Sequence record: NC_070998.1
Length of the DNA stretch: 64,000 bases
Strand: one strand, 5' to 3'
Shown here: positions 1 to 64,000 of the stretch, one piece after another
Numbering within the stretch: position 1 is the first letter of the stretch
Layout of the letters: the number at the start of each line of letters is the position of its first letter
Notes under the pieces: generated by a model
What the model saw: the letters and a program-made list of their open reading frames with translations, nothing else
Database searches by the model: none
What the model was told of the DNA's origin: nothing
Translations under genes and position numbers: made by a program

Positions 1-1008
1 GCCATCCCAGATTACCCGTATTACCTGGAACTGTGCCGCATAGTAGCTCAAAACGATCATGTCAAACAAACAGGTCGTTTGAACTTCAACAACAACAACG
101 TAAGTAAAGCTGCTATGGAGTTGGTGATTTATCTATTCGAGATGGTTTTCCCATCATGCCTGGATAACACTATAGCGAGTTACTCCGTGGTATCTCCTGA
201 CGCCGCACGTTTAACTGCTTACCTGCACTCTTACGGCTTGGTAGTAAGTGAGCTCAATTCCCTGATCAGCAAGTTCCGTAAGGATTTCGATACCATTGGT
301 ATTTATGGCATTGAACTAGACTGGCTGACTGAACTGGATTCATTGGGTGAATACAAAGGTCTTATTCCTCCCCTGGATTACAACAACTACAACGTAACCA
401 CTTCTGGTGACAATGTAGGAAGTCGTGCTCCTAGTAAAGCTGTCACTACCTTTAACCTATTTGGTAATAACGCGACCCAACAAAACCAGCAACAACAAAC
501 CAATACAGCTGTAAAGCAACCTAATGCTCCAGCGGCTCGTCCTGGTGAGCATTACATGGGATGTGACTACACCGAGTCCAATGGTGTATTTGAGTTTAAG
601 TTCCAAATGCCTGGTGGTTTGATTCGTTCTGTATCAGTAACCGAAGATAACCGCATTATCAATGAGATTGTAATTAATCCTGCGATGAGTGCGATGAACG
701 GTCTGGGGAATACTCCTCTCGGAGGTATGAATGATCCACGTTTGCTTATGGCTCTTGCTCAAATGCAAAACAATGGTATTCCTCCCCTGATGGGTATGGG
801 GATGAATAATGGTGGTGGGTTTGTTCGTGACCCATATACTGGTCAAATGGTTCCTACCGGTGGTAATAACGGCTATAACAACAATGGTTATAACTCAGCA
901 CCACTTGGTACCAATGACGCGTGGGGGAATAACAGCAATCAATATCAACCTATGGACGCTTATACAGCCACTGGCGCAGGTGGTACTGTAGGTGTAAATA
1001 ACTTCTAA
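1..1008 (+). CDS. 5'-truncated protein with N/Q/G/M-rich low-complexity C-terminal half; syntenic with phiKZ gp70
   Basis: Frame 1 is open from base 1 (AIPDYPYYLELCRIV...) through the TTG at 79 to TAA at 1008, so the gene starts upstream of the window. Lies just before the nvRNAP beta-C/beta'-C pair, as gp70 does in phiKZ (synteny inference). Confidence 0.8.
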   Translation, partial: AIPDYPYYLELCRIVAQNDHVKQTGRLNFNNNNVSKAAMELVIYLFEMVFPSCLDNTIASYSVVSPDAARLTAYLHSYGLVVSELNSLISKFRKDFDTIGIYGIELDWLTELDSLGEYKGLIPPLDYNNYNVTTSGDNVGSRAPSKAVTTFNLFGNNATQQNQQQQTNTAVKQPNAPAARPGEHYMGCDYTESNGVFEFKFQMPGGLIRSVSVTEDNRIINEIVINPAMSAMNGLGNTPLGGMNDPRLLMALAQMQNNGIPPLMGMGMNNGGGFVRDPYTGQMVPTGGNNGYNNNGYNSAPLGTNDAWGNNSNQYQPMDAYTATGAGGTVGVNNF

Positions 1009-1024
1009 ACAACAATAAGGTAGA

Positions 1025-1054
1025 CCTGTAAGTCAGCTAATGCTGACTTACAGG
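1025..1054. terminator. Intrinsic terminator hairpin between convergent genes
   Basis: CCTGTAAGTCAGC-TAAT-GCTGACTTACAGG, 13-bp perfect stem, followed by CTATTTT. Confidence 0.8.
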
Positions 1055-1069
1055 CTATTTTACCAATAT

Positions 1070-1408
1070 TTAATTTTCTCTTCTCACTCTAGTTACTTGG
1101 ATAACAGAGTTAATGTTTTCTCTAGTAACAGTCCAAATCCCTTTTAAGTGGGAGAAATCTTGATTAGGATTCTCTATTCCATTTAAATAAGAAATAGTCC
1201 AGATCATATCTTCAGGAATAAGACTATTCATTCCCCCCATACTCCTAAGTAGTTTATGAAAATTGTTGCGATAAGCGAACCGTAAACTATCATCTACAAA
1301 AGGAGAGAATGAAGCTCTAGCTAAAAGGATTTCTTTACAACTTCGAATAATAGTTTTGTATTCTTCAGTGTAGAAAAAAGAATTACCAGAGTTCATAGAA
1401 ATTGGCAT
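1070..1408 (-). CDS. Hypothetical protein, 112 aa
   Basis: Fills the gap between terminator and next promoter; AGGAA upstream on the minus strand; no recognisable motif. Confidence 0.6.
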   Translation of the reverse strand: MPISMNSGNSFFYTEEYKTIIRSCKEILLARASFSPFVDDSLRFAYRNNFHKLLRSMGGMNSLIPEDMIWTISYLNGIENPNQDFSHLKGIWTVTRENINSVIQVTRVRREN

Positions 1409-1443
1409 GACAAAAGTTTCCTTTTATTAATTTTTTACAAGCC

Positions 1444-1477
1444 CTATAATATTTCAGACCGATATTATTAGAATGTA
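1444..1477 (+). promoter_or_regulatory. Putative early (virion-RNAP) promoter
   Basis: CTATAATATTTCAGACCGATATTATTAGAATGTA, one of six ungapped 34-bp copies; core resembles the phiKZ early TATATTAC element. Confidence 0.7.
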
Positions 1478-1498
1478 ATTCTAGGGAGATATTTAAAA

Positions 1499-3601
1499 AT
1501 GAAAGACAAGAAACCTAAAAACCAACTTACCCATAGAACAAATGGTCTAGCGGTCGGGCTGAACGCATGTAAAGTCTCTTCATCACCTGCTAGATTATAC
1601 ATGCTTTCGAAAAATCTCGGCAAAGCGGCGGTAGTCTGGCATCCGACAAATAGGAAGTTTAGCGCTGGCGATGAAGTCGAGTATGGGAAGACTGCTCGAA
1701 AAGTAGAAGCAGAGTCTGATGTGGAAGTTGAGGCTATTTTCTTTCCACGTAATATCCTTAACACCACCGAGCCTAATCTTTGGGGTAAAGTAAACGTTAT
1801 AGTTCGTAATCTAGAAACAGGAATCTATGACGTGATTGAACTGGAAAAGTTCAATACTCAAAACATGGATTTGGGATTCGAGTACAAATACGATGATGAT
1901 CTACTTCGTAGTATCAAACCTGGTAGTCAATATCGTAAAGGGACTGTGTTTGGACAATCAGCTCGTATTTCTGAGAGTAATGAATGGTGTCCAGGTATTG
2001 AAACTAAAGTAGCTGCTATGAGCCACGTCTATACAGAAGAAGATGCTGTTCTGATCTTTGAAAGTTATGCACGTAAGGTTGGTGTTACTTTTAGTCGTAA
2101 ACATGATTACCAGTGGAACGAAGAAGAGTTTATTCCGCTTAACTTGTACGGTAGCGCTGATAAACCACAACTCTGTCCACTGTCTGGCGAGCGCGTTCGG
2201 GAAGACGGTATTGTAATGGGGTTTCGTCGTAAGGATCCTAATGCAGGTATCTCAGGGATGACTAAACGCTCCCTGATGATTCCAGATCCTATTTACGATG
2301 TATTGTTCTACTCCAGCCCAAACTGTATTGTAGCTGACATCGAAGTTCAAACAGAACGTTACAAGAACCAATCTAATAATCGTAAAGCTGAGAAGCTCAC
2401 TCAACCTCACACTTTGATCTTGGAAAAGATCGAAGAAGAATATAACAACTATTATAACGATATTGTTAAATGGTTCGTTAATAAAGAACGTCAATATGCT
2501 GACAATGTTCCTTTGTCAGGGAAACTCTGGAATCTGATCTTTATGGCACGCGGTGCTATTACAAGGGATTTCAGCACTCCTCACTCTAATGGTAAATTCC
2601 ATAAGGTAAAACGTAAAATCCACAACATCAATCTAAAGGACTGGCGTATTATCGTTACTCTTAAGGAAGATGTAGAAGGTAAGGTACGTTTCAAGAATAC
2701 TGGTATGGATGGTAACAAATCCGTTATCATGAAAATCTTACCTGACTCTATGGCGCCTGTAGATGAGTATGGTAACAAAGCTGATATGATTGTGGGTAAT
2801 ACACCTGCATTTCGTCGTCAAACTTTGGGGTCGTTGATCGAGCTTGACGTGAACTTTGTTAACCAATATGTTTACAGAGAGATTAAACAAGCTTTTGAAA
2901 GTAAGGATTACGTGACAGCTTGGGATAAAGCACATCTGTTCTACAAAACAGTTAATCCCTCATTTGGGGAACTGGTAGAACAACTGAACGCTGAAGAACG
3001 AATGGCTCACCTAAGATGGATTATGAAAGATGAGAATGAATTCGGTATTCTAGCACCTTCCGGTACTGATGACATAGGGATTAAGATCACTGAACGTTTG
3101 GCTGATACTTATGCTCATATCAAACCAACCCCTGTTACTTACATGAACGAGAATGGAGTCAAGATCACTACCATTCACCCTATTGTAATTAGTTCACTTT
3201 ATTACTTGATGCTGGATAAGTTTGGTGATGACATTAGTTGTCAATCTATGCCCAAACTTAATATCTTTGGACTTCCAACCTCACTTAGTAAGCACGAACG
3301 TTCTCGTGACTTCTATCGTGCCACGTTGAACCGTAACGTTGGTGAAACTGAAGGTCGGTTGTTCGTTAACCAGAAAGGCGGAGCTGCTGCTGTACGTAGT
3401 TTGGCACTAGCTAACAGTCCTGAGTTGTTAAGCTTGGCTGGTAAACGTATTATCCGTGCTGATAATCCATTCTTGATTAAACATCTGATTAAACCAGGTG
3501 AGGAACGACGTAACCATTCTCTACAAGTGATTGATAACATCATGAGTGACTTTGGTCTTAAGCTTAGAACAGAGCGTTCTAGCGACCGTACCCACGATTA
3601 A
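1499..3601 (+). CDS. rpoB: Non-virion RNA polymerase beta subunit, C-terminal part (phiKZ gp71-73-like)
   Basis: KNTGMDGNKSVI matches beta GRHGNKGV; DMIVGNTPAFRRQTLGSLIE matches DIILNPLGVPSRMNIGQ; NVGETE matches RFGEME; followed by the beta'-C gene. Confidence 0.9.
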   Translation: MKDKKPKNQLTHRTNGLAVGLNACKVSSSPARLYMLSKNLGKAAVVWHPTNRKFSAGDEVEYGKTARKVEAESDVEVEAIFFPRNILNTTEPNLWGKVNVIVRNLETGIYDVIELEKFNTQNMDLGFEYKYDDDLLRSIKPGSQYRKGTVFGQSARISESNEWCPGIETKVAAMSHVYTEEDAVLIFESYARKVGVTFSRKHDYQWNEEEFIPLNLYGSADKPQLCPLSGERVREDGIVMGFRRKDPNAGISGMTKRSLMIPDPIYDVLFYSSPNCIVADIEVQTERYKNQSNNRKAEKLTQPHTLILEKIEEEYNNYYNDIVKWFVNKERQYADNVPLSGKLWNLIFMARGAITRDFSTPHSNGKFHKVKRKIHNINLKDWRIIVTLKEDVEGKVRFKNTGMDGNKSVIMKILPDSMAPVDEYGNKADMIVGNTPAFRRQTLGSLIELDVNFVNQYVYREIKQAFESKDYVTAWDKAHLFYKTVNPSFGELVEQLNAEERMAHLRWIMKDENEFGILAPSGTDDIGIKITERLADTYAHIKPTPVTYMNENGVKITTIHPIVISSLYYLMLDKFGDDISCQSMPKLNIFGLPTSLSKHERSRDFYRATLNRNVGETEGRLFVNQKGGAAAVRSLALANSPELLSLAGKRIIRADNPFLIKHLIKPGEERRNHSLQVIDNIMSDFGLKLRTERSSDRTHD

Positions 3602-3633
3602 GAAGTTCTTTTAGTTTAGTAAAAGAGGATCCG

Positions 3634-5658
3634 ATGAAAACAATTAGATTAAGAGAATTTGCAGCACTTGATCAAGTTACAATGCTCAATATGACAGAGC
3701 GTCGTTATAAAGTGGAAGTGATCGATGATCAAGGGGAAAAAGTTATCACTGATAGTTGGCTATTGGCTATTAACTGGTACACTCTTATCCCTCATCGTTA
3801 CTTCCACAATGAGCCTTATTATATTGACGAGGTAATCGTTCTGAAGTCCAAGGAAGGACGTCAGAGCTTTATTGACGATGATAAGTTGAAACATCCGGTG
3901 GACAACTTCCTAGGTCGTATTATGCCTAAGAACGACGATCCCGCTTTCTACGATATGATTAAACAATTGATTTTTGTTTATCATAACGCTTGTCATAACT
4001 ATTTGTGCGTTAAATCCGAGCACGGTGTTGTATCGGCTCGTTCTATGGACGTGTTACATGTACTGAGAAATCCAAAGATCGCTGATCTGAAGAAACGTGT
4101 TCAATCAGGTCAAACTTGTATGGCTGATGGAGCTAAAGAGTTTGAACAGATCATGATGACCGAGCCTGATTTTGATAAATCAGTATTTGGGTTATTGTAC
4201 CGCACACGTTCTGTATCAAGCGTCCAGTCATTCCAGTTGGTAATAGCTCGTGGTGATGTAACAGATCTTAACGGAACTATTCTCCCTAATACCATTATGG
4301 AATCGTACGCTGATGGTATTACCAATCTTGCTGATAGTCTAGCTGACTCTAAAGGTGCTGGTTTCTCGTTGATCTCTAACGGACAGGCACTACAGGACTC
4401 TGAGTGGTTCCACAAGAAGATCCACAACGTTGCTCAGGTAGTTAAAGGTATTGACTACCAAAAGGACTGTGGGAGCACTACAGGGACGATTGTAAAGATT
4501 GTCTCTAAAGAGTTTAAACAGTCTTTGGCTGGGAAGTGGCGAATCCTGGAAGATGGTTCTTTGGAACTATTGATCGGTAAAGCGTTGGATAAGATCGAAA
4601 CTGGAGAAAGGGTAACTTATCGCTCTGTAGCTTGGTGTCGACATGGTAGAACAGGAAGACCGTGTTCCGTGTGTTTTGGTAAAATGGAATCAGCACTGCC
4701 GTTTAACCCTTACACACGAAGAGGAGCAGTTCCTGGATTGTTCTACGGCTCTACTCTTGCTGAACCTATTGGTCAATCTATCCTTAAGACTAAACACCGG
4801 ATTGGTTCTGCGTCAGCTAAAGGGTTTGTAGTTAATCGAGCTGATGCTGATTATATTACTGGTGATGAGTCTGGTGACTATATCTACTTTAAGAAAGAGA
4901 TCCTTAATGAAGATTCTGATCCATATTTGATCTTGGATAAGGAAACACAGCAAGACTTCTCCGACTTTAAGTTTATGGAAAACTTGGAAGATATTGATCT
5001 GTCGCGTGTTCTTAGAACATACGAAACAATTAAACTGCGGGTAAGTATTTCTAACCCTATGTTTGAGAGTAAGAAAGCGGTTCATTATCCCATCATCACC
5101 ACTACTGTTGCAAGTCGCGATGCAAGGATGACCAGAGCGCTTGTAGAGTACTTGTTGGAGCAACCTATAGAGGAGGAGGGTAAAACCTTTAAGATCTCTC
5201 TTAAGGGGTTTGACGCTAAGGAGCCGGCATTTGAGTTACCGCAAGTAAACGAGGACTTGGATGCCTATCGTAAGAGGGTAGAAAACAAGTTTAAGTTTGA
5301 TGAAGTTAAGAATCGTTGGGATCACTGGATTACACCTGAAATCTTTGGTGAGTACGTGGTATCTCTTTGGAAGGTAATTGATGAGAAGTACAAAGGTGCT
5401 AACATCATCATGACTGATATCTTCCTCTGGGCTTGTACAGCTATTGATCCTAATAACCTGGATTATGGTTTGCCTGGTGAAGCTGACAAACGTGTGTTTG
5501 TTTCACTGCACGAGTCTATTATCCATGGTGGTATGAGTAATGCGCTAGTATACGGTTATCAGAAAGAAAGCTTAATTAACGAACCATATCGGTTCCTTGT
5601 TAAGAACCGTAAGGGCGGTGTACTGGAAGCATTCATGAATCCAATCGCAATTAAGTGA
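3634..5658 (+). CDS. rpoC: Non-virion RNA polymerase beta' subunit, C-terminal part (phiKZ gp74-like)
   Basis: Bridge-helix-like region, DCGST and WCRHGRTGRPCSVCFG zinc ligands, AEPIGQSILKTKH equivalent to the trigger-loop GEPGTQLTMRTFH. Confidence 0.9.
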   Translation: MKTIRLREFAALDQVTMLNMTERRYKVEVIDDQGEKVITDSWLLAINWYTLIPHRYFHNEPYYIDEVIVLKSKEGRQSFIDDDKLKHPVDNFLGRIMPKNDDPAFYDMIKQLIFVYHNACHNYLCVKSEHGVVSARSMDVLHVLRNPKIADLKKRVQSGQTCMADGAKEFEQIMMTEPDFDKSVFGLLYRTRSVSSVQSFQLVIARGDVTDLNGTILPNTIMESYADGITNLADSLADSKGAGFSLISNGQALQDSEWFHKKIHNVAQVVKGIDYQKDCGSTTGTIVKIVSKEFKQSLAGKWRILEDGSLELLIGKALDKIETGERVTYRSVAWCRHGRTGRPCSVCFGKMESALPFNPYTRRGAVPGLFYGSTLAEPIGQSILKTKHRIGSASAKGFVVNRADADYITGDESGDYIYFKKEILNEDSDPYLILDKETQQDFSDFKFMENLEDIDLSRVLRTYETIKLRVSISNPMFESKKAVHYPIITTTVASRDARMTRALVEYLLEQPIEEEGKTFKISLKGFDAKEPAFELPQVNEDLDAYRKRVENKFKFDEVKNRWDHWITPEIFGEYVVSLWKVIDEKYKGANIIMTDIFLWACTAIDPNNLDYGLPGEADKRVFVSLHESIIHGGMSNALVYGYQKESLINEPYRFLVKNRKGGVLEAFMNPIAIK

Positions 5659-5664
5659 AAATGT

Positions 5665-5691
5665 CCTACCTAGACACGTTGTTTAGGTAGG
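5665..5691 (+). terminator. Intrinsic terminator
   Basis: CCTACCTAGAC-ACGTT-GTTTAGGTAGG then TTTTATTT. Confidence 0.8.
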
Positions 5692-5710
5692 TTTTATTTG
5701 GAGTTTAGTT

Positions 5711-6058
5711 ATGAAGCGTCTTTTTCTGATTAAAGCTGGAACTGATCTACTTCCTTATTTGATGCCGAAGTTAAATCAAGTTCACGTCCCTAAAAAGAAA
5801 CGCGGTATAATGAAAGCAGGAACCGATCTTGTTCTTATTTATAGCAAAGGGAAGTGTTTGGTACAACGGGCGGATATTCGTACTCCCTATCGACACATGA
5901 TTTTCACGTTCAATATTACAGATTGGCATAAGTACATTTACCCTATGGAACTTACCTGTCTTTCCACACAGGGGCTAATAACAGATCAAGTAGACGGGTT
6001 ACCTTGGGTTCAACCCGATGGATTTAAACCAAGTAGTGTAAATGTTAAAACATATTAA
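5711..6058 (+). CDS. Hypothetical protein, 115 aa, internal KAGTDL repeat
   Basis: GGAG Shine-Dalgarno; LIKAGTDLL and IMKAGTDLV repeat. Confidence 0.75.
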   Translation: MKRLFLIKAGTDLLPYLMPKLNQVHVPKKKRGIMKAGTDLVLIYSKGKCLVQRADIRTPYRHMIFTFNITDWHKYIYPMELTCLSTQGLITDQVDGLPWVQPDGFKPSSVNVKTY

Positions 6059-6067
6059 GGATAAATC

Positions 6068-6463
6068 ATGAAAAAGTTTTATTGCTTTACTGCTGGTCAA
6101 TTGGTACCTTCCTGGGTTGTCGATTTTGTTTCCCACGACCGTGAATCAGAATTTAATAATAAAAATGCCAAGATAGTTTTCTCCAGTTCTTGTATAGGTA
6201 TTAAAGAAGACGACGGACATGTCAAACTTCTTAGACTCAATGATAAAAATGATGACCAAAATCATTTTTATATAAAAATTGACGATATGGTTAACGCAGA
6301 TGTTGGTGGTGTCGGTAAGGGTCGCGGTATTCATATCTCAAGTAGAAGTCACCAAAAAGATTTTGGTAAGGGTCTTCACTATTCACACTCTATTGTAAAT
6401 GGCAAAGAAGTCCTAACTCAACTGAAAGGATCCGATGATGTCTCTATCCAAGGAAGTAAATAA
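6068..6463 (+). CDS. Hypothetical protein, 131 aa
   Basis: TAAGGA SD; tightly packed after the previous gene. Confidence 0.75.
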   Translation: MKKFYCFTAGQLVPSWVVDFVSHDRESEFNNKNAKIVFSSSCIGIKEDDGHVKLLRLNDKNDDQNHFYIKIDDMVNADVGGVGKGRGIHISSRSHQKDFGKGLHYSHSIVNGKEVLTQLKGSDDVSIQGSK

Positions 6464-6554
6464 ACTCTTTGACGAAATAGAGCTCAAAATCTCTAAACTC
6501 CAAAAGAGACAGGTTGAGCGCAAAGAACCTGCTCAAACCCCTAAAAAGTCATAG
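6435..6554 (+). CDS. Small charged protein, 39 aa (MMSLSKEVNKLFDEIELKISKLQKRQVERKEPAQTPKKS), absent from the ORF track
   Basis: AAAGGA at 6425-6430; overlaps the end of the previous gene; TAG at 6552-6554 just before a terminator. Confidence 0.55.
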   Translation: MMSLSKEVNKLFDEIELKISKLQKRQVERKEPAQTPKKS

Positions 6555-6565
6555 AAGTAAACTAA

Positions 6566-6585
6566 GGAGTGGTTTTCACCACTCC
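6566..6585 (+). terminator. Short hairpin, probable terminator
   Basis: GGAGTGGT-TTTC-ACCACTCC then GTTTA. Confidence 0.55.
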
Positions 6586-6704
6586 GTTTACAAAAGTGCA
6601 TTAATAAAAACAGTGGATATAATTCGTTAGAAACCAATCTTTTGTGACCCCTTTCCTAGAGGTTAAATGATATAACGTTTTATGTGTTCTGATGGAGATA
6701 CCTA

Positions 6705-8846
6705 ATGAGAAAGACGTTAGAGGTTTATAAAGCTAGTACCTACGTTAGGCTCACTGGGTATAAACCGGAATTAGTTAAACAGATATTAATGCCTTTTTGT
6801 AAACGTAACTTTGCAAGAGTACAAAAGGTTCCAGGTGATTTATACGGAACACATAAGTGGGAAATCACCCATGTGTTCGCGAGATTCAATAATGATAAAA
6901 CAGAATTAAGGTTCTGTTCATCAATGCTACCTGAACTAATTAAACTCATGACTAGTTCCGGTTATAAAGAGTCACGCATTTCTATTCAAGACGAAAAGGT
7001 AATTAAACCTAAAAAGGTAGTATTACCTTTACTTAATCCAAAGATTAAACCAAGGGATGAAGAACAGGAAGAGTTCTGCGAGTTCATGATGAACGAAGAT
7101 CCTCTTTCTATTAACAACCTTCCGCCGGGGAGGGGTAAAGCACAGCCATTATCATCACTAGTCAAAGTTCCAAATGGCTGGAAAAAGATGGGTGATATCC
7201 GACCGGGTGATAAAGTTACCGCTTGGGATGGTACAACTGTTAATGTTCTTTCTATACATCCACAGGGTGTGAAAGACATTTACGAGTTCACCTTTGCTGA
7301 TGGAAGAACAGCTAAAAGTACCCTAGATCACCTTTGGAAGGTCTTTGATGCTGTATTGGATACTTGGGTGGTGTTAACAACCAAAGAGATCATACAGGGC
7401 GATGTAAAGCGTTTTTCAATACCATTGTTTAAACCTTCAAAAGAAGAATACGAAGATTTAAATAATCAGTTGGAAATGAACTGCTTGGTAATTGATGATA
7501 AAGTTGAAGAACGAACCTTTATGGCGAGTCGTGCCGAATACATTACTGAGTCAGTAAGATCGTTAGGTGGAATTTGTGAGTGTAAATATAGTGATGGATT
7601 TTTCACAGTAACTGGAGACATAAGTCCTGTAGAAAATAAACTCGGTATTGTGTCGGTGTTCAAGATCAGTCAAGAAGAAGCTCAATGTATTTCTATTGAC
7701 CATCCAGATCACTTGTACATCACTGATAACTACGTAGTAACACACAACACGTTCTGCGCCCTATACTCAGCACACCATGTTGGTGAAAGAGTTCTTATCA
7801 CAGTTCTGCCACGGTTCGTTGATATCTGGGTTAAAGCGTTTGGTGAGTTTTACAATATCAAACCTGAAGATGTAGTAGTGGCTGACATCATTGGCGTTCC
7901 TGAACTACATCAAGCTATCGTTAATAACGTGATAGACCCTAAGATCATCATTCTTCCTTTAACTAAGATTGATATTTATCTGAAGAAAATGAGAGATGAT
8001 GAAACTCTACCAAGTCTTGATCAAGTGTTCAATGATCTTGGTTGTGGGATCCGTGTTATTGACGAAGCGCATGAATCGATCTATTCGGTTTATAGTAGTT
8101 TGATGTTTGGTAACCACAAACGCACTTTTGTGTTATCAGGGACATTGAAAGGTGATGATGAATTTGTAAACAAAATTTACAATGCAATCTTTCCCTTTAG
8201 TTGTTACCTGAGATCTCCAGAACACACACCTTACATGCACGTTGTTGCTTATTTCCATCGAATGGATTTATTTAAACATCGTATAAATACAAAAGGTTTT
8301 GGTGGTTATAGCCACGTAAAATTTGAGCAAGGGATATTAAAGAAACCTTGTTTATTTGAAAACTACTACCAAATGCTTTTAGGTGCGTATAAACAGTTTT
8401 ATTTGGACGACTACTTAGAAGGTCAAAAGTCAATGTGGTTTTTTGCCACTACTGAGTTTTGTGATAAGTTCAATGAAAGGTTACTTGTTGACTATCCAGA
8501 GTTAGATTCTATTGTCTTTAACTCTAAGACTAGTAAAAAGGACCCAAATGGATACAGAGAACACACCAATGTCGTAACAACGCCAGGATCTTGCGGTACC
8601 GGAAAAGACATACCCAAGCTCTTTACAGTGTTCTCACCTATAGCTGTGTCTTCTTCCCAGCGTAACAACCAAATGGTCTGTCGCACTAGACCAGTTGATA
8701 AATGGTGGCCAGAACTAATGCCGTACTTTGTTTATTTTGTTTGTCAAGATGAGAAAAAGCAAGTAGAGTACGGTAGAAAGAGAAGGGAACTTTTTAATGG
8801 TGTTTGTAAGAAGTTTTCTATTATCGATAGTGGTGTAAGAATGTAA
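6705..8846 (+). CDS. Superfamily 2 (DExH) helicase with intein (phiKZ gp75-like)
   Basis: Walker A PPGRGK/T split by the intein; VIDEAH Walker B; LSGT motif III; GTGKDIP motif V; QMVCRTRP motif VI. Confidence 0.9.
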   Translation: MRKTLEVYKASTYVRLTGYKPELVKQILMPFCKRNFARVQKVPGDLYGTHKWEITHVFARFNNDKTELRFCSSMLPELIKLMTSSGYKESRISIQDEKVIKPKKVVLPLLNPKIKPRDEEQEEFCEFMMNEDPLSINNLPPGRGKAQPLSSLVKVPNGWKKMGDIRPGDKVTAWDGTTVNVLSIHPQGVKDIYEFTFADGRTAKSTLDHLWKVFDAVLDTWVVLTTKEIIQGDVKRFSIPLFKPSKEEYEDLNNQLEMNCLVIDDKVEERTFMASRAEYITESVRSLGGICECKYSDGFFTVTGDISPVENKLGIVSVFKISQEEAQCISIDHPDHLYITDNYVVTHNTFCALYSAHHVGERVLITVLPRFVDIWVKAFGEFYNIKPEDVVVADIIGVPELHQAIVNNVIDPKIIILPLTKIDIYLKKMRDDETLPSLDQVFNDLGCGIRVIDEAHESIYSVYSSLMFGNHKRTFVLSGTLKGDDEFVNKIYNAIFPFSCYLRSPEHTPYMHVVAYFHRMDLFKHRINTKGFGGYSHVKFEQGILKKPCLFENYYQMLLGAYKQFYLDDYLEGQKSMWFFATTEFCDKFNERLLVDYPELDSIVFNSKTSKKDPNGYREHTNVVTTPGSCGTGKDIPKLFTVFSPIAVSSSQRNNQMVCRTRPVDKWWPELMPYFVYFVCQDEKKQVEYGRKRRELFNGVCKKFSIIDSGVRM
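7140..7748 (+). mobile_element. Class-3 (WCT) mini-intein, 203 aa, in the helicase P-loop
   Basis: Starts AQPLSS (Ala1); block B STLDHLW; block F AQCISID; ends VVTHN followed by +1 Thr; excision restores GRGKT. Confidence 0.92.
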
Positions 8847-8855
8847 ATAAAAACT

Positions 8856-8887
8856 GACTCTACCAAGCTTTGATGCTTGGTAGAGTC
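8856..8887 (+). terminator. Intrinsic terminator
   Basis: GACTCTACCAAGC-TTTGAT-GCTTGGTAGAGTC then TTTATT. Confidence 0.85.
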
Positions 8888-8907
8888 TTTATTAAAGGTT
8901 GAGAGAA

Positions 8908-9402
8908 ATGCAAGCTAATTTTAATACGATTACATTCTCGCTTCCTAATGTGAGAAACGAAGAAGTTTTAAATGCCATTGTAACTGGACTAATGACCATT
9001 ATCGCTAATCAGTTTAACAACGGCGATGAAATGAGCTGTGTTTTCAATAGAGACATTGCTTATTACAGCATGGGAGAAGTCATTACTGATAATGTAATGG
9101 ATGAGCAACAGTTCCAATCTTTACATCAGCAGGCAGTATCTGGACTAGAACATATATTAACACATCAGTTAACTACTCTAGAAATGCTTGTATCAACTTC
9201 TGACGGTCTTTCCGACATAATCCCATATGTTTCCCCTGGTGTTATCTTACTTTACATTAGAGAAGGTTTGGTGAGTAATATCAATGGCACGTATGCAAGT
9301 ATAGAAAGTAACAATCAGGCTTATTTCGAATACTGCCAAATAGTAGGAGATAAGCCAAGTAATAGTTTTCTTACTAATGGTGATTTCAGTGAGATCATTT
9401 AA
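8908..9402 (+). CDS. Hypothetical protein (ATG 8908; alternative TTG 8899)
   Basis: Open frame, purine-rich upstream; first of three packed genes. Confidence 0.7.
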   Translation: MQANFNTITFSLPNVRNEEVLNAIVTGLMTIIANQFNNGDEMSCVFNRDIAYYSMGEVITDNVMDEQQFQSLHQQAVSGLEHILTHQLTTLEMLVSTSDGLSDIIPYVSPGVILLYIREGLVSNINGTYASIESNNQAYFEYCQIVGDKPSNSFLTNGDFSEII

Positions 9403-9781
9403 TCCAGCACCAATTAAAGAAAATAACTTAGAAGTGATAAGTCATCACTTTCTATTACCACGATTATACAAACCAGTGTTTACACCACAAGCTGTTTTAA
9501 ACGAATGGTTGGTATTTTCCCTTGGTTCTTCTATATTAGATTGTCGAGGTTCTTCTTTTTGTTTCATGTCTAGTGCTTTTGATAGTATTCTAGAAACCAT
9601 TGATCCAGGCGATATCGACATAATCAATGAGATTATAGAGGAACTACAAGAGCAACATGAGCTGTTATTTTCTGATCATGTTTTTCAATCAATCTGTTTT
9701 AGTAATTTAGAGTTTTATAAGTTTAGTTATGAGTTGTACTCAACTTCCGGTAGAATCTTATTTCACGTAGATGAAGACTGA
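9377..9781 (+). CDS. Hypothetical acidic protein, 134 aa
   Basis: GTAGGAG upstream; overlaps previous gene. Confidence 0.7.
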   Translation: MVISVRSFNPAPIKENNLEVISHHFLLPRLYKPVFTPQAVLNEWLVFSLGSSILDCRGSSFCFMSSAFDSILETIDPGDIDIINEIIEELQEQHELLFSDHVFQSICFSNLEFYKFSYELYSTSGRILFHVDED

Positions 9782-9815
9782 TTCCTTAACTAACCTAATT
9801 AAAAGAGTATAGACA

Positions 9816-10328
9816 ATGAACGCAATTAACCAAACACTCCCCGTGGAACCTTTAACCATATTTACAAACCCAGCTCCTGTAATGTTTAAACTTAACAGTT
9901 GTGATCTTTCTGATTACTTCGAGGGGTACAACTCAGAACAAACTCTTATTGCCCTTGAGGGAGCTTTAAACATTATCTTTAATCCAGATATTCTTCTAGC
10001 CAGAGTTGATGACACATTAACTACTGTTGAAGATCTAGGTTGGGATAGTGTTGAGAATACCATAACTTCTGAAACGGTATTTAAATTAGTTAATCAACAT
10101 GATAGTTATACCGCAATGACACATGAGGAGTTAACAGATGCCTTTGCTAACTCCTTTGACTCAATTGTAAATAAACTATCCGAGGATATCACAGGTGATC
10201 ACTTTAACTCTGATGTCTCAACTATATACTCAGAAATGGGAACGTTTAATAGCATTACTGTAAACTCTTATCTGTACGAAGAGAGAAGTAATGTATTAAG
10301 AGTATACCTTACTTTCAATATGTACTGA
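9816..10328 (+). CDS. Hypothetical acidic protein, 170 aa
   Basis: AAGAG upstream; ends just before a terminator. Confidence 0.75.
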   Translation: MNAINQTLPVEPLTIFTNPAPVMFKLNSCDLSDYFEGYNSEQTLIALEGALNIIFNPDILLARVDDTLTTVEDLGWDSVENTITSETVFKLVNQHDSYTAMTHEELTDAFANSFDSIVNKLSEDITGDHFNSDVSTIYSEMGTFNSITVNSYLYEERSNVLRVYLTFNMY

Positions 10329-10336
10329 ACATACAT

Positions 10337-10376
10337 AAGTTCCCTACCTAACCTTGATTGGTTAGGTAGGGAACTT
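10337..10376 (+). terminator. Intrinsic terminator, CTACCTAACC family
   Basis: AAGTTCCCTACCTAACC-TTGATT-GGTTAGGTAGGGAACTT, 17-bp perfect stem. Confidence 0.85.
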
Positions 10377-10473
10377 TAATTTACTTTTTCTATTTACTGA
10401 CCAAGGATTTCTTTGTCACAAATACCTTTTACTACCCCAGACGTTTATAGTTAAAGGGATATAAATCCCTACT

Positions 10474-10507
10474 CTATAATTTCTCAGACAGATATAATCC
10501 CAATGCA
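10474..10507 (+). promoter_or_regulatory. Putative early promoter, degenerate copy
   Basis: CTATAATTTCTCAGACAGATATAATCCCAATGCA aligns ungapped with the other copies; 32 nt before the HNH start. Confidence 0.55.
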
Positions 10508-10539
10508 TCACTACCAGGTGTAAACAAAAGGACCATATA

Positions 10540-11865
10540 ATGAGTGAAAATAATTACGTTTCAGTAGATGCTGAATTAACCGATGTATACAAGCCTCTGA
10601 CAGATATCTTAGGTTTGCAATACGATGGCGCTATGAGTTACGAAGAACGAGTTCAAAAACGTTACAATTACGTTAAAGAGCAATTGGAACTAGATCCTAA
10701 CTATGAAGGATGGGATTGGGTAGAATACTGCGGTTCTGCTAACTCCACGGCTAAGGATCATGAATTTAAGCTGACGCGTTCAGTTGTTTCTATGATAAGT
10801 ACCAAGGGTAAGTTAGCAACTAAATGTTCGGGAAAAGGAATGTCGGTTTCCTTAGGATCGATATCTGGTAGATACCTCAGAACAACGTTCCAAAACTTAA
10901 ACGGGAAATATATTAAGGCTTATATCCATCGGATTATCGGATGTACATTTAAACCAATACCGGACAAATATAAGGATAAAGAAATTAGAGATCTCATAGT
11001 TAATCACGATGATGGCAACCGAACTAGAAACCTATTATCAAACGTGTCGTGGATGACACAGCAGGAAAATCTATTACACGCAGTAGAAATAGGTAAGATC
11101 CCTTCCGGGTTTGGACACGCTGAATCACTAAAGGCGACGTTTACTGTTCCCGGTGAACATTACGGAGAAACCTTTTTGCTCAACGGCTATAACCAAGCAA
11201 ATGAATTCGGGATTTGCTACCATACGGTAAGGTCAGCCGCATTGAAAAATAAGAATACACTATTTTGCGACTGGGAGGTAGCAGTATGCGAGGATATAGT
11301 AGAAACACCTATTTCTCCGCCAGATTGGTATAGTATCTATATCAAGGAACATCAAGATGAACGCATGAAGAAATATTTGGATAAGGATAAGAATACAGAC
11401 ACTTTCAAAGGTACTGAAGTCTTCACTGGTGTAGAAACATTAACAGATATTTTAAACATAGATTATGACGAGACAACCTTAGATGAACGTGCTAAAATAA
11501 GAAAGGCGTACATAGATCTTCACCCAAACGTAGTACATTGGGAGTTTATGGAATACATCCCAGGGAAGGCATATGCTAGAGAAAACACAACTACACCACC
11601 TTGGAGAACTGAAAGTGTGGTTATCAGCACGGATGGAGAAGTAGGTAAAGTAAATTTAAAAGGTGAAGTTTTTACTAGGGGTGGTCCCAGTGGCGGGTAT
11701 TATAAGTTCGTCCAAAAGTTTGGTGACTATCCCCAGGAACACATAACGATACACAGGGCAATGGCTTCTACGTTTATACCAGTTCCTGACGGATGTAAAC
11801 TTAAAGCAAAGTTAGCGGATAATGATAATAAAAATTTGACTTTAGACAATATTTACTGGGAGTAA
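10540..11865 (+). CDS. Free-standing HNH homing endonuclease with a second degenerate module
   Basis: YIHRIIGCTF...IVNHDDGNRTRNLLSNVSWMTQQENLLH is an intact HNH; the N-terminal LTDILG...EY module recurs at aa 301. Confidence 0.88.
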   Translation: MSENNYVSVDAELTDVYKPLTDILGLQYDGAMSYEERVQKRYNYVKEQLELDPNYEGWDWVEYCGSANSTAKDHEFKLTRSVVSMISTKGKLATKCSGKGMSVSLGSISGRYLRTTFQNLNGKYIKAYIHRIIGCTFKPIPDKYKDKEIRDLIVNHDDGNRTRNLLSNVSWMTQQENLLHAVEIGKIPSGFGHAESLKATFTVPGEHYGETFLLNGYNQANEFGICYHTVRSAALKNKNTLFCDWEVAVCEDIVETPISPPDWYSIYIKEHQDERMKKYLDKDKNTDTFKGTEVFTGVETLTDILNIDYDETTLDERAKIRKAYIDLHPNVVHWEFMEYIPGKAYARENTTTPPWRTESVVISTDGEVGKVNLKGEVFTRGGPSGGYYKFVQKFGDYPQEHITIHRAMASTFIPVPDGCKLKAKLADNDNKNLTLDNIYWE

Positions 11866-11869
11866 ATTT

Positions 11870-11900
11870 AACCACGTGTCTCTAGAAGAGACACGTGGTT
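11870..11900. terminator. Bidirectional terminator between HNH and vRNAP genes
   Basis: AACCACGTGTCTCT-AGA-AGAGACACGTGGTT, A/T-rich flanks. Confidence 0.8.
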
Positions 11901-11904
11901 TTTA

Positions 11905-13209
11905 TTACTTAACTATTTTTGTTATATCAATCTTAACCATCTTCAGTTGTGACATGTGGATACTTTTCATGCGGCCTAACATGATGTGGGTGAAGATAAG
12001 AACTGTTTCGGCAGAAACACGGTTTTGAATAGCACCAAGTTTTTCTCCGCAGCAAACCTTACAAAGGTTAAAGTCACCTTGTTCGCAGAACTGTGGAACT
12101 CTAAATTGCAGTGGTTTACCTAACAGTGCTTTATCGGCTTTAGTCAATACCTTTAGACCATCAGCGGTTTTATAATAACCACCTACCCAAGATCCGAAAC
12201 TAAAATCATTAAGCGTTACTGTTTCCGTTCTCGGGGTTTGACAATCTGTATCAATAGCTTCTATACGGTCAGTAAGAAGAATCATTACCTTAACTTCTGC
12301 GCCACCTTCACCTGTTGCATTGCCACGGTCATAAGAACCAGAAATAGCCGTATTTATATAAGCGGGATAGTTATCTTTATCCCAACCTTCATTCAACGAG
12401 TTACGAAGTAGCTGATACTTCCCGGTGTTGAAATCAGGAACCATATCAAAAACAACAAACATTTTCTTACGGGCGTTATCAATGAACTTCTTATCAATGA
12501 AGAAGTCTTTAGATGGACCGTTGTATTGAATAGAAGCATCAAGCGCTACAACTTCATCAATGACTTTAGCTACAGCTGCTGCATCATTGAGCTTATTCTC
12601 TTTCTCTAGTTCATTAAGTAACTTGTCTCGAAGCTTGATTACATCAGGATGTACTGTAAGAACATCTAGGGAAGATGCTTTAACAAATACATCATTAAGA
12701 CCTTCTAAGTAATCAAGGTTCTTGGTGATGTTAAGACATTGTGTTACAGAAGCTTTATCAGAGGGAATAGTTTCACCTTCTTTAGGATCATCTACCATGA
12801 TAGAGTCAATTAGACCACGTACTGTACCAGAGGTAATTGGTCCATTGATATAGCTTGCTGCATGTCCAACTGATTCGAAGAAAACTACTAAGTTGACTAA
12901 TAACAATCCTACTGTAGTTTCAATCTTCTCTTTAATGAATTCATGAACTGACATATCGACAGTGATTTTGTCGTTCTTATTAAATAGTGCTTTATCGTAC
13001 TCTGCGTGTTCTATAACGACTTTCTTACCTTCTTTAAGGAAATATACTTCCTTGGTGTCAGGATCGCGTAGAAGCGCATAAGGGATTGTTTTGAGCTTGT
13101 TATTGTTAGCTACAGAAGGAGTTACAATAGAGAATACTGAAAGTAGAAATGATTTACGATTGTAAGCTCTATTATTAATTGCTTCAAAGAGATAATCAAA
13201 CTTGTTCAT
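11905..13209 (-). CDS. rpoC: Virion RNA polymerase beta' subunit fragment (phiKZ gp80-like)
   Basis: SGSYDRGNATGEGGAEVK bridge-helix equivalent; DCQT and PQFCEQGDFNLCKVCCG zinc site; HIMLGRMKSIH trigger-loop equivalent. Confidence 0.85.
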   Translation of the reverse strand: MNKFDYLFEAINNRAYNRKSFLLSVFSIVTPSVANNNKLKTIPYALLRDPDTKEVYFLKEGKKVVIEHAEYDKALFNKNDKITVDMSVHEFIKEKIETTVGLLLVNLVVFFESVGHAASYINGPITSGTVRGLIDSIMVDDPKEGETIPSDKASVTQCLNITKNLDYLEGLNDVFVKASSLDVLTVHPDVIKLRDKLLNELEKENKLNDAAAVAKVIDEVVALDASIQYNGPSKDFFIDKKFIDNARKKMFVVFDMVPDFNTGKYQLLRNSLNEGWDKDNYPAYINTAISGSYDRGNATGEGGAEVKVMILLTDRIEAIDTDCQTPRTETVTLNDFSFGSWVGGYYKTADGLKVLTKADKALLGKPLQFRVPQFCEQGDFNLCKVCCGEKLGAIQNRVSAETVLIFTHIMLGRMKSIHMSQLKMVKIDITKIVK

Positions 13210-14080
13210 CTAGTTTAACCTTTTCCAATAGAGTTTGTGCTTTGTAAATCTCATCTATGTTTTCTGCCACTTCTTCTAACAAAGCGTAATACTGGGATTT
13301 GATTTGACCGTCAGTAAGATCAGAGATAAGCATCAGAGAAAGAACTTGCTTAAAGTAATCTAGTTTGTTCTCAGTGAGTTTAATCCCAAGATCAGAAACA
13401 AACAAGGTCATTAATACTTCTAGGGAGAGTGTAGAAGCCCCACCTTTCGTAATGTGTTCCCAAGCTAAGGTTTCTCTAAGAAACTCTTTATTAGCTTGTA
13501 CACGACGCTTAATGGTAGGTTCCATATATTCAGTGTCATCATTATCTAGGATATTCAAACCAATAAGAATACCTTTGGTAACGTTAGGAGAAACCTCCTT
13601 AATCATATAAGGGAAGTTTTCTAAATCGTAATTTGGTTCAACACGTTCAATGACGCGAATGAAACGCTCTTTAGCATCAATCAATTCGTCATCTAGAATC
13701 TCTACCAATTGCATGAGATCGTCCATTCCATCTAACGTATATATGGTGTCTAAAATGTGGACAAGATCTTTCAAGCTATCTGGTGAAACATAATCGTAAT
13801 CAATGATAATTCCCATCATCTGTAAACAATCTACTATGCTGTCGATCAGAAGTTTTCTGATATGCATAACAGTGTCAGATGTTTCAAGGGATTCATCAAT
13901 TAGGATATTGGTAATTTGAATATCGTTTCCATTCTCAGGAAGTGAGATAGAAATTAAGTTATACGCATCCTTGAATAATATAGCTGCTTCAGGCATTAGC
14001 CTTGCAGCAAAATCCTGCCACATCTCGCCTAAATTTTCTACAGCAAGATTTCTGTCTCCAAGATCAATTATCTCAGACAT
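13196..14080 (-). CDS. Conserved acidic helical protein, probable virion component
   Basis: 294-aa ORF overlapping the vRNAP gene start; late-like motif upstream. Confidence 0.8.
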   Translation of the reverse strand: MSEIIDLGDRNLAVENLGEMWQDFAARLMPEAAILFKDAYNLISISLPENGNDIQITNILIDESLETSDTVMHIRKLLIDSIVDCLQMMGIIIDYDYVSPDSLKDLVHILDTIYTLDGMDDLMQLVEILDDELIDAKERFIRVIERVEPNYDLENFPYMIKEVSPNVTKGILIGLNILDNDDTEYMEPTIKRRVQANKEFLRETLAWEHITKGGASTLSLEVLMTLFVSDLGIKLTENKLDYFKQVLSLMLISDLTDGQIKSQYYALLEEVAENIDEIYKAQTLLEKVKLDEQV

Positions 14081-14113
14081 AAGTCATGTTTCCATTCTGT
14101 TATTAAAGGAGTT

Positions 14114-14121
14114 CATAACAT
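14114..14121 (-). promoter_or_regulatory. Putative late promoter ATGTTATG
   Basis: Plus-strand CATAACAT, 33 nt before the 14080 start; ends in TATG like phiKZ late promoters. Confidence 0.4.
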
Positions 14122-14812
14122 GAGCAAAAAGGCCCAACAAAATGCAGCTGCAAAACGTGCGCGTCGTAACACTGCAAGTAAAGTAAAACGCAGTGATCGT
14201 AACGCAAAAGGTGTTAAGGTTTTGCCAGGTCGTAGACCCACACATAGCAATGAAGCACTGACTGCATTGGCACAAGCTCTCTCTCGTTCTAATCTTGATG
14301 ACCCCCTCCAGTATATTCTCGATGGTGGCAAAGGTGAAGGTGAATTCAATCCAGAGTCATTGATCAAAACCTCACGTAAAGCCGTAACTGAAGTTTACAA
14401 GCTGTTTAGTTATGTGACACTGGCTGAACGTTTGGTACAACAGAAAGCTTTTGTACATGAATTTACTTGTGATCTGGATCGTGTCACTAACGAGCTGATC
14501 GAAATTGACCGTCAGGTTATACGTTTGCCTAAACTTGCAGAAATCGATTTGGAGTCGTTCACCATCGATATGCTTGATATTGGTGGTTATGTAGAAAACC
14601 TTGCTGATCAACTTTACTCAGAAATTGAAGCACTTGAGAAACATAGTTACGTTATTGAAGACCGTCTCAATAAGGCAGCGCATGATTTCCAAGTCTCCCA
14701 CCCGGAAGTTACCGAACAGGATGCACGCCTGGTAATCATGGAAACCATTTCTCAGGAACGTGTTAATAAATTCCGTCAACTGCAACAACAAGCCGAAACT
14801 GCTGAGGTTTAA
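14120..14812 (+). CDS. Hypothetical protein with a highly basic N-terminal arm and helical body
   Basis: AAAGGAG SD; MSKKAQQNAAAKRARRNTASKVKRSDR. Confidence 0.85.
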   Translation: MSKKAQQNAAAKRARRNTASKVKRSDRNAKGVKVLPGRRPTHSNEALTALAQALSRSNLDDPLQYILDGGKGEGEFNPESLIKTSRKAVTEVYKLFSYVTLAERLVQQKAFVHEFTCDLDRVTNELIEIDRQVIRLPKLAEIDLESFTIDMLDIGGYVENLADQLYSEIEALEKHSYVIEDRLNKAAHDFQVSHPEVTEQDARLVIMETISQERVNKFRQLQQQAETAEV

Positions 14813-14814
14813 TA

Positions 14815-16449
14815 ATGTCTGAAGAAATTCAAACCCAAGAGTCCACTAAACCTATTAAACGGATTAAACCTGTCGAATATCTCCGAGAAGCCATCATCCA
14901 GGGTAAAGAAGCTAATCAAGCTTATTCTCTTCCTTTGTTCCTCGGTAGCTTGACTTCTCAACACGAAGCCATCCTTACCACTGCCACTGTATATGCGCAA
15001 CTTAAACAGGTTGACGACGACATTAACAGTGGGAATAGTAATATCTCTGAAAGCGTCCGTAACTCATTACGGGTTAAATTTGAAGAACTGCAAGAGAAAC
15101 ATTTCCCAGAAGTAGATCAAGATGAACTTGGAGTAATGTTGATCAACTACTTCCAGTTCTATCAACGTGGTTTGGATCGCGTACTTGCTCGAGAAGATAA
15201 TCAAGAGTTCATCGATCCATCTGTTCTGATGAATACTTTCCCATTCCGCAATGAACGTATTGGGATTATCAACCCGATTAAACCTCAAGTGAAAGCCAAG
15301 GACTCCGTACGCGACCGTATGCGTCGCAGTAAGCTTAAACTTGCTAATGAACCTGATACCTTCTCCCTGATGTTGGTTAACTCCCGCGTCTTCTTGAAGA
15401 TGAAAGTTCCTACTCCATTGGATATGGTTCTTCTCATTAACAAGATCACTACTGAGCTTAAGGGTTACGGAGAGCGTTATCGTGTCTCCTCCATGCATCT
15501 GGAACGAGCACTAATTACTCGTATCCTTGTGACCTTCATGTTGGAACGCGCCACCTATTGGTCTGTTGCGGATATTCTTGATGCAGAAGAACTGTTCAAC
15601 ATCATCAAGTTCGAAGACGTTGGTATTATTGCAACTACTCTTCTTGCCAACGCCGCTCCCAAGGGTGTGAGTTACACCATCTCCTGTTTGGCTGATAAGT
15701 GCGATTATAACGAGACCAATCTGATTGATCCAGCTAACCTTGTGGTTTATGACGATATTCGTCTACCGCAAGTTTATAAAGATCAAATTAGTGCGATCTT
15801 GAATACTGGTAAGAAGTTTACCATTGAAGAACTCAAAGCTTCAGATGTTCCCTACACTGACTTTGAAGGCAATCCAATCGATACTGTTGTTAAACATGAT
15901 AACGGCGCTGGCGAAGTTCATATCAAGTCACCTTATCTGGCTGATTACTTTACCTGCTTTGATAACATGGCCGAGCAGATCAACCCAGAACTTCGTGAAC
16001 TTGCTGTACAATTCCCTAATCAGAAAGTGTACGCAACTAAACGCGCTGAGGTAATGGGCTCTATCCGTATGGCCGAATATCTTCAGTGGTTTGATAAAAC
16101 CGTTACGTTGCCGGAACCTGGCGAAGATGGAGAACCTGAAGTAATTAGTCGTCAGGAAGATCCTAAAGGGTTTGATCAAGGTCTGCTTGATATGTTCAAT
16201 AGCGATGATAACTTGCTGCGCGATGCGCTGGATAAAGTCATTAAGAGTGTGCCTAAGTTGACCTATGTCTACATTGGTATTCCTGACGATCATTGTCCTA
16301 AGTGCAAAACTCGCGCTAATGATGTAATCAAGGAGATTAATGGAGGTTTCACTCCTATTGATCCAATTCTGAATTTTTTCGACCATACCCGGATGTTGAT
16401 AGCGATGCGACGAGATCTCGTGACTTTACAAGAGGAAATTCTTTCCTAA
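14815..16449 (+). CDS. Putative tail/baseplate assembly chaperone (gpG or T4 gp26-like), 544 aa
   Basis: CLADKC and HCPKC cysteine pairs; near-terminal PILNFF on a slippery heptamer; function inferred from architecture only. Confidence 0.6.
   Translation: MSEEIQTQESTKPIKRIKPVEYLREAIIQGKEANQAYSLPLFLGSLTSQHEAILTTATVYAQLKQVDDDINSGNSNISESVRNSLRVKFEELQEKHFPEVDQDELGVMLINYFQFYQRGLDRVLAREDNQEFIDPSVLMNTFPFRNERIGIINPIKPQVKAKDSVRDRMRRSKLKLANEPDTFSLMLVNSRVFLKMKVPTPLDMVLLINKITTELKGYGERYRVSSMHLERALITRILVTFMLERATYWSVADILDAEELFNIIKFEDVGIIATTLLANAAPKGVSYTISCLADKCDYNETNLIDPANLVVYDDIRLPQVYKDQISAILNTGKKFTIEELKASDVPYTDFEGNPIDTVVKHDNGAGEVHIKSPYLADYFTCFDNMAEQINPELRELAVQFPNQKVYATKRAEVMGSIRMAEYLQWFDKTVTLPEPGEDGEPEVISRQEDPKGFDQGLLDMFNSDDNLLRDALDKVIKSVPKLTYVYIGIPDDHCPKCKTRANDVIKEINGGFTPIDPILNFFDHTRMLIAMRRDLVTLQEEILS
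16374..16380 (+). other. Putative -1 programmed ribosomal frameshift site T TTT TTC
   Basis: In-frame AAT TTT TTC; the -1 frame is open from 16362 to TAA at 16886 and is the frame of ORF 16527. Confidence 0.72.
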
Positions 16450-16886
16450 GTAGCGATCAGTCCGGTCAGCTCCAACCAAGGTTCAAAGAGCAGAGTGATA
16501 AACTGCTCTTTGAAACCTACACCAACATGCCACAAAGTAAATTAGAGTTGTTGATTACAGAACGTAGAGCTTACATGATGAAGTTTGGTTGGGTTGCTGA
16601 TAGAGAACCCTTAAGTAACACAATCAAATATAATCGAGCTCGCAGAGACTCTAGTCATCAGTTCAGTGCGGCTGGAGTTGGAGAGATGTTCGGGTTTAGA
16701 GAATATGGCGAAATCTTACCTCTTAAAGATTTTCTGACTCTTCCGTGTAATGTATTAGAAGATATCATCGATTCTGTGGCCGTTGGTAAACGCAAAGCAA
16801 AAGAAGTCGCTGACCGTATGACCAAGAAAAACAAAGCCATCCCAGAGGCGGAACAACTTCTAAAACAACTTGAGAATAAGGATTAA
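16380..16886 (+). CDS. -1 frame extension (gpT or T4 gp51-like); fusion product about 690 aa
   Basis: Track ORF 16527-16886 lacks an SD; its frame runs without stops back to the slippery site; LPLKDFLTLPCNVLE resembles GT-type tails (inference). Confidence 0.68.
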   Translation, partial: RPYPDVDSDATRSRDFTRGNSFLSSDQSGQLQPRFKEQSDKLLFETYTNMPQSKLELLITERRAYMMKFGWVADREPLSNTIKYNRARRDSSHQFSAAGVGEMFGFREYGEILPLKDFLTLPCNVLEDIIDSVAVGKRKAKEVADRMTKKNKAIPEAEQLLKQLENKD

Positions 16887-16888
16887 CA

Positions 16889-17437
16889 ATGTCTAAAGCG
16901 CACGTCCCACCTGTAGTGGAACAAAACAAAACTGCCGTAGCGCAGCAACAAGCCGTTGTCGAGAAAATGGATACAAGTGTTATGGTCCCTACTGAGAAGG
17001 TACCTACTACACCCGCTACCATTTACCAAAATGGGATTGATAACTTTGTAAAGTTTATCAAGGGTGAATTTAAATCTGCTAGTTTGCAAGAACGTAGCAA
17101 CTATCAATGCGAGTTTATGGGTACGATCGTCCAGATGCTCTCTATTGACTCTGAGGAAGTAACCAAGGTACTTAACCACTTTATCGGAGTGATTCTCAAC
17201 AACCCTGTGCAGTTTGGTCAAAGTGAAATCTTTGCTCCACTGTACGTAGTTGAGAAAGAGAAAATGAAATCTGCTGACGAGATCCTTCGTTATAAGCAGT
17301 TCATGACTTTTATGGTGAGTTTGGCTAAGAACGCTCAGAACCGTCAACGTTTTGTAGCTAATGTTGATATGCGTAAACTGTTGAGTTACTTCCCTAAGAA
17401 AGCAGCTGACAATCTGCAAGAGTATTGTTTCCGTTAA
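16889..17437 (+). CDS. Conserved hypothetical helical protein, 182 aa
   Basis: TAAGGA SD; 2 nt after the previous stop. Confidence 0.85.
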   Translation: MSKAHVPPVVEQNKTAVAQQQAVVEKMDTSVMVPTEKVPTTPATIYQNGIDNFVKFIKGEFKSASLQERSNYQCEFMGTIVQMLSIDSEEVTKVLNHFIGVILNNPVQFGQSEIFAPLYVVEKEKMKSADEILRYKQFMTFMVSLAKNAQNRQRFVANVDMRKLLSYFPKKAADNLQEYCFR

Positions 17438-17446
17438 TACATAAAT

Positions 17447-17478
17447 AACCTACCTAACCGTAATTGGTTAGGTAGGTT
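17447..17478. terminator. Bidirectional terminator, CTACCTAACC family
   Basis: AACCTACCTAACC-GTAATT-GGTTAGGTAGGTT. Confidence 0.85.
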
Positions 17479-17486
17479 TATGTTTG

Positions 17487-18410
17487 TTATTTGGAGATCA
17501 ACTCACGAACCCCTTCCATTACTTGGTTGATTTTAATAATTTTGGCATCACAATAATTAATTAAACTTGTTAGGTTATTAGATACAGCAACCAATTTCTT
17601 ACATAAAGATTTAACCTTATCAGAATGAAGATTAGACTCTATATCGGAACTATTTTCTTGCCTTTTAGCTAGTTCATTATTGTGTTCAAGATCTTTAGTA
17701 ACTTCGGCCAGGGTCTCGGTAACTATCGCTCTCATCTTACTAAATAATTTTTGTAATTCAACGAGTGGGGGAGTTGCTTCAAAAATGCTAACTCGCTCGT
17801 TATTTTCGTTATAAAAGTATTTAGTTGCATGTTTTTCAGTTATTACGCCAATGCGACTATTTATCTCTTCCAATTGTGCCGCTTTAGATCTTAGATCTGA
17901 TATGGAGATCCCTGGTATTTCCTTTAACCTAGATCCTACAATCCCTGTAGTAAACATATCTTCACTGTATTTGCGTGTAAAGGTCTCGCATTTGTCAGTT
18001 TCTAACTTAATTTTTTCATTATCCATTAATCTTTCAATGCGACTCCTTTCCAATCGATAAGGATCAAAATCCTTATCATTCCGTTTACCCATAATTTCCT
18101 TGCTGACTTTCTCAGTATTTTTTACAGCGTCATCAATCACTTTAGCTTGTTTAGAGCCTTTACTACCAAAGAAGAAATCACGTATTGCTTTAATAAAGTT
18201 TTTAATCATTTCATAAACTTTAGTAGCGCCAGCTTTAACAGAAGACATGAACCCTTCTGTTCCAGATCGGTGTTTAAAATCAACACCGTTGAGTTTAAGA
18301 ACTGTTTTAGCATAAACTGAATCTGGTGATTCTAGATCACCATTAGACAGGGATTCAAAACCATTCAAAGTACTTAATACATGTTCTAAATTATCAATAT
18401 TAACATTCAT
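17487..18410 (-). CDS. Internal-head-protein paralogue of 40000-40893
   Basis: YAKTVLKLNG...GTEGF...IRDFFFGSKGSKQ aligns with YAMTVLKLRG...GCESW...IKEFFFGEGEKQ. Confidence 0.8.
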   Translation of the reverse strand: MNVNIDNLEHVLSTLNGFESLSNGDLESPDSVYAKTVLKLNGVDFKHRSGTEGFMSSVKAGATKVYEMIKNFIKAIRDFFFGSKGSKQAKVIDDAVKNTEKVSKEIMGKRNDKDFDPYRLERSRIERLMDNEKIKLETDKCETFTRKYSEDMFTTGIVGSRLKEIPGISISDLRSKAAQLEEINSRIGVITEKHATKYFYNENNERVSIFEATPPLVELQKLFSKMRAIVTETLAEVTKDLEHNNELAKRQENSSDIESNLHSDKVKSLCKKLVAVSNNLTSLINYCDAKIIKINQVMEGVRELISK

Positions 18411-18442
18411 TTACTTTATTTCCATTTAGTTAAATACAAAAC

Positions 18443-18492
18443 ATTTAAGATCCATAGATTTTTAAACCTATATTACTAGAGTGTATAAACAT
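18443..18492 (+). repeat. 50-bp promoter-containing repeat, copy 1 (49/50 identical to 57236-57285)
   Basis: ATTTAAGATCCATAGATTTTTAAACCTATATTACTAGAGTGTATAAACAT; contains TATATTAC. Confidence 0.95.
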
Positions 18493-18542
18493 AAGAGATT
18501 CTTTAATCTCTTCAACCTTTAAGTATAGAGAAGGAATGTATC

Positions 18543-18971
18543 ATGAATGAACAATATCTGACAGAGAAGCAACTGACTGATGTGTTGATCAACAACGTCG
18601 TGGAAACCCAAACACGGGTACACCAAGGAATCGATCTCAACTTCAATAGTTGGGATGAGATTGTAGAGGTCTCTAAAGAAACAGCCTGCCTTGGTAAGTA
18701 TACCAATCTGGCCGGCGCCCTGGCGGGTGTCGCTGCTTCTGTAGCTATCGAGCTCACTCGTGAAGGCGGTAGCGTCGCTACCGCTAGTGTAGCAGCTGGC
18801 GTTGGGGGTGGATTGATTTTCGCTAACCGCGAGGGCATCATGGGGTTCCAAAATGGTGCCCTTTCCGTGGTTGGTGGGCTCGGTCTGCTGGGTTTGACTC
18901 AAGTAGCAGCCCGTATCGTGGGACCCGTAGCTCCCAATAAAGTTGAAGAAGCGCAAGAGTACGTCGGTTAA
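18543..18971 (+). CDS. Gly/Ala-rich hydrophobic, probably membrane, protein, 142 aa
   Basis: AAGGAAT SD; LAGALAGVAASVA, VAAGVGGGLIF and VVGGLGLLGLT segments; GC-rich codons. Confidence 0.85.
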   Translation: MNEQYLTEKQLTDVLINNVVETQTRVHQGIDLNFNSWDEIVEVSKETACLGKYTNLAGALAGVAASVAIELTREGGSVATASVAAGVGGGLIFANREGIMGFQNGALSVVGGLGLLGLTQVAARIVGPVAPNKVEEAQEYVG

Positions 18972-19017
18972 TATGACTTGTTGGTAATGCTTGCATCGCC
19001 TTTCATGTAATATCTAA

Positions 19018-19049
19018 AGTTACCTACTCCCAACTGGGAGTAGGTAACT
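19018..19049 (+). terminator. Intrinsic terminator
   Basis: AGTTACCTACTCCC-AACT-GGGAGTAGGTAACT. Confidence 0.85.
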
Positions 19050-19073
19050 AATACTATTTTATTTTTACTCTTT

Positions 19074-19107
19074 CTATAATTTATTAAACCGATATTATTA
19101 CACTGTA
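19074..19107 (+). promoter_or_regulatory. Putative early promoter
   Basis: CTATAATTTATTAAACCGATATTATTACACTGTA. Confidence 0.7.
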
Positions 19108-19142
19108 GTAAACAATATATGTATTTCAAAGGAGTGTAGAAA

Positions 19143-19676
19143 ATGGAAAATAAAGTTTGTAAGTCCACATTAAAAGTTGGTGGCGACTTCCCTATAGCTG
19201 AAGTCTTTTTCCTTGAGAAAGATTTACCGCATTTGGAGTCTCTTTTAGGTTCTCTTTATAATAAATTCAAACTTGATACTACCACATTAGGTTGGGTTGA
19301 GTCATTTCCTAATGAACTATTAAAGTTGTTCTGTGTCACAAAGGACTTTCAATTTGTTTATCACACTCTTAATTACAATGCAACATCACCTAGTGAAAGA
19401 TTAATACGAAAGTTAGAAAGAGAAGAAGTATATCAAGAAATACAGAATTCCCGTGGTATTCACGATCTGCTAACTAATGGTACTATATTTTTTACAGATA
19501 GATTACTTTCAAAACCTGTAAATAGTTTTAAAGTAAAGACCATTTCGGAAATGGAAAGAATAGAGAAACTTCTAAAAGAAGTGGATCTTCAACTATCCCC
19601 AGAACAAGAAGTAAAACTACTACGCAAAATTGTCAAAGAACAGCAATCTATTATAAATAACCTAAAAGGAATCTAA
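19143..19676 (+). CDS. Hypothetical early protein, LSPEQE C-terminal motif
   Basis: AAAGGAG SD; C-terminus similar to ORF 20236. Confidence 0.85.
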   Translation: MENKVCKSTLKVGGDFPIAEVFFLEKDLPHLESLLGSLYNKFKLDTTTLGWVESFPNELLKLFCVTKDFQFVYHTLNYNATSPSERLIRKLEREEVYQEIQNSRGIHDLLTNGTIFFTDRLLSKPVNSFKVKTISEMERIEKLLKEVDLQLSPEQEVKLLRKIVKEQQSIINNLKGI

Positions 19677-19678
19677 TC

Positions 19679-20227
19679 ATGGACTGCAATTACCCCGAGT
19701 TGAATCCAGTCGTTATTTTGCGTTTGTCTTACTTAGAACCAAGAGAAGATGTACTAGGTGTTATTTATTTACGTAAAGAATCTGCGGAACGTTTCAAATC
19801 AAGCGTTAAGGAACTGCTAGGTGATAAGTTTGATTTGGTTGAGTTAAATAGCAAGTCTAACTTTGACGGAAATCTTCGTAAATCTAAACCTATCACTAGT
19901 GTAAAAAGTGACGTGTGTTTTATGTTTATTCCGTTTGTTATTGATTCCAGAATTTGGAAATTCGCGGCGGCATTAAACTGCATTGAATATAAAATTACCA
20001 AACTAGTTTCCGATGCAAAAGAGTTATTCTGGAATGTTGAGTTAGACATGATGACCACTTTGCAATTAAAAGGTGAAATTGTGGAACCTTCTATTGAATT
20101 CCTGGCTTTACACAAAGAAACTTACACCAATCAAGAAGTACAAGAACTATTAGAAGAGTTTAAGAAAGAGATGGTAGAATCAACCAATCAACTCTTTAAT
20201 CGTTTTATTAACCGCATTAGTAAGTAA
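19679..20227 (+). CDS. Hypothetical early protein, 182 aa
   Basis: AAAGGA SD; packed in the operon. Confidence 0.85.
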   Translation: MDCNYPELNPVVILRLSYLEPREDVLGVIYLRKESAERFKSSVKELLGDKFDLVELNSKSNFDGNLRKSKPITSVKSDVCFMFIPFVIDSRIWKFAAALNCIEYKITKLVSDAKELFWNVELDMMTTLQLKGEIVEPSIEFLALHKETYTNQEVQELLEEFKKEMVESTNQLFNRFINRISK

Positions 20228-20235
20228 GGATTTAT

Positions 20236-20757
20236 ATGAGTAGCAATCGTAATACTTACAATAATGAAGATTTTGTTTACATGTGTAAACTTTTACAAAA
20301 CCACGAAATAGTACTAGAAAAATTTGGAACTCATTCTATTGCACTAGTAAAAACAAAGAACAATTTCCAGGAAATTGAAGAGATTTCCGAAATACTAAAC
20401 TCTTACCTTGAAATAAAAGAAGAAGATAAATCCAATCGCTGGGTTTCTTATAACCAAATGGTCGTGTTTTCACCAACATGGAAACACTTCAAAGAAGAAT
20501 ACGTATTCGGTAATCCAGTTAAAGCTATTATCCATTATTGTGAAAACATTGGTAAAGAAGAAAGTGTATTCTTCCGCCATACTGACTTACACCCAGATAG
20601 TGAAACCCTTAAACAGTTCCTAGAACTCTCTGAGAAGATGACCAAGGTAGGATTGACCCTAACACCTGAACAAGAGAATGCTCTTCTTCACAACGTCATT
20701 GACGAGCTCTCAGCAGAGATTGCAAGTCTTAAGTTAAAGATTGAAGATCTTTCTTAA
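20236..20757 (+). CDS. Hypothetical early protein, LTPEQE C-terminal motif
   Basis: TAAGGA SD; C-terminus similar to ORF 19143. Confidence 0.85.
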   Translation: MSSNRNTYNNEDFVYMCKLLQNHEIVLEKFGTHSIALVKTKNNFQEIEEISEILNSYLEIKEEDKSNRWVSYNQMVVFSPTWKHFKEEYVFGNPVKAIIHYCENIGKEESVFFRHTDLHPDSETLKQFLELSEKMTKVGLTLTPEQENALLHNVIDELSAEIASLKLKIEDLS

Positions 20758-20767
20758 TAACCTAACC

Positions 20768-20801
20768 TAACTCACTTCTCCAATTAAGGAGAAGTGAGTT
20801 A
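20768..20801 (+). terminator. Hairpin, probable terminator
   Basis: TAACTCACTTCTCC-AATTAA-GGAGAAGTGAGTTA. Confidence 0.75.
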
Positions 20802-20825
20802 ATAAATATGTAAAGGTAAATAACA

Positions 20826-21824
20826 ATGTCTATTAAAACATTAACTGAAATACTTGGACTTTCTCTTGAATTGAAAGATTATGAAGATCGTGTACAAAAA
20901 AGATATGACTATATTCAGGAACAACTAGAGAAAGATCCTGAGTTCGTAGCGTATGACTATCTGGAATACTGGCATGGTCGCGCAGATATCCACTATCTGT
21001 TTAAAGAAATTATTATTAGTTCCAAAGGAGATTATTATCAGGAGAAGAACGGTGTATGGGCGGAAGCTGAACGGTTTAAAACTAAAGCATATCTAGAAAA
21101 GGGGTTCAGGTTAGAAGATCACGGTCCAAAAACATTCCAGACACACAGAGCCGTTGGATCAGTTTTTATTCCTAAGTACGAACACCTTAAAGACGTACCT
21201 TATTGGAAACTTGAGGTAAACCATAAAGATGGTGATAAACACAATCCAGATTTCTCTAACCTAGAATGGATGACTAAATCTGAAAACACTCAACACGCTC
21301 TTGAAAATGGACTCCAGACATCTGGGTTAAATGATCCCAATACTATTCCTTATCTAGCTACAGTCGTTATGGAAGGAAAATATAAAGGACAACAGTTCGT
21401 ACTTGCAGGAACCGCTGCATTTGAAAAGGAGGGGATCTCTAGAAGTTCTGTTAGAGATCAATCAGAGGGTAAATTCCGCGCTATTGCTGGATGTACTTGG
21501 AAGGTTATCACTAAAGAGGAAGCCAAAGATTATCCGCAAGGAACCCCAGAGGGATTTATGACTTTCCTTAAATCCAATAGTACTTTATCAGATCCTAAGG
21601 TTAAACCAGTGTTAGGAGTGGTACAAAATGGAGCTTTTAAAGGACATCATTTTTGTTTATTTGGCGGGAAACACATAGTGGAAAACGGATTTGGTCAAGC
21701 TTATGTGTCCGGATATGCCAAACACAATAAAGTTTATAAAGGAGTATTATGGAAATATATAACTCAGGAAGAAGCTGCTAACTACCCAAGAGGTCTTGAT
21801 AGGGAAATCTTTGCAACTTTGTAA
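20826..21824 (+). CDS. Free-standing HNH homing endonuclease with tandem C-terminal repeats
   Basis: FQTHRAVGSVF...EVNHKDGDKHNPDFSNLEWMTKSENTQH; N-terminus homologous to HNH 10540; two WK.IT.EEA..YP.G repeats. Confidence 0.92.
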   Translation: MSIKTLTEILGLSLELKDYEDRVQKRYDYIQEQLEKDPEFVAYDYLEYWHGRADIHYLFKEIIISSKGDYYQEKNGVWAEAERFKTKAYLEKGFRLEDHGPKTFQTHRAVGSVFIPKYEHLKDVPYWKLEVNHKDGDKHNPDFSNLEWMTKSENTQHALENGLQTSGLNDPNTIPYLATVVMEGKYKGQQFVLAGTAAFEKEGISRSSVRDQSEGKFRAIAGCTWKVITKEEAKDYPQGTPEGFMTFLKSNSTLSDPKVKPVLGVVQNGAFKGHHFCLFGGKHIVENGFGQAYVSGYAKHNKVYKGVLWKYITQEEAANYPRGLDREIFATL

Positions 21825-21833
21825 CATAAAGTA

Positions 21834-21865
21834 AACTCTACCTACCCAAACGGGTAGGTAGAGTT
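21834..21865. terminator. Bidirectional terminator
   Basis: AACTCTACCTACCC-AAAC-GGGTAGGTAGAGTT. Confidence 0.85.
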
Positions 21866-21866
21866 A

Positions 21867-23597
21867 TTATGCTACTTCTTTTTGTTGTTCGATAAAAGGT
21901 TTAACGGTATTAGTATAGAAAGTAGAAATATCAGAAATAGTTGGCATCCCGTAAATCACGTTACACAACTCTACAGCGTTCGCCTGGGGACTAGACGCGT
22001 AGTTGATCCCAACTTTACGATATTCCATTCTATCCAACCCTTCTATCTGACAAACCTCCAATCTAGTTGTTTTGTTAGAAACATTTAGAGCTACTGTTGA
22101 GTTCGGATATGCAGCGGCAACATCTATGTCATCTACCGAATGGCGACCCTTACTCTTCCATGACGGTAATCCAGCATAGATTGTTTTGCCATTCTCTTCG
22201 TTAAGCTCTGCGTGAAGTAGAGCGATCCAATCTCGAAGATCAGGTTTAATAGATTTGAACTCATCTTCTTTCTGACGACCTACTGTACCCCATACATAAC
22301 CGTTTTCCAACGCTATGAACGAAAGCTTATCAGAAATCATACTTGGCTGAGATTGATACGACTTCAACTCTGAAGATGTCACCAAAGATGGCAAAGACAG
22401 AGAGTAATCATTAGTTACCCTATTAATGTCTTCAATAACCCAGTTATCTCGAATGTTGTACATCGCATACAAATAAGGCTCGTTCTTGAGCATATATTTG
22501 TGCCACTCAGCAGAACCAGCTTGTAAATGCCCACCAATATCCGTATAGAGTTTACCTTCCACTTTTTCATGCTCAGCGGTAGCTTGCAGAGAGTAAGACT
22601 CACGTTTACCTTGAGGCGCTCGTTTAATAGCGTAGAACGACATTCCGTCAAACCACTGCCATTTAGCTGGAGCTTGAACTACTGGGAACTTCTCATGGTT
22701 ATCAAGGGGAGTTTTAGATCCATCTACTTTGGTTTTAAACTGCCTTCCTGGGAAGAAAAAGTAGTCTTGATAAACACCCGGAACTGAAGGATCAGAGTAA
22801 ACTTCTTTTAAGTTAAAGTTCTCATTAAGCAGTGCATTCTGGTTGGCTTCCATATCAAAGCCAGCGTTCCAGGATACAATGAAGTCCGGTCCTTGGTTGT
22901 GCCAGAACTGGATATTGTTATACACTACTTTACCTGGGGTATCTTCTAGTACATAATGGATTTTAACATCATGTTTTTCGATATATTCCTTTAGGTATTT
23001 CTCTTCATATTCCTTAAGGGTTTTAAGGATGTGTTCATCAGAGTGTCCATGGAATATAGAACGGAGTCCAGACCAATAAACAACTTTTTCAAAAGTAGTG
23101 GAAGCCATACAAACTGGGCCAGTAGTGTTATCTGGCATGATGAATGTTTCTACGTCATAGGCAGCTACTGAATAAGCTTCTTGGGGTTGGTGATCAGGGA
23201 ACTTATCGTAATACTTCTGCTTATAGACTACTGGGACAGTTTCTTGACATCCGAACACGAAAGGGTTTGATTTTAGATCATAGAGTTGAGCGGAACGATC
23301 CGGTCGTCCAAATAGTACTTTAGAGATATTAGTAGCGAGCCTAGCTTCATTAGAAGAGTACTTATCACATTTAGAAAGTTCAATATAATCTTTTTTATCT
23401 TTGAAATTACGGTGTTTAGGTTTTACAATATAGAAATCACGTTTGTAGTTTTCTATTTTAGCTAATCTACTTTTACGAGTTCCGTCGGCATAGATATCAG
23501 TAATTTTGGCTGTGAGAAGGTCGGAGTTAGAATCGTATTGATTAAAAGAAAGAAAGGCGTGTTTGCAAACACGAGCAACAATTTTGTTCTCTTCCAT
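21867..23597 (-). CDS. Split family-B DNA polymerase, N-terminal exonuclease/palm part (phiKZ gp82-like)
   Basis: ExoI YDVET, ExoII SWNAGFDM, ExoIII YNIRD, PolB motif A-like DIDVAAAYPN; motifs B and C absent. Confidence 0.85.
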   Translation of the reverse strand: MEENKIVARVCKHAFLSFNQYDSNSDLLTAKITDIYADGTRKSRLAKIENYKRDFYIVKPKHRNFKDKKDYIELSKCDKYSSNEARLATNISKVLFGRPDRSAQLYDLKSNPFVFGCQETVPVVYKQKYYDKFPDHQPQEAYSVAAYDVETFIMPDNTTGPVCMASTTFEKVVYWSGLRSIFHGHSDEHILKTLKEYEEKYLKEYIEKHDVKIHYVLEDTPGKVVYNNIQFWHNQGPDFIVSWNAGFDMEANQNALLNENFNLKEVYSDPSVPGVYQDYFFFPGRQFKTKVDGSKTPLDNHEKFPVVQAPAKWQWFDGMSFYAIKRAPQGKRESYSLQATAEHEKVEGKLYTDIGGHLQAGSAEWHKYMLKNEPYLYAMYNIRDNWVIEDINRVTNDYSLSLPSLVTSSELKSYQSQPSMISDKLSFIALENGYVWGTVGRQKEDEFKSIKPDLRDWIALLHAELNEENGKTIYAGLPSWKSKGRHSVDDIDVAAAYPNSTVALNVSNKTTRLEVCQIEGLDRMEYRKVGINYASSPQANAVELCNVIYGMPTISDISTFYTNTVKPFIEQQKEVA

Positions 23598-23610
23598 TGC
23601 TGGGCGTCCC

Positions 23611-23620
23611 GAATGTTATG
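23611..23620 (+). promoter_or_regulatory. Putative late promoter GAATGTTATG
   Basis: Same 10-mer as upstream of the capsid gene (49406); precedes a virion-protein operon. Confidence 0.5.
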
Positions 23621-23684
23621 ACGTCAAATTAGGGTTCTCTAAAATATAGAACCTGTGCTAATTAATTATTCCCTGGGAGTATGT

Positions 23685-25034
23685 ATGCTAGGTATCGAAT
23701 TTATCAGAAAGGAGCATGACTTCGGTTACTCCTTAGCTGGTATGGAATTTATGGATTTCCAGAAACAGGATCGCTACCTGAAGCTGGTTGAATTTTTTAA
23801 GCCATTGATTAAAAACATGGGCGGCGTAGTCTCTATTGACTGGATCAAGAGTGAACAAGATGATCTAGTAAAATTGATTATGGAAATCTCAGGTATCAAA
23901 GTAAAGGTTGTAGAATACCACGGTTTGGATGGTAACTTAGGTATTGATGCTGGATACCTTTCTCCTAATGCAGTGTTGAACAACAAAGGTATCGATGACT
24001 TTGTAGATGCTAAACACACCAAGGTTTCTCAAGCATTCAAAAGTTTGAATGCGGATGTACTTAAAGGTTGGGTAGATCAAAAGACTGGTATGATTGGTGG
24101 GGACTTTAGTAAGATCGAGTTTGATCTTTACATCCAGACTTATATTAACATGTTCCTAAACACGGATAAACTAAAGAAACTGGGCGTTCCGCCAGAGAAC
24201 GTCTTGGCTGCATTTATTACACATGAACTTGGTCACGTCTGGACTGCTTTCTATACAGTATGGCGAAACGTTTCTGATATGATGATGCAGAACAACGCTA
24301 TTCGTATGTTGAACAGTACCGAAAGTCAGAGAGAACAAATTGAGATTTATAAAGAAACTCTCAAAGTTCTAGAAGCCGATGCTAAAGTAGATGATAAAGT
24401 CATTTCAGCACTAGATACAGACGAAGCTAGAAAAGCCTTCTTTGATAAAGCCATCTCAAATCGTGATTTACGTCGTACACTGTCTGTAGGTACAGCGGAT
24501 CGTGCTAGTGAAGTAATGGCAGATATGTATGCTATTAAAATGGGATGTCCTAAAGACCTGGTAACTGGTTTGGTTTCACTCTATGGATCTGAGGGCGCCG
24601 GAGTAGGTAGTCTTGTGTTCAGTGTCTTTATGTTATCAGTATCTTTGCTTGTCACATATCCCTTAGGAATTGGATTATGGGGGTTGATAACAACACTTAA
24701 CTTCCACGCCAGCTTAGCTAGTAGACTTGCACCAGATTACCTTTACGATAGTAATTATCGACGTATCAAAACCATTTTGCGTGAATGTGTTACTGAGTTC
24801 TCCCAGAACAAGAAAATGAAGCCTGCTGATAAACAGCAGTTCTTAGCTAAGTGTAAAGAGATTGAAAAGTTAGTAGAAGAGAACAAACCTATTCTTGAAG
24901 GAACTGCTTTCCAACGATACATTGGATGGGTCTGTTCTGGTACTGATTTCAAAGCTCAAGAGTTTGAACATTACACAGCTGAACTGGTTTCCCATAATCT
25001 CGCCCTTTATACCGACTACTTTAAAGAGAGTTAA
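23685..25034 (+). CDS. Virion protein with zincin HExxH motif and hydrophobic helices (M48-like architecture)
   Basis: GGGAG SD before ATG 23685; FITHELGHVW; EVMADMYA; hydrophobic VGSLVFSVFMLSVSLLVTYPLGIGLWGLI; AGME near the N-terminus. Confidence 0.75.
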   Translation: MLGIEFIRKEHDFGYSLAGMEFMDFQKQDRYLKLVEFFKPLIKNMGGVVSIDWIKSEQDDLVKLIMEISGIKVKVVEYHGLDGNLGIDAGYLSPNAVLNNKGIDDFVDAKHTKVSQAFKSLNADVLKGWVDQKTGMIGGDFSKIEFDLYIQTYINMFLNTDKLKKLGVPPENVLAAFITHELGHVWTAFYTVWRNVSDMMMQNNAIRMLNSTESQREQIEIYKETLKVLEADAKVDDKVISALDTDEARKAFFDKAISNRDLRRTLSVGTADRASEVMADMYAIKMGCPKDLVTGLVSLYGSEGAGVGSLVFSVFMLSVSLLVTYPLGIGLWGLITTLNFHASLASRLAPDYLYDSNYRRIKTILRECVTEFSQNKKMKPADKQQFLAKCKEIEKLVEENKPILEGTAFQRYIGWVCSGTDFKAQEFEHYTAELVSHNLALYTDYFKES

Positions 25035-25036
25035 TT

Positions 25037-25465
25037 ATGTCACATCTTGCTCACATCGTTACCTTTAAGAAAACCCTAATTGCTGATGGGATTACTGATC
25101 CGAAGCTTCAGATTGATCTTACTCGTTCTGCTTATGTTCGGGCTCTGATTAGTTTTAAACATCAATCAGCTATTGACGGTAAAGATTTTAAACCGTTCTG
25201 TAATCACGTTCTCTCTTACTGGAATGAAACTTCTCCTGTAGCGGGCTCTTTGGTAGTATCAGAAGTTATTCACTTCTTTGCTGTACTTGATAAAGCATTG
25301 AGTAACGTTGGAGAAATGGAAGTTATCCAAGTTCCAGTTACAACTGCTCCTGAGCTGCCAGAAGGTAAGAAACTTACTGAGATGGCTTCTTATACTGATC
25401 TGGTAAACGCTCTGCTGGTTGAAGCTACCGGAAAGTATAAAACCTGGGTTGAAGAGTTCTGCTAA
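25037..25465 (+). CDS. Hypothetical virion-operon protein, 142 aa
   Basis: AGAGAG upstream; packed in the operon. Confidence 0.8.
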   Translation: MSHLAHIVTFKKTLIADGITDPKLQIDLTRSAYVRALISFKHQSAIDGKDFKPFCNHVLSYWNETSPVAGSLVVSEVIHFFAVLDKALSNVGEMEVIQVPVTTAPELPEGKKLTEMASYTDLVNALLVEATGKYKTWVEEFC

Positions 25466-25475
25466 GGAGAAAGTA

Positions 25476-27011
25476 ATGGAAGATGAAATTGAATTGGGAT
25501 CTGTTATCCAACTTTCTCCCCACGCACAAACTGTTCAATTAACCTCTGGTAAAGTCAGCACGGACGACGAACCACTGATTTCTTTAGATGATGTATATGA
25601 AGTCACCGGCCAAGAATCAATCAACATTATCGTCAAAAGTGCTCAAGAGTATTTTAAACATAATCGTCTTCATCGCGATTCCTTGACTTGCTTGAAAATC
25701 TCCGGTATGGAAGGTCTCCTTCCTATTTACGACCGGATGAATGCTCGTAAAGGTGGTGAATCTTTTATTGAAGGTTTCAAGAAAGGTTTCATGGCGATTA
25801 TGAAAGCCATTGCTGACTTTATTAAGCAAGTAGTTAATTGGTGTGTGGTTAAAGTAAAAACCATGTTTGGTTTTGCCAAGACAGAAAAAGAAACAGCAGC
25901 AGCGGTACAGAACTTTGAAAAGGATGTCAAACCACGTCTTCAGAATCTTATCAAAGATACCTTTGGTAATGGAGCTGGGATTGGTACCATCTCTTTTGAC
26001 GAATTCGTTAAGTCACTTCCAGAAGGTGTTACTGGCAAAGAAGCTATGTTGATTATTAAACAACGTGGTGAGAAGGCTGAAGACGCCATTGCACGAATGA
26101 CCAGAGCGGTTGATGAAGTTCCCAGAGCCATTGAAGAAATCAATAAGTCAATGCAAAAATCTCGGGTTGTTAAAAATCGTTATCAGCAACTCATTCGCGA
26201 TCTTAAACAAAAAGCAAAAGCGAACAACATTACCGAAGGTGATATTGTAAACTTTGTAGCCGGTTTGAACCACGAAGTAACTGATACACTAAACCCTGAA
26301 CGTTGTATCAATATTGCTCAAACTCTGGCTGAGAAAGTGTTTGGTGTTCAGATTGAAGGGTTTGGTTTGGAAGGCGGGTTTAAACAAGCTCAAGATCAGC
26401 TTAAGAATGCATTGGAACGTACCAAGACTAATGTTAATGTAGAAACACTTAACGTTTATCAAAAGCTTGCTGATAACTATGTACCATTGATGGCGGAAGC
26501 GGATAATATCGCTCTTGATCCAAATTCTTTAGATTCGTTTAAAGTTATTCTGGATAACGACAGTAACTATATAGTAAACAAGATAGCAACCGATTATCCT
26601 CAATACTTCTCCATCCTTAGCGATTATGCACAGTTTGGCCAACGAGTTTCCAAGTACAATGAAGCCCTTTCTCTGTGCGTAACAGTTGTTAACGATTGTA
26701 AAGCAGTTGGACAAAGTGTCGTTAAATGGCTGACTGCCATGAAGACGATCGCGGCTGCCTATGTTACCCAGGATATTGAGAAGATTGTCAAAGCTCATGA
26801 AACATTCACCCCAGGTAACGAAGACAAGTATGTCGCCGACAAGGGCGCTTATTTCCTAGCTGATGATCTGAAGATCCTTAACTCTATTTTCCCTGGTCGT
26901 AACTGGGTTGAGGAAGGTCTTACTTACACACGTGCTATTTCTCAAATGCCAGATGTGAAAAAGCGTATCAATAATCTACTGGGTCAACTTTCTGTTCCCT
27001 TGAAGGTGTAA
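25476..27011 (+). CDS. Internal head protein (start ATG 25476)
   Basis: AAGGAG SD; GQES, GMEG, GGES motifs then an amphipathic helix. Confidence 0.75.
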   Translation: MEDEIELGSVIQLSPHAQTVQLTSGKVSTDDEPLISLDDVYEVTGQESINIIVKSAQEYFKHNRLHRDSLTCLKISGMEGLLPIYDRMNARKGGESFIEGFKKGFMAIMKAIADFIKQVVNWCVVKVKTMFGFAKTEKETAAAVQNFEKDVKPRLQNLIKDTFGNGAGIGTISFDEFVKSLPEGVTGKEAMLIIKQRGEKAEDAIARMTRAVDEVPRAIEEINKSMQKSRVVKNRYQQLIRDLKQKAKANNITEGDIVNFVAGLNHEVTDTLNPERCINIAQTLAEKVFGVQIEGFGLEGGFKQAQDQLKNALERTKTNVNVETLNVYQKLADNYVPLMAEADNIALDPNSLDSFKVILDNDSNYIVNKIATDYPQYFSILSDYAQFGQRVSKYNEALSLCVTVVNDCKAVGQSVVKWLTAMKTIAAAYVTQDIEKIVKAHETFTPGNEDKYVADKGAYFLADDLKILNSIFPGRNWVEEGLTYTRAISQMPDVKKRINNLLGQLSVPLKV

Positions 27012-27012
27012 C

Positions 27013-27696
27013 ATGGTTAAAGAAGAAGTTGTAAAGGTGATTAATGAACTGCGTATTCTCACAGCTAACTATAAGAAGTTTCGTGAGTACGTGGAGACAT
27101 TCACTTGTGAACCTCGTTGTAAAAAGGGTGTATTGGAGTTTGTTGATTCCTTGTTCTCTTACAATGATGGTGCTGGACGGGAATACCCAGCGGTGTACGG
27201 TAAGGTTCGTAAAGAACTGGGACTGAAACTTACTGTTGGTAAAAGTGATCGAAACGTTCAGTTGTTTAAAGATGCGCTACGTGATCTTTATCTCGATGCT
27301 TCTGCTGTCAACAAGCTAGTCGATACTCGCATTGAGCTAGTTACCAAGGTATGTGAATACGTAAAACATATTCAGTCAGAATTGGATAAATCAGAACTTA
27401 CTGATGCTCGTGAACGACAAGTTTATCTACGTCGCGCTCTGGCTAGACTGAAAGCTGCATTCAGTACTTATCTTGTCTCGCCTATTACTAAAGATAATTG
27501 GACCGAAGTAAGACCTTACGAATATATTCCATATCTTACAGACTCCCTGGACGAAATTATTAACAAGTATTTTACTTATGATAGTAAAGTAACACCTTGG
27601 ACTGTTGATTGGGATCATAATGAGTTAAACAATGATTTCACTGTTGATAGCATTGAGACTTTCTTAGATTACCTCGATACCTTTATTAAGTATTAA
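27013..27696 (+). CDS. Hypothetical virion-operon protein, 227 aa
   Basis: GAAGGTG SD; 1 nt after the previous stop. Confidence 0.8.
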   Translation: MVKEEVVKVINELRILTANYKKFREYVETFTCEPRCKKGVLEFVDSLFSYNDGAGREYPAVYGKVRKELGLKLTVGKSDRNVQLFKDALRDLYLDASAVNKLVDTRIELVTKVCEYVKHIQSELDKSELTDARERQVYLRRALARLKAAFSTYLVSPITKDNWTEVRPYEYIPYLTDSLDEIINKYFTYDSKVTPWTVDWDHNELNNDFTVDSIETFLDYLDTFIKY

Positions 27697-27704
27697 ATAA
27701 CATA

Positions 27705-27738
27705 AACTCTCTACTCCCTTAATTGGGAGTAGAGAGTT
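27705..27738. terminator. Bidirectional terminator
   Basis: AACTCTCTACTCCC-TTAATT-GGGAGTAGAGAGTT. Confidence 0.85.
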
Positions 27739-27748
27739 ACTTTTATGT

Positions 27749-30670
27749 TTAGTTATTTAAATGTCGTTTGAACACAATCTCAATATCTTCACGAATAGTC
27801 AGAAGTCTATCAGAAGTTTGATCAAGTGCTTTACGAATACTAAATCCATTGGTGTCGTCAACGTTGCTGATTACGTCCACAAAGTCATTCCCTGCCATCG
27901 CCACCACTTTCACGTCTATGATATCAGGAGTGCGTAGAGCAGTGATTAAGGAGCTTAGGGAGAACGTTTGTTTACGTACTTCGTCATTTGCTACTTTATG
28001 TGTATTGGTAATCAATACATTCTGAAGGTCATTATCAGTAATCCCTTCATCGGTAAGGTAGTACGTGACACTAAGTTTAATATCAGAACGAATAGTTTTC
28101 TCAATCCCTTCGTTAATAACGATCTGGGTGAATCCCATGGTGCTACGGGGTTTAAACAAGATACGTGTTTCATCGATAGCTTGTTTATTGAATTCAACCA
28201 ATTGATCGTTTACTTCGTTAGCAAAGAAATCTTCTACTAAACCGACATAAGTACCGTCGTAATCATCTTGACTGAGTAAGTAGTTAAAGTCAAACCCAAT
28301 GAAATCCCAATGATATTTAATCAGTCTAGGATGAAGCATGACGGGTTTCCCATTTTCATCGTAAACCGTTTGATCCTTGAGGTACTTCCAGATAGGCTTA
28401 GGAGGTGTCTCATTAGTCATTCTAGGTTCACCTTTACGGTGTTCCAGAACTGCTTTACCATCCACAATAACTAACTTACCATTCTCTTTCTTGTAAACGT
28501 CTTCAGGATAAACATCAGGTACGTTCTCAGTGTATTTAGCGTATTGAGCAGACCCTACTACCGGTCTAATACGAGTATAAAGAGAACGAAGATTCTTACC
28601 AAAAGAGATCTTATATTCAGTTTCAATGATCGCCACGTTTAGACTAGTAAACAAAGACTGATCGATTTTAAAATCTGCCGTAGACTTAAGCACTTGACCT
28701 TCACCAGAATAAGTGAAGATGAAGTTAACAGTTTCATCTAAGTTTACCCTGATTTCATCTTGGGGTTTACCGAATTGTTTAAACCCTTTTAGATCAATGA
28801 GGTTATTGTCGTCAATATCAAAATTAGAACCTAAGTCAAAACTAAAGATACGTTCTTTATCTTCAGTCCTGCCTAGTAATGTTCCTTTCATTGTAGCGGA
28901 AACATTAGAACCGGCTGTTTTGAACATCAATTGAATGTTCACTGCGTCATCAGATAGTTCCTTATAAGCATCACTTGATTTGGTTTTGATATTTACGGTG
29001 TAACCAGTTTTACTAGAAAGAATATTAATGCTACCGATCCCAACTTGAATACCTAGATTAGCATTCTCATATCTAAATGTCTGGTATTTGATCTCAGGTT
29101 TAGCAACACGATAACAACGCACGGCAGCACGATCGTTCATGGTATCAATGACGTACATGAAAGGTGTGTATACCATTGATCTTGTTGCCATTGTATCGAT
29201 CTTAGTTTGGTTATTACTATTAACAAGACTTTCTACCTCGTTAACAGGGAGTAATCTATTAGTCTGATTGGTGATATCAAACACTGAACCACGGATAACA
29301 GTTACACGTCTTCCATTATCAATTGCGTTACCGGAAGCGATCAACTCTTCTAGTGAAGTAAGCACAGTTCCAGTATGAGTCCCAATTGAGCTATTAAACC
29401 GCACCATTGATTCGTCATCAAAGAGTTTGTTCTCCTGAATAGGAAGATCCTTGGTAGTGCGATATAGTCGACCGGACACTGTATCGATAGACTTAATACT
29501 ATCATACCCAAGGCGTTCCAAGGTTTGGGTAAAATCAGAGTTACTAATAGGAACTTGACGACGACGATGACCGTAGATGACCATGTTTTTCAATTCGCTA
29601 AAAGTAGTACCATTCAAACCACCGCTGATTGGAGTAATGGTGTCTACAGTCACTTCATTAATATCGCGAAGCGGTAAAGAGTACTTGCTCAATTTACCTT
29701 GCTTGTTCCGATAATCAAAATACCCTACTGTATGTTCCTGACTCTTCAGTGTGCTTAGATCCTGACTGTATTCACCCTTAGTAGTGTAGATAAGAAGTGT
29801 AATACGACCCAAAGCGGTTTCATTCTGCAAATATACGGAAGGAATGGAAGCTTCGAAACTACTTTCATCAATTAAATCAATTGTCAAAGTAGGCTGATTA
29901 GGATCAAAGTTATCGTTATTGAAAACCACTGACATTTCATAACGATTATCGGAGCCATCGGGGGTAATAAAAGCCCTTACCGCGAACAGTTTATCTTTAA
30001 ACTCAATAGTATTACGATAACCAGTGGTAACGTTAACAGGATCTGGACCACGTTCAGTAATCTCTAACTGTCTCATTGGTAAATGAACAGAGAGATATTT
30101 ACGATTATCAATATTGAGGATTTCGCGATCAGGTGAGTTCCCCACTAGCGGTTTAAGGGGGGAGGTATATGAGCTGTCATAAACAACCTGATAACCACCA
30201 TGATCCATTACTCGTATCTCAACCGGATTCTCCAGTAGAAATGGAATACCTGCTACTGTGAACTGGGTATCTGGAGGAAGAACTACCTTCTTATAAGTGT
30301 TAACTTGTGTCCCATCTGTATCGCTATATTCCAAAGCAATAGAGTTGATAACTTCTTCCGAAACGATCCATCTCCACGTGAGGTTGGAGGGTTCACTAAA
30401 GACACCGTACCAGTCTTCATCACACATCACTTTAGAAAGGTCAGAAAGATTACGCGCGTGAACAGGATACTTCCTAGCTGTATTATCTCCCAGCCTTGAT
30501 ATGAACCCATAGTTAGTACCTACAATCAAGTCTACTGCATAGCTAAAAGGGTGGCCTTTGCTATTGAGTGTTCCTGAACCAGCATTAAACGTAGCTTCTA
30601 TTTCTTTGAATACGGTACCGATAATTCTACTTGGGTTATTAGCGTACTGTTCTAGTGTATTGAAGTCCAT
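27749..30670 (-). CDS. Baseplate wedge-like structural protein, 973 aa (phiKZ gp87-like)
   Basis: Beta-rich; ISGGLNGTTFSELKN...NSDFTQ resembles the baseplate-J/gp6 GG...T.xD region; synteny. Confidence 0.6.
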   Translation of the reverse strand: MDFNTLEQYANNPSRIIGTVFKEIEATFNAGSGTLNSKGHPFSYAVDLIVGTNYGFISRLGDNTARKYPVHARNLSDLSKVMCDEDWYGVFSEPSNLTWRWIVSEEVINSIALEYSDTDGTQVNTYKKVVLPPDTQFTVAGIPFLLENPVEIRVMDHGGYQVVYDSSYTSPLKPLVGNSPDREILNIDNRKYLSVHLPMRQLEITERGPDPVNVTTGYRNTIEFKDKLFAVRAFITPDGSDNRYEMSVVFNNDNFDPNQPTLTIDLIDESSFEASIPSVYLQNETALGRITLLIYTTKGEYSQDLSTLKSQEHTVGYFDYRNKQGKLSKYSLPLRDINEVTVDTITPISGGLNGTTFSELKNMVIYGHRRRQVPISNSDFTQTLERLGYDSIKSIDTVSGRLYRTTKDLPIQENKLFDDESMVRFNSSIGTHTGTVLTSLEELIASGNAIDNGRRVTVIRGSVFDITNQTNRLLPVNEVESLVNSNNQTKIDTMATRSMVYTPFMYVIDTMNDRAAVRCYRVAKPEIKYQTFRYENANLGIQVGIGSINILSSKTGYTVNIKTKSSDAYKELSDDAVNIQLMFKTAGSNVSATMKGTLLGRTEDKERIFSFDLGSNFDIDDNNLIDLKGFKQFGKPQDEIRVNLDETVNFIFTYSGEGQVLKSTADFKIDQSLFTSLNVAIIETEYKISFGKNLRSLYTRIRPVVGSAQYAKYTENVPDVYPEDVYKKENGKLVIVDGKAVLEHRKGEPRMTNETPPKPIWKYLKDQTVYDENGKPVMLHPRLIKYHWDFIGFDFNYLLSQDDYDGTYVGLVEDFFANEVNDQLVEFNKQAIDETRILFKPRSTMGFTQIVINEGIEKTIRSDIKLSVTYYLTDEGITDNDLQNVLITNTHKVANDEVRKQTFSLSSLITALRTPDIIDVKVVAMAGNDFVDVISNVDDTNGFSIRKALDQTSDRLLTIREDIEIVFKRHLNN

Positions 30671-30693
30671 AACTTATTTCCTTAAGAATAAGA

Positions 30694-31767
30694 TCATTTC
30701 TGTACAAACCAACATAGTTTAATACCGTATCTACCAGGACCGGAATCATTACGTTTATCACCTTGAACGGGTAACAACAAAGGGATCGCCCCGTAGTTAT
30801 AAGCTTGGTACTCTTTGGTACTCAACATCCGATAATACTTGTTGCGGTTCTCTGGTCTTAATGCTGGGTTATAAAGATAAGTGTGTTCATTAAAAGACTG
30901 TATCAAACCCAGTTCATTAAACCTCATCCCCACAGAACTAAATTGTACAGAGAAGTCATCTTGACCTTCCGCTCTCAGTGAGTTCTGGGTATTATCAATG
31001 TTGGCCATTGAACCAGCTGGATAGGTTGTCGGGATGGATTGCACAGTAGCAAAAATGTGTTCTAAGAACTCTGCATCTTTGTTCATAATCAAATGGTAGA
31101 TTCTGCAATCATAATCAATGCGATTACCAAATAGATAAAAATCCCTAGGAGATAAGTTACGATCACCAGAAGTAACTTCTGAAATGTAATCTTCCCATAC
31201 TTGGAACAGAGCAGGTATTACACTTGGTTTTGGGTTATAGTAAGTCTGAGCCATGGTAAAGGTACCGTTCTCTTCTAACTTACTACTTACTCTTTGATAC
31301 ACTTGATCACGAATACCTGGTTCTGAGCTCTGAGTTTGAATTTGTAAATCACCAAACCCGGTGGACGTTTTCAGATATTCAGTTAAACATGTGATAAAAG
31401 GAATTTGGTTATTAAGCATTATAGGCTGATTTGCAGCAGCCCAGCGCTCATCTAACATCCCTCTTATATATGCCCCCATGCTGTACTGTGAGACCCCTAT
31501 TAAACTACAAAGTTTCTCAGAACGACTGACGTTATCATCAGTTAAATTCAATTGTGGCCGAGTGACGAAGGCTAATCCTATGGTGTTATCGGACAGCGGC
31601 ATCATAGCCGGTCCTCTGCCTAGTAGCCTAAATCCTCGAAGAGAATTTATTAGCGGTGCAGTATAACCCGGAGTACCACTATCGAGCATAGCTGCATCAA
31701 AAAGCTCTTTTCGTTTATCTAGGGTTTCTCCGGTATAATTTGTAAAATCATTCTCATTTTGTTCCAT
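30694..31767 (-). CDS. Tail-tube-fold/baseplate structural protein (phiKZ gp88-like)
   Basis: LFQVWEDYI...DYDCRIYHL pattern typical of tube-initiator folds; synteny. Confidence 0.55.
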   Translation of the reverse strand: MEQNENDFTNYTGETLDKRKELFDAAMLDSGTPGYTAPLINSLRGFRLLGRGPAMMPLSDNTIGLAFVTRPQLNLTDDNVSRSEKLCSLIGVSQYSMGAYIRGMLDERWAAANQPIMLNNQIPFITCLTEYLKTSTGFGDLQIQTQSSEPGIRDQVYQRVSSKLEENGTFTMAQTYYNPKPSVIPALFQVWEDYISEVTSGDRNLSPRDFYLFGNRIDYDCRIYHLIMNKDAEFLEHIFATVQSIPTTYPAGSMANIDNTQNSLRAEGQDDFSVQFSSVGMRFNELGLIQSFNEHTYLYNPALRPENRNKYYRMLSTKEYQAYNYGAIPLLLPVQGDKRNDSGPGRYGIKLCWFVQK

Positions 31768-31787
31768 CTGTTACTCCGGGAGTATAT

Positions 31788-32870
31788 ATGGCCATTGCAG
31801 CAGTTTTGGCGTTCGGCTCGATGCTGACCTCCCTCGCTACCATTGTAGGTAAAGGCGGGGAAAACATCGACAAAGCAAAAGAAGTTATTGACCGTGTAGG
31901 TTCAGCATACAATGTTTTAAATACAACTAGTATTTCTCAGTCTGCTGGTCGTGTTTTGATCTCTCCGATGGTTGCGATTGAACGCAGTTTGATCCATCAG
32001 GAATATGCTCAAGATCTGATGACCATCGTAAACTTGCGTGACATTAAAGACGCTCTGACTCACCTTGCTATGCAGGGACAAGTAGACGGGATTAAAATTG
32101 CATCTTTGGTAGATTCCATTAATCCGCGCCGTGCAGGATTCTTGGCTTATCAAGGTGTGGAAGCGTTTGGTGGTCAAGCTCCAAGTAAACCTCAAGCTGC
32201 TATTGAAGGTCGTGTAACCATTGCTGGTAAAGATTATCCAGACTTTGGTACTTATGCGCCTTTGGCTCTTGGTCGAACTGTACAAGCTTCTGTACAGATT
32301 GGTTCCACCATGGTCTGTTTCCCCCTTAACTTCCGCCAGGTCCCTGTTCCCGTCTCTTCAAACGATCTTGAAGCTATCTTTGAAGCAGCTCGACCAGAAG
32401 AAGGTTTGTTCGGTCGTTACATGATGCTCCAATCGGGTGAACTCACTTCTCCTGAATTCCTTACCGGCACCGATCAGATCAAACGTGAATTCAATATCCG
32501 TATGAATGACATGTCAGGTTACTATAAAGAAGCTACTGATCGTTCCAGTAAGAACAAAATGGCTGCTTTGAGAACTGGCATTATGTCCATGAACACCATG
32601 GCCAATACCATTATCATGAGCCAAGAAACTGCAACTCAGATTGAAATGGAACTTGGTGTCAAGTTTAATAAATCTGGTATTGCTGCTATTCGTAAGAAAG
32701 TCCTCGCTAACACCATTGTTATTGTTGACGATGGCATGGGCATCTTTACCTTCTGGAACTCAGGTTCCAATATGAAGGAAGAATATACTCGTAAAGAGAT
32801 CTCAGTTATTACCAAGAAAGAAAACTCTATGGATCTTTCTTCTCTCATGAAACTCTTTGTTGGGCGATAA
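31788..32870 (+). CDS. Head protein (phiKZ gp89-like)
   Basis: GGGAG SD; hydrophobic N-terminus; QGVEAF motif; first gene of the head cluster. Confidence 0.7.
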   Translation: MAIAAVLAFGSMLTSLATIVGKGGENIDKAKEVIDRVGSAYNVLNTTSISQSAGRVLISPMVAIERSLIHQEYAQDLMTIVNLRDIKDALTHLAMQGQVDGIKIASLVDSINPRRAGFLAYQGVEAFGGQAPSKPQAAIEGRVTIAGKDYPDFGTYAPLALGRTVQASVQIGSTMVCFPLNFRQVPVPVSSNDLEAIFEAARPEEGLFGRYMMLQSGELTSPEFLTGTDQIKREFNIRMNDMSGYYKEATDRSSKNKMAALRTGIMSMNTMANTIIMSQETATQIEMELGVKFNKSGIAAIRKKVLANTIVIVDDGMGIFTFWNSGSNMKEEYTRKEISVITKKENSMDLSSLMKLFVGR

Positions 32871-32872
32871 AC

Positions 32873-33748
32873 ATGATTCTGATTAAAAACTATTCAAAGG
32901 CTGATCTGCTTTTGACCATTGATCGTGAACTCAACCATGTGGTTGGTTTCAAAGACTCTATGAAACTCTTTAAGGAAGTACTGGGTGGTTATAACACTTT
33001 GAGTACTTACATTGATCACAATGCAGTTCTTAAAGGTATTCAGTCTAAAGTTAAATCCAAGATCGGTAACAACTTTGATCTGCTGGGTGCAATTGAGATG
33101 GGTGTCAATAACGTAGCCTCTGTATTGCCAGAACTGCGTAAACAAGTATCCCAGTCTAGTACTAAGACTTATGACGGCGAAACCATTACCTTTAAAGAAC
33201 GCGGTATCCTTGATACTGTTTCGGCAATTAACTTCTTTAATCGTTACACCAACATGGTTTTGGACATTCTCCTAACCCAAGGTTATGACGAGAAAACTGA
33301 TGTTAAATCTCTACTCAATAAAGTAGACTTCGCCTTCTTTAACGATACTGCTGCCTACTACGGTAATCTCCTTACTCGTTTCAGTGAAGGTTATAAGGTA
33401 GTGCTGGAAGCCATTGAAGCTCTTTCTGATGAGCAAGTGGATGATCTCTCCGAAGGCATCATTGCTGAAGCTGAGGGTAAAGAAGCTGTTTCTGTTCGCC
33501 AAGGTCTCGCACCTCACGAATTGAATCCACTCTTCTGGATTCGGCTGTGGAAAATGCGTCGTGATGTTTCTACTATCCAAGTGTCTCAGGAACAGATCGA
33601 ACTGATGGCAATGAAAATTGCTCGTTTGAATAACAAGCGTTCTGGTACTGAAGATCCCGCACTTGATCGTCAAATCGAGACTTATGAAAATGAGATCTTG
33701 AAGAAGCGTGCTAAGATCGAAGCAATCATGGGGAAATACAATGGCTAA
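32873..33748 (+). CDS. Head protein with C-terminal coiled coil (phiKZ gp90-like)
   Basis: Packed in the operon; high-expression codon usage. Confidence 0.7.
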   Translation: MILIKNYSKADLLLTIDRELNHVVGFKDSMKLFKEVLGGYNTLSTYIDHNAVLKGIQSKVKSKIGNNFDLLGAIEMGVNNVASVLPELRKQVSQSSTKTYDGETITFKERGILDTVSAINFFNRYTNMVLDILLTQGYDEKTDVKSLLNKVDFAFFNDTAAYYGNLLTRFSEGYKVVLEAIEALSDEQVDDLSEGIIAEAEGKEAVSVRQGLAPHELNPLFWIRLWKMRRDVSTIQVSQEQIELMAMKIARLNNKRSGTEDPALDRQIETYENEILKKRAKIEAIMGKYNG

Positions 33749-34265
33749 GGACTTCCGACACGCAAGATTCGGGTTGGTTCCTGCTAGTTTCACAGATCAG
33801 CGGATGGAAGGAAATGAGCAAATTCTCAAATCCTTCCTCAAAGGCGTTAATGGGTTTAACCTCATTAATAATGCTGAAAGTCATATTGAAGTTTTCACCA
33901 TTGCTAAAGAGTACATTGGTGATGACTTCCGTAGTTGGCTTTATGTGAACTATCGTTCAGGTTCTGGTGCTCGTAAAGATCTTGTTCGAGCAATTGTTGG
34001 TTACATTAGTGGGAATCTTTCCATTCGTAACGTAACCACTCAGATGAAAATCGATCTGGGTAAAATTGCTTATATCAAACCTGGTAAACAGATTCAAACT
34101 CCAATTATCTATGACGAGTACGATGCTCGTAAAGATAACTTTAAAGTAGAGGATATCGACTTCTCTATTATTCAGAATCGGAACATTATGGATCTATTTG
34201 CGGCTATTGGACCAGAACTCACTGCTAAGTTCTGTTTGAGCATTGATGGAGTCTATTATGGCTGA
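33741..34265 (+). CDS. Conserved hypothetical virion-operon protein (start ATG 33741)
   Basis: GGGGA SD; overlaps the previous stop. Confidence 0.75.
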   Translation: MAKDFRHARFGLVPASFTDQRMEGNEQILKSFLKGVNGFNLINNAESHIEVFTIAKEYIGDDFRSWLYVNYRSGSGARKDLVRAIVGYISGNLSIRNVTTQMKIDLGKIAYIKPGKQIQTPIIYDEYDARKDNFKVEDIDFSIIQNRNIMDLFAAIGPELTAKFCLSIDGVYYG

Positions 34266-35523
34266 TACTGTAATGGAAGAACTCCAAATGGCCGAGATCA
34301 GTTTAGCTAAAGTTCCTGATGTTTCAGAACTACAAAAAGAGGCAGCTAAACTAGTAGAAGATATTCGGACCGATATCTCTATTAAAGATCGCGTAGAGAA
34401 AGCTCTTATTGTTATTAACGAGAAAGCTGATTACGAAATCACACCGCAGCTGGTTCAAAAAACCGATGACATGATTAATGAGTTCGGTGGTCTAAAAGTT
34501 AAAGCAGGTGGGCGTATCACTGTTGATGGGATGGAAAGCTTTGGTTTGACTGTTACTCCTAAAGAGTGGCGAGCAAGTCGTGTAGCTGGTCTGGAGTCAT
34601 TCCTAGCGGACACATATCGCAACATCAAGCGTTTGGCTAACCAACTCTCAGATACGTTTGAACGTCGTTATACAGAGCTTACCACTTCCTTGGAAGTACT
34701 CGATACTCGTATTGAGAATGTTACTTCTATGTTGGATTCCGTCACCCAGCAACGTGACGGTAAAAAACAAGTAGAACTTAATGGGTTACTTGTTAGAGCT
34801 CTGACCAAAGGAAACGAAGCTTTCCCTTCAGATCTTGCTAAACACATTGTAAAAGAAGTTAATTACTTCTCTTCTGTGATGAAGCTCTGTGAGATGGAAC
34901 TGAGTCGTTATCGTGGTAACATCATTCGTTATTTTGGGAACAGTAAACTAAAGGAACTTAACAACGTAACCTTTAGTGCACCAAAGATTCTTAACTTCAA
35001 TGGTAAAGTTGATCCTAAAGAAGAGAATGTTTTTCTCCGTAGTGAATCCGCTCCTATGCTGGAAGGTCGAGTAGTAAGTTGCAAATTCGTGGCACCTCGT
35101 TGGTTGAAAGACCACTATACTGGTGAATCCGAAAACGACGTCTACTCAGAACTTCTTGCTGAAACAGGGTTTGAACTTCGAGCTATAAATCGTAGAGACT
35201 CTGGTAGTGTTAATGTGAACACCATGACTCTTAGTCAGATGTTCACTATTCTCAAAGTTGTTCAAGAACTAGTTGAATATATTCGTAATCTCAATAATGA
35301 ATATAACAGTCTTGATCTGAACCCGGAAGAGATCAAAGATAATCTGGTTACTTTGAAACGTGGAGATGATGAAGGTAAAGTACGTCAGTACGCGCTACTC
35401 ACTACTGATTATGATTACAAAGTTAATCTATTCAGAGCAGATGTATCTAACTACTTGACAGTGCTCTCCAGTCACCTTCTGACGCTTCTTACTGTTCACC
35501 TGGAGTGTTACGATGTCCAATGA
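34258..35523 (+). CDS. Internal head protein (phiKZ internal-protein family)
   Basis: GGAG SD before ATG 34258; DGMESF and AGLESF motifs. Confidence 0.75.
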   Translation: MADTVMEELQMAEISLAKVPDVSELQKEAAKLVEDIRTDISIKDRVEKALIVINEKADYEITPQLVQKTDDMINEFGGLKVKAGGRITVDGMESFGLTVTPKEWRASRVAGLESFLADTYRNIKRLANQLSDTFERRYTELTTSLEVLDTRIENVTSMLDSVTQQRDGKKQVELNGLLVRALTKGNEAFPSDLAKHIVKEVNYFSSVMKLCEMELSRYRGNIIRYFGNSKLKELNNVTFSAPKILNFNGKVDPKEENVFLRSESAPMLEGRVVSCKFVAPRWLKDHYTGESENDVYSELLAETGFELRAINRRDSGSVNVNTMTLSQMFTILKVVQELVEYIRNLNNEYNSLDLNPEEIKDNLVTLKRGDDEGKVRQYALLTTDYDYKVNLFRADVSNYLTVLSSHLLTLLTVHLECYDVQ

Positions 35524-36496
35524 TCAGCAATCGCTGAGAAAGGGCTTAGAGGCGCTTATTTTGAGTGATATTCAGATCGCAGGGAACGAATCCCTGCTTT
35601 CTGATGTATTTGCAAAAGTTAGCTCTAATGTAAAAACTGGTGTAGAGTGGGCTGGAGGTAAAATGGCTGATGGTGCTGTACAAGCACTTAAACAAGCTAA
35701 TACCTCAATTTTGCAACAACTCGGAGCACGTAAGCTTCTACTCTCTAACTTGGCTAGTAGAACACGTAATGACGGAATTAAAGAGAGTTCAACTCTAACT
35801 TCCGGTCAGGTTCGTAAACTCACTACGTTAGAAGGTAATGATAAAGTTACCCCAGATATCATTGAAGATGATTTAGTTACTCTTCACAATGTTATCTCTG
35901 ATGTACTGAAATTCCAATTGGAATTAGAAACTTATTATCAGAAAGAGCTAGGTTTACTGAAATCTTTCTCATCTGTTAAGAACACTGAAGAAGCAGTTAA
36001 GTCGATTCAGGCTCTTGATCAACTGAGCTTTCCTACTCCCAAGTTCGCTATTAAACAGGATTCTATGTTCCTAACAAGTGTACTTGCTGGTGGGAAACAG
36101 TTTGTGTTTAATCCAGACACTTGTAAGTTTACAGTAGAACAAGCTGATCTTAAATCCATCAGTGGTGATGCTACTGTATCTTTTGCAAAGGAAGACGTAC
36201 TCTCTTTGCTAACTAAAGTTAACGCTTTGGTTATCGATTACAATGCTGTCACTAAAGCTAATGAACACTACATGAGCTACATCAAGGAGTTCAATACTGT
36301 GGTGGGTAAGAGCTTTGTCCATTTGGAAGAGATCAAAGGTCAGATCAGCATTTCTTTGATCAGGGATATGCAATCTAGGTTAGAAGGTAATCCAAAGGTA
36401 TTTTCTTTCTATTCTGGTTTCTTACCTAAGATCACTCTTTACATTGACGATTATGTGGAAGCATTGACGTCCTTCCTTAGTAAACAATTTAATTAA
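35513..36496 (+). CDS. Internal head protein
   Basis: GGAG SD; AGNESLL followed by an amphipathic helix. Confidence 0.75.
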   Translation: MSNDQQSLRKGLEALILSDIQIAGNESLLSDVFAKVSSNVKTGVEWAGGKMADGAVQALKQANTSILQQLGARKLLLSNLASRTRNDGIKESSTLTSGQVRKLTTLEGNDKVTPDIIEDDLVTLHNVISDVLKFQLELETYYQKELGLLKSFSSVKNTEEAVKSIQALDQLSFPTPKFAIKQDSMFLTSVLAGGKQFVFNPDTCKFTVEQADLKSISGDATVSFAKEDVLSLLTKVNALVIDYNAVTKANEHYMSYIKEFNTVVGKSFVHLEEIKGQISISLIRDMQSRLEGNPKVFSFYSGFLPKITLYIDDYVEALTSFLSKQFN

Positions 36497-36538
36497 ATCG
36501 TTTCGCGTAAATTCAAATCTATTCAAGGAATTTTTATT

Positions 36539-37723
36539 ATGTCTCTTCATGATATTTTTGCTTCCGTAACTGGTAACGAAAACCTGGAAAACGCTATTGA
36601 AGAACAGATCGAAGCTACTGTTGAAGCAGTAGTTGAAGCTCAAGTTGCTGCCGAAATCGCCGAAGCTGGTGAAGCTGTTGCCGAAGCAGAAGCTGACATC
36701 AAAGAAGCCGAAGTTGCTATTGAAGCTCTGGAAGAGAAAGTTGAAGAACTGGAAGAAGTCGTAGAAGGTATGGAATCCATGCTGTCTGGCGCTACTCCGT
36801 TTAACGCCGCTCTGTTCCATGATCAGTATAAGCGTGCTGCTAAGGTTTCTGCTAAGTTCGGTCAACCAACTGAAATTCACGGTGTTGAATCCTTCGCTGA
36901 TGCTTCTACCGCTTCCCTGAACGCTCTGGCTGGTGTAGAATCTTTCAAAGAAACTGCCGCCAAAGGTGTTGCAGCCGTTAAGAAGTTCTTCGTTGATCTG
37001 TACAATGGCTTCATCAACTTCTTTGCTGGTATCTTTAACAAGTTTAAAGGTATCGAGAACCGTGGCAAATCTCTGAAAGCTAAGCTGGCTGCTAAAGATA
37101 AACTGGCTGAGAAGGCTAAACTGCCGAAGTCCTCTGGCTGGCTGAAAGCTGACGGTTCCGCTCCTTCTGTAGGTTCCGTGATGGAATCTGTTGTTAAACA
37201 GTGTCAAGGTGCTATGAACGTAGATGCTTCCGGTACTCCGTTCACCAACCTGAAAGCTGCTGCTGAAACCCTGAAGGGTCTGGGTACTGCTTCCCAAGCT
37301 GCCGACAGCGATGCTTCTGCTACCTACAAAGTAGCCGTAGAGAAAGGTTCCTTCACCGTTACTATTCCTAAGAAGTCGGAAGGTCTGGCCAACGTCTCCG
37401 TCACCGTAGGTGCTCCGGAAGGTGAAGGTGTGGAGATCCAAGCTCCGGGTAAAGATAAGCTGCAAGATCTGGCTACCAAAGTTATGACTGAAGCTAAGAA
37501 ACTGCAACTGTCCAAACTGGATCGTAAAGCTCTGGAAGCTACTCGTGACGCCACCATCGCCAAACTCGAGAAGCTGGGTGCAGAGCAAGGTGCCGATAAG
37601 AAAGCTCAGATCGCTGAGTACCGCAATGGTACCAAGGGTGCTCTGAAACTCCAACAAGGCGGTCTGAAGGTTGCTGGCGCAATCCTGTCCGCTCAGCTGG
37701 ACTACGTTGCTGCCTTTGCTTAA
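36539..37723 (+). CDS. Abundant internal head (inner-body) protein, phiKZ gp93-like
   Basis: Glu/Ala-rich propeptide; GNEN, GMES, GVES twice; extreme codon bias; own terminator. Confidence 0.8.
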   Translation: MSLHDIFASVTGNENLENAIEEQIEATVEAVVEAQVAAEIAEAGEAVAEAEADIKEAEVAIEALEEKVEELEEVVEGMESMLSGATPFNAALFHDQYKRAAKVSAKFGQPTEIHGVESFADASTASLNALAGVESFKETAAKGVAAVKKFFVDLYNGFINFFAGIFNKFKGIENRGKSLKAKLAAKDKLAEKAKLPKSSGWLKADGSAPSVGSVMESVVKQCQGAMNVDASGTPFTNLKAAAETLKGLGTASQAADSDASATYKVAVEKGSFTVTIPKKSEGLANVSVTVGAPEGEGVEIQAPGKDKLQDLATKVMTEAKKLQLSKLDRKALEATRDATIAKLEKLGAEQGADKKAQIAEYRNGTKGALKLQQGGLKVAGAILSAQLDYVAAFA

Positions 37724-37752
37724 TCAACTCTGTTGATACATAAGTAAACTAC

Positions 37753-37786
37753 TAGAGAAGAGAGGGCTTCGGCTCTCTCTTCTCTA
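37753..37786 (+). terminator. Terminator with cUUCGg tetraloop
   Basis: TAGAGAAGAGAGGGC-TTCG-GCTCTCTCTTCTCTA. Confidence 0.85.
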
Positions 37787-37828
37787 TGTTTGTTCGCTGA
37801 TTTTATGATCTCTATTAGGAGTACTAAG

Positions 37829-38920
37829 ATGGCTAACGAATTTGTACCTACTGTAAAGAGTCCAAGTAAGGATAATCTTTACGAAGAAGTAATGAAACCT
37901 TATGAAGAAGGAATGAACTTCTTCTTGAATAAAACTGTTACTGTAGATAACACTGAAGTAACCGAAGAGAATAAAGAAACTGTCGCTGGTTTAGAGTCTT
38001 TGATTAAAACCTTTACCAAGGAAAATAATACAGCTTTAGTTCTTGATCTTGATAATGAAAGTTTTATTAGCTATCAAGGTAGCGAAGGGTTTGGTACTAA
38101 GGTACGTAAAGGTATCGATGTCCTTATTCAGTTTGTTAAGGATGCGGTAAGTTGGTTAATGTCTTTAATCAACAACAAACTCTTTAGGATTGACAATCGT
38201 ACTTATCGGGTAACGTCACGTCGTAAACGCTTTGGGTTGACCCAGGAAGATGTTAAGTATCCTGCCGGTATGAGACGTCTACTTGTCCCTAACAAGGTCA
38301 CAGATGACGCTCAGTGGGTTTATGCTTCATTGGAAGATGTTAATGACTTCTATCTTAAAACTGTTCAAGTTTACAAAGATCTAATTGGTCAGATTGCCAA
38401 GAATCCAACTACCTTTGATCTACACCAAGCTATGAATGATGTCACCACTGTGATGATTCGTGGTTTAGGTATGAAACAAAATGGCAAAAATGTTGAAGGT
38501 ACTACAAGTTGGGTAACTGATATTCTTCCTGGTAATCGTTATTTCCGTTTTGATGCAAGCACTGATAATAACACTGATCGTGTAAACATCTATTTTGAAG
38601 ATACAACTATGGATGTTAAACTTCGTTCACAGACTTTCTCTCCCACTAGTTTCATGATTGATAAAACTCTTGCTAAGATTAAAGAGCTGGTGGATAACAT
38701 CAGATCTAATCAGAAAACAGTTGGTGAGTTGTATCGTAAGTTTGAGAAAGAAGTTCTCCATTACGAAATGAAGCAAGATTATCAAATGACGAAGGATCAA
38801 AAGGATTATCTTCGTTGGTTAGTGCGTATGAATAAGAAGCTCTGTAGCTTGTCAATTCAATATGTCACAGCAGCGGTGGATGTTTCTTTAGATTTTTGCG
38901 AAGCGGGGATTAAGGAATGA
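37829..38920 (+). CDS. Internal head protein (start ATG 37829)
   Basis: TAGGAG SD; AGLES and QGSEGF motifs, amphipathic helix. Confidence 0.75.
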   Translation: MANEFVPTVKSPSKDNLYEEVMKPYEEGMNFFLNKTVTVDNTEVTEENKETVAGLESLIKTFTKENNTALVLDLDNESFISYQGSEGFGTKVRKGIDVLIQFVKDAVSWLMSLINNKLFRIDNRTYRVTSRRKRFGLTQEDVKYPAGMRRLLVPNKVTDDAQWVYASLEDVNDFYLKTVQVYKDLIGQIAKNPTTFDLHQAMNDVTTVMIRGLGMKQNGKNVEGTTSWVTDILPGNRYFRFDASTDNNTDRVNIYFEDTTMDVKLRSQTFSPTSFMIDKTLAKIKELVDNIRSNQKTVGELYRKFEKEVLHYEMKQDYQMTKDQKDYLRWLVRMNKKLCSLSIQYVTAAVDVSLDFCEAGIKE

Positions 38921-39450
38921 TCGCTGATATTAATCTGATAAATGAACGAATCTTGAAACAGTTGTTTATTTATCAGTTAAACAAGGTTAATCGCAGTAAT
39001 CTTCAAATTGATGTAGATTCAGTTCACTTTGCTAAAACTTCTGGTAATAAAGTTCTACTTAGGGATAACAGTTCCCCGGCTGGTGTTGTTGTTAACAAGA
39101 TCTCCATTAATGATCTATTCGGAGAAGAACTAGACTTAAGTCAATTTAAAAACCTGAAAATTATTCAACAAATTAAAGGTAACTTTTACCAGGACGAGCT
39201 CAGTGCTGTTATAAACGATTTCAACGCTAAGATGACTAAAGTTACAGTAACTGAAGAGACCGACGTTATAGAAGGTTTTAGGGGCATTCCTGAAGACATT
39301 CTAAATGACTTTGTTTTGTTCTGTAAAGTTACAGGGTTCTTTGGGTTAAAAGCCAAAGATATTTCATTAACAAAACAAGATAATGTTCTCACTATTGAGA
39401 TCCCTGGTGCTCATCTTCTTTTCTCTGGTCAACTAAAGGTTTTGGTATGA
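38917..39450 (+). CDS. Hypothetical virion protein, 177 aa
   Basis: ATGA overlap with the previous gene. Confidence 0.75.
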   Translation: MIADINLINERILKQLFIYQLNKVNRSNLQIDVDSVHFAKTSGNKVLLRDNSSPAGVVVNKISINDLFGEELDLSQFKNLKIIQQIKGNFYQDELSAVINDFNAKMTKVTVTEETDVIEGFRGIPEDILNDFVLFCKVTGFFGLKAKDISLTKQDNVLTIEIPGAHLLFSGQLKVLV

Positions 39451-39992
39451 TAAACATTGACCGATATAAACAACTAAAACAGTGTTTGGTGATCTTTGAA
39501 GCTTTGTATTTAAAGTCTGTTGTAAAAGTAGATAACTGTCAAATTGATTTAGAAAAGCTCAAAGCTAATATTGTTTCCATTATCGATGGAATTGAGAAAG
39601 ACATGGTTATCCCTGTTAATCTCCTACACACTAAAAGAGCTTCTCTGGATGTATGGGATTTGGAACGAGTTTTTGTTAAAGCTCTCCAAGCTGTAACTGA
39701 TAATGAAAACTTAGGATCTTACACAATCGAAGAAAAGTTACATGACTATCCAAATTTCAAATTGTTGGTTGAAACCTTCTACTCAGAAAGAGAAAGAAAC
39801 ATTGTCCACGAAGATCTGAAACTTCCAACTGTTAGGTTGTTAGCGGCAGTAGAGGAAGCTTTTGGATTTATTAACATGTACGTTAATAAACGCGATCTTC
39901 GTCCCAATTTAAAACTCATTGACATGTTGAATCTTGTCAACCTTATTCACACAGTTGAGTTTGTGTTTGAACTCACCAATGAACACGCTTGA
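39447..39992 (+). CDS. Hypothetical protein, 181 aa
   Basis: ATGA overlap with the previous gene. Confidence 0.75.
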   Translation: MINIDRYKQLKQCLVIFEALYLKSVVKVDNCQIDLEKLKANIVSIIDGIEKDMVIPVNLLHTKRASLDVWDLERVFVKALQAVTDNENLGSYTIEEKLHDYPNFKLLVETFYSERERNIVHEDLKLPTVRLLAAVEEAFGFINMYVNKRDLRPNLKLIDMLNLVNLIHTVEFVFELTNEHA

Positions 39993-39999
39993 GGTTAAA

Positions 40000-40893
40000 A
40001 TGATTAACGTAACAACACTTAACCCAGAATACGGTGACCAGATTTGTGGGTCGGTCCCCGAGGCGCCTGAATTTCCCGTCACTCTGGTTAATGATCTTGA
40101 TCACGTAGAAGAAGTACTAGATGGTTATTCACAACTTCTTTCTCACGATGAGATGGAACTGGCTAATCTACAGGGCTCTGAATGCTACGCCATGACCGTT
40201 CTTAAGCTTCGTGGGTACGAAGGGTGTGAGTCATGGATGGAAACGCTTAAAAAGAGCGCTGAGGCTGCTTATAAAGCAATCATTGAAACACTACGCAGCA
40301 TTAAAGAGTTCTTCTTTGGCGAAGGCGAGAAGCAGGTTCAAGCTGCTGATGAGAAAGCGCAACAATCTGTAGAAGCCTTAGCGGAACTAGATAAATCTGC
40401 TCCTGTACCGGATGGTAAAGTTAAAGAACCCACTTCTTACTTTAAAGGACTAGGTGAATCAGTGGAACATCAGAAACTACTTGATAAACACCCTAGCATC
40501 AAACAAGTTATTGATAAAATTAACCAATCAGTTTCTAGAGTTGCTAATTCACAAACCGTAGGACAACTTGGAGCTGTTTATCAAGACATCCGTAAGTCAG
40601 CTGCTGGTGCTGCTGAAGAACTTACCAAAAAGCTTAAAGAGAGTATTAGTAAAGCTGAGAAAGCAGCTAATGAAATGAAGTCACCAAAGACCGTAGCTGA
40701 TGATGCTCCGCAGGAAGTTAAAGACGCCGCTAAAGCAGAGCACAAAGAAACTGTTGACGAAGCTAAAGATGAAACTAAACAATCTCGTTTGATCGCAAGT
40801 CTTCGTAATAAAATTGTCACTGTTTTAAATGCTGTCTCTTCTAATGCTAATTCTGTTAAGGTAGAAAAGCCTGAGTCAGAATTCAAAGGTTAA
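40000..40893 (+). CDS. Internal head protein (start ATG 40000), paralogue of 17487-18410
   Basis: GAGGT SD; QGSEC and EGCES motifs; FFFG motif. Confidence 0.78.
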   Translation: MINVTTLNPEYGDQICGSVPEAPEFPVTLVNDLDHVEEVLDGYSQLLSHDEMELANLQGSECYAMTVLKLRGYEGCESWMETLKKSAEAAYKAIIETLRSIKEFFFGEGEKQVQAADEKAQQSVEALAELDKSAPVPDGKVKEPTSYFKGLGESVEHQKLLDKHPSIKQVIDKINQSVSRVANSQTVGQLGAVYQDIRKSAAGAAEELTKKLKESISKAEKAANEMKSPKTVADDAPQEVKDAAKAEHKETVDEAKDETKQSRLIASLRNKIVTVLNAVSSNANSVKVEKPESEFKG

Positions 40894-40902
40894 GGGATCG
40901 GT

Positions 40903-41904
40903 ATGAGCTTTAAAGAGCAGGTACACTCACTCCTTCCTCCTGGAAGCACCTTCCTTCGAATGTTCTCTGAATCTCCTACACGTAGTAAAGTAGAGTATCA
41001 ACTAGGGGAACAGTGGAATGGTGTTGTAATTGATAAAGTAGATTTAGGTAAACTCTCAGAAGTTATTCCATTTATCTCTTTAACCTCCCCTTGTACTATG
41101 AATGATCTTTATAAACAGATTTCTGATCAGTTTGATTTAGGTCTGGTACAAGGAACCGATTACAATGATTCCACTACACTCTCACTAGACTCTACCGATC
41201 GTTATCTAACGTTACCCGTACTTCCAGATAGCCTTGGTTACTATGGGGAGTTCAAATGCCGTGTAAGAGCATCTGGTGATAGTTTAAACAGTTACCTTAG
41301 TGATCGCGATCTTACTACTATTTCTTTTGATAAACTATTTCCTTTAACTACTCTACGTTTTTATCTTGTTTCTAGAATTTTCTCATTACCCACCGGTAAA
41401 CTCTTTTCTGATGTTGGATTAAGTTCTGGCTTCATTAATGAATTAGTTACTACTTTGAATAAACAGTTTCCTATCTACTCTACAGAGTGTCTTGAAGAAC
41501 TGTTACAACGTGGTCAAGTAACTGGTTTAGTTAATGATGGTATCTCTGATCTCTTTGTATTTAAACTTCCTGATGGTAATGAGTTCTTTGTTCGTTTCTC
41601 TAGTCATTGGAATGATCTCCCTAACGTTAATTTTATTTTTAACAGTGGAATTAATACATTGGATGACAACTCGGAAGGGTTGCTATCTGGAAGTGAATCA
41701 GTTGACTTGGAGAATCCGGTTGAGAATGAGGGGGAAACTTTATATAAACAAGCATTAACGTTAGTTAATGATCCTAATCCTTCCTTAACTCCAGAGGAGA
41801 ATACTCTTCAATTAGAAGAAGAGATCAAAGAAGAAATTATTATTAACGATAATGGAAAAGAGATAGAAATCATAGAAGAAGAAACAGTTGTTACATTCGA
41901 ATAA
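40903..41904 (+). CDS. Virion structural protein with acidic tail, 333 aa
   Basis: AAGGGA SD; ends at a terminator. Confidence 0.75.
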   Translation: MSFKEQVHSLLPPGSTFLRMFSESPTRSKVEYQLGEQWNGVVIDKVDLGKLSEVIPFISLTSPCTMNDLYKQISDQFDLGLVQGTDYNDSTTLSLDSTDRYLTLPVLPDSLGYYGEFKCRVRASGDSLNSYLSDRDLTTISFDKLFPLTTLRFYLVSRIFSLPTGKLFSDVGLSSGFINELVTTLNKQFPIYSTECLEELLQRGQVTGLVNDGISDLFVFKLPDGNEFFVRFSSHWNDLPNVNFIFNSGINTLDDNSEGLLSGSESVDLENPVENEGETLYKQALTLVNDPNPSLTPEENTLQLEEEIKEEIIINDNGKEIEIIEEETVVTFE

Positions 41905-41914
41905 ACATAACGTT

Positions 41915-41946
41915 ACTCTACCTAACCAATAACGGTTAGGTAGAGT
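41915..41946 (+). terminator. Terminator, CTACCTAACC family
   Basis: ACTCTACCTAACC-AATAAC-GGTTAGGTAGAGT. Confidence 0.8.
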
Positions 41947-41955
41947 TGTTTACTC

Positions 41956-41965
41956 AGATGTTATG
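41956..41965 (+). promoter_or_regulatory. Putative late promoter AGATGTTATG
   Basis: Immediately after a terminator and 20 nt before a structural operon. Confidence 0.5.
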
Positions 41966-41985
41966 AAAACACCATATAGGAGTGG

Positions 41986-43503
41986 ATGGAGATGTTTACA
42001 GTTAAACTACCATCATCGGAAACATATCGAATTTCAGTAAGACCTTCAGTGTTTAAATCATTAGCTCAAGAACTCTGTTACTTTAATCTCCATCAGAAAA
42101 ACCAAATCTTCTTTAATGGTGAAGCTGAAGTTTCTAAATTGATTGGTGGTGAGTATAACGGAAGAAGAGGAAGTGATTTATCCATTGATGTCGGGTACAA
42201 CGATAAGATCTTTGTAGAGTTTGAATCAGAACCTTCTGGATTTAATGACGAATTAGATTCCATGAGAGGAGTTACTACACCATTGTTGTGGCAAGATCCA
42301 TTAACTGGTAGTAGTATCAGACCTATATTCGAAGGTAAGCGTTATACAATCACCATTAACAAGTTCTTTAAGGATAGGGTTACTGCTGAGTCATTCAGAC
42401 GAAGAATTCGTTCAGCGATCTTAGGAGAGCATTTAAATACACTATTTGATTTAGATACGCACTTTCCTATCCCAATGGAAATATTAGCTTGTTATCAAGA
42501 GATCTATAATCGACTAGTTAATGCTAAAGCTGTTGATACTACTGATAGTAACTTTATCAAATGGTTTAGACAAAACAGTTTGGTTCCTACCGATTATATT
42601 AGTAACTTAATTGGTAATAATGACTGTTTAGTATTTAAACAACAAATGGCTGATAACGGAATTGATCATGGCGACGTTCAAATAGCCAAAGTGAACAAAG
42701 GACGCTACATTGGTCAATATGAAGTTAGTTGGAGTTATAGTTACCACTGGAACGAACATACTGAATGGGAATTAACATACCCTATTCAAGTATATCAGCA
42801 ACCAATGAACGTAGAATGGATGCCGGATGACTTTGATAACAATAAACGTAGTTATCCCACTAGACGCTTCCTTGAGTCTAAACTAGCGAGCATGGTATTT
42901 GATTATCTTCAAGATAACGTAAACAAGTATGTTTGCTTACCTAGCCAGGATAATTGGCGTCCTCCAACTACCAACTGGATCTCTCCCCAATTACAAGTAT
43001 TAATTAATCTGGAAGATGTTCAAACAGAACAGGTGTTATTAAATATAACACAGATACAAGGTTTTGAATGGAATCCGACATTCCTCCACTTGATTTTGAA
43101 ATACCATAAGAAAGTAACTAAAAGACATAGTTCACCACTTAATTTTAAATTATATTCTAATAACGTAGAAGTGTTGGAAAGTAATATAGAATTAAGAGAA
43201 AATGGTGACTTAGTGCTTCTAAGACCAGGAACATTAAAGAATATCTATCGACTCACCTTTAACCTCGATACCGCCATTAGGTTATTTGACGATGATTGTA
43301 TTAATGATCTACTAAATGATCTTGAGTACGGCAAAACCATTATCGATACCTTGTTCCCACAATACCCGTTCCCGGCGGATTGGGGGAGTGGTGGCAAAAA
43401 TGACTGGTGGAGTATCTACGACAATGTTGATGTAGGTGACGGTGAATTAATCGAAGAGTTTTCATCATACATGATGGGTCTTGGTATCATCGCTTATCGA
43501 TAA
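41986..43503 (+). CDS. Virion structural protein, possibly neck/tail completion, 505 aa
   Basis: TAGGAG SD; position in the phiKZ gp98-gp101 block (synteny). Confidence 0.6.
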   Translation: MEMFTVKLPSSETYRISVRPSVFKSLAQELCYFNLHQKNQIFFNGEAEVSKLIGGEYNGRRGSDLSIDVGYNDKIFVEFESEPSGFNDELDSMRGVTTPLLWQDPLTGSSIRPIFEGKRYTITINKFFKDRVTAESFRRRIRSAILGEHLNTLFDLDTHFPIPMEILACYQEIYNRLVNAKAVDTTDSNFIKWFRQNSLVPTDYISNLIGNNDCLVFKQQMADNGIDHGDVQIAKVNKGRYIGQYEVSWSYSYHWNEHTEWELTYPIQVYQQPMNVEWMPDDFDNNKRSYPTRRFLESKLASMVFDYLQDNVNKYVCLPSQDNWRPPTTNWISPQLQVLINLEDVQTEQVLLNITQIQGFEWNPTFLHLILKYHKKVTKRHSSPLNFKLYSNNVEVLESNIELRENGDLVLLRPGTLKNIYRLTFNLDTAIRLFDDDCINDLLNDLEYGKTIIDTLFPQYPFPADWGSGGKNDWWSIYDNVDVGDGELIEEFSSYMMGLGIIAYR

Positions 43504-43514
43504 AAGGGTTACAA

Positions 43515-44810
43515 ATGGCTCAAACAGTTATCGGACAGGTCGCTGAACCTGTCCAAGAAGAAAGAGCGATGGATAAAGTCTATAGACACTCCATTGTAGA
43601 ATCTCATTATACGCCTCATACCAGTTTACTCTCTTTTGTATCAGGTTCTCCCACGTTGGTAGAATGGTACAGAGGTAGTTATGGTACAGACGAAGAACAA
43701 CACGCTTTCACTCCTGACTCTATTGAGACTTATAGTTCTTATAAAAGAATCAAAAATCTCATAGTTAAATTAGATGACGGTAATGGTAGTTTCAACTTCG
43801 ATCAAAATAATGCTCAATCTGAACTCACCCATACCGGATATGTGATTTTTGATCTTACTCCCAATAAAGGCGATTTGTTTATCCGCGATATTGGTGACGG
43901 TCGAGCTGGTTTGTTCAAACTTACTGAACAACCAGAGATACGTTCTATCGCTGCTGACAAGTGTTATTACTTCGAAGCCAAACTTCTTGGTGTTGTAACC
44001 GAGGAGATTGAGAATAACTTAAACAGTAAAGTCATCGAAGAGTTATATTACTCCAAAGACATAGCTGTAGCTGGCGGTAACGCCGTCCTTACTAAAGACG
44101 ATACTCAGCTTAATAAGAAGCTCTATGATTTCCAGCTGGCAATTATGGATGAGATCCTTGGTAATCATTTCTTCTCTGATGAAAACACTATAGTTATACC
44201 CAACGAAAAGAATGACTATCTTTACGATCCATATTTAGCTAAGTTCCTCTCTTACACTTTCCCAGTTAAATTACTTGGTAGTCGTAATAAGATTGAATTA
44301 CTCAATGTTAACTATTGGGTGGATTCTGGTAAGATGCAAGAACCTCTTACTATTTGGGATATGTTCTACCGTAATGCTTTTGAACATCCTAAACGGTTTA
44401 AACAAGATTACTTTGTTCATAACAGAAATGAGATGATGAACACCAGAGGGTATGGTAATGTCTACTTTAGCAAAATGGATAGGGTTATTGTAGTTCATAA
44501 ACCGTCTGCTATGGGACAAGCTTACGACTTTAAAGGTGGTTTGTTACCGCAAGGTGTTTATACTCCCCATCCGTCATCAGAGGGTGTAGATTATCCGTAC
44601 TACTTCTCCAAAGAGTTTTACGATGGCGCAGGTACTGAGGCGGAGCAATTTATCTGGAAGATGTTCAGAGATAAAACCATTGGTAAAAAAGAGTTGGTTG
44701 ATGTTCTAGAGAAATTCTGGGATTTGGAACCAGTTGATAAACTATACATGAGCGGGATTTATGTAGGAGCTTGTAAAACAGCTCTGGTAACGTCGAGCGC
44801 TTATGTCTAA
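43515..44810 (+). CDS. Virion structural protein, possibly head-closure/neck, 431 aa
   Basis: PNKGDLFIRDIGDGRAGLFKLT resembles the GD-containing barrel of neck proteins (weak inference). Confidence 0.55.
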   Translation: MAQTVIGQVAEPVQEERAMDKVYRHSIVESHYTPHTSLLSFVSGSPTLVEWYRGSYGTDEEQHAFTPDSIETYSSYKRIKNLIVKLDDGNGSFNFDQNNAQSELTHTGYVIFDLTPNKGDLFIRDIGDGRAGLFKLTEQPEIRSIAADKCYYFEAKLLGVVTEEIENNLNSKVIEELYYSKDIAVAGGNAVLTKDDTQLNKKLYDFQLAIMDEILGNHFFSDENTIVIPNEKNDYLYDPYLAKFLSYTFPVKLLGSRNKIELLNVNYWVDSGKMQEPLTIWDMFYRNAFEHPKRFKQDYFVHNRNEMMNTRGYGNVYFSKMDRVIVVHKPSAMGQAYDFKGGLLPQGVYTPHPSSEGVDYPYYFSKEFYDGAGTEAEQFIWKMFRDKTIGKKELVDVLEKFWDLEPVDKLYMSGIYVGACKTALVTSSAYV

Positions 44811-44825
44811 CACGAGGTATATGAA

Positions 44826-45488
44826 GTGGATCTAACACGCTACAATCACGTTAGAGAGAACTTGGTGAGTCTTTACAAAACGATTACCGAAGAAACCTTT
44901 AATGTTTACATTCCAAAAAGTTCTTTCCTTTCATTGAAACAGATTAAACAAATAGAAAAGAACCCACCTATTAACGGAATGGAGTCTTACGGTAACGTGA
45001 TCGAACGTCCACTTTCTATACTGCGTATGGCTCAGGCCTTTTCAATGGTTGGGGAAGATGACGTTAACTTGGCATTTAGATATCCAAGGAAGGATATTCC
45101 AAGAATCTATAACACTATTCAAGATTACATCATGTATTGGTTAGAGATTAAACGTAACTATGCAAGATTTGATTCTCCTGGATTAGATGAGTTAGAAATT
45201 CTTGAGAAAGTCGCTAAGTATGTTTTCTCTGCTTATAAAGAGTATCATATTCAAGAAGTCAATGATAAGTTCGGTGTCACTAAACAGTCCGATATGACAC
45301 TGATGGATTATATCAAAGGTACTTGGATGTATGGTGAACAGTTCCAAGAGAACATCTCGTTTATAAGTCACCTTGCTGTCTATAGAGAAGAGAATAACCT
45401 TTCCCAGTCTCATCACATTACCCAGAGTTCAAGTGACCTCCTACGCGATCTGATGGCTCTTAGGAACAAATCAGGGATGGGGGATTAA
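44826..45488 (+). CDS. Conserved hypothetical protein, 220 aa (GTG start)
   Basis: GAGGT SD; NGMES motif. Confidence 0.7.
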   Translation: MDLTRYNHVRENLVSLYKTITEETFNVYIPKSSFLSLKQIKQIEKNPPINGMESYGNVIERPLSILRMAQAFSMVGEDDVNLAFRYPRKDIPRIYNTIQDYIMYWLEIKRNYARFDSPGLDELEILEKVAKYVFSAYKEYHIQEVNDKFGVTKQSDMTLMDYIKGTWMYGEQFQENISFISHLAVYREENNLSQSHHITQSSSDLLRDLMALRNKSGMGD

Positions 45489-45490
45489 TT

Positions 45491-46837
45491 ATGGGTTTAA
45501 ACAGCCAAATAGAAGGTTTCTTAAAACAAGCTGGTATTGTTGAAAAGAGATCTGATAAGTTAATTGATAGTACCAGAATTAAAGCAGTAGTGATTACACC
45601 TAAAGCACAGTTTAAGGCATTAGGTGTAACACATTTTACAGAAGTAGCTGATTTCATTTATAACCGTGCAGAAGTAGTAGGTATTAAACTAAGACTTCAG
45701 CCAAGTATTTATTTCGATCACGTTGTTCCTTATCGTGACGATCTAATTATTCAAGTTATTATGGATTCAGAATCAGATATGGTGATACGAGAGTTCGTAG
45801 CTTCCCCTATGGGAGATAAAGACTTTCGAGCCCAAAGTAATAACTCTCAACAAGCCAACTTGGACGCTTATGATGAAACCAACATGGTTGAGTATGAGTT
45901 TCAGTTAATTGATAAGGGTTATAACGTCCTTAAGAACATCCCTGTATCTGAAAACTTCATGATGTGTAAACCAGGTGACGTTCTTCCTCTAGTAATGGAA
46001 ACTTATAGTAAACAGGCTAAAATGCCAAGCGGAGTAAAATACAAAGGTCTGTATTTACATCAACCCATTGATAATCAGAATAACTATAGACAAATACTCA
46101 TACCACAAGGTACAAGGTTAATCGATGTGCCAAGTTATCTACAAGCTCACGATGAATACGGAATTTACTCTAAGGGTCTAGGTAGCTTCTATAAACAGGG
46201 TTATTGGTGGATCTATCCTCTCTTTAACACAGAGCTTGCTGACAAACATTATCGTCCTATTGACATTATCCGTGTCCCTCAGGATAAAATCCCTACTCTT
46301 GATATGACGTTTGTTAAAACCGCTGATGCATTAACTATTATATCCACTGGTTATTCTGAACACAGTGACAACGCCGATGTGCGGAAACAAAACAGTGGTG
46401 TAGGTAAACGGATAGTGATGGCTGATGCCATTGCTGGTGATACTGGTTATCATTATACCAAAGGTAGAGCTGTTACTACTAGAGCAGATTCTCTCCAAGA
46501 GTATAAACTATCAGATAGACGTAACGGTCAAGAGTACATCCCGCTTGATTTGAACCCAACTAGTAACGTTTCTCTCCCTATGAGTGAGAACGCTATGAAC
46601 GAAGGTGAGTTCATTGAAGTGGAATGGCACAATGGCGATGTGGGATATTTGGAACCAGGTCATCCTGTTAAATACCAGTACATGGGTGAAGGCAACGACA
46701 TGGTAGTAAGAAAAGGATCTTTGTTAGGTTATCGACAAGATCATCTTCCTATTACCACTGGACTAGAACCAAACATGAAACGTGTCTGTAAATTACTTCT
46801 ATTTCTCAAACGTCAAGAAAAATATAAAGCAACTTAA
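45491..46837 (+). CDS. Virion structural protein, possibly baseplate-hub-like (phiKZ gp101-like)
   Basis: 448 aa, beta-rich, LEPGHPV near the C-terminus; synteny. Confidence 0.5.
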   Translation: MGLNSQIEGFLKQAGIVEKRSDKLIDSTRIKAVVITPKAQFKALGVTHFTEVADFIYNRAEVVGIKLRLQPSIYFDHVVPYRDDLIIQVIMDSESDMVIREFVASPMGDKDFRAQSNNSQQANLDAYDETNMVEYEFQLIDKGYNVLKNIPVSENFMMCKPGDVLPLVMETYSKQAKMPSGVKYKGLYLHQPIDNQNNYRQILIPQGTRLIDVPSYLQAHDEYGIYSKGLGSFYKQGYWWIYPLFNTELADKHYRPIDIIRVPQDKIPTLDMTFVKTADALTIISTGYSEHSDNADVRKQNSGVGKRIVMADAIAGDTGYHYTKGRAVTTRADSLQEYKLSDRRNGQEYIPLDLNPTSNVSLPMSENAMNEGEFIEVEWHNGDVGYLEPGHPVKYQYMGEGNDMVVRKGSLLGYRQDHLPITTGLEPNMKRVCKLLLFLKRQEKYKAT

Positions 46838-46850
46838 GAACAAACATATT

Positions 46851-46882
46851 GCTAACTCTAGACCTCACGGTCTAGAGTTAGC
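46851..46882. terminator. Bidirectional terminator
   Basis: GCTAACTCTAGACC-TCAC-GGTCTAGAGTTAGC. Confidence 0.85.
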
Positions 46883-46892
46883 TTATTATGAA

Positions 46893-47207
46893 TTATTGAC
46901 AGCCAATACCAAAACTTCTATGACATACAACTTGATGTGTATAAGCGTAACCAGAAACGACACTTACTAACCTAACGCCACATTTTTCATGGTAATTGTA
47001 TTGTAGTTTATTTTGGTCAGTATCTCTTAGTACGAGATTTGAGTCTACAAAAGCCGTGTTGTGAATAGCTACTATAGAATTTATATTAGAAATATAACCA
47101 CCAGAGTCTACTCTACAACCATTAATAACACCAGTAAAAGATTTATCCAACAAAGTGTTCAAATCTTCAGAATTAATGTGTTCATTATATATTGCAATAT
47201 CAATCAT
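46893..47207 (-). CDS. Hypothetical protein, 104 aa
   Basis: AAAGGA SD on the minus strand; downstream of dnaB. Confidence 0.65.
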   Translation of the reverse strand: MIDIAIYNEHINSEDLNTLLDKSFTGVINGCRVDSGGYISNINSIVAIHNTAFVDSNLVLRDTDQNKLQYNYHEKCGVRLVSVVSGYAYTHQVVCHRSFGIGCQ

Positions 47208-47240
47208 GTTTATTTCCTTTTACTCGGTCAGTAGAATTAA

Positions 47241-48779
47241 TTAACCCATGTCATCAAAATCAGAACCACCACCCATAGCTTCACTACGATGAGAGAGTGA
47301 CTTTCTGAAAGTCTTTTTATCAAAGTTTATATCGTGCACTAACCCGTTTAAAGGGTCTAACGGATAGATCCCAAATCTAGCAGATTCAGCAGCACCTTCA
47401 CCCCGCATCTTACCTACATAGTAAGTAAAGTAACATTCGTCATTACTCATCTTAGCTACATGGAACGTAATCTCTACATCTACCTCGTTGGTCAGCTTGG
47501 TAGAACCCTCAGTCATTGATTTACCGCCGATGTCTCTTGCAAAGTAAATTTCAGAATCATCATCGGATTCACGAATAAACTTTTTAGCATCAGGGTTTAA
47601 TTGGTGAGGGGTAAAGAATGCAGCTCCGCGTGAACTAAAGAAGTTACGAGCACGACGATACAAGTCCTGAAGTTTATCGGAGCGAGATTCACCTTGACAC
47701 CCAGTAAGATCTGCCATAGCCAAGTAGTCGTAAGCTCCCACAATAATTTCGTGCCCACGAATTTCCAAGTTACGAACACGCTGCATAATCTCGGTAATGT
47801 TATCGTGACTTGGGTTTACACGAAAGAATTGAAAGTCCCATCCATTATCTTTAAAACCGGAGATAATAGTTTCTACTACTGTATCGGTAGTTGCTTCAAA
47901 GAAGTTTGGTTTAACCCCTGTTTTAGCGGTAACAAAAAGTTCGTACATACGCTTAAAGATCAAACCAAGAGAGTCCTCAGCTGACATCAAACAAACGGTT
48001 GGAATACGACTCTTATCACGCAATACAGGTTTATTATAAAGTGGGACAGATGCCAAGATATGAGCTAGACCAAATGACTTACCGCGGTTAGTCAAAGCGT
48101 TGATCATGTAGAACAACCCACGACGAATACCTAAGTCCGGATAAAGTGCTTCGTTCAAACCAGCTAAGCCAGTTTTCATGATACCTTCGGCAGATGTCTC
48201 AATCTTCAATAGATCAATTACAGCCGCGATAGACTTTGGATCATTACTACTGGATTTCTCCACAACTGCTTTATCAAAGTTATTATCAGTATCTGAAATC
48301 TTAGCTGAGATAAGTTCGTTAATTTTAATCCAATCTTCTCTTGTCAGATCTTCTTCACCATCAAACAAGAATGGACGAACCATGGATTTGAATTCATATC
48401 CAAATTTGTTCTTGACATCATTATCACGAAGTTCTTTGATAATCTCAAAAATTAGCTTACGACTATCTTCCTCGTTATACTTATCGTTAAATGTGTTATT
48501 AAGAAGTTTCTCTAAAGTAGGATCAAGAATAACAATTTCACCAACTTTACTGACTGACAAAGATGTTATGATGTTGGAATCAACAGGTTGTTCCCTTATC
48601 CAAACTAAAAGTTTACGTAAGAGTGCCTCTACTCGTTTATCTTGTTGAACAAGACTTTCCTTACTTTTAGGAACAGATTCGGCCAACAAACTCAATTCAT
48701 CCATCATGTCTGTATCGTGCAACCGCCAAGCTTGAAACATTGCTGTTGCTATTTTGACAAGACGAATTAGGTTATTCAT
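47241..48779 (-). CDS. dnaB: Replicative DnaB-like helicase (phiKZ gp118-like)
   Basis: ALTNRGKS Walker A; LMSAED; AYDYL Walker B; TPHQLN motif; GKMRG arginine finger. Confidence 0.9.
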   Translation of the reverse strand: MNNLIRLVKIATAMFQAWRLHDTDMMDELSLLAESVPKSKESLVQQDKRVEALLRKLLVWIREQPVDSNIITSLSVSKVGEIVILDPTLEKLLNNTFNDKYNEEDSRKLIFEIIKELRDNDVKNKFGYEFKSMVRPFLFDGEEDLTREDWIKINELISAKISDTDNNFDKAVVEKSSSNDPKSIAAVIDLLKIETSAEGIMKTGLAGLNEALYPDLGIRRGLFYMINALTNRGKSFGLAHILASVPLYNKPVLRDKSRIPTVCLMSAEDSLGLIFKRMYELFVTAKTGVKPNFFEATTDTVVETIISGFKDNGWDFQFFRVNPSHDNITEIMQRVRNLEIRGHEIIVGAYDYLAMADLTGCQGESRSDKLQDLYRRARNFFSSRGAAFFTPHQLNPDAKKFIRESDDDSEIYFARDIGGKSMTEGSTKLTNEVDVEITFHVAKMSNDECYFTYYVGKMRGEGAAESARFGIYPLDPLNGLVHDINFDKKTFRKSLSHRSEAMGGGSDFDDMG

Positions 48780-48817
48780 ACGTAACTCCTTGGTGAAAAT
48801 TCTGTTAGGTAACTAAT

Positions 48818-49369
48818 ATGCAAGTTAAATTGGGATTGAAAGAGACCAACGTCTATTTCCTAAGGGAACAAGACCTTGATCTTTTGAATGCAAACAAGCT
48901 TCGTCTTGTTGATCTGCCTTATCTACCTAAATTTGATAATGTGGTTGACAGTGACTGCCTGGACTGGTTGGAATACCAACGAGCTGTGGAAAAGCAATAC
49001 TGTGGTTTTAAGAATACAACTTATACACCTCTTGGTGATATTAAAAATGTTGAGTTTAACCGGACAGGTACGGTTTATAAAACAAAGTATCAAGATGTTC
49101 TAAATTCCGACAAGAAGGTTAAAACAGGAAAGCATTTTTACTTCCACACAGCTGGTGGTCAGGTATTCATCCTCAATAGTAATAATATTGTGAAGAACGC
49201 CTTGTTCACTGAAGTACCGGGAGATCTATCTACCGCTGTTTATCGTTCCCTGCTAAATGCGGTGGGTTCTGTAGAGTTTTATTTCCGTGACTCTAAGGAA
49301 TTATTCAAAACTTGCGAAGAACGTGGTTTCATTGATCCTGGTTTTATTCTGTCCAAAGTAGTTGCGTAA
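48818..49369 (+). CDS. Conserved protein between dnaB and capsid (phiKZ gp119-like)
   Basis: TAGGT SD; synteny. Confidence 0.75.
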   Translation: MQVKLGLKETNVYFLREQDLDLLNANKLRLVDLPYLPKFDNVVDSDCLDWLEYQRAVEKQYCGFKNTTYTPLGDIKNVEFNRTGTVYKTKYQDVLNSDKKVKTGKHFYFHTAGGQVFILNSNNIVKNALFTEVPGDLSTAVYRSLLNAVGSVEFYFRDSKELFKTCEERGFIDPGFILSKVVA

Positions 49370-49405
49370 TGCTTTGTGATTAATAAGGATGGTTATACGT
49401 TTAAT

Positions 49406-49415
49406 GAATGTTATG
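49406..49415 (+). promoter_or_regulatory. Putative late promoter GAATGTTATG
   Basis: 80 nt upstream of the capsid ATG; identical to 23611-23620. Confidence 0.55.
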
Positions 49416-49432
49416 CGTAAAACTCACTCCTG

Positions 49433-49472
49433 TTGCGCAAACAAATATATTTGTTTTCGATATCGACATGTC
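49433..49472. repeat. Chain of four abutting perfect palindromes in the capsid leader
   Basis: TTGCGCAA, AAACAAATATATTTGTTT, TCGATATCGA, GACATGTC. Confidence 0.8.
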
Positions 49473-49495
49473 TTTTTAAATGGGAATTTCTCTTT

Positions 49496-51670
49496 ATGAC
49501 TATCCAATTTTCCGTGAAGGGTGCTGGTAACAAAGGCGCTCACCTGAAGAACGTAATGGCTAACCTCCAGGCCGTGCAATTCAAAGAAGGTAATGTCTGG
49601 GCTGGTATTACTGGTAACGAATCTCTGAACGCTGTTGAATCCACCATCAATGCCGGTATCGGTTTTAACCAGAAGAATGCCATTGCTTCCGCAATCGAAT
49701 CTTTCAATGATCAGAAATTTGCCGATCGTGCCTCCAAGCTGGCAGAAATGGTTAAAGTCGGCGGTATGGAATCCTTCTCTGCTTCTATGGAAGCTGGTAA
49801 GATCAACCGTCACAAAGCTGCTACTCTGGAACTGAACGCTCGTGGTAACCGTCAGTGGGATGCTGCTGAAGAACTGTTCAAAACTGTAACCATTGGTTAC
49901 GGTGACGAAGTTCTGTCCCTGCCGATCGATGTAGCAGGTGTTGGTGCTTATAACGTTTCTGGTAATGTTAACGAGTCTTTCGAAGACCTGCGCCCGATCG
50001 CCTCCGTTCTGGCTGACGAGAAGTTCTCTTCTGGCGATGACCTGAAACTGGTTCCGGTATATCCTGCTGACGCTGGTAACCCGAACCGCGCAGCTTTCGT
50101 TGCCGAAGCTGACTGGACTCCGTGGGATGAAGCTTATGAAGCCAACGATCTGCTGGGTCGTGAAGCTCACAAGACCAACTATCTGGCAATCCGTAAAGCT
50201 AACAACCTGATGAGCCTGTGCCAAGCTCCTGGTGCTCCGCGTTTTGAACAGAACGATGAAATCGAAGCAGGCTCTATCCGTCTGAACAGCTTCCTGCTGA
50301 AGATCAAGACCAAAGATGGTGAGGGTTTTGCTACCCTGGACACTTCTACCATGTCCTCCACCGCCATGCGTCCTGGTACCGGTCTGACTTCTGATGAGAA
50401 GCGTCAAATCGCTTTCGTTATCAACGGTATCGACGTTGCTAACCTGAAGACCAGTGCTGGTGCTCCTACTCAGCTGTTCAAGACTCTGACCGATGCAGGT
50501 CTGCAAGTATTTGTACAGTTTGAATACTCCGCTACTTACCAGCGTTCTACCCGTGCTCTGTCCCCGACCGTATCTCCTGTCACCATTGCTTATGTAATGA
50601 AGAACGGTGAGAAGCTGGTTCCGGGTACCGCCGGTATGCCTGCCGATATTCAGGCTCTGATTACTGCTCAAGTTACCGAAGCTTCTGTTCACGGTGTTGT
50701 TCTGAAAATGAACCACAACAACGTAAACCAAAGCCGTTACGGTACCACCGTTGTATTTGCAAACACCATCAAGAACTACGGTGTACGTCGCCGTAATCCG
50801 ATCTCTGTTAAGTACCCGATGCAAGGTGATGACACCAACGCTGACGTACTGGCTCAGCTGATCAAGCAAATGGACGTACTGGTAACTCGTGAAATGTCTC
50901 ATGACGCATTCCGTGCGGCCCATGGTCACTTCGCATACCTGTATGACAACAACGGTCAGCAGATGGTTAACATCAACGATGATAGCTCCTCTGTTCTGCC
51001 GGGTCAACACTTCCTGAACACCACCGCTGTTCACAGCAAGTTCAAACTGCTGGAAGAAGTCTCCACTCTTGATTCCAAAGACGCTCTGGATAACATCCGT
51101 GCCGTTATGGTCAACAAGATCTATGACATCATCACCGCTCTGCGTGTCAACTCCAACGTTGCCGCACTGAAAGAGCTGGATGGTCGCGCTGAAGAGTATC
51201 GTGTAATTGCACACTCTGCTGTAGCTCCGTTCCTGATGAACTCTGGTGACTATCGTACCTTTGGTAACAACGTCAAGTTTGAAGTTGTTGAAACCAACAT
51301 CAACTCTGAGAAGGGTCTGCTGTGGGTTGTACCGAAGTCCAACACCAAAGATGACGAAATCGACATCTACGGCGGTATGGGGATCTGTGTAACCAAAGAA
51401 CTGCTGGTTATCGAAGGTGCAGTAACTCAGGCTGATCGTCAGTACCGTATGCTGATCACCCAACCTGCTTACCAACACCACGCTCTGAGTTGTGTTTGTG
51501 GTCTGGGCGAAATCGAAGATATCGACCTGCTGCTGAGCGACGAAGGTCTGATCGGTGCTGTTAACAAGCACATGGTACAAGTCAGTGGTTCCACCAATCC
51601 TGCCGGTGTGCAAACTGTTTCCGTGAATAACTGGCCAACCAGCTATCCCGAAACTGTACAAGTACCGTAA
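49496..51670 (+). CDS. Major capsid protein precursor (phiKZ gp120-like), 724 aa from ATG 49496
   Basis: Strongest codon bias in the window; propeptide with GNES, AVES, AIES, GMES; size and dnaB-gp119-MCP synteny; strong terminator. Confidence 0.9.
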   Translation: MTIQFSVKGAGNKGAHLKNVMANLQAVQFKEGNVWAGITGNESLNAVESTINAGIGFNQKNAIASAIESFNDQKFADRASKLAEMVKVGGMESFSASMEAGKINRHKAATLELNARGNRQWDAAEELFKTVTIGYGDEVLSLPIDVAGVGAYNVSGNVNESFEDLRPIASVLADEKFSSGDDLKLVPVYPADAGNPNRAAFVAEADWTPWDEAYEANDLLGREAHKTNYLAIRKANNLMSLCQAPGAPRFEQNDEIEAGSIRLNSFLLKIKTKDGEGFATLDTSTMSSTAMRPGTGLTSDEKRQIAFVINGIDVANLKTSAGAPTQLFKTLTDAGLQVFVQFEYSATYQRSTRALSPTVSPVTIAYVMKNGEKLVPGTAGMPADIQALITAQVTEASVHGVVLKMNHNNVNQSRYGTTVVFANTIKNYGVRRRNPISVKYPMQGDDTNADVLAQLIKQMDVLVTREMSHDAFRAAHGHFAYLYDNNGQQMVNINDDSSSVLPGQHFLNTTAVHSKFKLLEEVSTLDSKDALDNIRAVMVNKIYDIITALRVNSNVAALKELDGRAEEYRVIAHSAVAPFLMNSGDYRTFGNNVKFEVVETNINSEKGLLWVVPKSNTKDDEIDIYGGMGICVTKELLVIEGAVTQADRQYRMLITQPAYQHHALSCVCGLGEIEDIDLLLSDEGLIGAVNKHMVQVSGSTNPAGVQTVSVNNWPTSYPETVQVP

Positions 51671-51710
51671 TAACTACGCAAAGTAGTTAAGTTGTTAATA
51701 CGCTAACTAA

Positions 51711-51743
51711 AACTCCTACTCTCCTTTTGGGAGAGTAGGAGTT
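51711..51743 (+). terminator. Intrinsic terminator after the capsid gene
   Basis: AACTCCTACTCTCC-TTTTG-GGAGAGTAGGAGTT then ATTTTTT. Confidence 0.9.
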
Positions 51744-51770
51744 ATTTTTTGTCTTATGTTTTTCTCTGTT

Positions 51771-51804
51771 CTATATTTTTTCAGATAGATATTATTAAGT
51801 TGTA
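51771..51804 (+). promoter_or_regulatory. Putative early promoter
   Basis: CTATATTTTTTCAGATAGATATTATTAAGTTGTA; precedes the operon carrying nvRNAP beta-N. Confidence 0.7.
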
Positions 51805-51851
51805 ATGTCAGGGAGGTTTATTTCTGATGTATTAATAGTAGAGAAAATAAG

Positions 51852-52880
51852 ATGAACAATTCACGAGTACATAAAAACTCTGAATTTGGATTTCGTTCTC
51901 TTATTGAGAACAATACTTTCGAAGATCTTTATTTGATCCACAGATCTGGCGTGAAAACAATTCTTCCAGCCAAGACCAGTGAAACATTGAATAGAGATCC
52001 ATTCATGGTTAATCAATTGATTATCTATGGGGAAGTTGGGGTACCTGATTGTGTATTAACAGAAATTATTGACACCAAAACAGGTGAAAGTCCATTTCTG
52101 TTGGAACAACTGGGTAATCATCTATCCGAATTCAAACAAGAACATCCTTATTGCCAACATTGGGCGACACCTTGGGATCGCTCTTTCCATACTTGTCACG
52201 ATATTAACAAAAACTATTTTGTTAGTGAATCACTGGGAGTATTAGTTTGTAAAGTTCCAGAGCTAGATAACGTTTTAGCTAAATCGGGTTTCCTTCCCAT
52301 GTACGCACTTCATAAAGAGATGCCAGAACCTAAGTTAGGTGATGACATGTCTATTGAGGACCGTAACTTTAGCAATAGTGATATTCTTCACGCAACAGCC
52401 GTAGTAATTGACAAGCGTAATAAAATAGGTACTCTCTGGACTACTGTGTTCGGACAGACTTATGAGTTACCAGTCATCACCAACTCCCAATTGGAAGATG
52501 GTGTATATTTGAAATCAGGTAGCACTGGCAACGGTCCTTTTGAGTTTATTGCTTATAACTCTACTGATTTTGATAAGTTGATTCGTGAACGCAATATCCA
52601 TCGTAAACGTGATGACGCAATCTTTGATCCGAGTAATAAAGAACTGGCAGCTAAGTTAACTGAACTCAGTAAACTAAAAGCTGAACATAAGAAAGTAAAA
52701 CTCGAATTACAAGAGCTGATAATTGAGCACAAGAGAGTCAAGGAGAAACATAAAGACGAGTTTGATACTTTAAAAGGTAACAGGCTCAATAATACTATAC
52801 TGGATTGGTTTAGAGCAATCATGGGTCCGTTTGGAGGGGATATCAAACGACTTATAGGTGGTTTATTCACGTTTGCTTAG
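51852..52880 (+). CDS. Conserved protein with C-terminal coiled coil and amphipathic tail, 342 aa
   Basis: KELAAKLTELSKLKAEHKKVKLELQELI heptads; ILDWFRAIMGPFGGDIKRLIGGLFTFA tail. Confidence 0.8.
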   Translation: MNNSRVHKNSEFGFRSLIENNTFEDLYLIHRSGVKTILPAKTSETLNRDPFMVNQLIIYGEVGVPDCVLTEIIDTKTGESPFLLEQLGNHLSEFKQEHPYCQHWATPWDRSFHTCHDINKNYFVSESLGVLVCKVPELDNVLAKSGFLPMYALHKEMPEPKLGDDMSIEDRNFSNSDILHATAVVIDKRNKIGTLWTTVFGQTYELPVITNSQLEDGVYLKSGSTGNGPFEFIAYNSTDFDKLIRERNIHRKRDDAIFDPSNKELAAKLTELSKLKAEHKKVKLELQELIIEHKRVKEKHKDEFDTLKGNRLNNTILDWFRAIMGPFGGDIKRLIGGLFTFA

Positions 52881-52938
52881 TTGATAAACTAACTAGTATC
52901 GGATATAACGAGTACGACTAACATACAAAGGAGAAGCA

Positions 52939-54639
52939 ATGGATCCGCAGTTGCTAAGAAAGATCTCCAAGACCAGAGAACCGTTTACACCGGAACTGGT
53001 TGAAGGATGGCACGAAAAAGATTTGAACAAGAGTGTCACGTATCTTGAAAACTGTTTTAGAAATATGTTTAGATCGTTAGAAGAAAAAGGATATGTTTTC
53101 GACGGGATAGAAAAAGTTCCTCCTCTAGAGTTTTATAATGCAATCACCAAACCAGGTAACGGAACTAGTTCCGGAACAAAGGAGTTTGAAATTGCTAAGA
53201 ACTCTTTTTATGGTGTGCGTGTAAAACACCACTTCAAAGACCCTGTAACAGGTGTATGCCAAGAACTCAAAGAACCTTTGATGTTTCTACCGTACACTAA
53301 TCGACATGGAGATATTTATACTCGTAACTCACTGTATGGATTACAGTATGTGTTATCAGAACGAGGACCTTCTGTAGACGGTGGTAAAGATAAAACCATC
53401 TTTATTCGCGTAACGGGATACAAGTTCAAAGTAACCAAGGAATTGCATACCTTTAACAGGGTGTATAAAGTAGGTGAGAACACTATCACCAATGCAATGA
53501 ACATGACGCTCCCCGCAAACCGCTTTTATCAAGCGCGCAAGGATCGTCGTATTACCAACACTAAGATTCCCATTCCTTTGTTGAGTTGGTATCTGTTTGG
53601 TAAGTATGGTTTCTCTCAATGCATGGAAGAGTACGGTGAATGCGAGTATCGTCTAGATACCGTTGACACTTTGCTTGAACATTATAAAGAGAAAGATGGT
53701 TGGGAGATTTATAGCAATACAGGTGCGATTCACCCAAAGGCTTTTGACAGACCAGTTGGTATGCCTTTGATGGATGATCCTGCAATTGCTATTCGTAGTA
53801 AAAATAAAGACGGGCAGGTTAGTAACCTAGCACTACAATATACTGCTGGCTTGCTATACATGTTCGGAGTATTCAACCATGATCTTGATATTACCAAATT
53901 GGATGATATCAACTATTGGCGTTTAATCATCGGTCGTTGTTCTATTAAATTAGCGCAGCGGACCGAAGATGAAGTTTATCTGAAACAGATGAATGAACAT
54001 TTCCTGTCTGTTGAAGAGTACGCTGATGATCTTACCATTGACAAGTACAACAAGTTCGATATTGAAGTAAAGAACACGTATGACTTGCTCAATTATCTCA
54101 TGTTGAATTACTCTAACCTGATTAAGTTGTACGATCCAGCTGACATGCTCCACAAGGAACTCTCCTCTATGGAATTCCTAATGGATTACATGATCAACCA
54201 AGCCAACAACTTTAAGTTCCAAATCAGGAATAAAGCAGTTATCATTCCAAAGATCATTAATCGCGAAATTGATACGTTCTTCCGTCTGTTTAACATAGAC
54301 AAGAGTGTTCGTGACAATAATGTCTGCTTGGAACAAACCGGAACGGATAATCCGTTTATTGATTATGGGTTGGGTATGATTCTTCAAACCAAGGCTAATG
54401 TTGGAAAAGGTCCTGGTAGAAAGAAAGAAGACTTCGATCCTAATCATCCGGGATCCAAGATTCATGCATCACAACCATTTGTCTGTAGTTATCAATTTAC
54501 AACCAAACCGAATCCAGATGGACGAGGACTACTACAACCACGAGTAAGATTGGTTGCTGGTAGATTCGTAGCACTCCATCCGGAAGATCGTCAGTTGTAT
54601 GAAGCAACGAATCATCGCCTCAAGTTTAGAGAGCGCTAA
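52939..54639 (+). CDS. rpoB: Non-virion RNA polymerase beta subunit, N-terminal part (phiKZ gp123-like)
   Basis: LPYTNRHGDIYTRNSLYGLQYVLSERGP corresponds to beta PLMT..GTFIINGxERVIVSQL.RSP; C-terminal TTKPNPDGRGLL fork-loop region; synteny. Confidence 0.85.
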   Translation: MDPQLLRKISKTREPFTPELVEGWHEKDLNKSVTYLENCFRNMFRSLEEKGYVFDGIEKVPPLEFYNAITKPGNGTSSGTKEFEIAKNSFYGVRVKHHFKDPVTGVCQELKEPLMFLPYTNRHGDIYTRNSLYGLQYVLSERGPSVDGGKDKTIFIRVTGYKFKVTKELHTFNRVYKVGENTITNAMNMTLPANRFYQARKDRRITNTKIPIPLLSWYLFGKYGFSQCMEEYGECEYRLDTVDTLLEHYKEKDGWEIYSNTGAIHPKAFDRPVGMPLMDDPAIAIRSKNKDGQVSNLALQYTAGLLYMFGVFNHDLDITKLDDINYWRLIIGRCSIKLAQRTEDEVYLKQMNEHFLSVEEYADDLTIDKYNKFDIEVKNTYDLLNYLMLNYSNLIKLYDPADMLHKELSSMEFLMDYMINQANNFKFQIRNKAVIIPKIINREIDTFFRLFNIDKSVRDNNVCLEQTGTDNPFIDYGLGMILQTKANVGKGPGRKKEDFDPNHPGSKIHASQPFVCSYQFTTKPNPDGRGLLQPRVRLVAGRFVALHPEDRQLYEATNHRLKFRER

Positions 54640-54658
54640 CGCATAAGGTGGTATTACA

Positions 54659-57073
54659 ATGAACGGCGGAACACTTCTAGGTCGTAATAACCAGATGTTT
54701 AATAACAATAATGTTAACCAACTGCAAGCGAACCAACAGCAGCAACCCCAAGGTAATATGAACCAAGGTAATCAGTTGCTCGGTCAATTGATCCAGTTGT
54801 CAAAGGGTGGTGCTAATCTTAATCAACAAGGTGGCGGTTCTAGCAGTCTGTACAACTTTAATAATGGTAGTGATCCGTCTTTTAACCAGTTCCTTGATCT
54901 TAGCGATGCTCAAAGTAACGAGATCCTTAAGGGACAATCATTAGCCGAGGCAAGTCAACTTGCTGGGGTGGTTTTGCAACATGGATTTAGACGTATTCAA
55001 GGTCCGTATTACAATGCCATTCGTCAAGGTATGGAATTGTTCCGTCGATTGGATCGTAATGCTCCACATTTGGTTGATGATACTAGTGAGCTGTTTTATA
55101 ACCAGATCATGAGTAACAACAACTTGTACAATCATATTGTTGCTAATAGCTGTTTGCAGCTTTCTGCTCTTGCTGCTATGCGACTAATGAATGGTGAGAA
55201 CATTCGTGGGAACGCCAATGTGATTACCGAGATGATTGTGGATGCTGTTGGCGCAACCTGTGGTCTACAGTTACTGGATTGGATTTGTAAGAACCCTAAT
55301 GGTTCTACTATCTTCCATAACTCCAGTCAGAACTTTAAAGCCCTCCTTCGTCGTATAGAGAGCTGCTGGGATAGTATCAAAGCTCGATACGATTTCATCC
55401 CTGGTTCTGTAATCCCCTGGGAGCGTGGACAGTTGACAGCTACGATGCGTAAAAGTGATCTCCCTAATTACATGTTGGATGCAAGGATGGGGGTAAACTT
55501 TGAAGGTTTGATCGGTAACAGTTATCAAGCTGTACAAGATCTCACGCCTTCTCATCATACTGTTCAAGATCATAATCAGGGTATTGATCCAGCTGGTTAT
55601 CAATTGATGATGGATTACTTCAATCGTACCAAGTGTTCAGTTGAAGACGGGACGTACCCAACAGCTCCTAGTAAGGAAGAACGAGTTCAGCGACGTCAAG
55701 ATTATCATAACGTTAATGATTTTGACCGCGAAGTTAAATCCACTAAGTACTTTACTATGGATACTCGTTTTGATTACCACTTTGACGACTATTTCGTTCA
55801 GATTGGTGATACTGGCTGGTACGCTGCTGAGAACCAGGTCATGATTGATATCATGTCTAAGTTCACCAACGTTAACACTGGTAAGAAATTTGTTAAATCT
55901 GAAGTGTTCTATCTTAACCTTGAATGGGTTTCACTGTGCCGTTTTGATGTAGCTAACGGAACTGCCGAAATCAAATTCTTACGTATCCCAGGAGAAGATG
56001 CATTGAGATTCGCTCTTACAGACCCGAATCGTGTTCTTCCATTTATGTGGGAACACAATGGAGAAGTTGTTTCCTCGTTTGTTGCTAATCCGGCAGAAAC
56101 CAATGACTTTGTTCGTGATAATAAAGTTATTAGTCTGGGTGAAATGCAACCTCTGGAGAAAGAACCGAACATCCTGTCTTCCAGCAATGTAGTTAAAGTA
56201 AACTCTGAAAGTGAAGCGTTTGCTAAAGTAGATGCTTCTCTGAAGACGTTTGATAAACAAAATCATCTTGATGCGTTCATTATGGCAACTGAACTAAACG
56301 CACCTTTCACATTTGAAGAAGGAGTTGAATCAAAGAAATTCTACGAAATATTTAACACTTTGGTTATTGGAGAGGAATTGGATTACTCTAATAGCTATGA
56401 CATGTTCAAGTCTCTGGAACGTAAAGTTAAACAGTTTGGTTCTGCTATGTTTGAACATTTCCTACGTACTCAACTTACCAACTTGGTTAACCGTTGGTTG
56501 AGTGAATGTCGTGGGTTCCCAGCAGAGAACGATGGCGTTAACTTCTTTGTTAAACTTGATGATCTGTTTGATGATCTAGATGCCTTCTGTGAACTGTTGA
56601 AGAATAAGGATCATGAGTCACTCCGTGCTTTCCTTAATCTAGCCGATAATGAATTCCTGAAGAGTAATTTGCAATTTATCAAACCAGCAAAGGAAACTGA
56701 AGAAGAACTGTTTAAGAATGTAGATAAAGATGATCCGGTAGCAGTAGCCGTAGCTACTAATGAGTTTGCTCAGTCGGTCGTACTCAAACGTCAAGTTATG
56801 ATTACTCAACTGAGAAAAGAAATTGGTCCCGTAAGTAACGATAAAGTAACTTTGATGGAATCACTTTCACCAGCAGTATTTGTCATTGTGAAAGAAGCAC
56901 GTAAACGTTCAGAGTTGTTGTTTGGACGTCAAGTTCCTGTGTTACTGGAATTTGAAACTCCAAGTGGTAATCATACACGTTCTGCTACGTACTGTGATTT
57001 TGATCAATCTGTTATGAACATCTCAGCACTGAAAGGTCTGGGTGAACTTATCTTACTTCGTACTGTAGATTAA
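54659..57073 (+). CDS. Large conserved protein, 804 aa, with Q/N/G-rich N-terminus
   Basis: AAGGTGG SD; co-oriented directly after nvRNAP beta-N. Confidence 0.85.
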   Translation: MNGGTLLGRNNQMFNNNNVNQLQANQQQQPQGNMNQGNQLLGQLIQLSKGGANLNQQGGGSSSLYNFNNGSDPSFNQFLDLSDAQSNEILKGQSLAEASQLAGVVLQHGFRRIQGPYYNAIRQGMELFRRLDRNAPHLVDDTSELFYNQIMSNNNLYNHIVANSCLQLSALAAMRLMNGENIRGNANVITEMIVDAVGATCGLQLLDWICKNPNGSTIFHNSSQNFKALLRRIESCWDSIKARYDFIPGSVIPWERGQLTATMRKSDLPNYMLDARMGVNFEGLIGNSYQAVQDLTPSHHTVQDHNQGIDPAGYQLMMDYFNRTKCSVEDGTYPTAPSKEERVQRRQDYHNVNDFDREVKSTKYFTMDTRFDYHFDDYFVQIGDTGWYAAENQVMIDIMSKFTNVNTGKKFVKSEVFYLNLEWVSLCRFDVANGTAEIKFLRIPGEDALRFALTDPNRVLPFMWEHNGEVVSSFVANPAETNDFVRDNKVISLGEMQPLEKEPNILSSSNVVKVNSESEAFAKVDASLKTFDKQNHLDAFIMATELNAPFTFEEGVESKKFYEIFNTLVIGEELDYSNSYDMFKSLERKVKQFGSAMFEHFLRTQLTNLVNRWLSECRGFPAENDGVNFFVKLDDLFDDLDAFCELLKNKDHESLRAFLNLADNEFLKSNLQFIKPAKETEEELFKNVDKDDPVAVAVATNEFAQSVVLKRQVMITQLRKEIGPVSNDKVTLMESLSPAVFVIVKEARKRSELLFGRQVPVLLEFETPSGNHTRSATYCDFDQSVMNISALKGLGELILLRTVD

Positions 57074-57099
57074 AGAGTTATTCGCGAATAAATCTAAAG

Positions 57100-57127
57100 C
57101 CTATACCTGGATCACTCCAGGTATAGG
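57100..57127 (+). terminator. Intrinsic terminator
   Basis: CCTATACCTGGA-TCAC-TCCAGGTATAGG then TCTATTT. Confidence 0.8.
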
Positions 57128-57235
57128 TCTATTTCGTCGTGTAATTCTTTTTAAGCAATTGTTTATGTTGATCTAACAGAATGTATGGGTTACTTGTTAC
57201 TGTTGTTTAGAAAGCGTTATATAAGCTTTGGTAAT

Positions 57236-57285
57236 ATTTAAGATCCATAGATTTTCAAACCTATATTACTAGAGTGTATAAACAT
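57236..57285 (+). repeat. 50-bp promoter-containing repeat, copy 2
   Basis: ATTTAAGATCCATAGATTTTCAAACCTATATTACTAGAGTGTATAAACAT; one mismatch to 18443-18492. Confidence 0.95.
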
Positions 57286-57341
57286 GACAAGTGTTTATAA
57301 TATTCACATATTTTCCACAAGTCTAGATAAGGAATACAATC

Positions 57342-57785
57342 ATGAACAACTCCGCTCTGAACCTGAACTCTGACATGAACCAACCAGCACCTAGTGTTTC
57401 CACTGACACCTCCAATCTCAGTCCGAACAAATGGATCGTTGCCGGCGTAGCTATCTCTGCTGCTCTGGCTGTTAACCTGACCGACCAAGTTAAAGAAGAT
57501 CGTTTCGATCTGATCAGCAATGTCGCGACCATGACCGCTGCAACCTTGGCCGGTGGTGTGTCCTACAAAGTAGCTAGTGACGTTGAAGGGGTACCTACTT
57601 CACTGTGCAGCGTCCTGGGTGGGTCTATCGGCGTCCTGTCTGCGGCAGTTGTCAACCCTACCGTAATGGCCCTGGGAAACAAGGTCAAGAACGGGTTTGG
57701 TAGCAAAGCAGAGGAACAGTTCGATATCGTGATCGTTGATAACGAGACTCTGGAAGAACACCTGGAACAGAAAGAAACCGCATAA
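57342..57785 (+). CDS. Ala/Gly/Val-rich hydrophobic, probably membrane, protein, 147 aa
   Basis: AAGGAAT SD; WIVAGVAISAALAV, TAATLAGGV and SVLGGSIGVLSAAVV segments; GC-rich codons. Confidence 0.85.
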   Translation: MNNSALNLNSDMNQPAPSVSTDTSNLSPNKWIVAGVAISAALAVNLTDQVKEDRFDLISNVATMTAATLAGGVSYKVASDVEGVPTSLCSVLGGSIGVLSAAVVNPTVMALGNKVKNGFGSKAEEQFDIVIVDNETLEEHLEQKETA

Positions 57786-57791
57786 TAAGTA

Positions 57792-57823
57792 TTCCTACCT
57801 ACCCTTTATTGGGTAGGTAGGAA
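57792..57823. terminator. Bidirectional terminator
   Basis: TTCCTACCTACCC-TTTATT-GGGTAGGTAGGAA. Confidence 0.85.
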
Positions 57824-57843
57824 CTTAACTATATATTATTTTT

Positions 57844-60771
57844 TTATTCTTCGTCAGGAAGTTTATCCTCGGGAGCTACTTCTTCCTCATCATTTTCATT
57901 AGATGGAATTTCGTCTACCACAATGTCAGGATCAGCAGCTGGTAATTCATCTTCAGCAAATGGATCAGTATCATTACCGTCGCCACTTAAGAATGAACCT
58001 CCTCCACCCATTGGATCTACTTGAGTTTCATCGACACCAAGTTCACTACCTTCCGGTTCATCAAACTTAGCATCTTGTTTCTCTTTCTTCTCAATGAGTT
58101 TCTTCATTTCTCTACGAGGTTTCTCTTGACCTTTGACATACTCACCAAGGAACTTAATAACGTTACATTCCAAGTTAGTGATATCATTGACCATACTCAA
58201 CATACCACCGCCATCTCCATTATTAAGAATCATCTCAAATGGAGAAGGAATGTTAAAACGTTCAAACGCGTGTTGTAGTAAAGCGGCTTTAATCTGAGCA
58301 AGAAGTTCATCAGGTTCAATATTAAGTTCCTGAGCTTTCTTCTCGATAAACTTAACACCACCACCCATTTCAATCCAAGCAGAAACAAGTTTATTAATAG
58401 ATTCGATCTTATCTTCGATCTTGTTAATAGTCTCGTTAATTGCGGGAGAAGGAAGTTCCACAAAGAAGTTATTGATAAAGTCAAGCAAGACCATTTCAAC
58501 ATCATCAATTTCCTGAGATTGTTCTTCAGGAGTAATAACTTCTACCCCATCTCCTTCAACGTTCTCAGGATGCTGTTCTTCTTTTTTTTTCTTCTTACCT
58601 TTCTTAGTGCCTTCCATTTCCAACTCTTGTGCTTCTTCCTTCACTTCTTCAGAATCACGTTGAGCATGAAGGGAACCAGTTTGATCGGGTTTACTATAAA
58701 GAGCCTTGTTCTCTTTAATAATGGTAATAAGATCAGTAAGAAGTGGTTCGTTACACCTAATGTGTTTCTTCATAAAGTCTGAGAAGAAACCACTAAACAA
58801 GCGAGACCATTCAGCAGTTTGGTTACGAAGTAATTCCTGATCAGCAAGAGCTTCAATGGCAAAGTCGTTACCTTCACCAGTGTCTTCCAACCAACTACGC
58901 TTTAAGCAGAAGTAACCAGCGATAGTGTTAAGTAAACCTTCTTTACTAGACGGATCGATAGTCTTTAAAGGTTCACGGGACATCTGACTAGTTTCGATAG
59001 TAGGTGCAATAACATGTTTGTTATCCCCAGCATCTACTTTAATAGTCAGACTCTGTTCCTTAAATCGATCCAATACAGCATCAATACTAACGTTGTTATA
59101 ACCCATGATATCGTGAAGAGTCGGGTTATTAGCGAAGTACTCATCTCGTACCAGTGCAATAGTGTTACGAGCATTGACATCTTCTTTCTCTAAACCAATA
59201 CGAAGTTCAGAGTGAGAGATGGCGTTCTCGACGTTAGCTAGGATGTCGGCAGTTTCCAGAATAGCAAGACGAGTAATGTGGAGTTTAGCTTCTTCAACCA
59301 AAGAACGACCAATACCAGCATTAGAGAAGTCTACAGCTATATAAGTGACGTATTCGGCAGGAACGAATACACAACGGACACCTTGCTGTTTAAATGCACG
59401 AGATAAGAATAGTTTCTTATTGTTTTCGCTTAGTGAAACAGTTACGGATTTCTCCAGATCACCATTAATGAAACCTTCAATGAACTCTTTCTCCAAGATA
59501 GCAGAGCTCATTTCTACCATCCACTCCATATCAAGATTACACTCTTCACCTTGAGCAATCTGACGGATGTGATTAGCCATTTCATTAACTGAACCAAATG
59601 CTGGTCGTTGTGTTCCACCTGTGTTATAAAACTTACTATCGCTAGTAGATTTCAGGTATTCGCCGGTTTTAGGATCAACCATCAGGATATAACCAAATGG
59701 TTTACCAATCTCACCATTAACGTGAACAGGGATACAAGCTTCGCTAGGAACGTGATAAGTGACCCCTAACCCACGACCAGTACCAGTGTAGAACTTACTT
59801 TGACGAACAGAGAGATGTTCATTATAAGCAAAGTTACGATTAGGGTATAACTTACTTAATTGTTGATCTAACGATTTCTTCTCAGCAATAGCTACATTAT
59901 TAGCATTAGCTTTATGGCGTGTATGTTTCTTTTTCTCAAAGACATTACCCAAAACAGTTTGCAGAGTTTCTTGACCGGCTAAACTAGCTAAACGATCTGC
60001 TCTGAGTTTCTGCTTAACTTCACCAACTTTCAATACGTTTACGTTATCAGTAAATGTCCAACCTAGTGCTTCATTGACTAAGCTATACTCAGCGCCAGCT
60101 TCAGGTAATTTACCGTACAAAGATTCAAAACCAGTTAGTTCATTAGCTGGTTTAGTTTTACGAATAAAACCGATGTTACGAACTTTGGTGTAAGTTTCAT
60201 CAGCATATACTTGACTCAGTTGAGCAGTAGCAACCGCTTTAAAACTTTCTGTACCAGCGAGCTCGTAACCATTGATGAGATGGTCCAAGGCCGAATGAGG
60301 AAGGTTTAGCAAGACATAAGAGCCAGTCCGGCACAGAACGTCTTTAATAATTTGAGCTGGCATTTCTTCAAAGGGATATTCTACTGTAAAGTAGTTTTCT
60401 ACTCTTTGTAGAAGTGCATCGTGCAACTTACCATTTTTTACAGCAGAACTAGTGGTGTCATACTGTAGAATATCTTGATTACCATTTGGTTTAAGAAGTA
60501 GTGTAGTCCAGATCTGTTCAGCACGCTTGATGTAGTGTGTGACAGTGCGAAGATCATTCGCAGCTTGGATATTGCTACTGATAATTTCCGATAAACGTTT
60601 AACTTTACGAATAGGAGCTTTAGCGCTCTCTTCTACCCGTTTTTCGCTACGGTGTTCCCTGTCTCTTACTAACAGTGATTGCAATCCTTTCTCCAAAGGA
60701 GAGGGGTTCTTTGTCCTGTTACTAAGAGCAGCGCGATCAATCGGTTTAAAACCTTTCGGTAGTCCACTCAC
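57844..60771 (-). CDS. Portal protein (phiKZ gp129-like), 975 aa, GTG start
   Basis: GGGAG SD; GIGRSLVEEAKLHITRLAILE stem-helix pattern; acidic C-terminal tail; GxE motifs; synteny. Confidence 0.75.
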   Translation of the reverse strand: MSGLPKGFKPIDRAALSNRTKNPSPLEKGLQSLLVRDREHRSEKRVEESAKAPIRKVKRLSEIISSNIQAANDLRTVTHYIKRAEQIWTTLLLKPNGNQDILQYDTTSSAVKNGKLHDALLQRVENYFTVEYPFEEMPAQIIKDVLCRTGSYVLLNLPHSALDHLINGYELAGTESFKAVATAQLSQVYADETYTKVRNIGFIRKTKPANELTGFESLYGKLPEAGAEYSLVNEALGWTFTDNVNVLKVGEVKQKLRADRLASLAGQETLQTVLGNVFEKKKHTRHKANANNVAIAEKKSLDQQLSKLYPNRNFAYNEHLSVRQSKFYTGTGRGLGVTYHVPSEACIPVHVNGEIGKPFGYILMVDPKTGEYLKSTSDSKFYNTGGTQRPAFGSVNEMANHIRQIAQGEECNLDMEWMVEMSSAILEKEFIEGFINGDLEKSVTVSLSENNKKLFLSRAFKQQGVRCVFVPAEYVTYIAVDFSNAGIGRSLVEEAKLHITRLAILETADILANVENAISHSELRIGLEKEDVNARNTIALVRDEYFANNPTLHDIMGYNNVSIDAVLDRFKEQSLTIKVDAGDNKHVIAPTIETSQMSREPLKTIDPSSKEGLLNTIAGYFCLKRSWLEDTGEGNDFAIEALADQELLRNQTAEWSRLFSGFFSDFMKKHIRCNEPLLTDLITIIKENKALYSKPDQTGSLHAQRDSEEVKEEAQELEMEGTKKGKKKKKEEQHPENVEGDGVEVITPEEQSQEIDDVEMVLLDFINNFFVELPSPAINETINKIEDKIESINKLVSAWIEMGGGVKFIEKKAQELNIEPDELLAQIKAALLQHAFERFNIPSPFEMILNNGDGGGMLSMVNDITNLECNVIKFLGEYVKGQEKPRREMKKLIEKKEKQDAKFDEPEGSELGVDETQVDPMGGGGSFLSGDGNDTDPFAEDELPAADPDIVVDEIPSNENDEEEVAPEDKLPDEE

Positions 60772-60797
60772 GTTTATATTCTCCCTTAGGAAACATT

Positions 60798-62906
60798 ATG
60801 CTAGACAATGTAGAGTTTAACGCTTATATCCAAAAGACGATCGCATTTGCTCGTACTATTGTGATTAAGTGCGAAGATCTCGCATTGCTTGATAACCGGT
60901 TGATGGAACAGTACTACGGGATTAACTCCGGGACAGATAAGTCCAAATGGCGTTATTATCTCCACCTCAATGGCGAGTATCATAGCACTGATGAGATCAT
61001 GAAAGTTCAGTCACTAGATAATGGTGACGTTATTGATTTTACAAAGGCTAATCTGGATATTCATCCAGCCACTAAACGCGCATATAGACTAGGTAGTTAC
61101 TACTACACTAGACTTACGGAAAAATATCCAGCTCAGTCTAATTTGATTAACGGTATTATAAACCCGATTCCGCCTTCGGAATCCATACCAGCAAATAATT
61201 ACCAAATCCTAAGATATAACAAAGATTATGTTCTTTGGAATGAGTATCAGTTGATTCCTGCTTTGCAAGAACATATTAATACCATGGTGTTGACATCTTT
61301 TAAAACTGAATACCTGTATACAGATAACTTGATGTTAACTATTTTACTGGGTAATTTATATGCTTCACTAGTCTCAGCTATTTTGATGATAAGGGAAGAG
61401 GCAGAAGGTACACGTTATGTGCACGAATTCCACATATGGTCAAAGTTAACAAGTCATGGCATTAGTCCGATCTATAAATCGGTACTTGATAACAAACAAA
61501 CAATGTGGCTATATCGCAATATAGATTGGGTACTTCGCAAACAAGGTAGAATCCAAACCTTTGACTCTTTAGTGGATATTATTCTTACTCACAGAAATAT
61601 ACCGCTAGCAAGACATGAAGCTCTACAGACCACCACTGACCAACTAGATAATTTAGTTCCTACTCCAGCGTTTATTTCTAGACCAGTCAACTTACAAAAT
61701 AGACTTGGGTTATCAAGCCGGATGTTAACTGTTAGTGAGTTGATAGTTAAGGAAAACAAAGTTGCTATTGATAATGCGCAGGAAGAGTCCTACAGCATTG
61801 CAACAGCGGAGTACAACATCTCCACCGGTGTACACTCGGACATCCCTACAAAGGTGTTAGAGTCCACTATGGTGGATGCCACAGATCGTAATCCCAATAC
61901 GATCATGCGTGTCCTCCATAATCACTGGATTTATTTAGCGGCTAATGATATTTATCAAATCAACCACGATTTTGTTGACTTTAGATCCGGAACGCGCTTT
62001 AAATTATCCACTAAAGACGCCTACATTCTCTGGGCTTACTTACTAGATAGAAATAGGAAAACGACCCAAGAACATATCCCTGCTTATACTTACTTTAACG
62101 TAAGGAAGATCCTACCTCCTAACTATCTTGTCTTAATGGGATTAGGAGATAAAGATATTCTTACTGAGGATGTTGCAAAAGACATTCTTAAAGTAACTGT
62201 TGAGTATTCAAGGATTATTTCTCCTGACGTGTTTTTCCTTAAAGCAAAAGAGATCTTTGATAAACAGTGGGATCATCGTAAACTTTATTCCAGAGTACTG
62301 AACCTTTTTACTCACACCAGAGTTAAAAATGCGGTAGAGAGTTTATACGAAACTGGTGCTGTTAAGCTAACCAATAAAACACGGTATAAAGATTGGTTGA
62401 CTAGACTAGAACTTAACTTTGATGATTACAGTGAAGATGATTGTTTAGAATTAGCTTGGAACATCTGGAAGAAAGTGACCGGATGGGAAAATGCAGCTTT
62501 CATGACAATAGCCGATCAACAGAAACAGTTGATTAACTTGATGAAAGATCTCACCAGCTACACCGTTCAGTACATCGGTTCTACTACTGAAGGTGAGGTA
62601 GAAGGACAAATCCAGTTAATGGATTTAGTTGATTCTGATATTTGGTCTCCTAATTCAGAAACCGGTTTAGAGTCTGATAATAAAGATCAACTTGTACTAG
62701 ATGCATTAAAGGGTACCAAAGAAGCTAGTTTAACAGCTAAAGAGCATAGAGGTTCCCCAGAAGGTAATATGGTGGATCACTTAGAAATCGAATCGATTGG
62801 TTCTGGTGATATTCCTATTAATAGTTATTTGAAATATGTGGAAACTGAACCCGATTTCTCTCCATTCCATTTAAACGTCGGGCTAAGGCTTCGAGAAGCT
62901 GTTTAA
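60798..62906 (+). CDS. Baseplate/tail structural protein (phiKZ gp128-like), 702 aa
   Basis: TAGGA SD; KWRYYLHLNGEYH N-terminal motif; divergent from the portal. Confidence 0.65.
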   Translation: MLDNVEFNAYIQKTIAFARTIVIKCEDLALLDNRLMEQYYGINSGTDKSKWRYYLHLNGEYHSTDEIMKVQSLDNGDVIDFTKANLDIHPATKRAYRLGSYYYTRLTEKYPAQSNLINGIINPIPPSESIPANNYQILRYNKDYVLWNEYQLIPALQEHINTMVLTSFKTEYLYTDNLMLTILLGNLYASLVSAILMIREEAEGTRYVHEFHIWSKLTSHGISPIYKSVLDNKQTMWLYRNIDWVLRKQGRIQTFDSLVDIILTHRNIPLARHEALQTTTDQLDNLVPTPAFISRPVNLQNRLGLSSRMLTVSELIVKENKVAIDNAQEESYSIATAEYNISTGVHSDIPTKVLESTMVDATDRNPNTIMRVLHNHWIYLAANDIYQINHDFVDFRSGTRFKLSTKDAYILWAYLLDRNRKTTQEHIPAYTYFNVRKILPPNYLVLMGLGDKDILTEDVAKDILKVTVEYSRIISPDVFFLKAKEIFDKQWDHRKLYSRVLNLFTHTRVKNAVESLYETGAVKLTNKTRYKDWLTRLELNFDDYSEDDCLELAWNIWKKVTGWENAAFMTIADQQKQLINLMKDLTSYTVQYIGSTTEGEVEGQIQLMDLVDSDIWSPNSETGLESDNKDQLVLDALKGTKEASLTAKEHRGSPEGNMVDHLEIESIGSGDIPINSYLKYVETEPDFSPFHLNVGLRLREAV

Positions 62907-62914
62907 GGATAAAT

Positions 62915-63235
62915 ATGCAACGACTAAAAGACCGTTATCCTGATAGTCGTTCTTTCCATGTATTGGCTAATCAAGAACAGGAAGTTTTACTCCTACTTGA
63001 TAACAGACATGTGAAACACGAAAAGGATAACTTAGCATATCTCACTGGAATACTAGATAAAACGAATAAACCTGATTTAAATGAGCGTGATGTTGTAAGT
63101 CACGTATTTGAAAAGTATCCGTTTTTGTATTCCGAAGATATCGAAAAGATACAAGAGTTTGATAACTACTTTACGGTAAGTGTTTATCCTAATACACTTA
63201 TTCACTTTGGACAGTTTAATATCTATAAGGGTTAA
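62915..63235 (+). CDS. Small virion-operon protein, 106 aa
   Basis: TAAGGA SD; packed in the operon. Confidence 0.75.
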   Translation: MQRLKDRYPDSRSFHVLANQEQEVLLLLDNRHVKHEKDNLAYLTGILDKTNKPDLNERDVVSHVFEKYPFLYSEDIEKIQEFDNYFTVSVYPNTLIHFGQFNIYKG

Positions 63236-63237
63236 TC

Positions 63238-64000
63238 ATGGTAGATGTAATTGATAATGGTCGTACTAAAAGTAAACTCCCGAGTCAACTGATCTCCCCT
63301 ACTGGATTTGGTACGGTAGTTTCAGCTGCTGTGAACTGTAAGCAACCTTTTAACATTCCAGCTAATACTACTCTTAATGAGAAATACGATGTACTAGCTG
63401 TTGAATCGGTTGGAATGAAACACGGTAAAGATTTCAGTCTGGGTTATTACGGTATTGGTATCGGCGGTTCTCGCTCAGTGGGTGCAGACACCAATGGCTT
63501 GGAAGGTCGTAAAGTATATCAACACAAAGCTACCGACCAGGCTGCTTTCTACCCAATCCCTTTCTTGATCCGCACCATTGATAACGACATTGATCCAGCT
63601 ATTCGCGAAAACTATCGGATGCGCGTGGTTCGCAAAATCGGCGAAATCACTTATGTAATGTATTACCTTAAGAAAATCGGATTCCAGCTGTTTGATCCGT
63701 CTGTTAAGATCGGTACTCGTGATGAGACCACTGGTAATGAAACCGAATATCCTTACGAGTATAAGAAAGAAGATCTTTCCCCTACTCCGTATGAACTCCT
63801 TACCACTGATAGTATTCCACTTTCCAACACTTATGCTAATGGCACTGGTAAACTAGATCTCTCTTTGAACAGTAGTGATCTTAATGAAATCCGTAACGTT
63901 TGCACCATTCTCTTTAATGACGTTACTAAAGCTGCTATCAATGAGATGTATCTGGTGCACGGAATTGAAACTACTTTCGATGGTCAGATCGGTTCCGGCG
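63238..64000 (+). CDS. 3'-truncated structural protein (phiKZ gp130-like), absent from the ORF track
   Basis: ATG 63238 after TAAGGG; open to the window end (MVDVIDNGRTK...PANTTLNEKYD...GYYGIGIGG). Confidence 0.8.
   Translation, partial: MVDVIDNGRTKSKLPSQLISPTGFGTVVSAAVNCKQPFNIPANTTLNEKYDVLAVESVGMKHGKDFSLGYYGIGIGGSRSVGADTNGLEGRKVYQHKATDQAAFYPIPFLIRTIDNDIDPAIRENYRMRVVRKIGEITYVMYYLKKIGFQLFDPSVKIGTRDETTGNETEYPYEYKKEDLSPTPYELLTTDSIPLSNTYANGTGKLDLSLNSSDLNEIRNVCTILFNDVTKAAINEMYLVHGIETTFDGQIGSG

Follow-up and report, generated by a model that had tools for sequence, protein, structure and literature searches.

Inteins without an N-terminal nucleophile are mostly located in the P-loops of helicases and phage terminases (PMC2807308). 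The class-3 splicing mechanism and the preference for the P-loops of these proteins have been described (PMC2807308, PMC3196547, PMC5050341), and the occurrence of class-3 inteins in the P-loops of phage helicases and terminases is a pattern established since 2010 (PMC2807308). For the mycobacteriophage class-3 inteins in Bethlehem DnaB and Catera gp206 and for the TerL1-a P-loop inteins, splicing and the branch at block F have been shown experimentally (PMC2807308, PMC3196547, PMC5050341). The DnaBi1 intein of Mycobacterium smegmatis (Msm) can be reversibly blocked by a disulfide between Cys48 and Cys118 (PMC6195587) and also by zinc on Cys118 and Tyr128 (PMC7360933).

The intein analyzed here interrupts a helicase gene of the Aeromonas jumbo phage PS1. 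With Msm DnaBi1 (6bs8/6own) and DnaB-1 of Mycobacterium chimaera (Mch; 6rix/6riy) it shares the class-3 signature, the position after the Walker A lysine of a helicase, the loss of the endonuclease and the HINT fold. However, these two inteins reside in the bacterial replicative DnaB, a RecA-fold hexameric helicase, whereas the host in PS1 is a phage SF2 helicase; the identity to the PS1 intein is about 17%, and the PS1 intein keeps a folded endonuclease half-domain of 67 amino acids where DnaBi1 has a disordered linker. The inteins of Bethlehem DnaB, Catera gp206 and TerL1-a are phage-borne class-3 or P-loop inteins as is that of PS1, but they come from actinobacteriophages, sit in other host proteins and show a sequence kinship to PS1 which is limited to the family blocks. 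The allelic inteins at the gp75 site of the phages D6, AerS_266 and AhC3_1, of Pseudomonas phage EL (gp040) and of Vibrio phage VP4B agree with the PS1 intein in host gene, GK/T site and class-3 residues. They are 38–55% identical to it and differ in residue 1 (L, A, E, M) and in length, with D6 and AerS_266 being full-length and EL and AhC3_1 intermediate. The inteins of phage EL are presumably listed in InBase. Our literature search found no description of the PS1 intein or of gp75-site inteins in phiKZ-like phages; reviews mention the inteins of jumbo phages only in passing.

The window, a stretch of 64,000 nucleotides from record NC_070998.1, stems from PS1, and a window position plus 62000 gives the position in the PS1 record. 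PS1 and PS2 are 237-kb jumbo phages of the genus Ferozepurvirus. The continuous open reading frame at 6705–8846 (plus strand, 2142 nt, 713 aa) is 100% identical in both phages and, as judged from the reading frame, its membership in PHROG16 and its orthology to PHIKZ075, is the precursor gene of a phiKZ gp75-type SF2 (DEAH) helicase. With PHROGs the gene product was assigned to phrog_16, DNA helicase (E 6e-32), and a tblastn search with the intein-less allele retrieved 290 jumbo-phage records, with the PHIKZ075 ortholog at E 5e-29. Records of 201phi2-1, PhiPA3, Goslar and SPN3US are among them, and the annotation is often 'RAD2/SF2 helicase'. The sequence-only reading of the window had named a gp75-like helicase as the host protein and was right in this respect. 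The Pfam match to ResIII is weak (E 0.014). Without the insert the helicase displays GRGK-T (SF2 motif I), a DEAH box and an SGT motif. Upstream of the gene lies the phiKZ-type RNA polymerase beta gene, and the same neighbourhood is found in D6, AerS_266, VP4B and EL. In the databases the product is labelled 'hypothetical' (GenBank) or 'DarB-like antirestriction' (RefSeq), and the intein is unannotated.

All parts of the gene are encoded on the plus strand. The N-extein (aa 1–145, 6705–7139), delimited by alignment to the empty alleles, closes with PPGRGK (7122–7139), the first part of Walker A or SF2 motif I, and its protein sequence is the same in all four Ferozepurvirus alleles. The insert at 7140–7748, 203 amino acids from Ala1 to Asn203, corresponds to residues 146–348 of the precursor and lies in frame between the Lys and the Thr of the Walker A motif (GRGK/T). 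The C-extein (7749–8846) starts with Thr+1 (7749–7751), which completes Walker A as GK-T, and contains the DEAH box at 8061–8072; D453, E454, A455 and H456 are invariant in the allele alignment.

In AVP1 and pAEv1810 the gene measures 1533 nt (2142 minus 609), is 93–94% identical to the PS1 gene on the nucleotide level and reads PPGRGK-TFCAL at the junction. As two empty alleles are without exactly these 609 nt, they provide an independent definition of the junctions of the insert. Both the insert and the split of Walker A between Lys and Thr, which had been proposed from the letters, are thus confirmed to the codon. ACP1 carries the insert with 93% amino acid identity to that of PS1, and in PS1, PS2 and ACP1 it is unbroken. 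Since the nearest relatives have precise empty alleles, the intein is dispensable to the phage. Across the 290-member helicase family its occupancy is sporadic.

The first residue of the insert is Ala (GCA, 7140–7142), so that no Cys or Ser nucleophile is present there. The HINT N-terminal lobe (intein aa 1–96, 7140–7427) comprises blocks A and B, as seen in the alignments with PDB sequences and with the family and in the model. Its block B motif TLDHLW (7320–7337) contains His64 (B10, 7329–7331) and Trp66 (B12, 7335–7337). The HINT C-terminal part (aa 164–203, 7629–7748), assigned from the PDB-sequence and family alignments, comprises blocks F and G with Cys183 (F4, in AQCIS, 7686–7688), Tyr193 (7716–7718) and Thr201(G5)-His202-Asn203 (7740–7748). 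The intein ends with VVTHN and is followed by Thr+1 (THN/T, 7740–7751). The Ala start, the Trp of TLDHLW, the Cys of AQCIS, the Thr at G5 and the terminal His-Asn had all been pointed out in the sequence-only reading, and each was found at its codon.

In a phmmer search against the PDB sequences the best hits, well outside the range of chance, were the crystallised class-3 inteins DnaB-1 of M. chimaera (6rix/6riy; E 5e-8 and 1e-7) and DnaBi1 of M. smegmatis (6bs8; E 1e-6). In these alignments H64-L65-W66 of PS1 falls on H-Q-W, C183 on the catalytic block-F Cys (C118 of DnaBi1) and T-H-N on T-H-N. With tblastn, relatives of the intein were found in 509 phage records. We aligned the PS1 intein with 21 related inteins from IMG/VR contigs (n=22), and each of the 21 is preceded by the GK of a P-loop and followed by Thr or Ser. 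In this alignment G13, H64, W66, C183, I184, L192, T201, H202 and N203 are invariant and Tyr193 is conserved in at least 90% of the members. Together with the alignment of W, C and T-H-N to the class-3 DnaB inteins, this invariance substantiates the earlier claim of an intein with a full class-3 signature. Residue 1 is variable in the 22-member family (A, E, M, G, S, C), and in the wider circle of relatives it is A, E, L, M, N or G and rarely S or C. A variable residue 1 combined with an invariant block-F Cys is what one would expect if the reaction is started by this Cys rather than by residue 1.

The AlphaFold2 model computed with the family alignment has the HINT fold (pLDDT 94.3, pTM 0.88). 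The best Foldseek matches of the model are class-3 DnaB inteins (TM 0.81–0.86 on the target); gp41-1, Prp8, GyrA and other inteins rank next. There were 58 fold matches in the PDB at E<=0.001, and all 43 of those listed are inteins, bacterial intein-like domains or hedgehog HINT domains. With Pfam the Hint matches of the intein stayed below threshold (E 0.009–0.02) and there was none to a LAGLIDADG family. We therefore base the identification on the PDB sequence matches, PHROGs, the family alignments and the fold. The insert has all the sequence features by which class-3 inteins are defined (PMC2807308, PMC3196547). However, a class-1 intein into which W, C and T had been introduced did not splice (PMC7664689), and the W-C-T triad is therefore necessary but not sufficient evidence and no proof of activity. 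Unlike most class-3 inteins, those of PS1 and ACP1 have Thr at position 7 of block B (PMC6195587 for comparison).

Between the two parts of the HINT domain lies a degenerate LAGLIDADG half-domain of about 67 amino acids (intein aa 97–163, 7428–7628), recognized by HMM, by alignment to the full-length alleles and by its fold. In the full-length allelic inteins its aligned counterpart is the second half of the endonuclease. With an HMM built on the endonuclease regions of the relatives, residues 97–163 obtain 20.8 bits, a score reached by none of 2000 shuffled sequences (best 6.0). The match includes the SRAEYITESVRSLGGICECK segment, the equivalent of the helix and strand that follow the second LAGLIDADG motif. 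Modelled alone, the remnant folds as helix-strand-strand-helix-strand-strand (pLDDT 86). When the short 67-aa centre was submitted to Foldseek by itself, no E-value reached significance (best 0.15). With VIA-align, LAGLIDADG enzymes and LAGLIDADG-type (WhiA) domains took 19 of the 22 top places, among them the TliVMA endonuclease domain, I-DmoI, PI-SceI residues 309–389, I-CreI, I-CvuI and WhiA; the Z scores of 5–6 over 58–67 aligned residues are middling and convince only jointly with the sequence evidence. Pfam detects LAGLIDADG_3 in the centres of two relatives. The sequence-only reading had seen a LAGLIDADG remnant in a central segment of 20 amino acids; HMM and fold support its nature but not its extent, since the remnant is a half-domain of about 67 amino acids. 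The motif helix of the remnant is degenerate, the intact catalytic motif pair is gone and one half-domain is left; an endonuclease activity thus appears very unlikely.

At the same GK/T site the allelic inteins measure 352 aa in AerS_266, 351 in D6, 248 in EL, 231 in AhC3_1, 203 in PS1 and ACP1 and 198 in VP4B. The inteins of AerS_266 and D6 have two clear LAGLIDADG motifs, and one is left in that of EL. In a tree of the HINT columns the PS1/ACP1 inteins are nested among the helicase inteins of the Aeromonas phages AerS_266, D6 and AhC3_1 (SH-aLRT 96–97) on a long branch (0.51). From this nesting we infer that the mini-intein arose by deletion from a full-length allelic intein. The allelic series fits the ordinary cycle of invasion, decay and loss of a selfish element.

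Comparing the inteins of PS1 and ACP1 we counted 38 synonymous and 17.7 non-synonymous differences, that is a dN/dS of 0.10 for this one intein-bearing pair, which speaks for purifying selection on the intein; the exteins, with a dN/dS of 0.03–0.06, are constrained as well. Splicing has thus probably been retained. This is the simplest reading of the sequences, because the helicase is conserved and an insert in Walker A must leave for ATP to be bound. In the remnant there are 6 amino acid changes against 5 codons with synonymous changes only, in the HINT parts 8 against 29 (Fisher p = 0.058), which is only suggestive of relaxed selection on the remnant. With a GC content of 38.8% in the intein and 37.0–37.5% in the exteins the base composition gives no signal of a foreign origin of the intein. 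At 0.38, the dS of the intein in the PS1–ACP1 comparison does not fall below that of the flanks (0.22 in the adjacent N-extein), and there is hence no sign of a recent homing event.

The helicase gene itself is a mosaic: in spliced coordinates the first ~900 nt are ~95% identical in all four phages, whereas over the last 600 nt the identity of ACP1 drops to ~70%. The intein may have disappeared from AVP1 and pAEv1810 through recombination with an empty allele, or it may have entered PS1 and ACP1 together with its flanks. Across the family the inteins group by host protein above chance, yet the HINT tree requires at least six host switches, which echoes the spread from P-loop to P-loop described for mycobacteriophages (PMC5050341).

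We consider it highly probable that 7140–7748 is a splicing-competent class-3 selfish intein in the Walker A motif of the PS1 helicase, with a decayed endonuclease, dispensable and most likely no regulator. By homology with the tested class-3 inteins, the reaction would proceed as follows. The precursor would be translated as a whole and be incapable of proper ATP binding. Cys183 at position 4 of block F, positioned by His64, Trp66 and Thr201, would then attack the peptide bond between Lys145 and Ala1, so that the N-extein would move onto Cys183 as a thioester branch and from there onto Thr+1. Asn203, aided by His202, would cyclise and free the intein, and an O-to-N shift would restore GRGK-T and yield the active helicase of 510 amino acids. 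The ancestor would have been a full-length LAGLIDADG intein at the same site which lost its endonuclease except for one degenerate half-domain. With the endonuclease lost to this extent self-homing should no longer be possible, and the intein would persist because an imprecise loss would destroy the helicase.

The sequence-only reading had also suggested that the immobile intein may have been retained as a switch on helicase activity that responds to redox state, metal or temperature. In this role it would time or gate the helicase. Such a switch is known in Msm DnaBi1, likewise a class-3 intein in a P-loop (PMC6195587), and in PS1 the location in the P-loop should keep the precursor inactive until splicing. 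The catalytic Cys183 is inherently oxidisable, and the zinc-ligand residues C118 and Y128 of DnaBi1 are conserved as C183 and Y193 (PMC7360933). Zinc or oxidant sensitivity of PS1 splicing in vitro is therefore plausible; the conserved ligands would allow zinc sensitivity in vitro, which is not a demonstration of a biological role. In contrast, PS1 has Ile47 at the position of Cys48, the residue that forms the disulfide in DnaBi1, and consequently a redox trap of the DnaBi1 type is absent, with the remaining cysteines of the PS1 intein (115, 146, 148) all lying within the endonuclease remnant. Moreover, the nearest relatives have empty alleles and the helicase family is only sporadically occupied, the decay series is in keeping with the life cycle of a selfish element, and the need to splice suffices to account for the purifying selection. 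Given the empty alleles in the closest relatives, Ile47 in place of Cys48 and the decay series, retention as a switch is thus not supported, and we regard this role as unlikely. Alternatively, the intein or its folded half-LAGLIDADG domain could have been put to use, either as a zinc- or oxidant-sensitive delay of helicase activation during infection or with the remnant aiding folding or splicing or binding nucleic acid. To this we give little credence; if true, the role of the remnant would explain why a compact folded domain and not a loose linker has survived in several independent lineages.

It is very improbable that the intein no longer splices, in which case the PS1 helicase gene would be effectively dead or the precursor would work unspliced. 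A precedent is the class-3-like Arth_1007, a documented pseudogene (PMC3196547). However, Arth_1007 is without Cys F4, whereas in PS1 the catalytic residues are all intact, and the unbroken insert in PS1, PS2 and ACP1 and the low dN/dS of intein and exteins also speak against a dead intein. Splicing by another route than the class-3 block-F branch, for instance with the +1 residue attacking directly as it does in class 2, is hardly credible. Ala1 also occurs in the class-2 KlbA inteins, and Thr at block B position 7 is found in classes 1 and 2. However, the W-C-T triad, invariant in the 22-member family, is missing from class-2 inteins (PMC2807308), and the closest solved relatives belong to class 3.

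PS1 contains a second class-3 intein of 354 amino acids outside the window (10990–12051 of the PS1 record). It is inserted at PRQSGK/T, a P-loop GK/T site, of the 1122-aa TerL-like protein gp008 and is present in all four Ferozepurvirus genomes. It resembles the intein of the helicase in Ala1, HLW, Cys F4, THN/T and the P-loop site, but differs in its length, in a LAGLIDADG_3 domain detectable by Pfam and in belonging to another clade together with the TerL intein of Klebsiella phage Miami.

Although unannotated, the PS1 insert is an ordinary representative of a well-known type of selfish element, and the current understanding of inteins is unchanged by this finding. The annotation of the gene is to be corrected from 'hypothetical' or 'DarB-like antirestriction' to an intein-containing gp75-type SF2 helicase with a mature form of 510 amino acids. 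The 203-aa intein, or a version trimmed to ~135 aa, is one more candidate part for protein engineering. Cultivable Aeromonas phages offer natural occupied and empty alleles with 93–94% nucleotide identity. Together with the allelic decay series, which at a single site runs from 352 down to 198 aa, they make a convenient system in which to study how inteins of jumbo phages decay, are lost and are mobilised in trans.

The helicase gene of PS1 (window 6705-8846) is a mosaic when compared with its counterpart in ACP1 (locus L003). The first ~900 nt of the spliced helicase sequence show ~95% nucleotide identity across all four Ferozepurvirus alleles, whereas over the last ~600 nt of the gene ACP1 shares only ~70% nucleotide identity with the other alleles. 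This drop in identity implies a recombination breakpoint within the C-extein. We also compared the helicase inteins of PS1 and ACP1 (window 7140-7748 and L003:1936-2544) and found the synonymous differences to be patchy along the length: of the first 96 codons, 26 show synonymous-only differences, against 8 of the other 107. This uneven spread may reflect a recombination junction inside the intein.

Downstream of the PS1 helicase gene, at a distance of ~1.7 kb, the annotation places a free-standing HNH endonuclease gene on the plus strand (window 10540-11865, PS1 record 72540-73865). Upstream, on the same strand, lies a 674-aa ORF (window 3634-5658) for which a Pfam search returned zero matches at E<=1 despite its annotation as a piece of a phiKZ-type RNA polymerase beta subunit. 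The order of polymerase piece, small ORFs and helicase is kept in the jumbo phages D6, AerS_266, VP4B and EL.

PS1 carries a second class-3 intein outside the window, in the gene of a TerL-like protein of 1122 aa (PS1 record NC_070998.1 10459-13827, equivalent to L008:1460-4828) which, like the helicase, is wrongly labelled 'DarB-like antirestriction'. This intein of 354 aa (L008:1991-3052), characterized by Ala1, HLW, Cys F4 and THN|T, is inserted at PRQSGK|T, and its LAGLIDADG_3 endonuclease is apparently intact. The same intein is present in AVP1, pAEv1810 and ACP1.

The intein family extends to at least nine other P-loop proteins from IMG/VR viral contigs, again inserted at GK|T/S. These proteins (L020, L026-L028, L030, L032, L051, L076 and L093) gave no BLAST match to the gp75-type helicase or to the TerL-like protein, and the shortest of their inteins comprise 144-159 aa and have no endonuclease remnant. 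A further family member, located in a gp75-type helicase on an IMG/VR contig (L025:2495-3223), starts with Cys1 and has the full W-C-T triad. This combination could mean either that the intein belongs to class 3 but has an N-terminal nucleophile, or that it is intermediate between class 1 and class 3.

Follow-up and report, generated by a model that had tools for sequence, protein, structure and literature searches.

Several phages make their tail assembly chaperones by −1 frameshifting, with lambda gpG/gpGT, P2 gpE/E+E′ and the equivalents in Mu as described cases, and Xu, Hendrix and Duda reportedly described in 2004 that the −1 frameshift in tail assembly genes is conserved. Pairs of the lambda G/GT type lie between the major tail or tube gene and the tape-measure gene, and their upstream product measures ~100–150 aa. 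In E. coli dnaX (tau/gamma), an upstream Shine–Dalgarno-like element and a downstream hairpin accompany the slip, and the shifted frame ends almost at once, which gives the shorter product. For the T4 proteins gp26 and gp51 we know of no frameshift extension; T4 gene 26 yields a second product by internal initiation instead. To our knowledge, no G/GT chaperone has been recognised in phiKZ-like phages.

Here we analysed a stretch of 64,000 nucleotides (the window, from sequence record NC_070998.1) of the jumbo phage Aeromonas phage PS1. A first-pass annotation, made from the sequence alone, had claimed that a −1 frameshift joins an open reading frame of 544 aa (ORF1) to the following one (ORF2) to give a product of ~690 aa. 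The comparative evidence presented below strongly supports this claim: a programmed −1 frameshift would produce isoforms of 544 and ~690 aa. We consider this support strong because the frame relation is conserved, a T-heptamer recurs in the correct phase, the shifted frame contains no stops, the extension is constant in length, the gap between the two genes evolves like coding sequence, and no fused form was found.

The locus resembles lambda gpG/gpGT in that the −1 slip would occur on a heptamer close to where the upstream ORF ends, leaving a short 0-frame tail, and in that the −1 frame adds a separate C-terminal domain, with both frames conserved and the arrangement kept across a whole phage group. 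Moreover, ORF1-family products are apparently absent from the virion, as are the lambda proteins. The differences are equally clear. The heptamer is an all-T run, ORF1 encodes 544 instead of ~100–150 aa, the pair lies beside virion RNA polymerase genes and not between tube and tape-measure genes, and it has no detectable sequence or fold relation to any tail assembly chaperone family. The label "G/GT-like" proposed in the first pass is therefore apt as an analogy of gene layout but not as a statement of homology, given the lack of a tube or tape-measure neighbour and an upstream product that is ~5 times larger. With dnaX the site shares a bacterial-type tandem −1 slip, a homopolymeric heptamer and two isoforms of one protein; unlike in dnaX, no stimulator was found at the PS1 site, and the shifted frame leads to the longer product.

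The locus and its reading frames

The features of the locus are as follows, with positions counted from the first letter of the window.

14120–14812, + strand: gene preceding ORF1 in the operon, product of 230 aa, homologous to phiKZ gp078 as judged by synteny
14815–16449, + strand: ORF1 (PS1_0082), 544 aa, the 0-frame product or "short isoform", member of the phiKZ gp077 / PhiPA3 gp074 / EL ORF047 / Goslar gp081 family
15685–15702, + strand: Cys291 and Cys296 of ORF1, first half of a putative four-Cys metal site, invariant in alignments A2, A5 and A6
16294–16305, + strand: Cys494-Pro-Lys-Cys497 of ORF1, which would complete the putative four-Cys site and precedes the slippery site by 23 codons (alignments A2, A5 and A6)
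16362–16449, + strand: overlap read as dual-coding, with the last 29 sense codons and the stop of ORF1 in the 0 frame; the open −1 frame begins here
16374–16380, + strand: candidate slippery heptamer T TTT TTC in ORF1 phase, encoding the family-invariant Phe521-Phe522
16380–16886, + strand: −1-frame extension, 168 codons plus stop, predicted C-terminal part of the "long isoform" (~522 + 168 residues)
16450–16526, + strand: annotated "intergenic gap", apparently coding in the −1 frame and free of ATG, GTG and TTG in that frame
16527–16886, + strand: ORF2 as annotated (PS1_0083), 119 aa, phrog_19747, the portion of the extension after the first ATG
16889–17437, + strand: gene following ORF2 in the operon, product of 182 aa (phrog_14374), function unknown
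17447–17478, no strand: bidirectional terminator-like hairpin that closes the operon

ORF1 matches phrog_4585 with an E-value of 3.2e-86, and its assignment to the phiKZ gp077 family is consistent on several counts: PHIKZ077 lies under a match to a family member, the notes in the PhiPA3 record and the gene order agree, and sequence membership coincides with synteny to gp078–gp080. Homologues of phiKZ gp078, gp079 and gp080 (a virion RNA polymerase subunit) lie alongside, and an RNA polymerase subunit gene occupies 11905–13209. The first-pass description of the source as a phiKZ-like jumbo phage was correct. The product of 14120–14812 matched no family in Pfam or PHROGs. Some records label the ORF1 protein as a "ZipA-like cell division protein", a name for which we found no support in Pfam. 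Two similarly numbered proteins should not be confused with this pair: the "gp77" that a cryoEM preprint describes in Goslar decorates the capsid and is another protein, and gp76/gp77 of PCH45 in a Tn-seq preprint follow another numbering. An AF2 model of ORF1 reached a pLDDT of 77 and a pTM of 0.79; the corresponding model of the −1 extension was too poor for a fold search (pLDDT 46). In one member of the ORF1 family we detected a weak match to the I-TevI zinc finger.

The codons of ORF1 at 16369–16383 read CTG AAT TTT TTC GAC, and T TTT TTC is therefore an in-phase X XXY YYZ heptamer. Its two residues, F521 and F522, do not vary in alignment A2 and reach 90% conservation or more in A5 and A6. 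The −1 frame contains a stop at 16359–16361, is then open from 16362 to the stop that ends at 16886, and is the frame of the ORF starting at 16527; ahead of this position it offers no ATG, GTG or TTG. The 25 nt preceding ATG 16527 lack a purine-rich Shine–Dalgarno sequence, whereas the neighbouring starts are preceded by AAGGAG (14120), GAGG (14815) and AAGGA (16889). The distance of 77 nt from 16449 to 16527 is anomalous in an operon with spacings of 2 nt (14812 to 14815 and 16886 to 16889). All four of these observations, namely the in-phase heptamer, the open −1 frame, the missing Shine–Dalgarno sequence and the anomalous gap, had been made in the first pass and could be read again directly from the sequence and its coordinates.

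Conservation of the frame relation

We compared 34 genomes from at least 17 genera, including four IMG/VR genomes found with alignment A2, in which the identity of ORF1 to PS1 falls to ~20–27%. Despite many indels, ORF2 is in the −1 frame relative to ORF1 in all 34 genomes, and in 33 of them an in-phase T-heptamer (T TTT TTY/A) is located 36–75 nt upstream of the ORF1 stop. The exception is PhiPA3, which contains the imperfect heptamer G TTT TTT and keeps the T6 run. The arrangement, unannotated as it is, occurs in every phiKZ-like phage examined, phiKZ itself among them. All genomes leave the −1 frame free of stops between the T-run and the stop that ends ORF2. Between the T-run and the annotated ORF2, 26 genomes together contain 0 stops in 1359 codons of the −1 frame; the 0 and +1 frames contain 69 and 145. 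In many genomes the −1 frame opens shortly upstream of the T-run; in OMKO1, a phage of the phiKZ type, it contains eight stops in the 150 nt before the T-run and then none over 84 codons. Conservation of the heptamer and of the open −1 frame in orthologues, which the first-pass annotation had proposed as a check, is thus borne out.

The same set of genomes bears on the conventional reading of the locus, according to which ORF2 is an independent gene that starts at ATG 16527 (or at 16575), the gap is a spacer, and the heptamer consists of mere Phe-Phe codons. This is how all examined records that carry annotation present the locus, as two separate genes for "hypothetical proteins" with inconsistent starts: in sister genomes of PS1 the start of ORF2 is annotated 48 nt further on. 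Phe-Phe is also conserved as protein, and in several genomes (AH04, OBP, SXP01, Miami and phiKT1028) an ATG follows 27–48 nt past the ORF1 stop, where one annotator marked a ribosome-binding site. A constant frame relation across 34 genomes and an uninterrupted −1 frame are difficult to reconcile with a spacer. Furthermore, the extension is constant in length (153–179 codons in 26 genomes), while its first start codon wanders over ~360 nt, between 141 nt ahead of the ORF1 end and 219 nt past it, the latter value being that of OMKO1; the annotated ORF2 accordingly varies from 69 to 143 aa. The base preceding the two Phe codons is T, whether the codon to which it belongs encodes Asn, Thr, Ser, Gly, Val or Leu, which is not accounted for by conservation of Phe-Phe as protein. 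Together with the absence of a Shine–Dalgarno sequence at 16527, these observations make two independent genes a very improbable explanation. Since an ATG follows soon after the ORF1 stop in the five genomes named above, a free ORF2 product may also be made there alongside the frameshift product.

Residues that the −1 frame encodes ahead of any start codon are conserved, which argues against the two-gene reading as well. The −1 frame of PS1 gives R-P-Y-P as soon as the T-run ends and R-G-N-S-F-L where it runs over the ORF1 stop. All 14 genomes of the PS1/OBP clade agree in the first motif at positions 1, 2 and 4, and in the second at every position except the third. Within ORF1, conservation of synonymous sites peaks in the overlap, where the fraction of identical codons among identical residues is 0.73 as compared to 0.50 in the gene body (13 genomes). 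In the gap of five Ferozepurvirus genomes, all three single substitutions fall on the third position of −1-frame codons, and the substitutions summed over six independent genome pairs distribute over the three codon positions as 32:34:74. This excess at third positions is not expected of a spacer. No promoter-like or terminator-like site was found in the gap at 16450–16526. Sequence comparison shows that the start-codon-free gap evolves like coding sequence and that the overlap behaves as dual-coding.

Because homopolymer runs are error-prone, we also considered that the interruption arose by error in sequencing or assembly, or that the gene broke recently, and that the true gene is one uninterrupted ORF. 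In PS1 both ORFs are intact as deposited, and we translated and searched the two frames separately. The same arrangement in 34 genomes that were sequenced independently, in many laboratories and on many platforms, speaks against this possibility, as does the conservation of the 0-frame tail itself. This tail is short (11–24 codons after the T-run), and in alignment A2 its columns 523, 529, 532, 540 and 544 are at least 90% conserved and column 543 is invariant. A profile search of 1.84 billion proteins returned 865 members of the ORF1 family. Among the 150 of these matches that were listed, the match ends near Phe-Phe and the protein stops 10–25 residues further on; a fused single-ORF form of ~690 aa occurred neither in these 150 nor in 20 word-index matches. 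We regard an artefact or a broken gene as practically negligible. With a distant family member as query, tblastn found matches in 269 phage records.

Heptamers of the XXXYYYZ type are common, with 75 in-phase examples in those ORFs of the window that encode at least 100 aa. The open −1 frame after T TTT TTC is by far the longest among them, with 168 codons compared to a median of 5. This comparison, together with the recurrence in all 34 related genomes, establishes that the PS1 arrangement is more than chance. The locus combines three of the features by which a programmed −1 site is recognised: an in-phase heptamer, an open and coding −1 frame without a start of its own, and conservation of both while the flanks diverge. 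The extension is very probably expressed by way of a frame change at the T-run, as far as can be judged from sequence.

Probable slippage by the ribosome or by the polymerase

The mechanism that we propose is as follows. Most ribosomes would read ORF1 to its stop at 16447–16449 and release the 544-aa protein, with a short predicted helix at its C-terminus. Some of the ribosomes would slip back by one base on T TTT TTC (16374–16380), with the two tRNA-Phe re-pairing from UUU UUC to UUU UUU. The shifted ribosomes would then read the −1 frame through the gap and the annotated ORF2 to the stop at 16884–16886. In the resulting ~690-aa isoform the C-terminal helix would give way to a linker that is rich in Pro and probably flexible, and to a mostly helical domain of ~120 residues.

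The same two isoforms would arise if the phage (or host) RNA polymerase stuttered on the T-run and inserted one extra U into some of the mRNAs, which would bring the sequence beyond the run into frame with ORF1. The conserved element is indeed a homopolymer of 6–8 T, and these phages use their own unusual multisubunit polymerases, one subunit of which is encoded nearby at 11905–13209. PhiPA3, which retains the T6 run and not the exact phase of the heptamer, also fits this description. The search for an RNA element that could stimulate a ribosomal slip was negative. Folds of the sequence downstream of the T-run were no more stable than those of shuffled sequences in single-sequence folding (z ~0), RNAalifold gave −3.3 kcal/mol without a compensatory pair or a covarying consensus structure, and an Rfam search of the locus matched no family. 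A GGAGG is situated 27 nt upstream of the slippery site; neither an RNA structure nor a Shine–Dalgarno stimulator was found. Such an element is usual, not obligatory, at programmed −1 sites.

Three properties of the run speak for the ribosome instead. First, most genomes contain only six T's (18 of 26), and a run of six is short for slippage by multisubunit polymerases. Second, the second Phe codon is usually TTC, hence nothing suggests selection for a longer T-run. Third, 33 of the 34 genomes keep the run in phase, and phase matters to ribosomes and not to polymerases. We therefore consider transcriptional slippage improbable and a ribosomal frame change at the T-run likely. Taken as a whole, the explanation that ORF1 and ORF2 form one recoded gene, read by way of a ribosomal slip, has in our estimate a probability of roughly 0.8.

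A possible role in hub or tail assembly and meaning for the family

The first-pass annotation had named T4 gp26/gp51 as an alternative to the G/GT comparison, and this suggestion received moderate support. Both T4 proteins are listed as hub assembly chaperones (PMC3004832). A Foldseek search of the BFVD with the ORF1 model returned matches named "Baseplate hub assembly protein, bacteriophage T4-like", "Baseplate hub subunit" and "Baseplate hub assembly chaperone" with a probability of 1.0; overall, the matches of these names have E-values of 2.7e-4 to 2e-2, probabilities of 0.8–1.0 and target TM-scores of ~0.4–0.5, and all of them are predicted structures. The likeness to gp26/gp51 (PF12322, "T4_baseplate") is therefore one between predicted folds. 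By sequence, the distant family member P0086 reached PF12322 with 25.5 bits at a threshold of 24.5, and 2 of 88 distant ORF1 family members matched this family at E ≤ 0.01. The PS1 pieces themselves had no match in Pfam or NCBIfam, with ORF1 below significance for PF12322. Among PDB sequences, neither ORF1 nor the −1 piece nor either of the profiles A5 and A3 found a match, and Foldseek of the ORF1 model against the PDB revealed no solved relative (best E-value 0.17). The comparison with tail assembly chaperones that the first pass had recommended failed, in that the best Foldseek match of that name has an E-value of 1.6 and neither piece matches a tail assembly chaperone family in Pfam, PHROGs or NCBIfam.

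Further observations point in both directions. According to a cryoEM preprint on the Goslar virion structure, no density in the hub or the inner baseplate was left unassigned, and neither gp81 nor gp82 appears in its main text; this would be in line with an assembly chaperone of the gp26/gp51 type. For Churi, the homologue was seen by proteomics and is listed as non-structural. Its detection as soon as 15 min into the infection is early timing for tail assembly and counts against an assembly role, as does the position of the gene beside virion RNA polymerase genes and not beside tail genes. Unlike T4 gp26/gp51, members of the ORF1 family are ~2.5 times larger, with roughly 280 extra N-terminal residues, and the gene is not adjacent to hub genes. 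On balance, we see about an even chance of a non-virion factor that serves assembly of the baseplate hub or of the tail and is related to T4 gp26/gp51; a chaperone function is itself putative.

Both isoforms would presumably be needed at a fixed ratio, and the extension could add a second binding surface by analogy to the T part of lambda gpGT. We tentatively suggest, as a rather doubtful extension of this idea, that phiKZ-like phages apply the logic of two isoforms at a fixed ratio to a non-homologous, greatly enlarged hub assembly protein of the T4 gp26/gp51 type, in which the extension would bind one more partner, for instance the tube initiator or a protein that sets tail length.

Among open-access papers and bioRxiv preprints we found no report of this frameshift. 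Recognition of one recoded gene would call for re-annotation of a conserved pair, namely phiKZ gp077 and the downstream ORF, with equivalents in PhiPA3, 201phi2-1, Goslar, SPN3US, EL and OBP. It would provide the first candidate programmed frameshift for the heavily studied nucleus-forming phages, may link a protein of unknown function to assembly of the baseplate hub, and would offer a natural example of conservation of an all-U slippery site in which no stimulatory structure is obvious. Should the protein indeed be an enlarged hub assembly protein, phiKZ-like phages would exemplify a family-wide −1 frameshift that proceeds without a recognisable RNA stimulator, and recoding in tail assembly would have arisen convergently.

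Slippery site and open frame in phage PS1

The locus lies in the 237 kb genome of Aeromonas phage PS1 (MN032614.2, genus Ferozepurvirus; positions given here are record positions minus 62000). As in all examined records that carry annotation, it is described as two separate genes:

14815-16449, plus strand: upstream gene PS1_0082 (ORF1), 544 aa
16527-16886, plus strand: downstream gene PS1_0083 (ORF2), 119 aa

The first-pass annotation had proposed that a -1 frameshift joins these genes, and the sequence features on which it relied are all present. In the ORF1 frame (0 frame), positions 16369-16383 read CTG AAT TTT TTC GAC, which makes T TTT TTC (16374-16380) an X XXY YYZ heptamer in the correct phase. 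The -1 frame, which is that of ORF2, contains a stop at 16359-16361, after which no further stop occurs until the one ending at 16886. This open stretch contains no ATG, GTG or TTG upstream of 16527, and no Shine–Dalgarno sequence precedes the ATG at 16527, whereas the starts at 14120, 14815 and 16889 each have one. The successive spacings in this operon are 2, 77 and 2 nt. We found neither a promoter-like nor a terminator-like site in the 77-nt gap.

In-phase heptamers are not rare in the window: ORFs of at least 100 aa contain 75 of them. The longest open -1 frame follows T TTT TTC (168 codons vs a median of 5). Another of some length occurs in the 702-aa ORF 60798-62906 (phrog_3222, function unknown), where an in-phase T TTA AAC, about 30 nt short of the stop, precedes 119 open codons holding ORF 62915-63235 (106 aa). 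Since the latter has its own AAGGA and ATG, independent initiation is the simpler reading there. Further downstream of ORF2, a near-perfect hairpin of 13-14 bp (17447-17478) scores terminator-like on both strands; it closes the operon and separates the convergent genes 16889-17437 (plus strand) and 17487-18410 (minus strand). The 307-aa product of the minus-strand gene weakly matches a FadA-like coiled coil, PF12699 (phiKZ internal head proteins; E 0.082) and several PHROGs without assigned function.

No frameshift stimulator was found by single-sequence folding, RNAalifold or Rfam. Folding energies of the 90 nt after the run were no better than those of shuffled sequences (26 genomes), RNAalifold on 15 genomes returned -3.3 kcal/mol with zero compensatory pairs, and Rfam gave no match at the site. 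The GGAGG nearest to the T-run is 27 nt upstream.

Conservation and coding character of the -1 frame

We compared 34 genomes (30 phage records and 4 IMG/VR genomes) from 17 named genera and unclassified phages. Their ORF1 identity to PS1 ranges from 99% down to about 20-27% in EL, RisingSun, Miami, Vibrio phages, PhiPA3, OMKO1 (phiKZ-type), SPN3US, Goslar and Ea35-70. The first-pass annotation had looked to orthologues for the heptamer and the open -1 frame, and both recur there. An in-phase T TTT TTC/T/A lies 36-75 nt ahead of the ORF1 end in 33 genomes; the sole exception, PhiPA3, has G TTT TTT, whose six T's form two in-phase Phe codons. All 34 lack a -1-frame stop from ahead of the T-run until the downstream ORF terminates. 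The frame of this ORF is -1 relative to the upstream one in every case, despite many indels that change their distance. In OMKO1, eight -1-frame stops occupy the 150 nt upstream of the site, the 84 codons downstream are free of them, and the earliest possible start codon in this frame is 219 nt past the ORF1 end. That such an arrangement reflects a sequencing error or a broken gene is hardly credible.

The base that precedes the two Phe codons is T while its codon specifies Asn, Thr, Ser, Gly, Val or Leu depending on the phage; what is conserved is the nucleotide and not the residue. The same T-run could also provoke slippage of the RNA polymerase instead of the ribosome. We consider this unlikely, since the run has few T's and a conserved phase, and TTC is the preferred second Phe codon. 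Ribosomal slippage is the more probable reading.

Sequence comparison shows that the stretch from the T-run to the start annotated for ORF2 encodes protein sequence in the -1 frame. Over 1359 codons from 26 genomes, this stretch contains no stop in the -1 frame, 69 in the 0 frame and 145 in the +1 frame. Its -1 translation can be aligned across genera upstream of all start codons. In PS1, R-P-Y-P directly follows the run and R-G-N-S-F-L spans the ORF1 stop; throughout the PS1/OBP clade (14 of 14 genomes), positions 1, 2 and 4 of the former are identical, as is the latter except at its third position. Past the ORF1 stop, where ORF1 imposes no constraint, substitutions in six independent genome pairs distribute 32:34:74 over the -1-frame codon positions (chi-square about 24, 2 degrees of freedom). 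Five Ferozepurvirus genomes differ in the gap by three single changes, each at a third position, and are 98% identical over 16300-16640 compared to 88-94% in the surrounding 4 kb, consistent with dual coding. Dual coding also predicts raised codon identity where ORF1 overlaps the open -1 frame. Indeed, of the ORF1 residues that are identical, a fraction of 0.73 also have identical codons in the overlap vs 0.50 in the body, and the last window of the overlap (0.72) is the highest of the entire ORF1. Just ahead of the ORF1 stop, GAGGA (16432-16436), followed three bases on by TCTTTC, is identical in 15 of 15 aligned genomes. No -1-frame start codon follows it, and the conservation can be explained by dual coding of Arg-Gly and Ser-Phe (-1 frame) and Glu-Glu (0 frame).

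These coding signals, the frame relation and the stop-free -1 frame all contradict the view that ORF1 and ORF2 are two independent genes. A free ORF2 product may also arise where an ATG follows closely, yet as an account of the whole locus we regard independence as very improbable. Relative to the ORF1 end, the first -1-frame ATG, GTG or TTG wanders between 141 nt upstream and 219 nt downstream, and the annotated ORF2 length varies from 69 to 143 aa, while the distance from T-run to ORF2 stop is 153-179 codons in every genome measured. Deposited records place ORF2 17 to 236 nt after ORF1, even within Ferozepurvirus either 77 or 125 nt, and the PS1-type start is set at 16527 or 16575; we read these inconsistent starts as a symptom of ORF2 having no real one. 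At the level of sequence, the comparison establishes the putative frameshift site, its phase, the coding of the gap and their conservation throughout the family.

Family and possible function

ORF1 is assigned to phrog_4585 (E 3.2e-86) and ORF2 to phrog_19747, two groups of unknown function. By tblastn, the two adjoin each other in phiKZ-like jumbo phages from many hosts. According to the PhiPA3 record, the ORF1 homologues are PhiPA3 gp074, phiKZ gp077, 201phi2-1 gp136 and EL ORF047, and those of ORF2 are PhiPA3 gp073 and 201phi2-1 gp135; an ORF1-family member also matches the phiKZ feature PHIKZ077. The PS1 neighbours are:

14120-14812: phiKZ gp078 counterpart
13196-14080, minus strand: phiKZ gp079 counterpart, labelled 'virion structural' in several records
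11905-13209, minus strand: phiKZ gp080 counterpart, virion RNA polymerase subunit (phrog_2962)

Although the PS1 record gives no family name, these homologues and neighbours confirm that PS1 was correctly called phiKZ-like.

Annotators have named homologues 'ZipA-like cell division protein', 'baseplate protein' or 'baseplate hub assembly protein' in RisingSun, LAh10, ZPAH34, KPN8 and pEa_SNUABM_43. For the PS1 protein, the ZipA-like label finds no Pfam support; the last label agrees with the Foldseek matches of ORF1. The AlphaFold model of ORF1 is usable (pLDDT 77, pTM 0.79) and ends in a helix (517-543) that begins just ahead of the slippery site. Foldseek found nothing in the PDB; among predicted viral structures it returned the protein's own family and then 'Baseplate hub assembly protein, bacteriophage T4-like', 'Baseplate hub subunit' and 'Baseplate hub assembly chaperone' (probability 0.8-1.0, E 2.7e-4 to 2e-2). 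These matches speak for the suggested likeness to T4 gp26/gp51, which are listed as hub assembly chaperones in a T4 review (PMC3004832). Searched separately, ORF1 and the -1-frame piece of PS1 match nothing in Pfam, NCBIfam or PDB. PF12322 ('T4_baseplate') matches 2 of 88 family members, one distant member borderline above threshold (25.5 vs 24.5 bits) and another close. The best placement of ORF1 is in the phiKZ gp077 family, as remote kin of the gp26/gp51-type hub assembly proteins. From the structural matches and the one borderline Pfam match, we infer that ORF1 may assist hub or tail assembly in the manner of gp26/gp51.

Two cysteine pairs stand out:

15685-15702: ORF1 codons for Cys291/Cys296
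16294-16305: ORF1 codons for Cys494/Cys497

Cys 291, 296 and 494 are invariant in alignments of 21, 126 and 88 members (about 17-20% mean identity), and conservation of Cys497 reaches at least 90% in the second of these. Together they probably form a metal site that bridges two parts of the fold.

A cryoEM preprint on Goslar states that all hub and inner-baseplate density is assigned, and its main text does not name gp81/gp82, the ORF1/ORF2 homologues. Proteomics detected Churi gp256 (phiKZ gp077) 15 min into infection, and the protein is listed as non-structural (PMC11849849). This listing fits absence from the virion, although 15 min is early for a tail factor.

The first-pass annotation also called the pair G/GT-like. 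The frameshift layout does work like that of lambda G/GT and its myovirus counterparts, but by genomic position, size and family the pair falls outside G/GT. Residues 47-107 of one family member, P0070, match NCBIfam 'phage tail assembly chaperone G' below threshold (E 0.0077, 16.5 bits vs a cut-off of 25), probably by chance.

Two probable isoforms from one gene

Judged from sequence, both isoforms are most likely made by programmed -1 ribosomal frameshifting on T TTT TTC. The ribosome would slip with tRNA-Phe in both of its sites, presumably giving a major product of 544 aa and a minor one of about 690 aa. No earlier report of this frameshift was found in the open-access and bioRxiv literature. 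We rate it as a familiar kind of recoding, in mechanism and in logic, that is found here in another protein family and genomic context and is conserved family-wide.

A profile of 21 ORF1 homologues recovered 865 members (E ≤ 0.001) from 1.84 billion representative proteins. Among the 150 matches listed, the match typically stops near profile position 520, which corresponds to the Phe-Phe, and the protein ends 10-25 residues on; the few longer proteins are extended N-terminally, and a continuous protein of about 690 aa is absent from the 150. Beyond Phe-Phe, the 0-frame tail is conserved too (in the PS1 clade, columns 523, 529, 532, 540 and 544 at least 90%, column 543 invariant), so that both products appear to be under selection.

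For the extension, the -1-frame stretch after the run, the model is poor (pLDDT 46); it suggests that the first 48 residues are disordered and that a long helix forms the C-terminal part. In the long isoform, a flexible linker plus a helical domain would take the place of the C-terminal helix of ORF1, and the extension may add a second binding surface to a hub or tail assembly factor. The split layout seems to have been maintained throughout the family, as would be expected if a fixed ratio of the two isoforms matters.

Follow-up and report, generated by a model that had tools for sequence, protein, structure and literature searches.

Nucleus-forming jumbo phages begin infection within a lipid vesicle, and to our knowledge a role has been assigned to very few of their early genes. 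Small, early, hydrophobic helical proteins are familiar from T4, in which Imm and Sp act in superinfection exclusion. Arbiol et al. reportedly described, in 2010, near-identical modules of early promoter and stem-loop (PeSLs) that are repeated round the genomes of T4-type phages; these modules are said to bracket single small ORFs without known function and to be recombination points for gene shuffling. Transmembrane glycine-zipper proteins are likewise said to have been described by Kim et al. in 2005. In two studies of the early vesicle, the membrane proteins named there are host ones only, and a recent review lists the vesicle channels of nucleus-forming phages as not yet identified (PMC12908238). 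Early promoters of phiKZ have a T-tract upstream of an AT-rich extended −10 and occur in 28-32 copies, mostly on one strand (PMC7598289, PMC8244752). The same two sources, which summarise Ceyssens et al. 2014, describe a highly conserved AT-rich −10-like element preceded by a T-rich tract; each genome carries some 30 such promoters, largely on a single strand, ahead of early operons that include the one with the shell gene, and the early motif is said to be bioinformatically findable in every jumbo phage encoding these polymerases (PMC7598289, PMC8244752).

The window analysed here is a stretch of 64,000 nucleotides corresponding to positions 62001-126000 of Aeromonas phage PS1 (MN032614.2), whose isolation host is A. 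hydrophila ATCC 7966. Judged by its gene content, PS1 is a phiKZ-like, nucleus-forming jumbo phage: it encodes a phiKZ-type capsid protein and internal head protein, the nuclear shell protein chimallin (PS1_0048, E = 6.9e-95) and several multisubunit RNA-polymerase beta-like genes (PHROG beta-subunit families with E = 1e-168 to 1e-210, and also phrog_2943). A sequence-only reading of the window had presented one locus, cassette 1, as half of a twin system in which near-identical promoters drive lone membrane proteins. We consider it rather probable that cassette 1 is one of six stand-alone early units, that it makes an abundant, membrane-embedded, self-associating protein, PS1_0086, and that no two-gene system is involved. 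The unit opens with a phiKZ-type early promoter that has an extra 19-nt upstream element. Next come a hairpin-bearing leader of some 50-60 nt, a strong Shine-Dalgarno sequence and a codon-optimised ORF closed by an intrinsic terminator, and the combined effect would be abundant synthesis of the 142-aa product within the first minutes after infection. This protein would embed in the inner membrane of the host or a membrane that derives from it, and packing of its small-residue helices would drive self-association, altering the membrane early in infection.

Anatomy of cassette 1

The promoter block on the plus strand at 18443-18492 (37.9 bits in the weight matrix) matches 57236-57285 at 49 of 50 bases, as had been read, with a sharp drop in identity at either end and no such pair in 100 shuffles. 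It contains a 19-nt upstream element, TTTAAGATCCATAGATTTT (18444-18462), a T-tract, CAAACC and an AT-rich −10-like core, TATATTAC (18469-18476); transcription probably starts in its conserved TAGAGTG/TATAAAC stretch. The block is kept in PS2, pAEv1810 and ACP1. On the same strand, the proposed leader stem-loop with an 8-bp stem and a CTTT loop, AAGAGATT-CTTT-AATCTCTT, was found at 18493-18512 as part of the minimum-energy fold, and the leaders of orthologs and of PS1_0164 retain it. The idea that the hairpin is statistically exceptional was rejected, since the whole leader folds no better than shuffled sequence (z = 0.05). Covariation evidence is absent for the stem because the stem is invariant among orthologs, and comparison of the leader RNA with Rfam gave no meaningful match.

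A Shine-Dalgarno sequence, AAGGAAT, was read from the sequence at 18531-18537 (plus strand), 5 nt upstream of the ATG at 18543, and the start context TATAGAGAAGGAAT is common to cassette 1, cassette 2 and PS1_0164. Both motifs of the start context that had been described, AAGGAAT and TCATGAA, are present, but the spacer between them has the stated 4 nt only in cassette 2; that of cassette 1 has 3 nt. The ORF, PS1_0086 (18543-18971, plus strand; 142 aa; GC3 0.49), is followed on the same strand by an intrinsic terminator at 19018-19049 with a 14-bp GC-rich stem, a 4-nt loop and then a T-rich run. This terminator is strong (z = −5.6; 0/200 shuffles fold as well). The downstream boundary of the cassette is the next early-class promoter site at 19080-19114 (plus strand; record position 81080 in the weight-matrix scan; 29.3 bits). 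This site heads the operon PS1_0087-0090, and an ORF begins 28 nt downstream of it. With its own promoter, structured leader, strong Shine-Dalgarno sequence and intrinsic terminator, the locus would thus function as the self-contained single-gene unit that the sequence-only reading had pictured.

PS1_0086 and its family

The three Gly/Ala-rich apolar segments ascribed to the 142-aa product are present. They form small-residue-rich helices at residues 51-72, 78-99 and 105-129, between a variable polar N-terminus (1-50) and an acidic tail. Word-based protein searches returned relatives of at least 60% identity only and missed even the paralog. A profile search through 1.84 billion representative proteins found 28 distant relatives; the family to which PS1_0086 belongs is called family A here. 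The true paralog is PS1_0202, outside the window (38% identity, E = 5e-14; hhalign 98.7%), and the family A HMM run against PS1 ORFs gives E = 5.5e-36 for PS1_0086 and E = 5.6e-43 for PS1_0202. Homologs occur in OBP, N1M2, Kc263, AH04, Yubaba, SXP01, pEt-SU, Survivor, AhC3_1 and AerS_266, and the family occurs in OBP-like phages with at least nine host genera between them. A scan of viral contigs for PS1_0202 relatives found none, and no cellular homologs were found. Comparison of PS1_0086, PS1_0120 and the family alignment with Pfam, PHROGs and PDB sequences likewise gave no meaningful match, and none of the homologs of PS1_0086 has a known function.

PS1_0202 and the homologs in OBP, Kc263, Yubaba and N1M2 share one gene order, in which GroEL and small ORFs are followed by thymidine kinase and then the family gene. 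PS1_0086 is not beside thymidine kinase and is therefore read as a relocated duplicate; on these comparisons PS1_0202 is the ancestral family A copy and PS1_0086 a Ferozepurvirus-specific one. Each family A ortholog has its own early-type promoter and terminator. By the searches and gene orders described, family A is a previously undescribed family that adjoins thymidine kinase in OBP-like nucleus-forming jumbo phages, and it offers a new testable item, a conserved small hydrophobic protein family common to these phages.

The near-invariant positions Gly62, Glu70, Gly76, Ala81, Arg124 and Pro131 are all kept in PS1_0086, and conservation of Glu70 and Arg124 across the family is 97%. OBP_250, N1M2_197, pETSU_172 and related hypothetical proteins of OBP-like jumbo phages are true homologs of PS1_0086 (profile E = 1e-17 to 1e-4); they have in common with it the core of three helices, Gly62, which is invariant, and Glu70, Gly76, Arg124 and Pro131, which are nearly so. 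By contrast, PS1_0086 differs from them in lying away from thymidine kinase, in its N-terminus, in its higher GC3 and in its loop motifs, which have degenerated to T-R-E-G-G-S, F-Q-N-G and V-A-P-N-K from the family's S-P-T-G-S-K, P-Q-N and Y-F-P-G-N. AlphaFold gave a three-helix core with a pLDDT of about 90 from a 36-sequence alignment; a shallow alignment of 15 sequences gave an unusable model (pLDDT 49). In the predicted core, three uncharged helices in which Gly, Ala and Ser abound form an up-down-up bundle, with the near-invariant Glu at the end of helix 1 and Arg at the end of helix 3 on the same side. A PDB fold search with the model retrieved no known structural relative, all matches being non-significant.

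Like transmembrane glycine-zipper proteins, family A has Gly/Ala/Ser helices with i, i+4 spacing, in which the family A Gly is invariant. The glycine zipper that had been attributed to PS1_0086 is borne out only in part if taken strictly as GxxxGxxxG: helix 1 has G58-x3-G62-x3-S66, but the spacing in helix 3 is GxxGxxG, and PS1_0086 has no match to any Pfam glycine-zipper family. Most family A members have G64-x3-G68, and no contiguous GxxxGxxxG run is conserved across the family.

Judged by hydrophobicity, insertion of PS1_0086 into a membrane is plausible but marginal. The best 19-residue Kyte-Doolittle window across the family is 1.3-2.1. Hessa insertion energies of four proteins range from +2.2 to +4.05 kcal/mol, worse than every clear transmembrane protein in PS1, and soluble chimallin scores +2.9. 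Positive energies like those of soluble chimallin, together with short uncharged spans (14-18 residues), the absence of a signal peptide and the fact that the sole PDB matches, though non-significant, are soluble Ala/Gly/Ser-rich spidroin helical domains, would suit an abundant soluble or self-assembling Ala/Gly-rich helical bundle, whose place of action would be the cytoplasm or the protein shell around the phage nucleus. However, charged and strongly polar residues are all but absent from the three helices, which are also non-amphipathic (hydrophobic moment 0.2-0.56), and a monomeric bundle would therefore have an apolar surface. Moreover, the sub-threshold Pfam noise is mostly from membrane families and the weak viral fold matches are holins. 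We regard such a soluble bundle as a real but minor possibility, and retain the membrane-embedded, self-associating protein as the working interpretation. Its likeness to T4 Imm and Sp is one of functional analogy only, with no sequence or structural similarity; in addition, the phages that carry family A infect many host genera, a breadth uncommon among exclusion genes, and its membrane insertion is a predicted property. The pores, superinfection exclusion, vesicle function and shutdown of membrane-bound defences suggested by the sequence-only reading are candidate roles.

The second cassette and the promoter class

Cassette 2 has its promoter block at 57236-57285 (plus strand; 40.5 bits), with one mismatch to that of cassette 1. 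Its 5'-proximal leader hairpin at 57277-57299 (plus strand), identified from the fold, forms between the TATAAACAT end of the block and a stretch downstream of it, and differs from the cassette 1 hairpin; a 5'-terminal hairpin analogous to it is found in the PS2, ACP1 and PS1_0164 leaders. The gene, PS1_0120 (57342-57785, plus strand; 147 aa; GC3 0.55), belongs to a second family, B, and its paralog is the C-terminal module of PS1_0006. A strong stem-loop terminator at 57791-57824 (z = −5.8) lies between the convergent PS1_0120 (plus) and PS1_0121 (minus) and is probably bidirectional.

The promoter had been taken as a pair, which a whole-genome scan does not bear out. Copies of the block number 18 in the PS1 genome at up to 18 mismatches, and a weight-matrix scan picks out 33 class members, every one of them on the plus strand and 12-128 nt upstream of an ORF start, with cassettes 1 and 2 as the best-conserved pair. 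The consensus of the class is TTTTTCAaACCgATATTATTanagTGtAa, and the weight-matrix consensus over the 33 sites shows a T-rich tract followed by a conserved AT-rich −10-like element, TTTTTCAaACCgATATTATT.... Taken by itself, the 8-mer TATATTAC shows no enrichment in the window (5 occurrences against 3.1 expected); the class emerges only with the weight matrix because most members carry ATATTAT. The early promoter set of an unstudied genus is now defined, with 33 sites and a stronger subclass of six.

This subclass carries the extended upstream half, and at each of its six sites it drives one gene with raised GC3 in a monocistronic unit closed by a strong terminator. GC3 is higher (p = 0.0015) and leaders are longer (p = 0.007) for these genes than for those behind other early sites. 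That the 50-mer is linked to a class of genes, on which the sequence-only reading had staked its proposal, is borne out: products with apolar segments are found at 5/6 extended-block sites and at 6/27 other sites (Fisher p = 0.0096). The subclass also precedes PS1_0058, a 47-aa single-pass peptide, and the exception is PS1_0164, whose product is non-hydrophobic.

A true twin or two-component system, in which PS1_0086 and PS1_0120 are made in matched amounts, for example for a hetero-oligomeric membrane complex, would account for promoters that match at 49/50 positions, closer than any other pair including either of them. It would also suit the similar layout of the two proteins, in which a polar N-terminus and a V-S-x-D/E-T...L-G lead-in precede three small-residue-rich helices and an acidic tail, the place of both genes among the most codon-biased in PS1 and their retention in all Ferozepurvirus genomes. 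However, homology between the two proteins is not detectable: BLASTP gives 25% identity with a pairwise E = 0.004, hhalign 6.9% and 1.1% and the HMM E = 0.4-3, and a fold search with PS1_0086 did not retrieve PS1_0120. Their nearer paralogs lie elsewhere and differ (PS1_0202 and PS1_0006), other near-identical promoter pairs in PS1 drive unrelated genes, and the two promoters of ACP1 differ at about six positions. We thus find the twin system unlikely. On the stand-alone reading, the near-identity of the two promoters would reflect strong constraint and recombination among promoter copies.

Exchange of the regulatory region is suggested by PS1_0164, an unrelated gene that sits behind the complete cassette 1 promoter, leader and Shine-Dalgarno sequence, and whose N-terminus is found also on family A proteins of related metagenomic phages. 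From these few examples we infer that promoter-leader modules have been exchanged between genes. PS1 resembles the PeSL systems in this recurrence before an unrelated gene, but PeSLs are host sigma-70 early promoters, whereas the PS1 modules would be phiKZ-type phage-polymerase promoters in an unrelated phage lineage.

Promoter identity, timing and expression level

In its motif layout, the PS1 class matches what has been published for early (virion RNA polymerase) promoters of the phiKZ type, and the cassette 1 promoter is presumably read by the injected virion RNA polymerase. It differs from phiKZ promoters in its lineage-specific sequence, CAAACC-TATATTAC/T-...-GTG, and, in the subclass, by the extra conserved 19-nt upstream element. 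Shell-protein and non-virion polymerase subunit genes are known to be early in this group of phages. Class sites lie upstream of chimallin (PS1_0048), of the polymerase beta-like PS1_0069/0070 and of other non-structural genes, and 0/33 lie upstream of capsid, internal head or terminase genes.

A consensus scan also finds in both blocks a 9/12 match to a host sigma-70 promoter (TTAAGA, 18 nt, TATATT), with the −35-like hexamer in the upstream half that only the strong subclass has, which could make the block a host promoter or the six extended sites dual ones. By contrast, CAAACC, ATATTAT and the downstream TG that are conserved class-wide are not sigma-70 determinants, one of the two scanned regions has 9/12 matches about as often as chance would give, the motif also stands, conserved, before the orthologs of Pseudomonas, Klebsiella, Kosakonia and Serratia phages, and phiKZ-type phages transcribe without the host polymerase (PMC8244752, PMC7598289), making a sigma-70 promoter very unlikely here. 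A late lysis (holin-like) or virion component would suit a GC3 for PS1_0086 that resembles the values of capsid and internal head proteins, and its weak fold and PHROG likeness to holins. This reading is highly improbable: the holin matches are non-significant (E about 0.2-2), no lysis genes are adjacent and no endolysin or spanin gene is nearby, and its promoter is of the early class that is shared with chimallin and RNA-polymerase genes and absent at capsid, internal head and terminase genes.

We reckon it a long shot, though one worth stating, that families A and B and PS1_0058 are the first phage-encoded membrane components of the chimallivirus early programme, remodelling, permeabilising or stabilising the inner membrane or that of the early-infection (EPI) vesicle. 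If so, they would be synthesised in bulk from the injected genome and might have a part in EPI-vesicle exchange channels, and such hydrophobic proteins would be universal in nucleus-forming phages while too divergent to be linked by sequence. The family A genes, PS1_0120 and PS1_0006 are concrete candidates for early membrane events, and the promoter map would be useful for annotation and phage engineering even if the proteins prove to be ordinary exclusion or accessory proteins.

The level of expression can be gauged from codon bias. The GC-rich gene core was recovered exactly as claimed, with a G+C of 36/60 at 18721-18780 and 20/60 at 19441-19500. Ranked by GC3 among 248 PS1 genes, chimallin is 2nd, PS1_0120 3rd, the capsid protein 5th and PS1_0086 8th, a rank beside chimallin and the major capsid protein that fits very high expression. 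Together with the promoter class shared with chimallin and RNA-polymerase genes, it is consistent with the proposed very strong immediate-early expression; by analogy with phiKZ, PS1_0086 would be transcribed early. Raised GC3 does not hold family-wide, for it is not seen in the OBP and N1M2 orthologs, and extreme expression may therefore be specific to the Aeromonas-phage lineage. Recent transfer of the GC-rich core from the GC-rich host was also rejected, because genes for the capsid, internal head and shell proteins carry the same GC3 signature and no cellular homologs were found. The Gly and Ala codons of PS1_0086 account for some of its GC richness (gc1 0.66).

Promoter class and predicted expression of cassette 1

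The window shows 100% identity to PS1 (MN032614.2; 237,367 bp; record coordinates equal window coordinates + 62,000), an Aeromonas phage of the genus Ferozepurvirus. PS1 is a phiKZ-like, nucleus-forming jumbo phage that encodes a phiKZ-type major head protein, an internal head protein, several multisubunit RNA-polymerase beta-like subunits and the nuclear shell (chimallin) protein PS1_0048 (phrog_4795, E = 6.9e-95). Cassette 1 is a conserved, self-contained unit and an uncharacterised example of two known kinds, the chimallivirus early transcription unit and the small early hydrophobic phage protein; its gene PS1_0086, like PS1_0120 of cassette 2, is annotated as hypothetical. The block at window 18443-18492 agreed with 57236-57285 at 49 of 50 positions (no such pair among 100 shuffles), with identity dropping sharply at both ends, and the 142-aa ORF, the G+C counts (36/60 at 18721-18780, 20/60 at 19441-19500) and a terminator were recovered as the sequence-only reading had described them. 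The terminator has a stem of 14 bp (19018-19049) that leads into a T-rich run (z = -5.6). Folding predicted the proposed 5' hairpin at 18493-18512, but the complete leader had only the stability of shuffled sequence (z = 0.05). AAGGAAT was found 5 nt upstream of the ATG at 18543, but its spacer to TCATGAA was 3 nt and not the claimed 4 nt, which is the spacing of cassette 2.

Further copies of the 50-mer, which that reading had proposed to count, were sought by a whole-genome mismatch scan, and 18 related copies were found in PS1. An iterated weight matrix extended the class to 33 sites with the consensus TTTTTCAaACCgATATTATTanagTGtAa, all on the plus strand and each 12-128 nt from a downstream ORF start. 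The genes behind them include chimallin, polymerase subunits, a Ser/Thr phosphatase, a Clp-like protease, a transcription regulator, HNH endonucleases and many small genes without known function, whereas the genes for the capsid, the internal head protein and the terminase have none of the 33 sites in front of them. Plus-strand sites at window 1450, 10480 and 51777 precede the polymerase beta-like PS1_0069/0070, PS1_0078 and PS1_0117, and another (19080-19114) lies directly past the cassette-1 terminator, upstream of PS1_0087. The phiKZ early promoters, which are read by the virion RNA polymerase, have a T-tract ahead of a conserved AT-rich -10-like element and occur in 28-32 copies, mostly on one strand; wherever a jumbo phage encodes such polymerases, a lineage-specific version can be found computationally (PMC7598289, PMC8244752). 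Given that the PS1 class has the same architecture, that such a gene set stands behind it, and that a PS1-type motif also precedes the orthologs found in Pseudomonas, Kosakonia, Serratia and Klebsiella phages, we infer by analogy that the cassette block is an early promoter.

The GC richness of the cassette genes probably marks expression. Apart from them, GC richness in the window is confined to two head-protein genes, one for the major and one for an internal head protein, and among 248 predicted PS1 genes chimallin ranks 2nd in GC3, PS1_0120 3rd, the capsid protein 5th, PS1_0086 8th and PS1_0202 21st, although Gly and Ala codons account for part of the GC excess of PS1_0086 (gc1 0.66). A foreign origin was rejected because the capsid, internal head and chimallin genes share this GC3 signature and the searches gave no cellular homologs. 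Together with the promoter class and terminator closure, this codon bias indirectly supports the claim of a strong early single-gene unit.

Extended-block cassettes and two protein families

Six PS1 sites (record 8739, 52815, 80458, 119251, 160181 and 188823) also have the upstream half of the block (19 nt) at no more than 3 mismatches. Behind each of the six lies a single gene, followed immediately by a strong hairpin with a U-run, and in comparison with the other 27 early sites GC3 of the gene is higher (mean 0.46 versus 0.35, p = 0.0015) and the leader longer (median 50 versus 29 nt, p = 0.007). The sequence-only reading had offered a missing link between the 50-mer and this gene class as its refutation. 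Over 19 residues, the Kyte-Doolittle maximum was 1.55 or higher in 5/6 products of the subclass versus 6/27 of the others (Fisher p = 0.0096), so that this test falls in its favour; PS1_0164 is the one non-hydrophobic product of the six. One member, PS1_0058 (L004:2893-3036), is a lone gene encoding a hydrophobic, single-pass peptide of 47 aa whose C-terminus is basic, its promoter having 0 mismatches in the upstream element and its terminator reaching -41.7 kcal/mol.

The notion of a twin system is not supported, as the shared block is a promoter class and the two proteins lack detectable homology, each having another paralog. PS1_0086 and PS1_0120 share 25% identity (pairwise E = 0.004), but profile-profile comparison gave only 6.9% probability, HMM searches gave E = 0.4-3, and a fold search with the PS1_0086 model did not return PS1_0120. 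The true paralog of PS1_0086 is PS1_0202 (record 188908-189333; 38% identity across 102 residues, E = 5e-14; hhalign 98.7%), and that of PS1_0120 is a module formed by the C-terminal 140 residues of PS1_0006 (HMM E = 1e-20; 57% identity across 60 residues). PS1_0006 (L003:8825-9778; 317 aa) fuses this module to an extra 170-aa N-terminal domain for which no family match was found, and has an extended-block promoter in front and its own terminator behind. Four of the six strong cassettes therefore encode helical modules rich in small residues, which belong to two families, A (PS1_0086 and PS1_0202) and B (PS1_0120 and PS1_0006), that are unrelated or at least unlinkable.

Spread and membrane character of family A

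Word-based protein searches returned close relatives only. When 1.84 billion representative proteins were searched exhaustively with a profile, 31 matched, 28 of them distantly and all of them small (103-251 aa), with named sources including Aeromonas phage AerS_266, Edwardsiella phage pEt-SU and a 267-kb contig labelled Salmonella; tblastn added homologs in OBP, N1M2, Kc263, AH04, Yubaba, Sureiya, SXP01, Survivor and AhC3_1. Shared motifs are, in order, N-L-x-G-A-x-x-G-V-G-x-A-V-G-L-E-L-x-S-P-T-G-S-K, P-Q-N and G-R-x-x-x-x-Y-F-P-G-N. In OBP, Kc263, Yubaba and N1M2 (loci L013-L016; four genera) the order is GroEL, one or two small ORFs, thymidine kinase and the family-A gene. PS1_0202 follows PS1_0199 (GroEL) and PS1_0201 (thymidine kinase) in matching order and is therefore the ancestral copy; PS1_0086 is a duplicate that has moved elsewhere and is confined to Ferozepurvirus. 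An early-type promoter and a hairpin/U-tract terminator occur at every family-A ortholog, indicating that the single-gene layout is ancient. Outside Aeromonas phages GC3 of family-A genes is not consistently raised (Yubaba 0.46, raised; OBP 0.36 and N1M2 0.31, neither raised). The single syntenic site in phages of at least nine host genera and the invariant loop residues hint at a role in the phage's own programme rather than in host-specific exclusion or anti-defence, for which a more variable gene would be expected. The relative P0162 (205 aa, on a 2-kb ENA contig) carries the core behind an N-terminal LysR-type helix-turn-helix look-alike, as an assembly chimera or else a genuine fusion, and is the only member hinting at a cellular context.

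AlphaFold predicted helices at residues 51-72, 78-99 and 105-129 of PS1_0086 (36 sequences; mean pLDDT 77.9, about 90 for residues 50-130). The model resembled nothing in the PDB (best E = 4.4), and its significant matches in a viral structure library were family members only, holins appearing at a non-significant E of about 2. In family-averaged profiles the three helices are nearly without charged residues and of low hydrophobic moment (0.2-0.56), with charges only in loops, a pattern more in keeping with a membrane hairpin than with a soluble bundle; Glu70 and Arg124, both 97% conserved, share one end of the up-down-up bundle. However, hydrophobicity is marginal (Kyte-Doolittle maxima 1.3-2.1), and unweighted Hessa sums of +2.2 to +4.05 kcal/mol lie close to soluble chimallin (+2.9), whereas obvious PS1 transmembrane proteins all score better (-2.6 to +1.5). 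The earlier assignment as a membrane protein is thus plausible but putative, and we consider membrane embedding slightly favoured.

Membership of cassette 1 in an early-type promoter class, its strong codon bias, and the family, duplication history and fold of PS1_0086 are what the analysis establishes. In the proposed mechanism, the injected polymerase would transcribe cassette 1 in the first minutes, giving very high protein output, and PS1_0086 would insert into the inner membrane or inner-membrane-derived membrane and self-associate via small-residue packing. No counterpart is described in the literature searched; work on the early vesicle has reported membrane proteins of the host and soluble early proteins of the phage, and one review lists the vesicle's channels as still unidentified (PMC12908238).

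Promoter-leader modules and neighbouring genes

The whole regulatory region of cassette 1 (promoter, hairpin leader and SD; ~130 nt; window 18436-18548) is repeated before the unrelated PS1_0164 (L006:10160-10301, PS1 record 160160-160301). A 29-nt segment that folds as a second, 5'-terminal hairpin is present in the PS2, ACP1 and PS1_0164 leaders and absent from cassette 1 of PS1 and pAEv1810; the 5'-terminal hairpin of cassette 2 is likewise built on TATAAACAT. The N-terminus of PS1_0164, MFTESEKQAF, also starts the family-A proteins P0040 and P0048 of related metagenomic phages, and further near-identical promoter pairs in PS1 drive unrelated genes. Promoter-leader modules thus appear, from these repeats, to move between genes. 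T4-type phages carry promoter plus stem-loop cassettes that resemble them.

A second near-identical pair (L003:42313-42375 and L005:28117-28179; record 42313 and 128117) has identity well beyond the core and leaders of just 12-13 nt, before the HNH endonucleases PS1_0046 and PS1_0129. These and the similar PS1_0010 may be homing endonucleases carrying or capturing early promoters.

Two strong perfect-stem hairpins flank cassette 2. That at window 57099-57128 closes the PS1_0119 operon, and that at 57791-57824 is probably a bidirectional terminator, being called on both strands between convergent genes. Directly upstream of cassette 1 lies PS1_0085 (window 17487-18410, minus strand), whose N-terminal part matches six PHROGs of unknown function. 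A paralog stands on the minus strand directly downstream of cassette 2 in pAEv1810 and ACP1 (L011:1086-1638 and L012:1092-1638), so that both cassettes share a neighbouring gene family in these phages.
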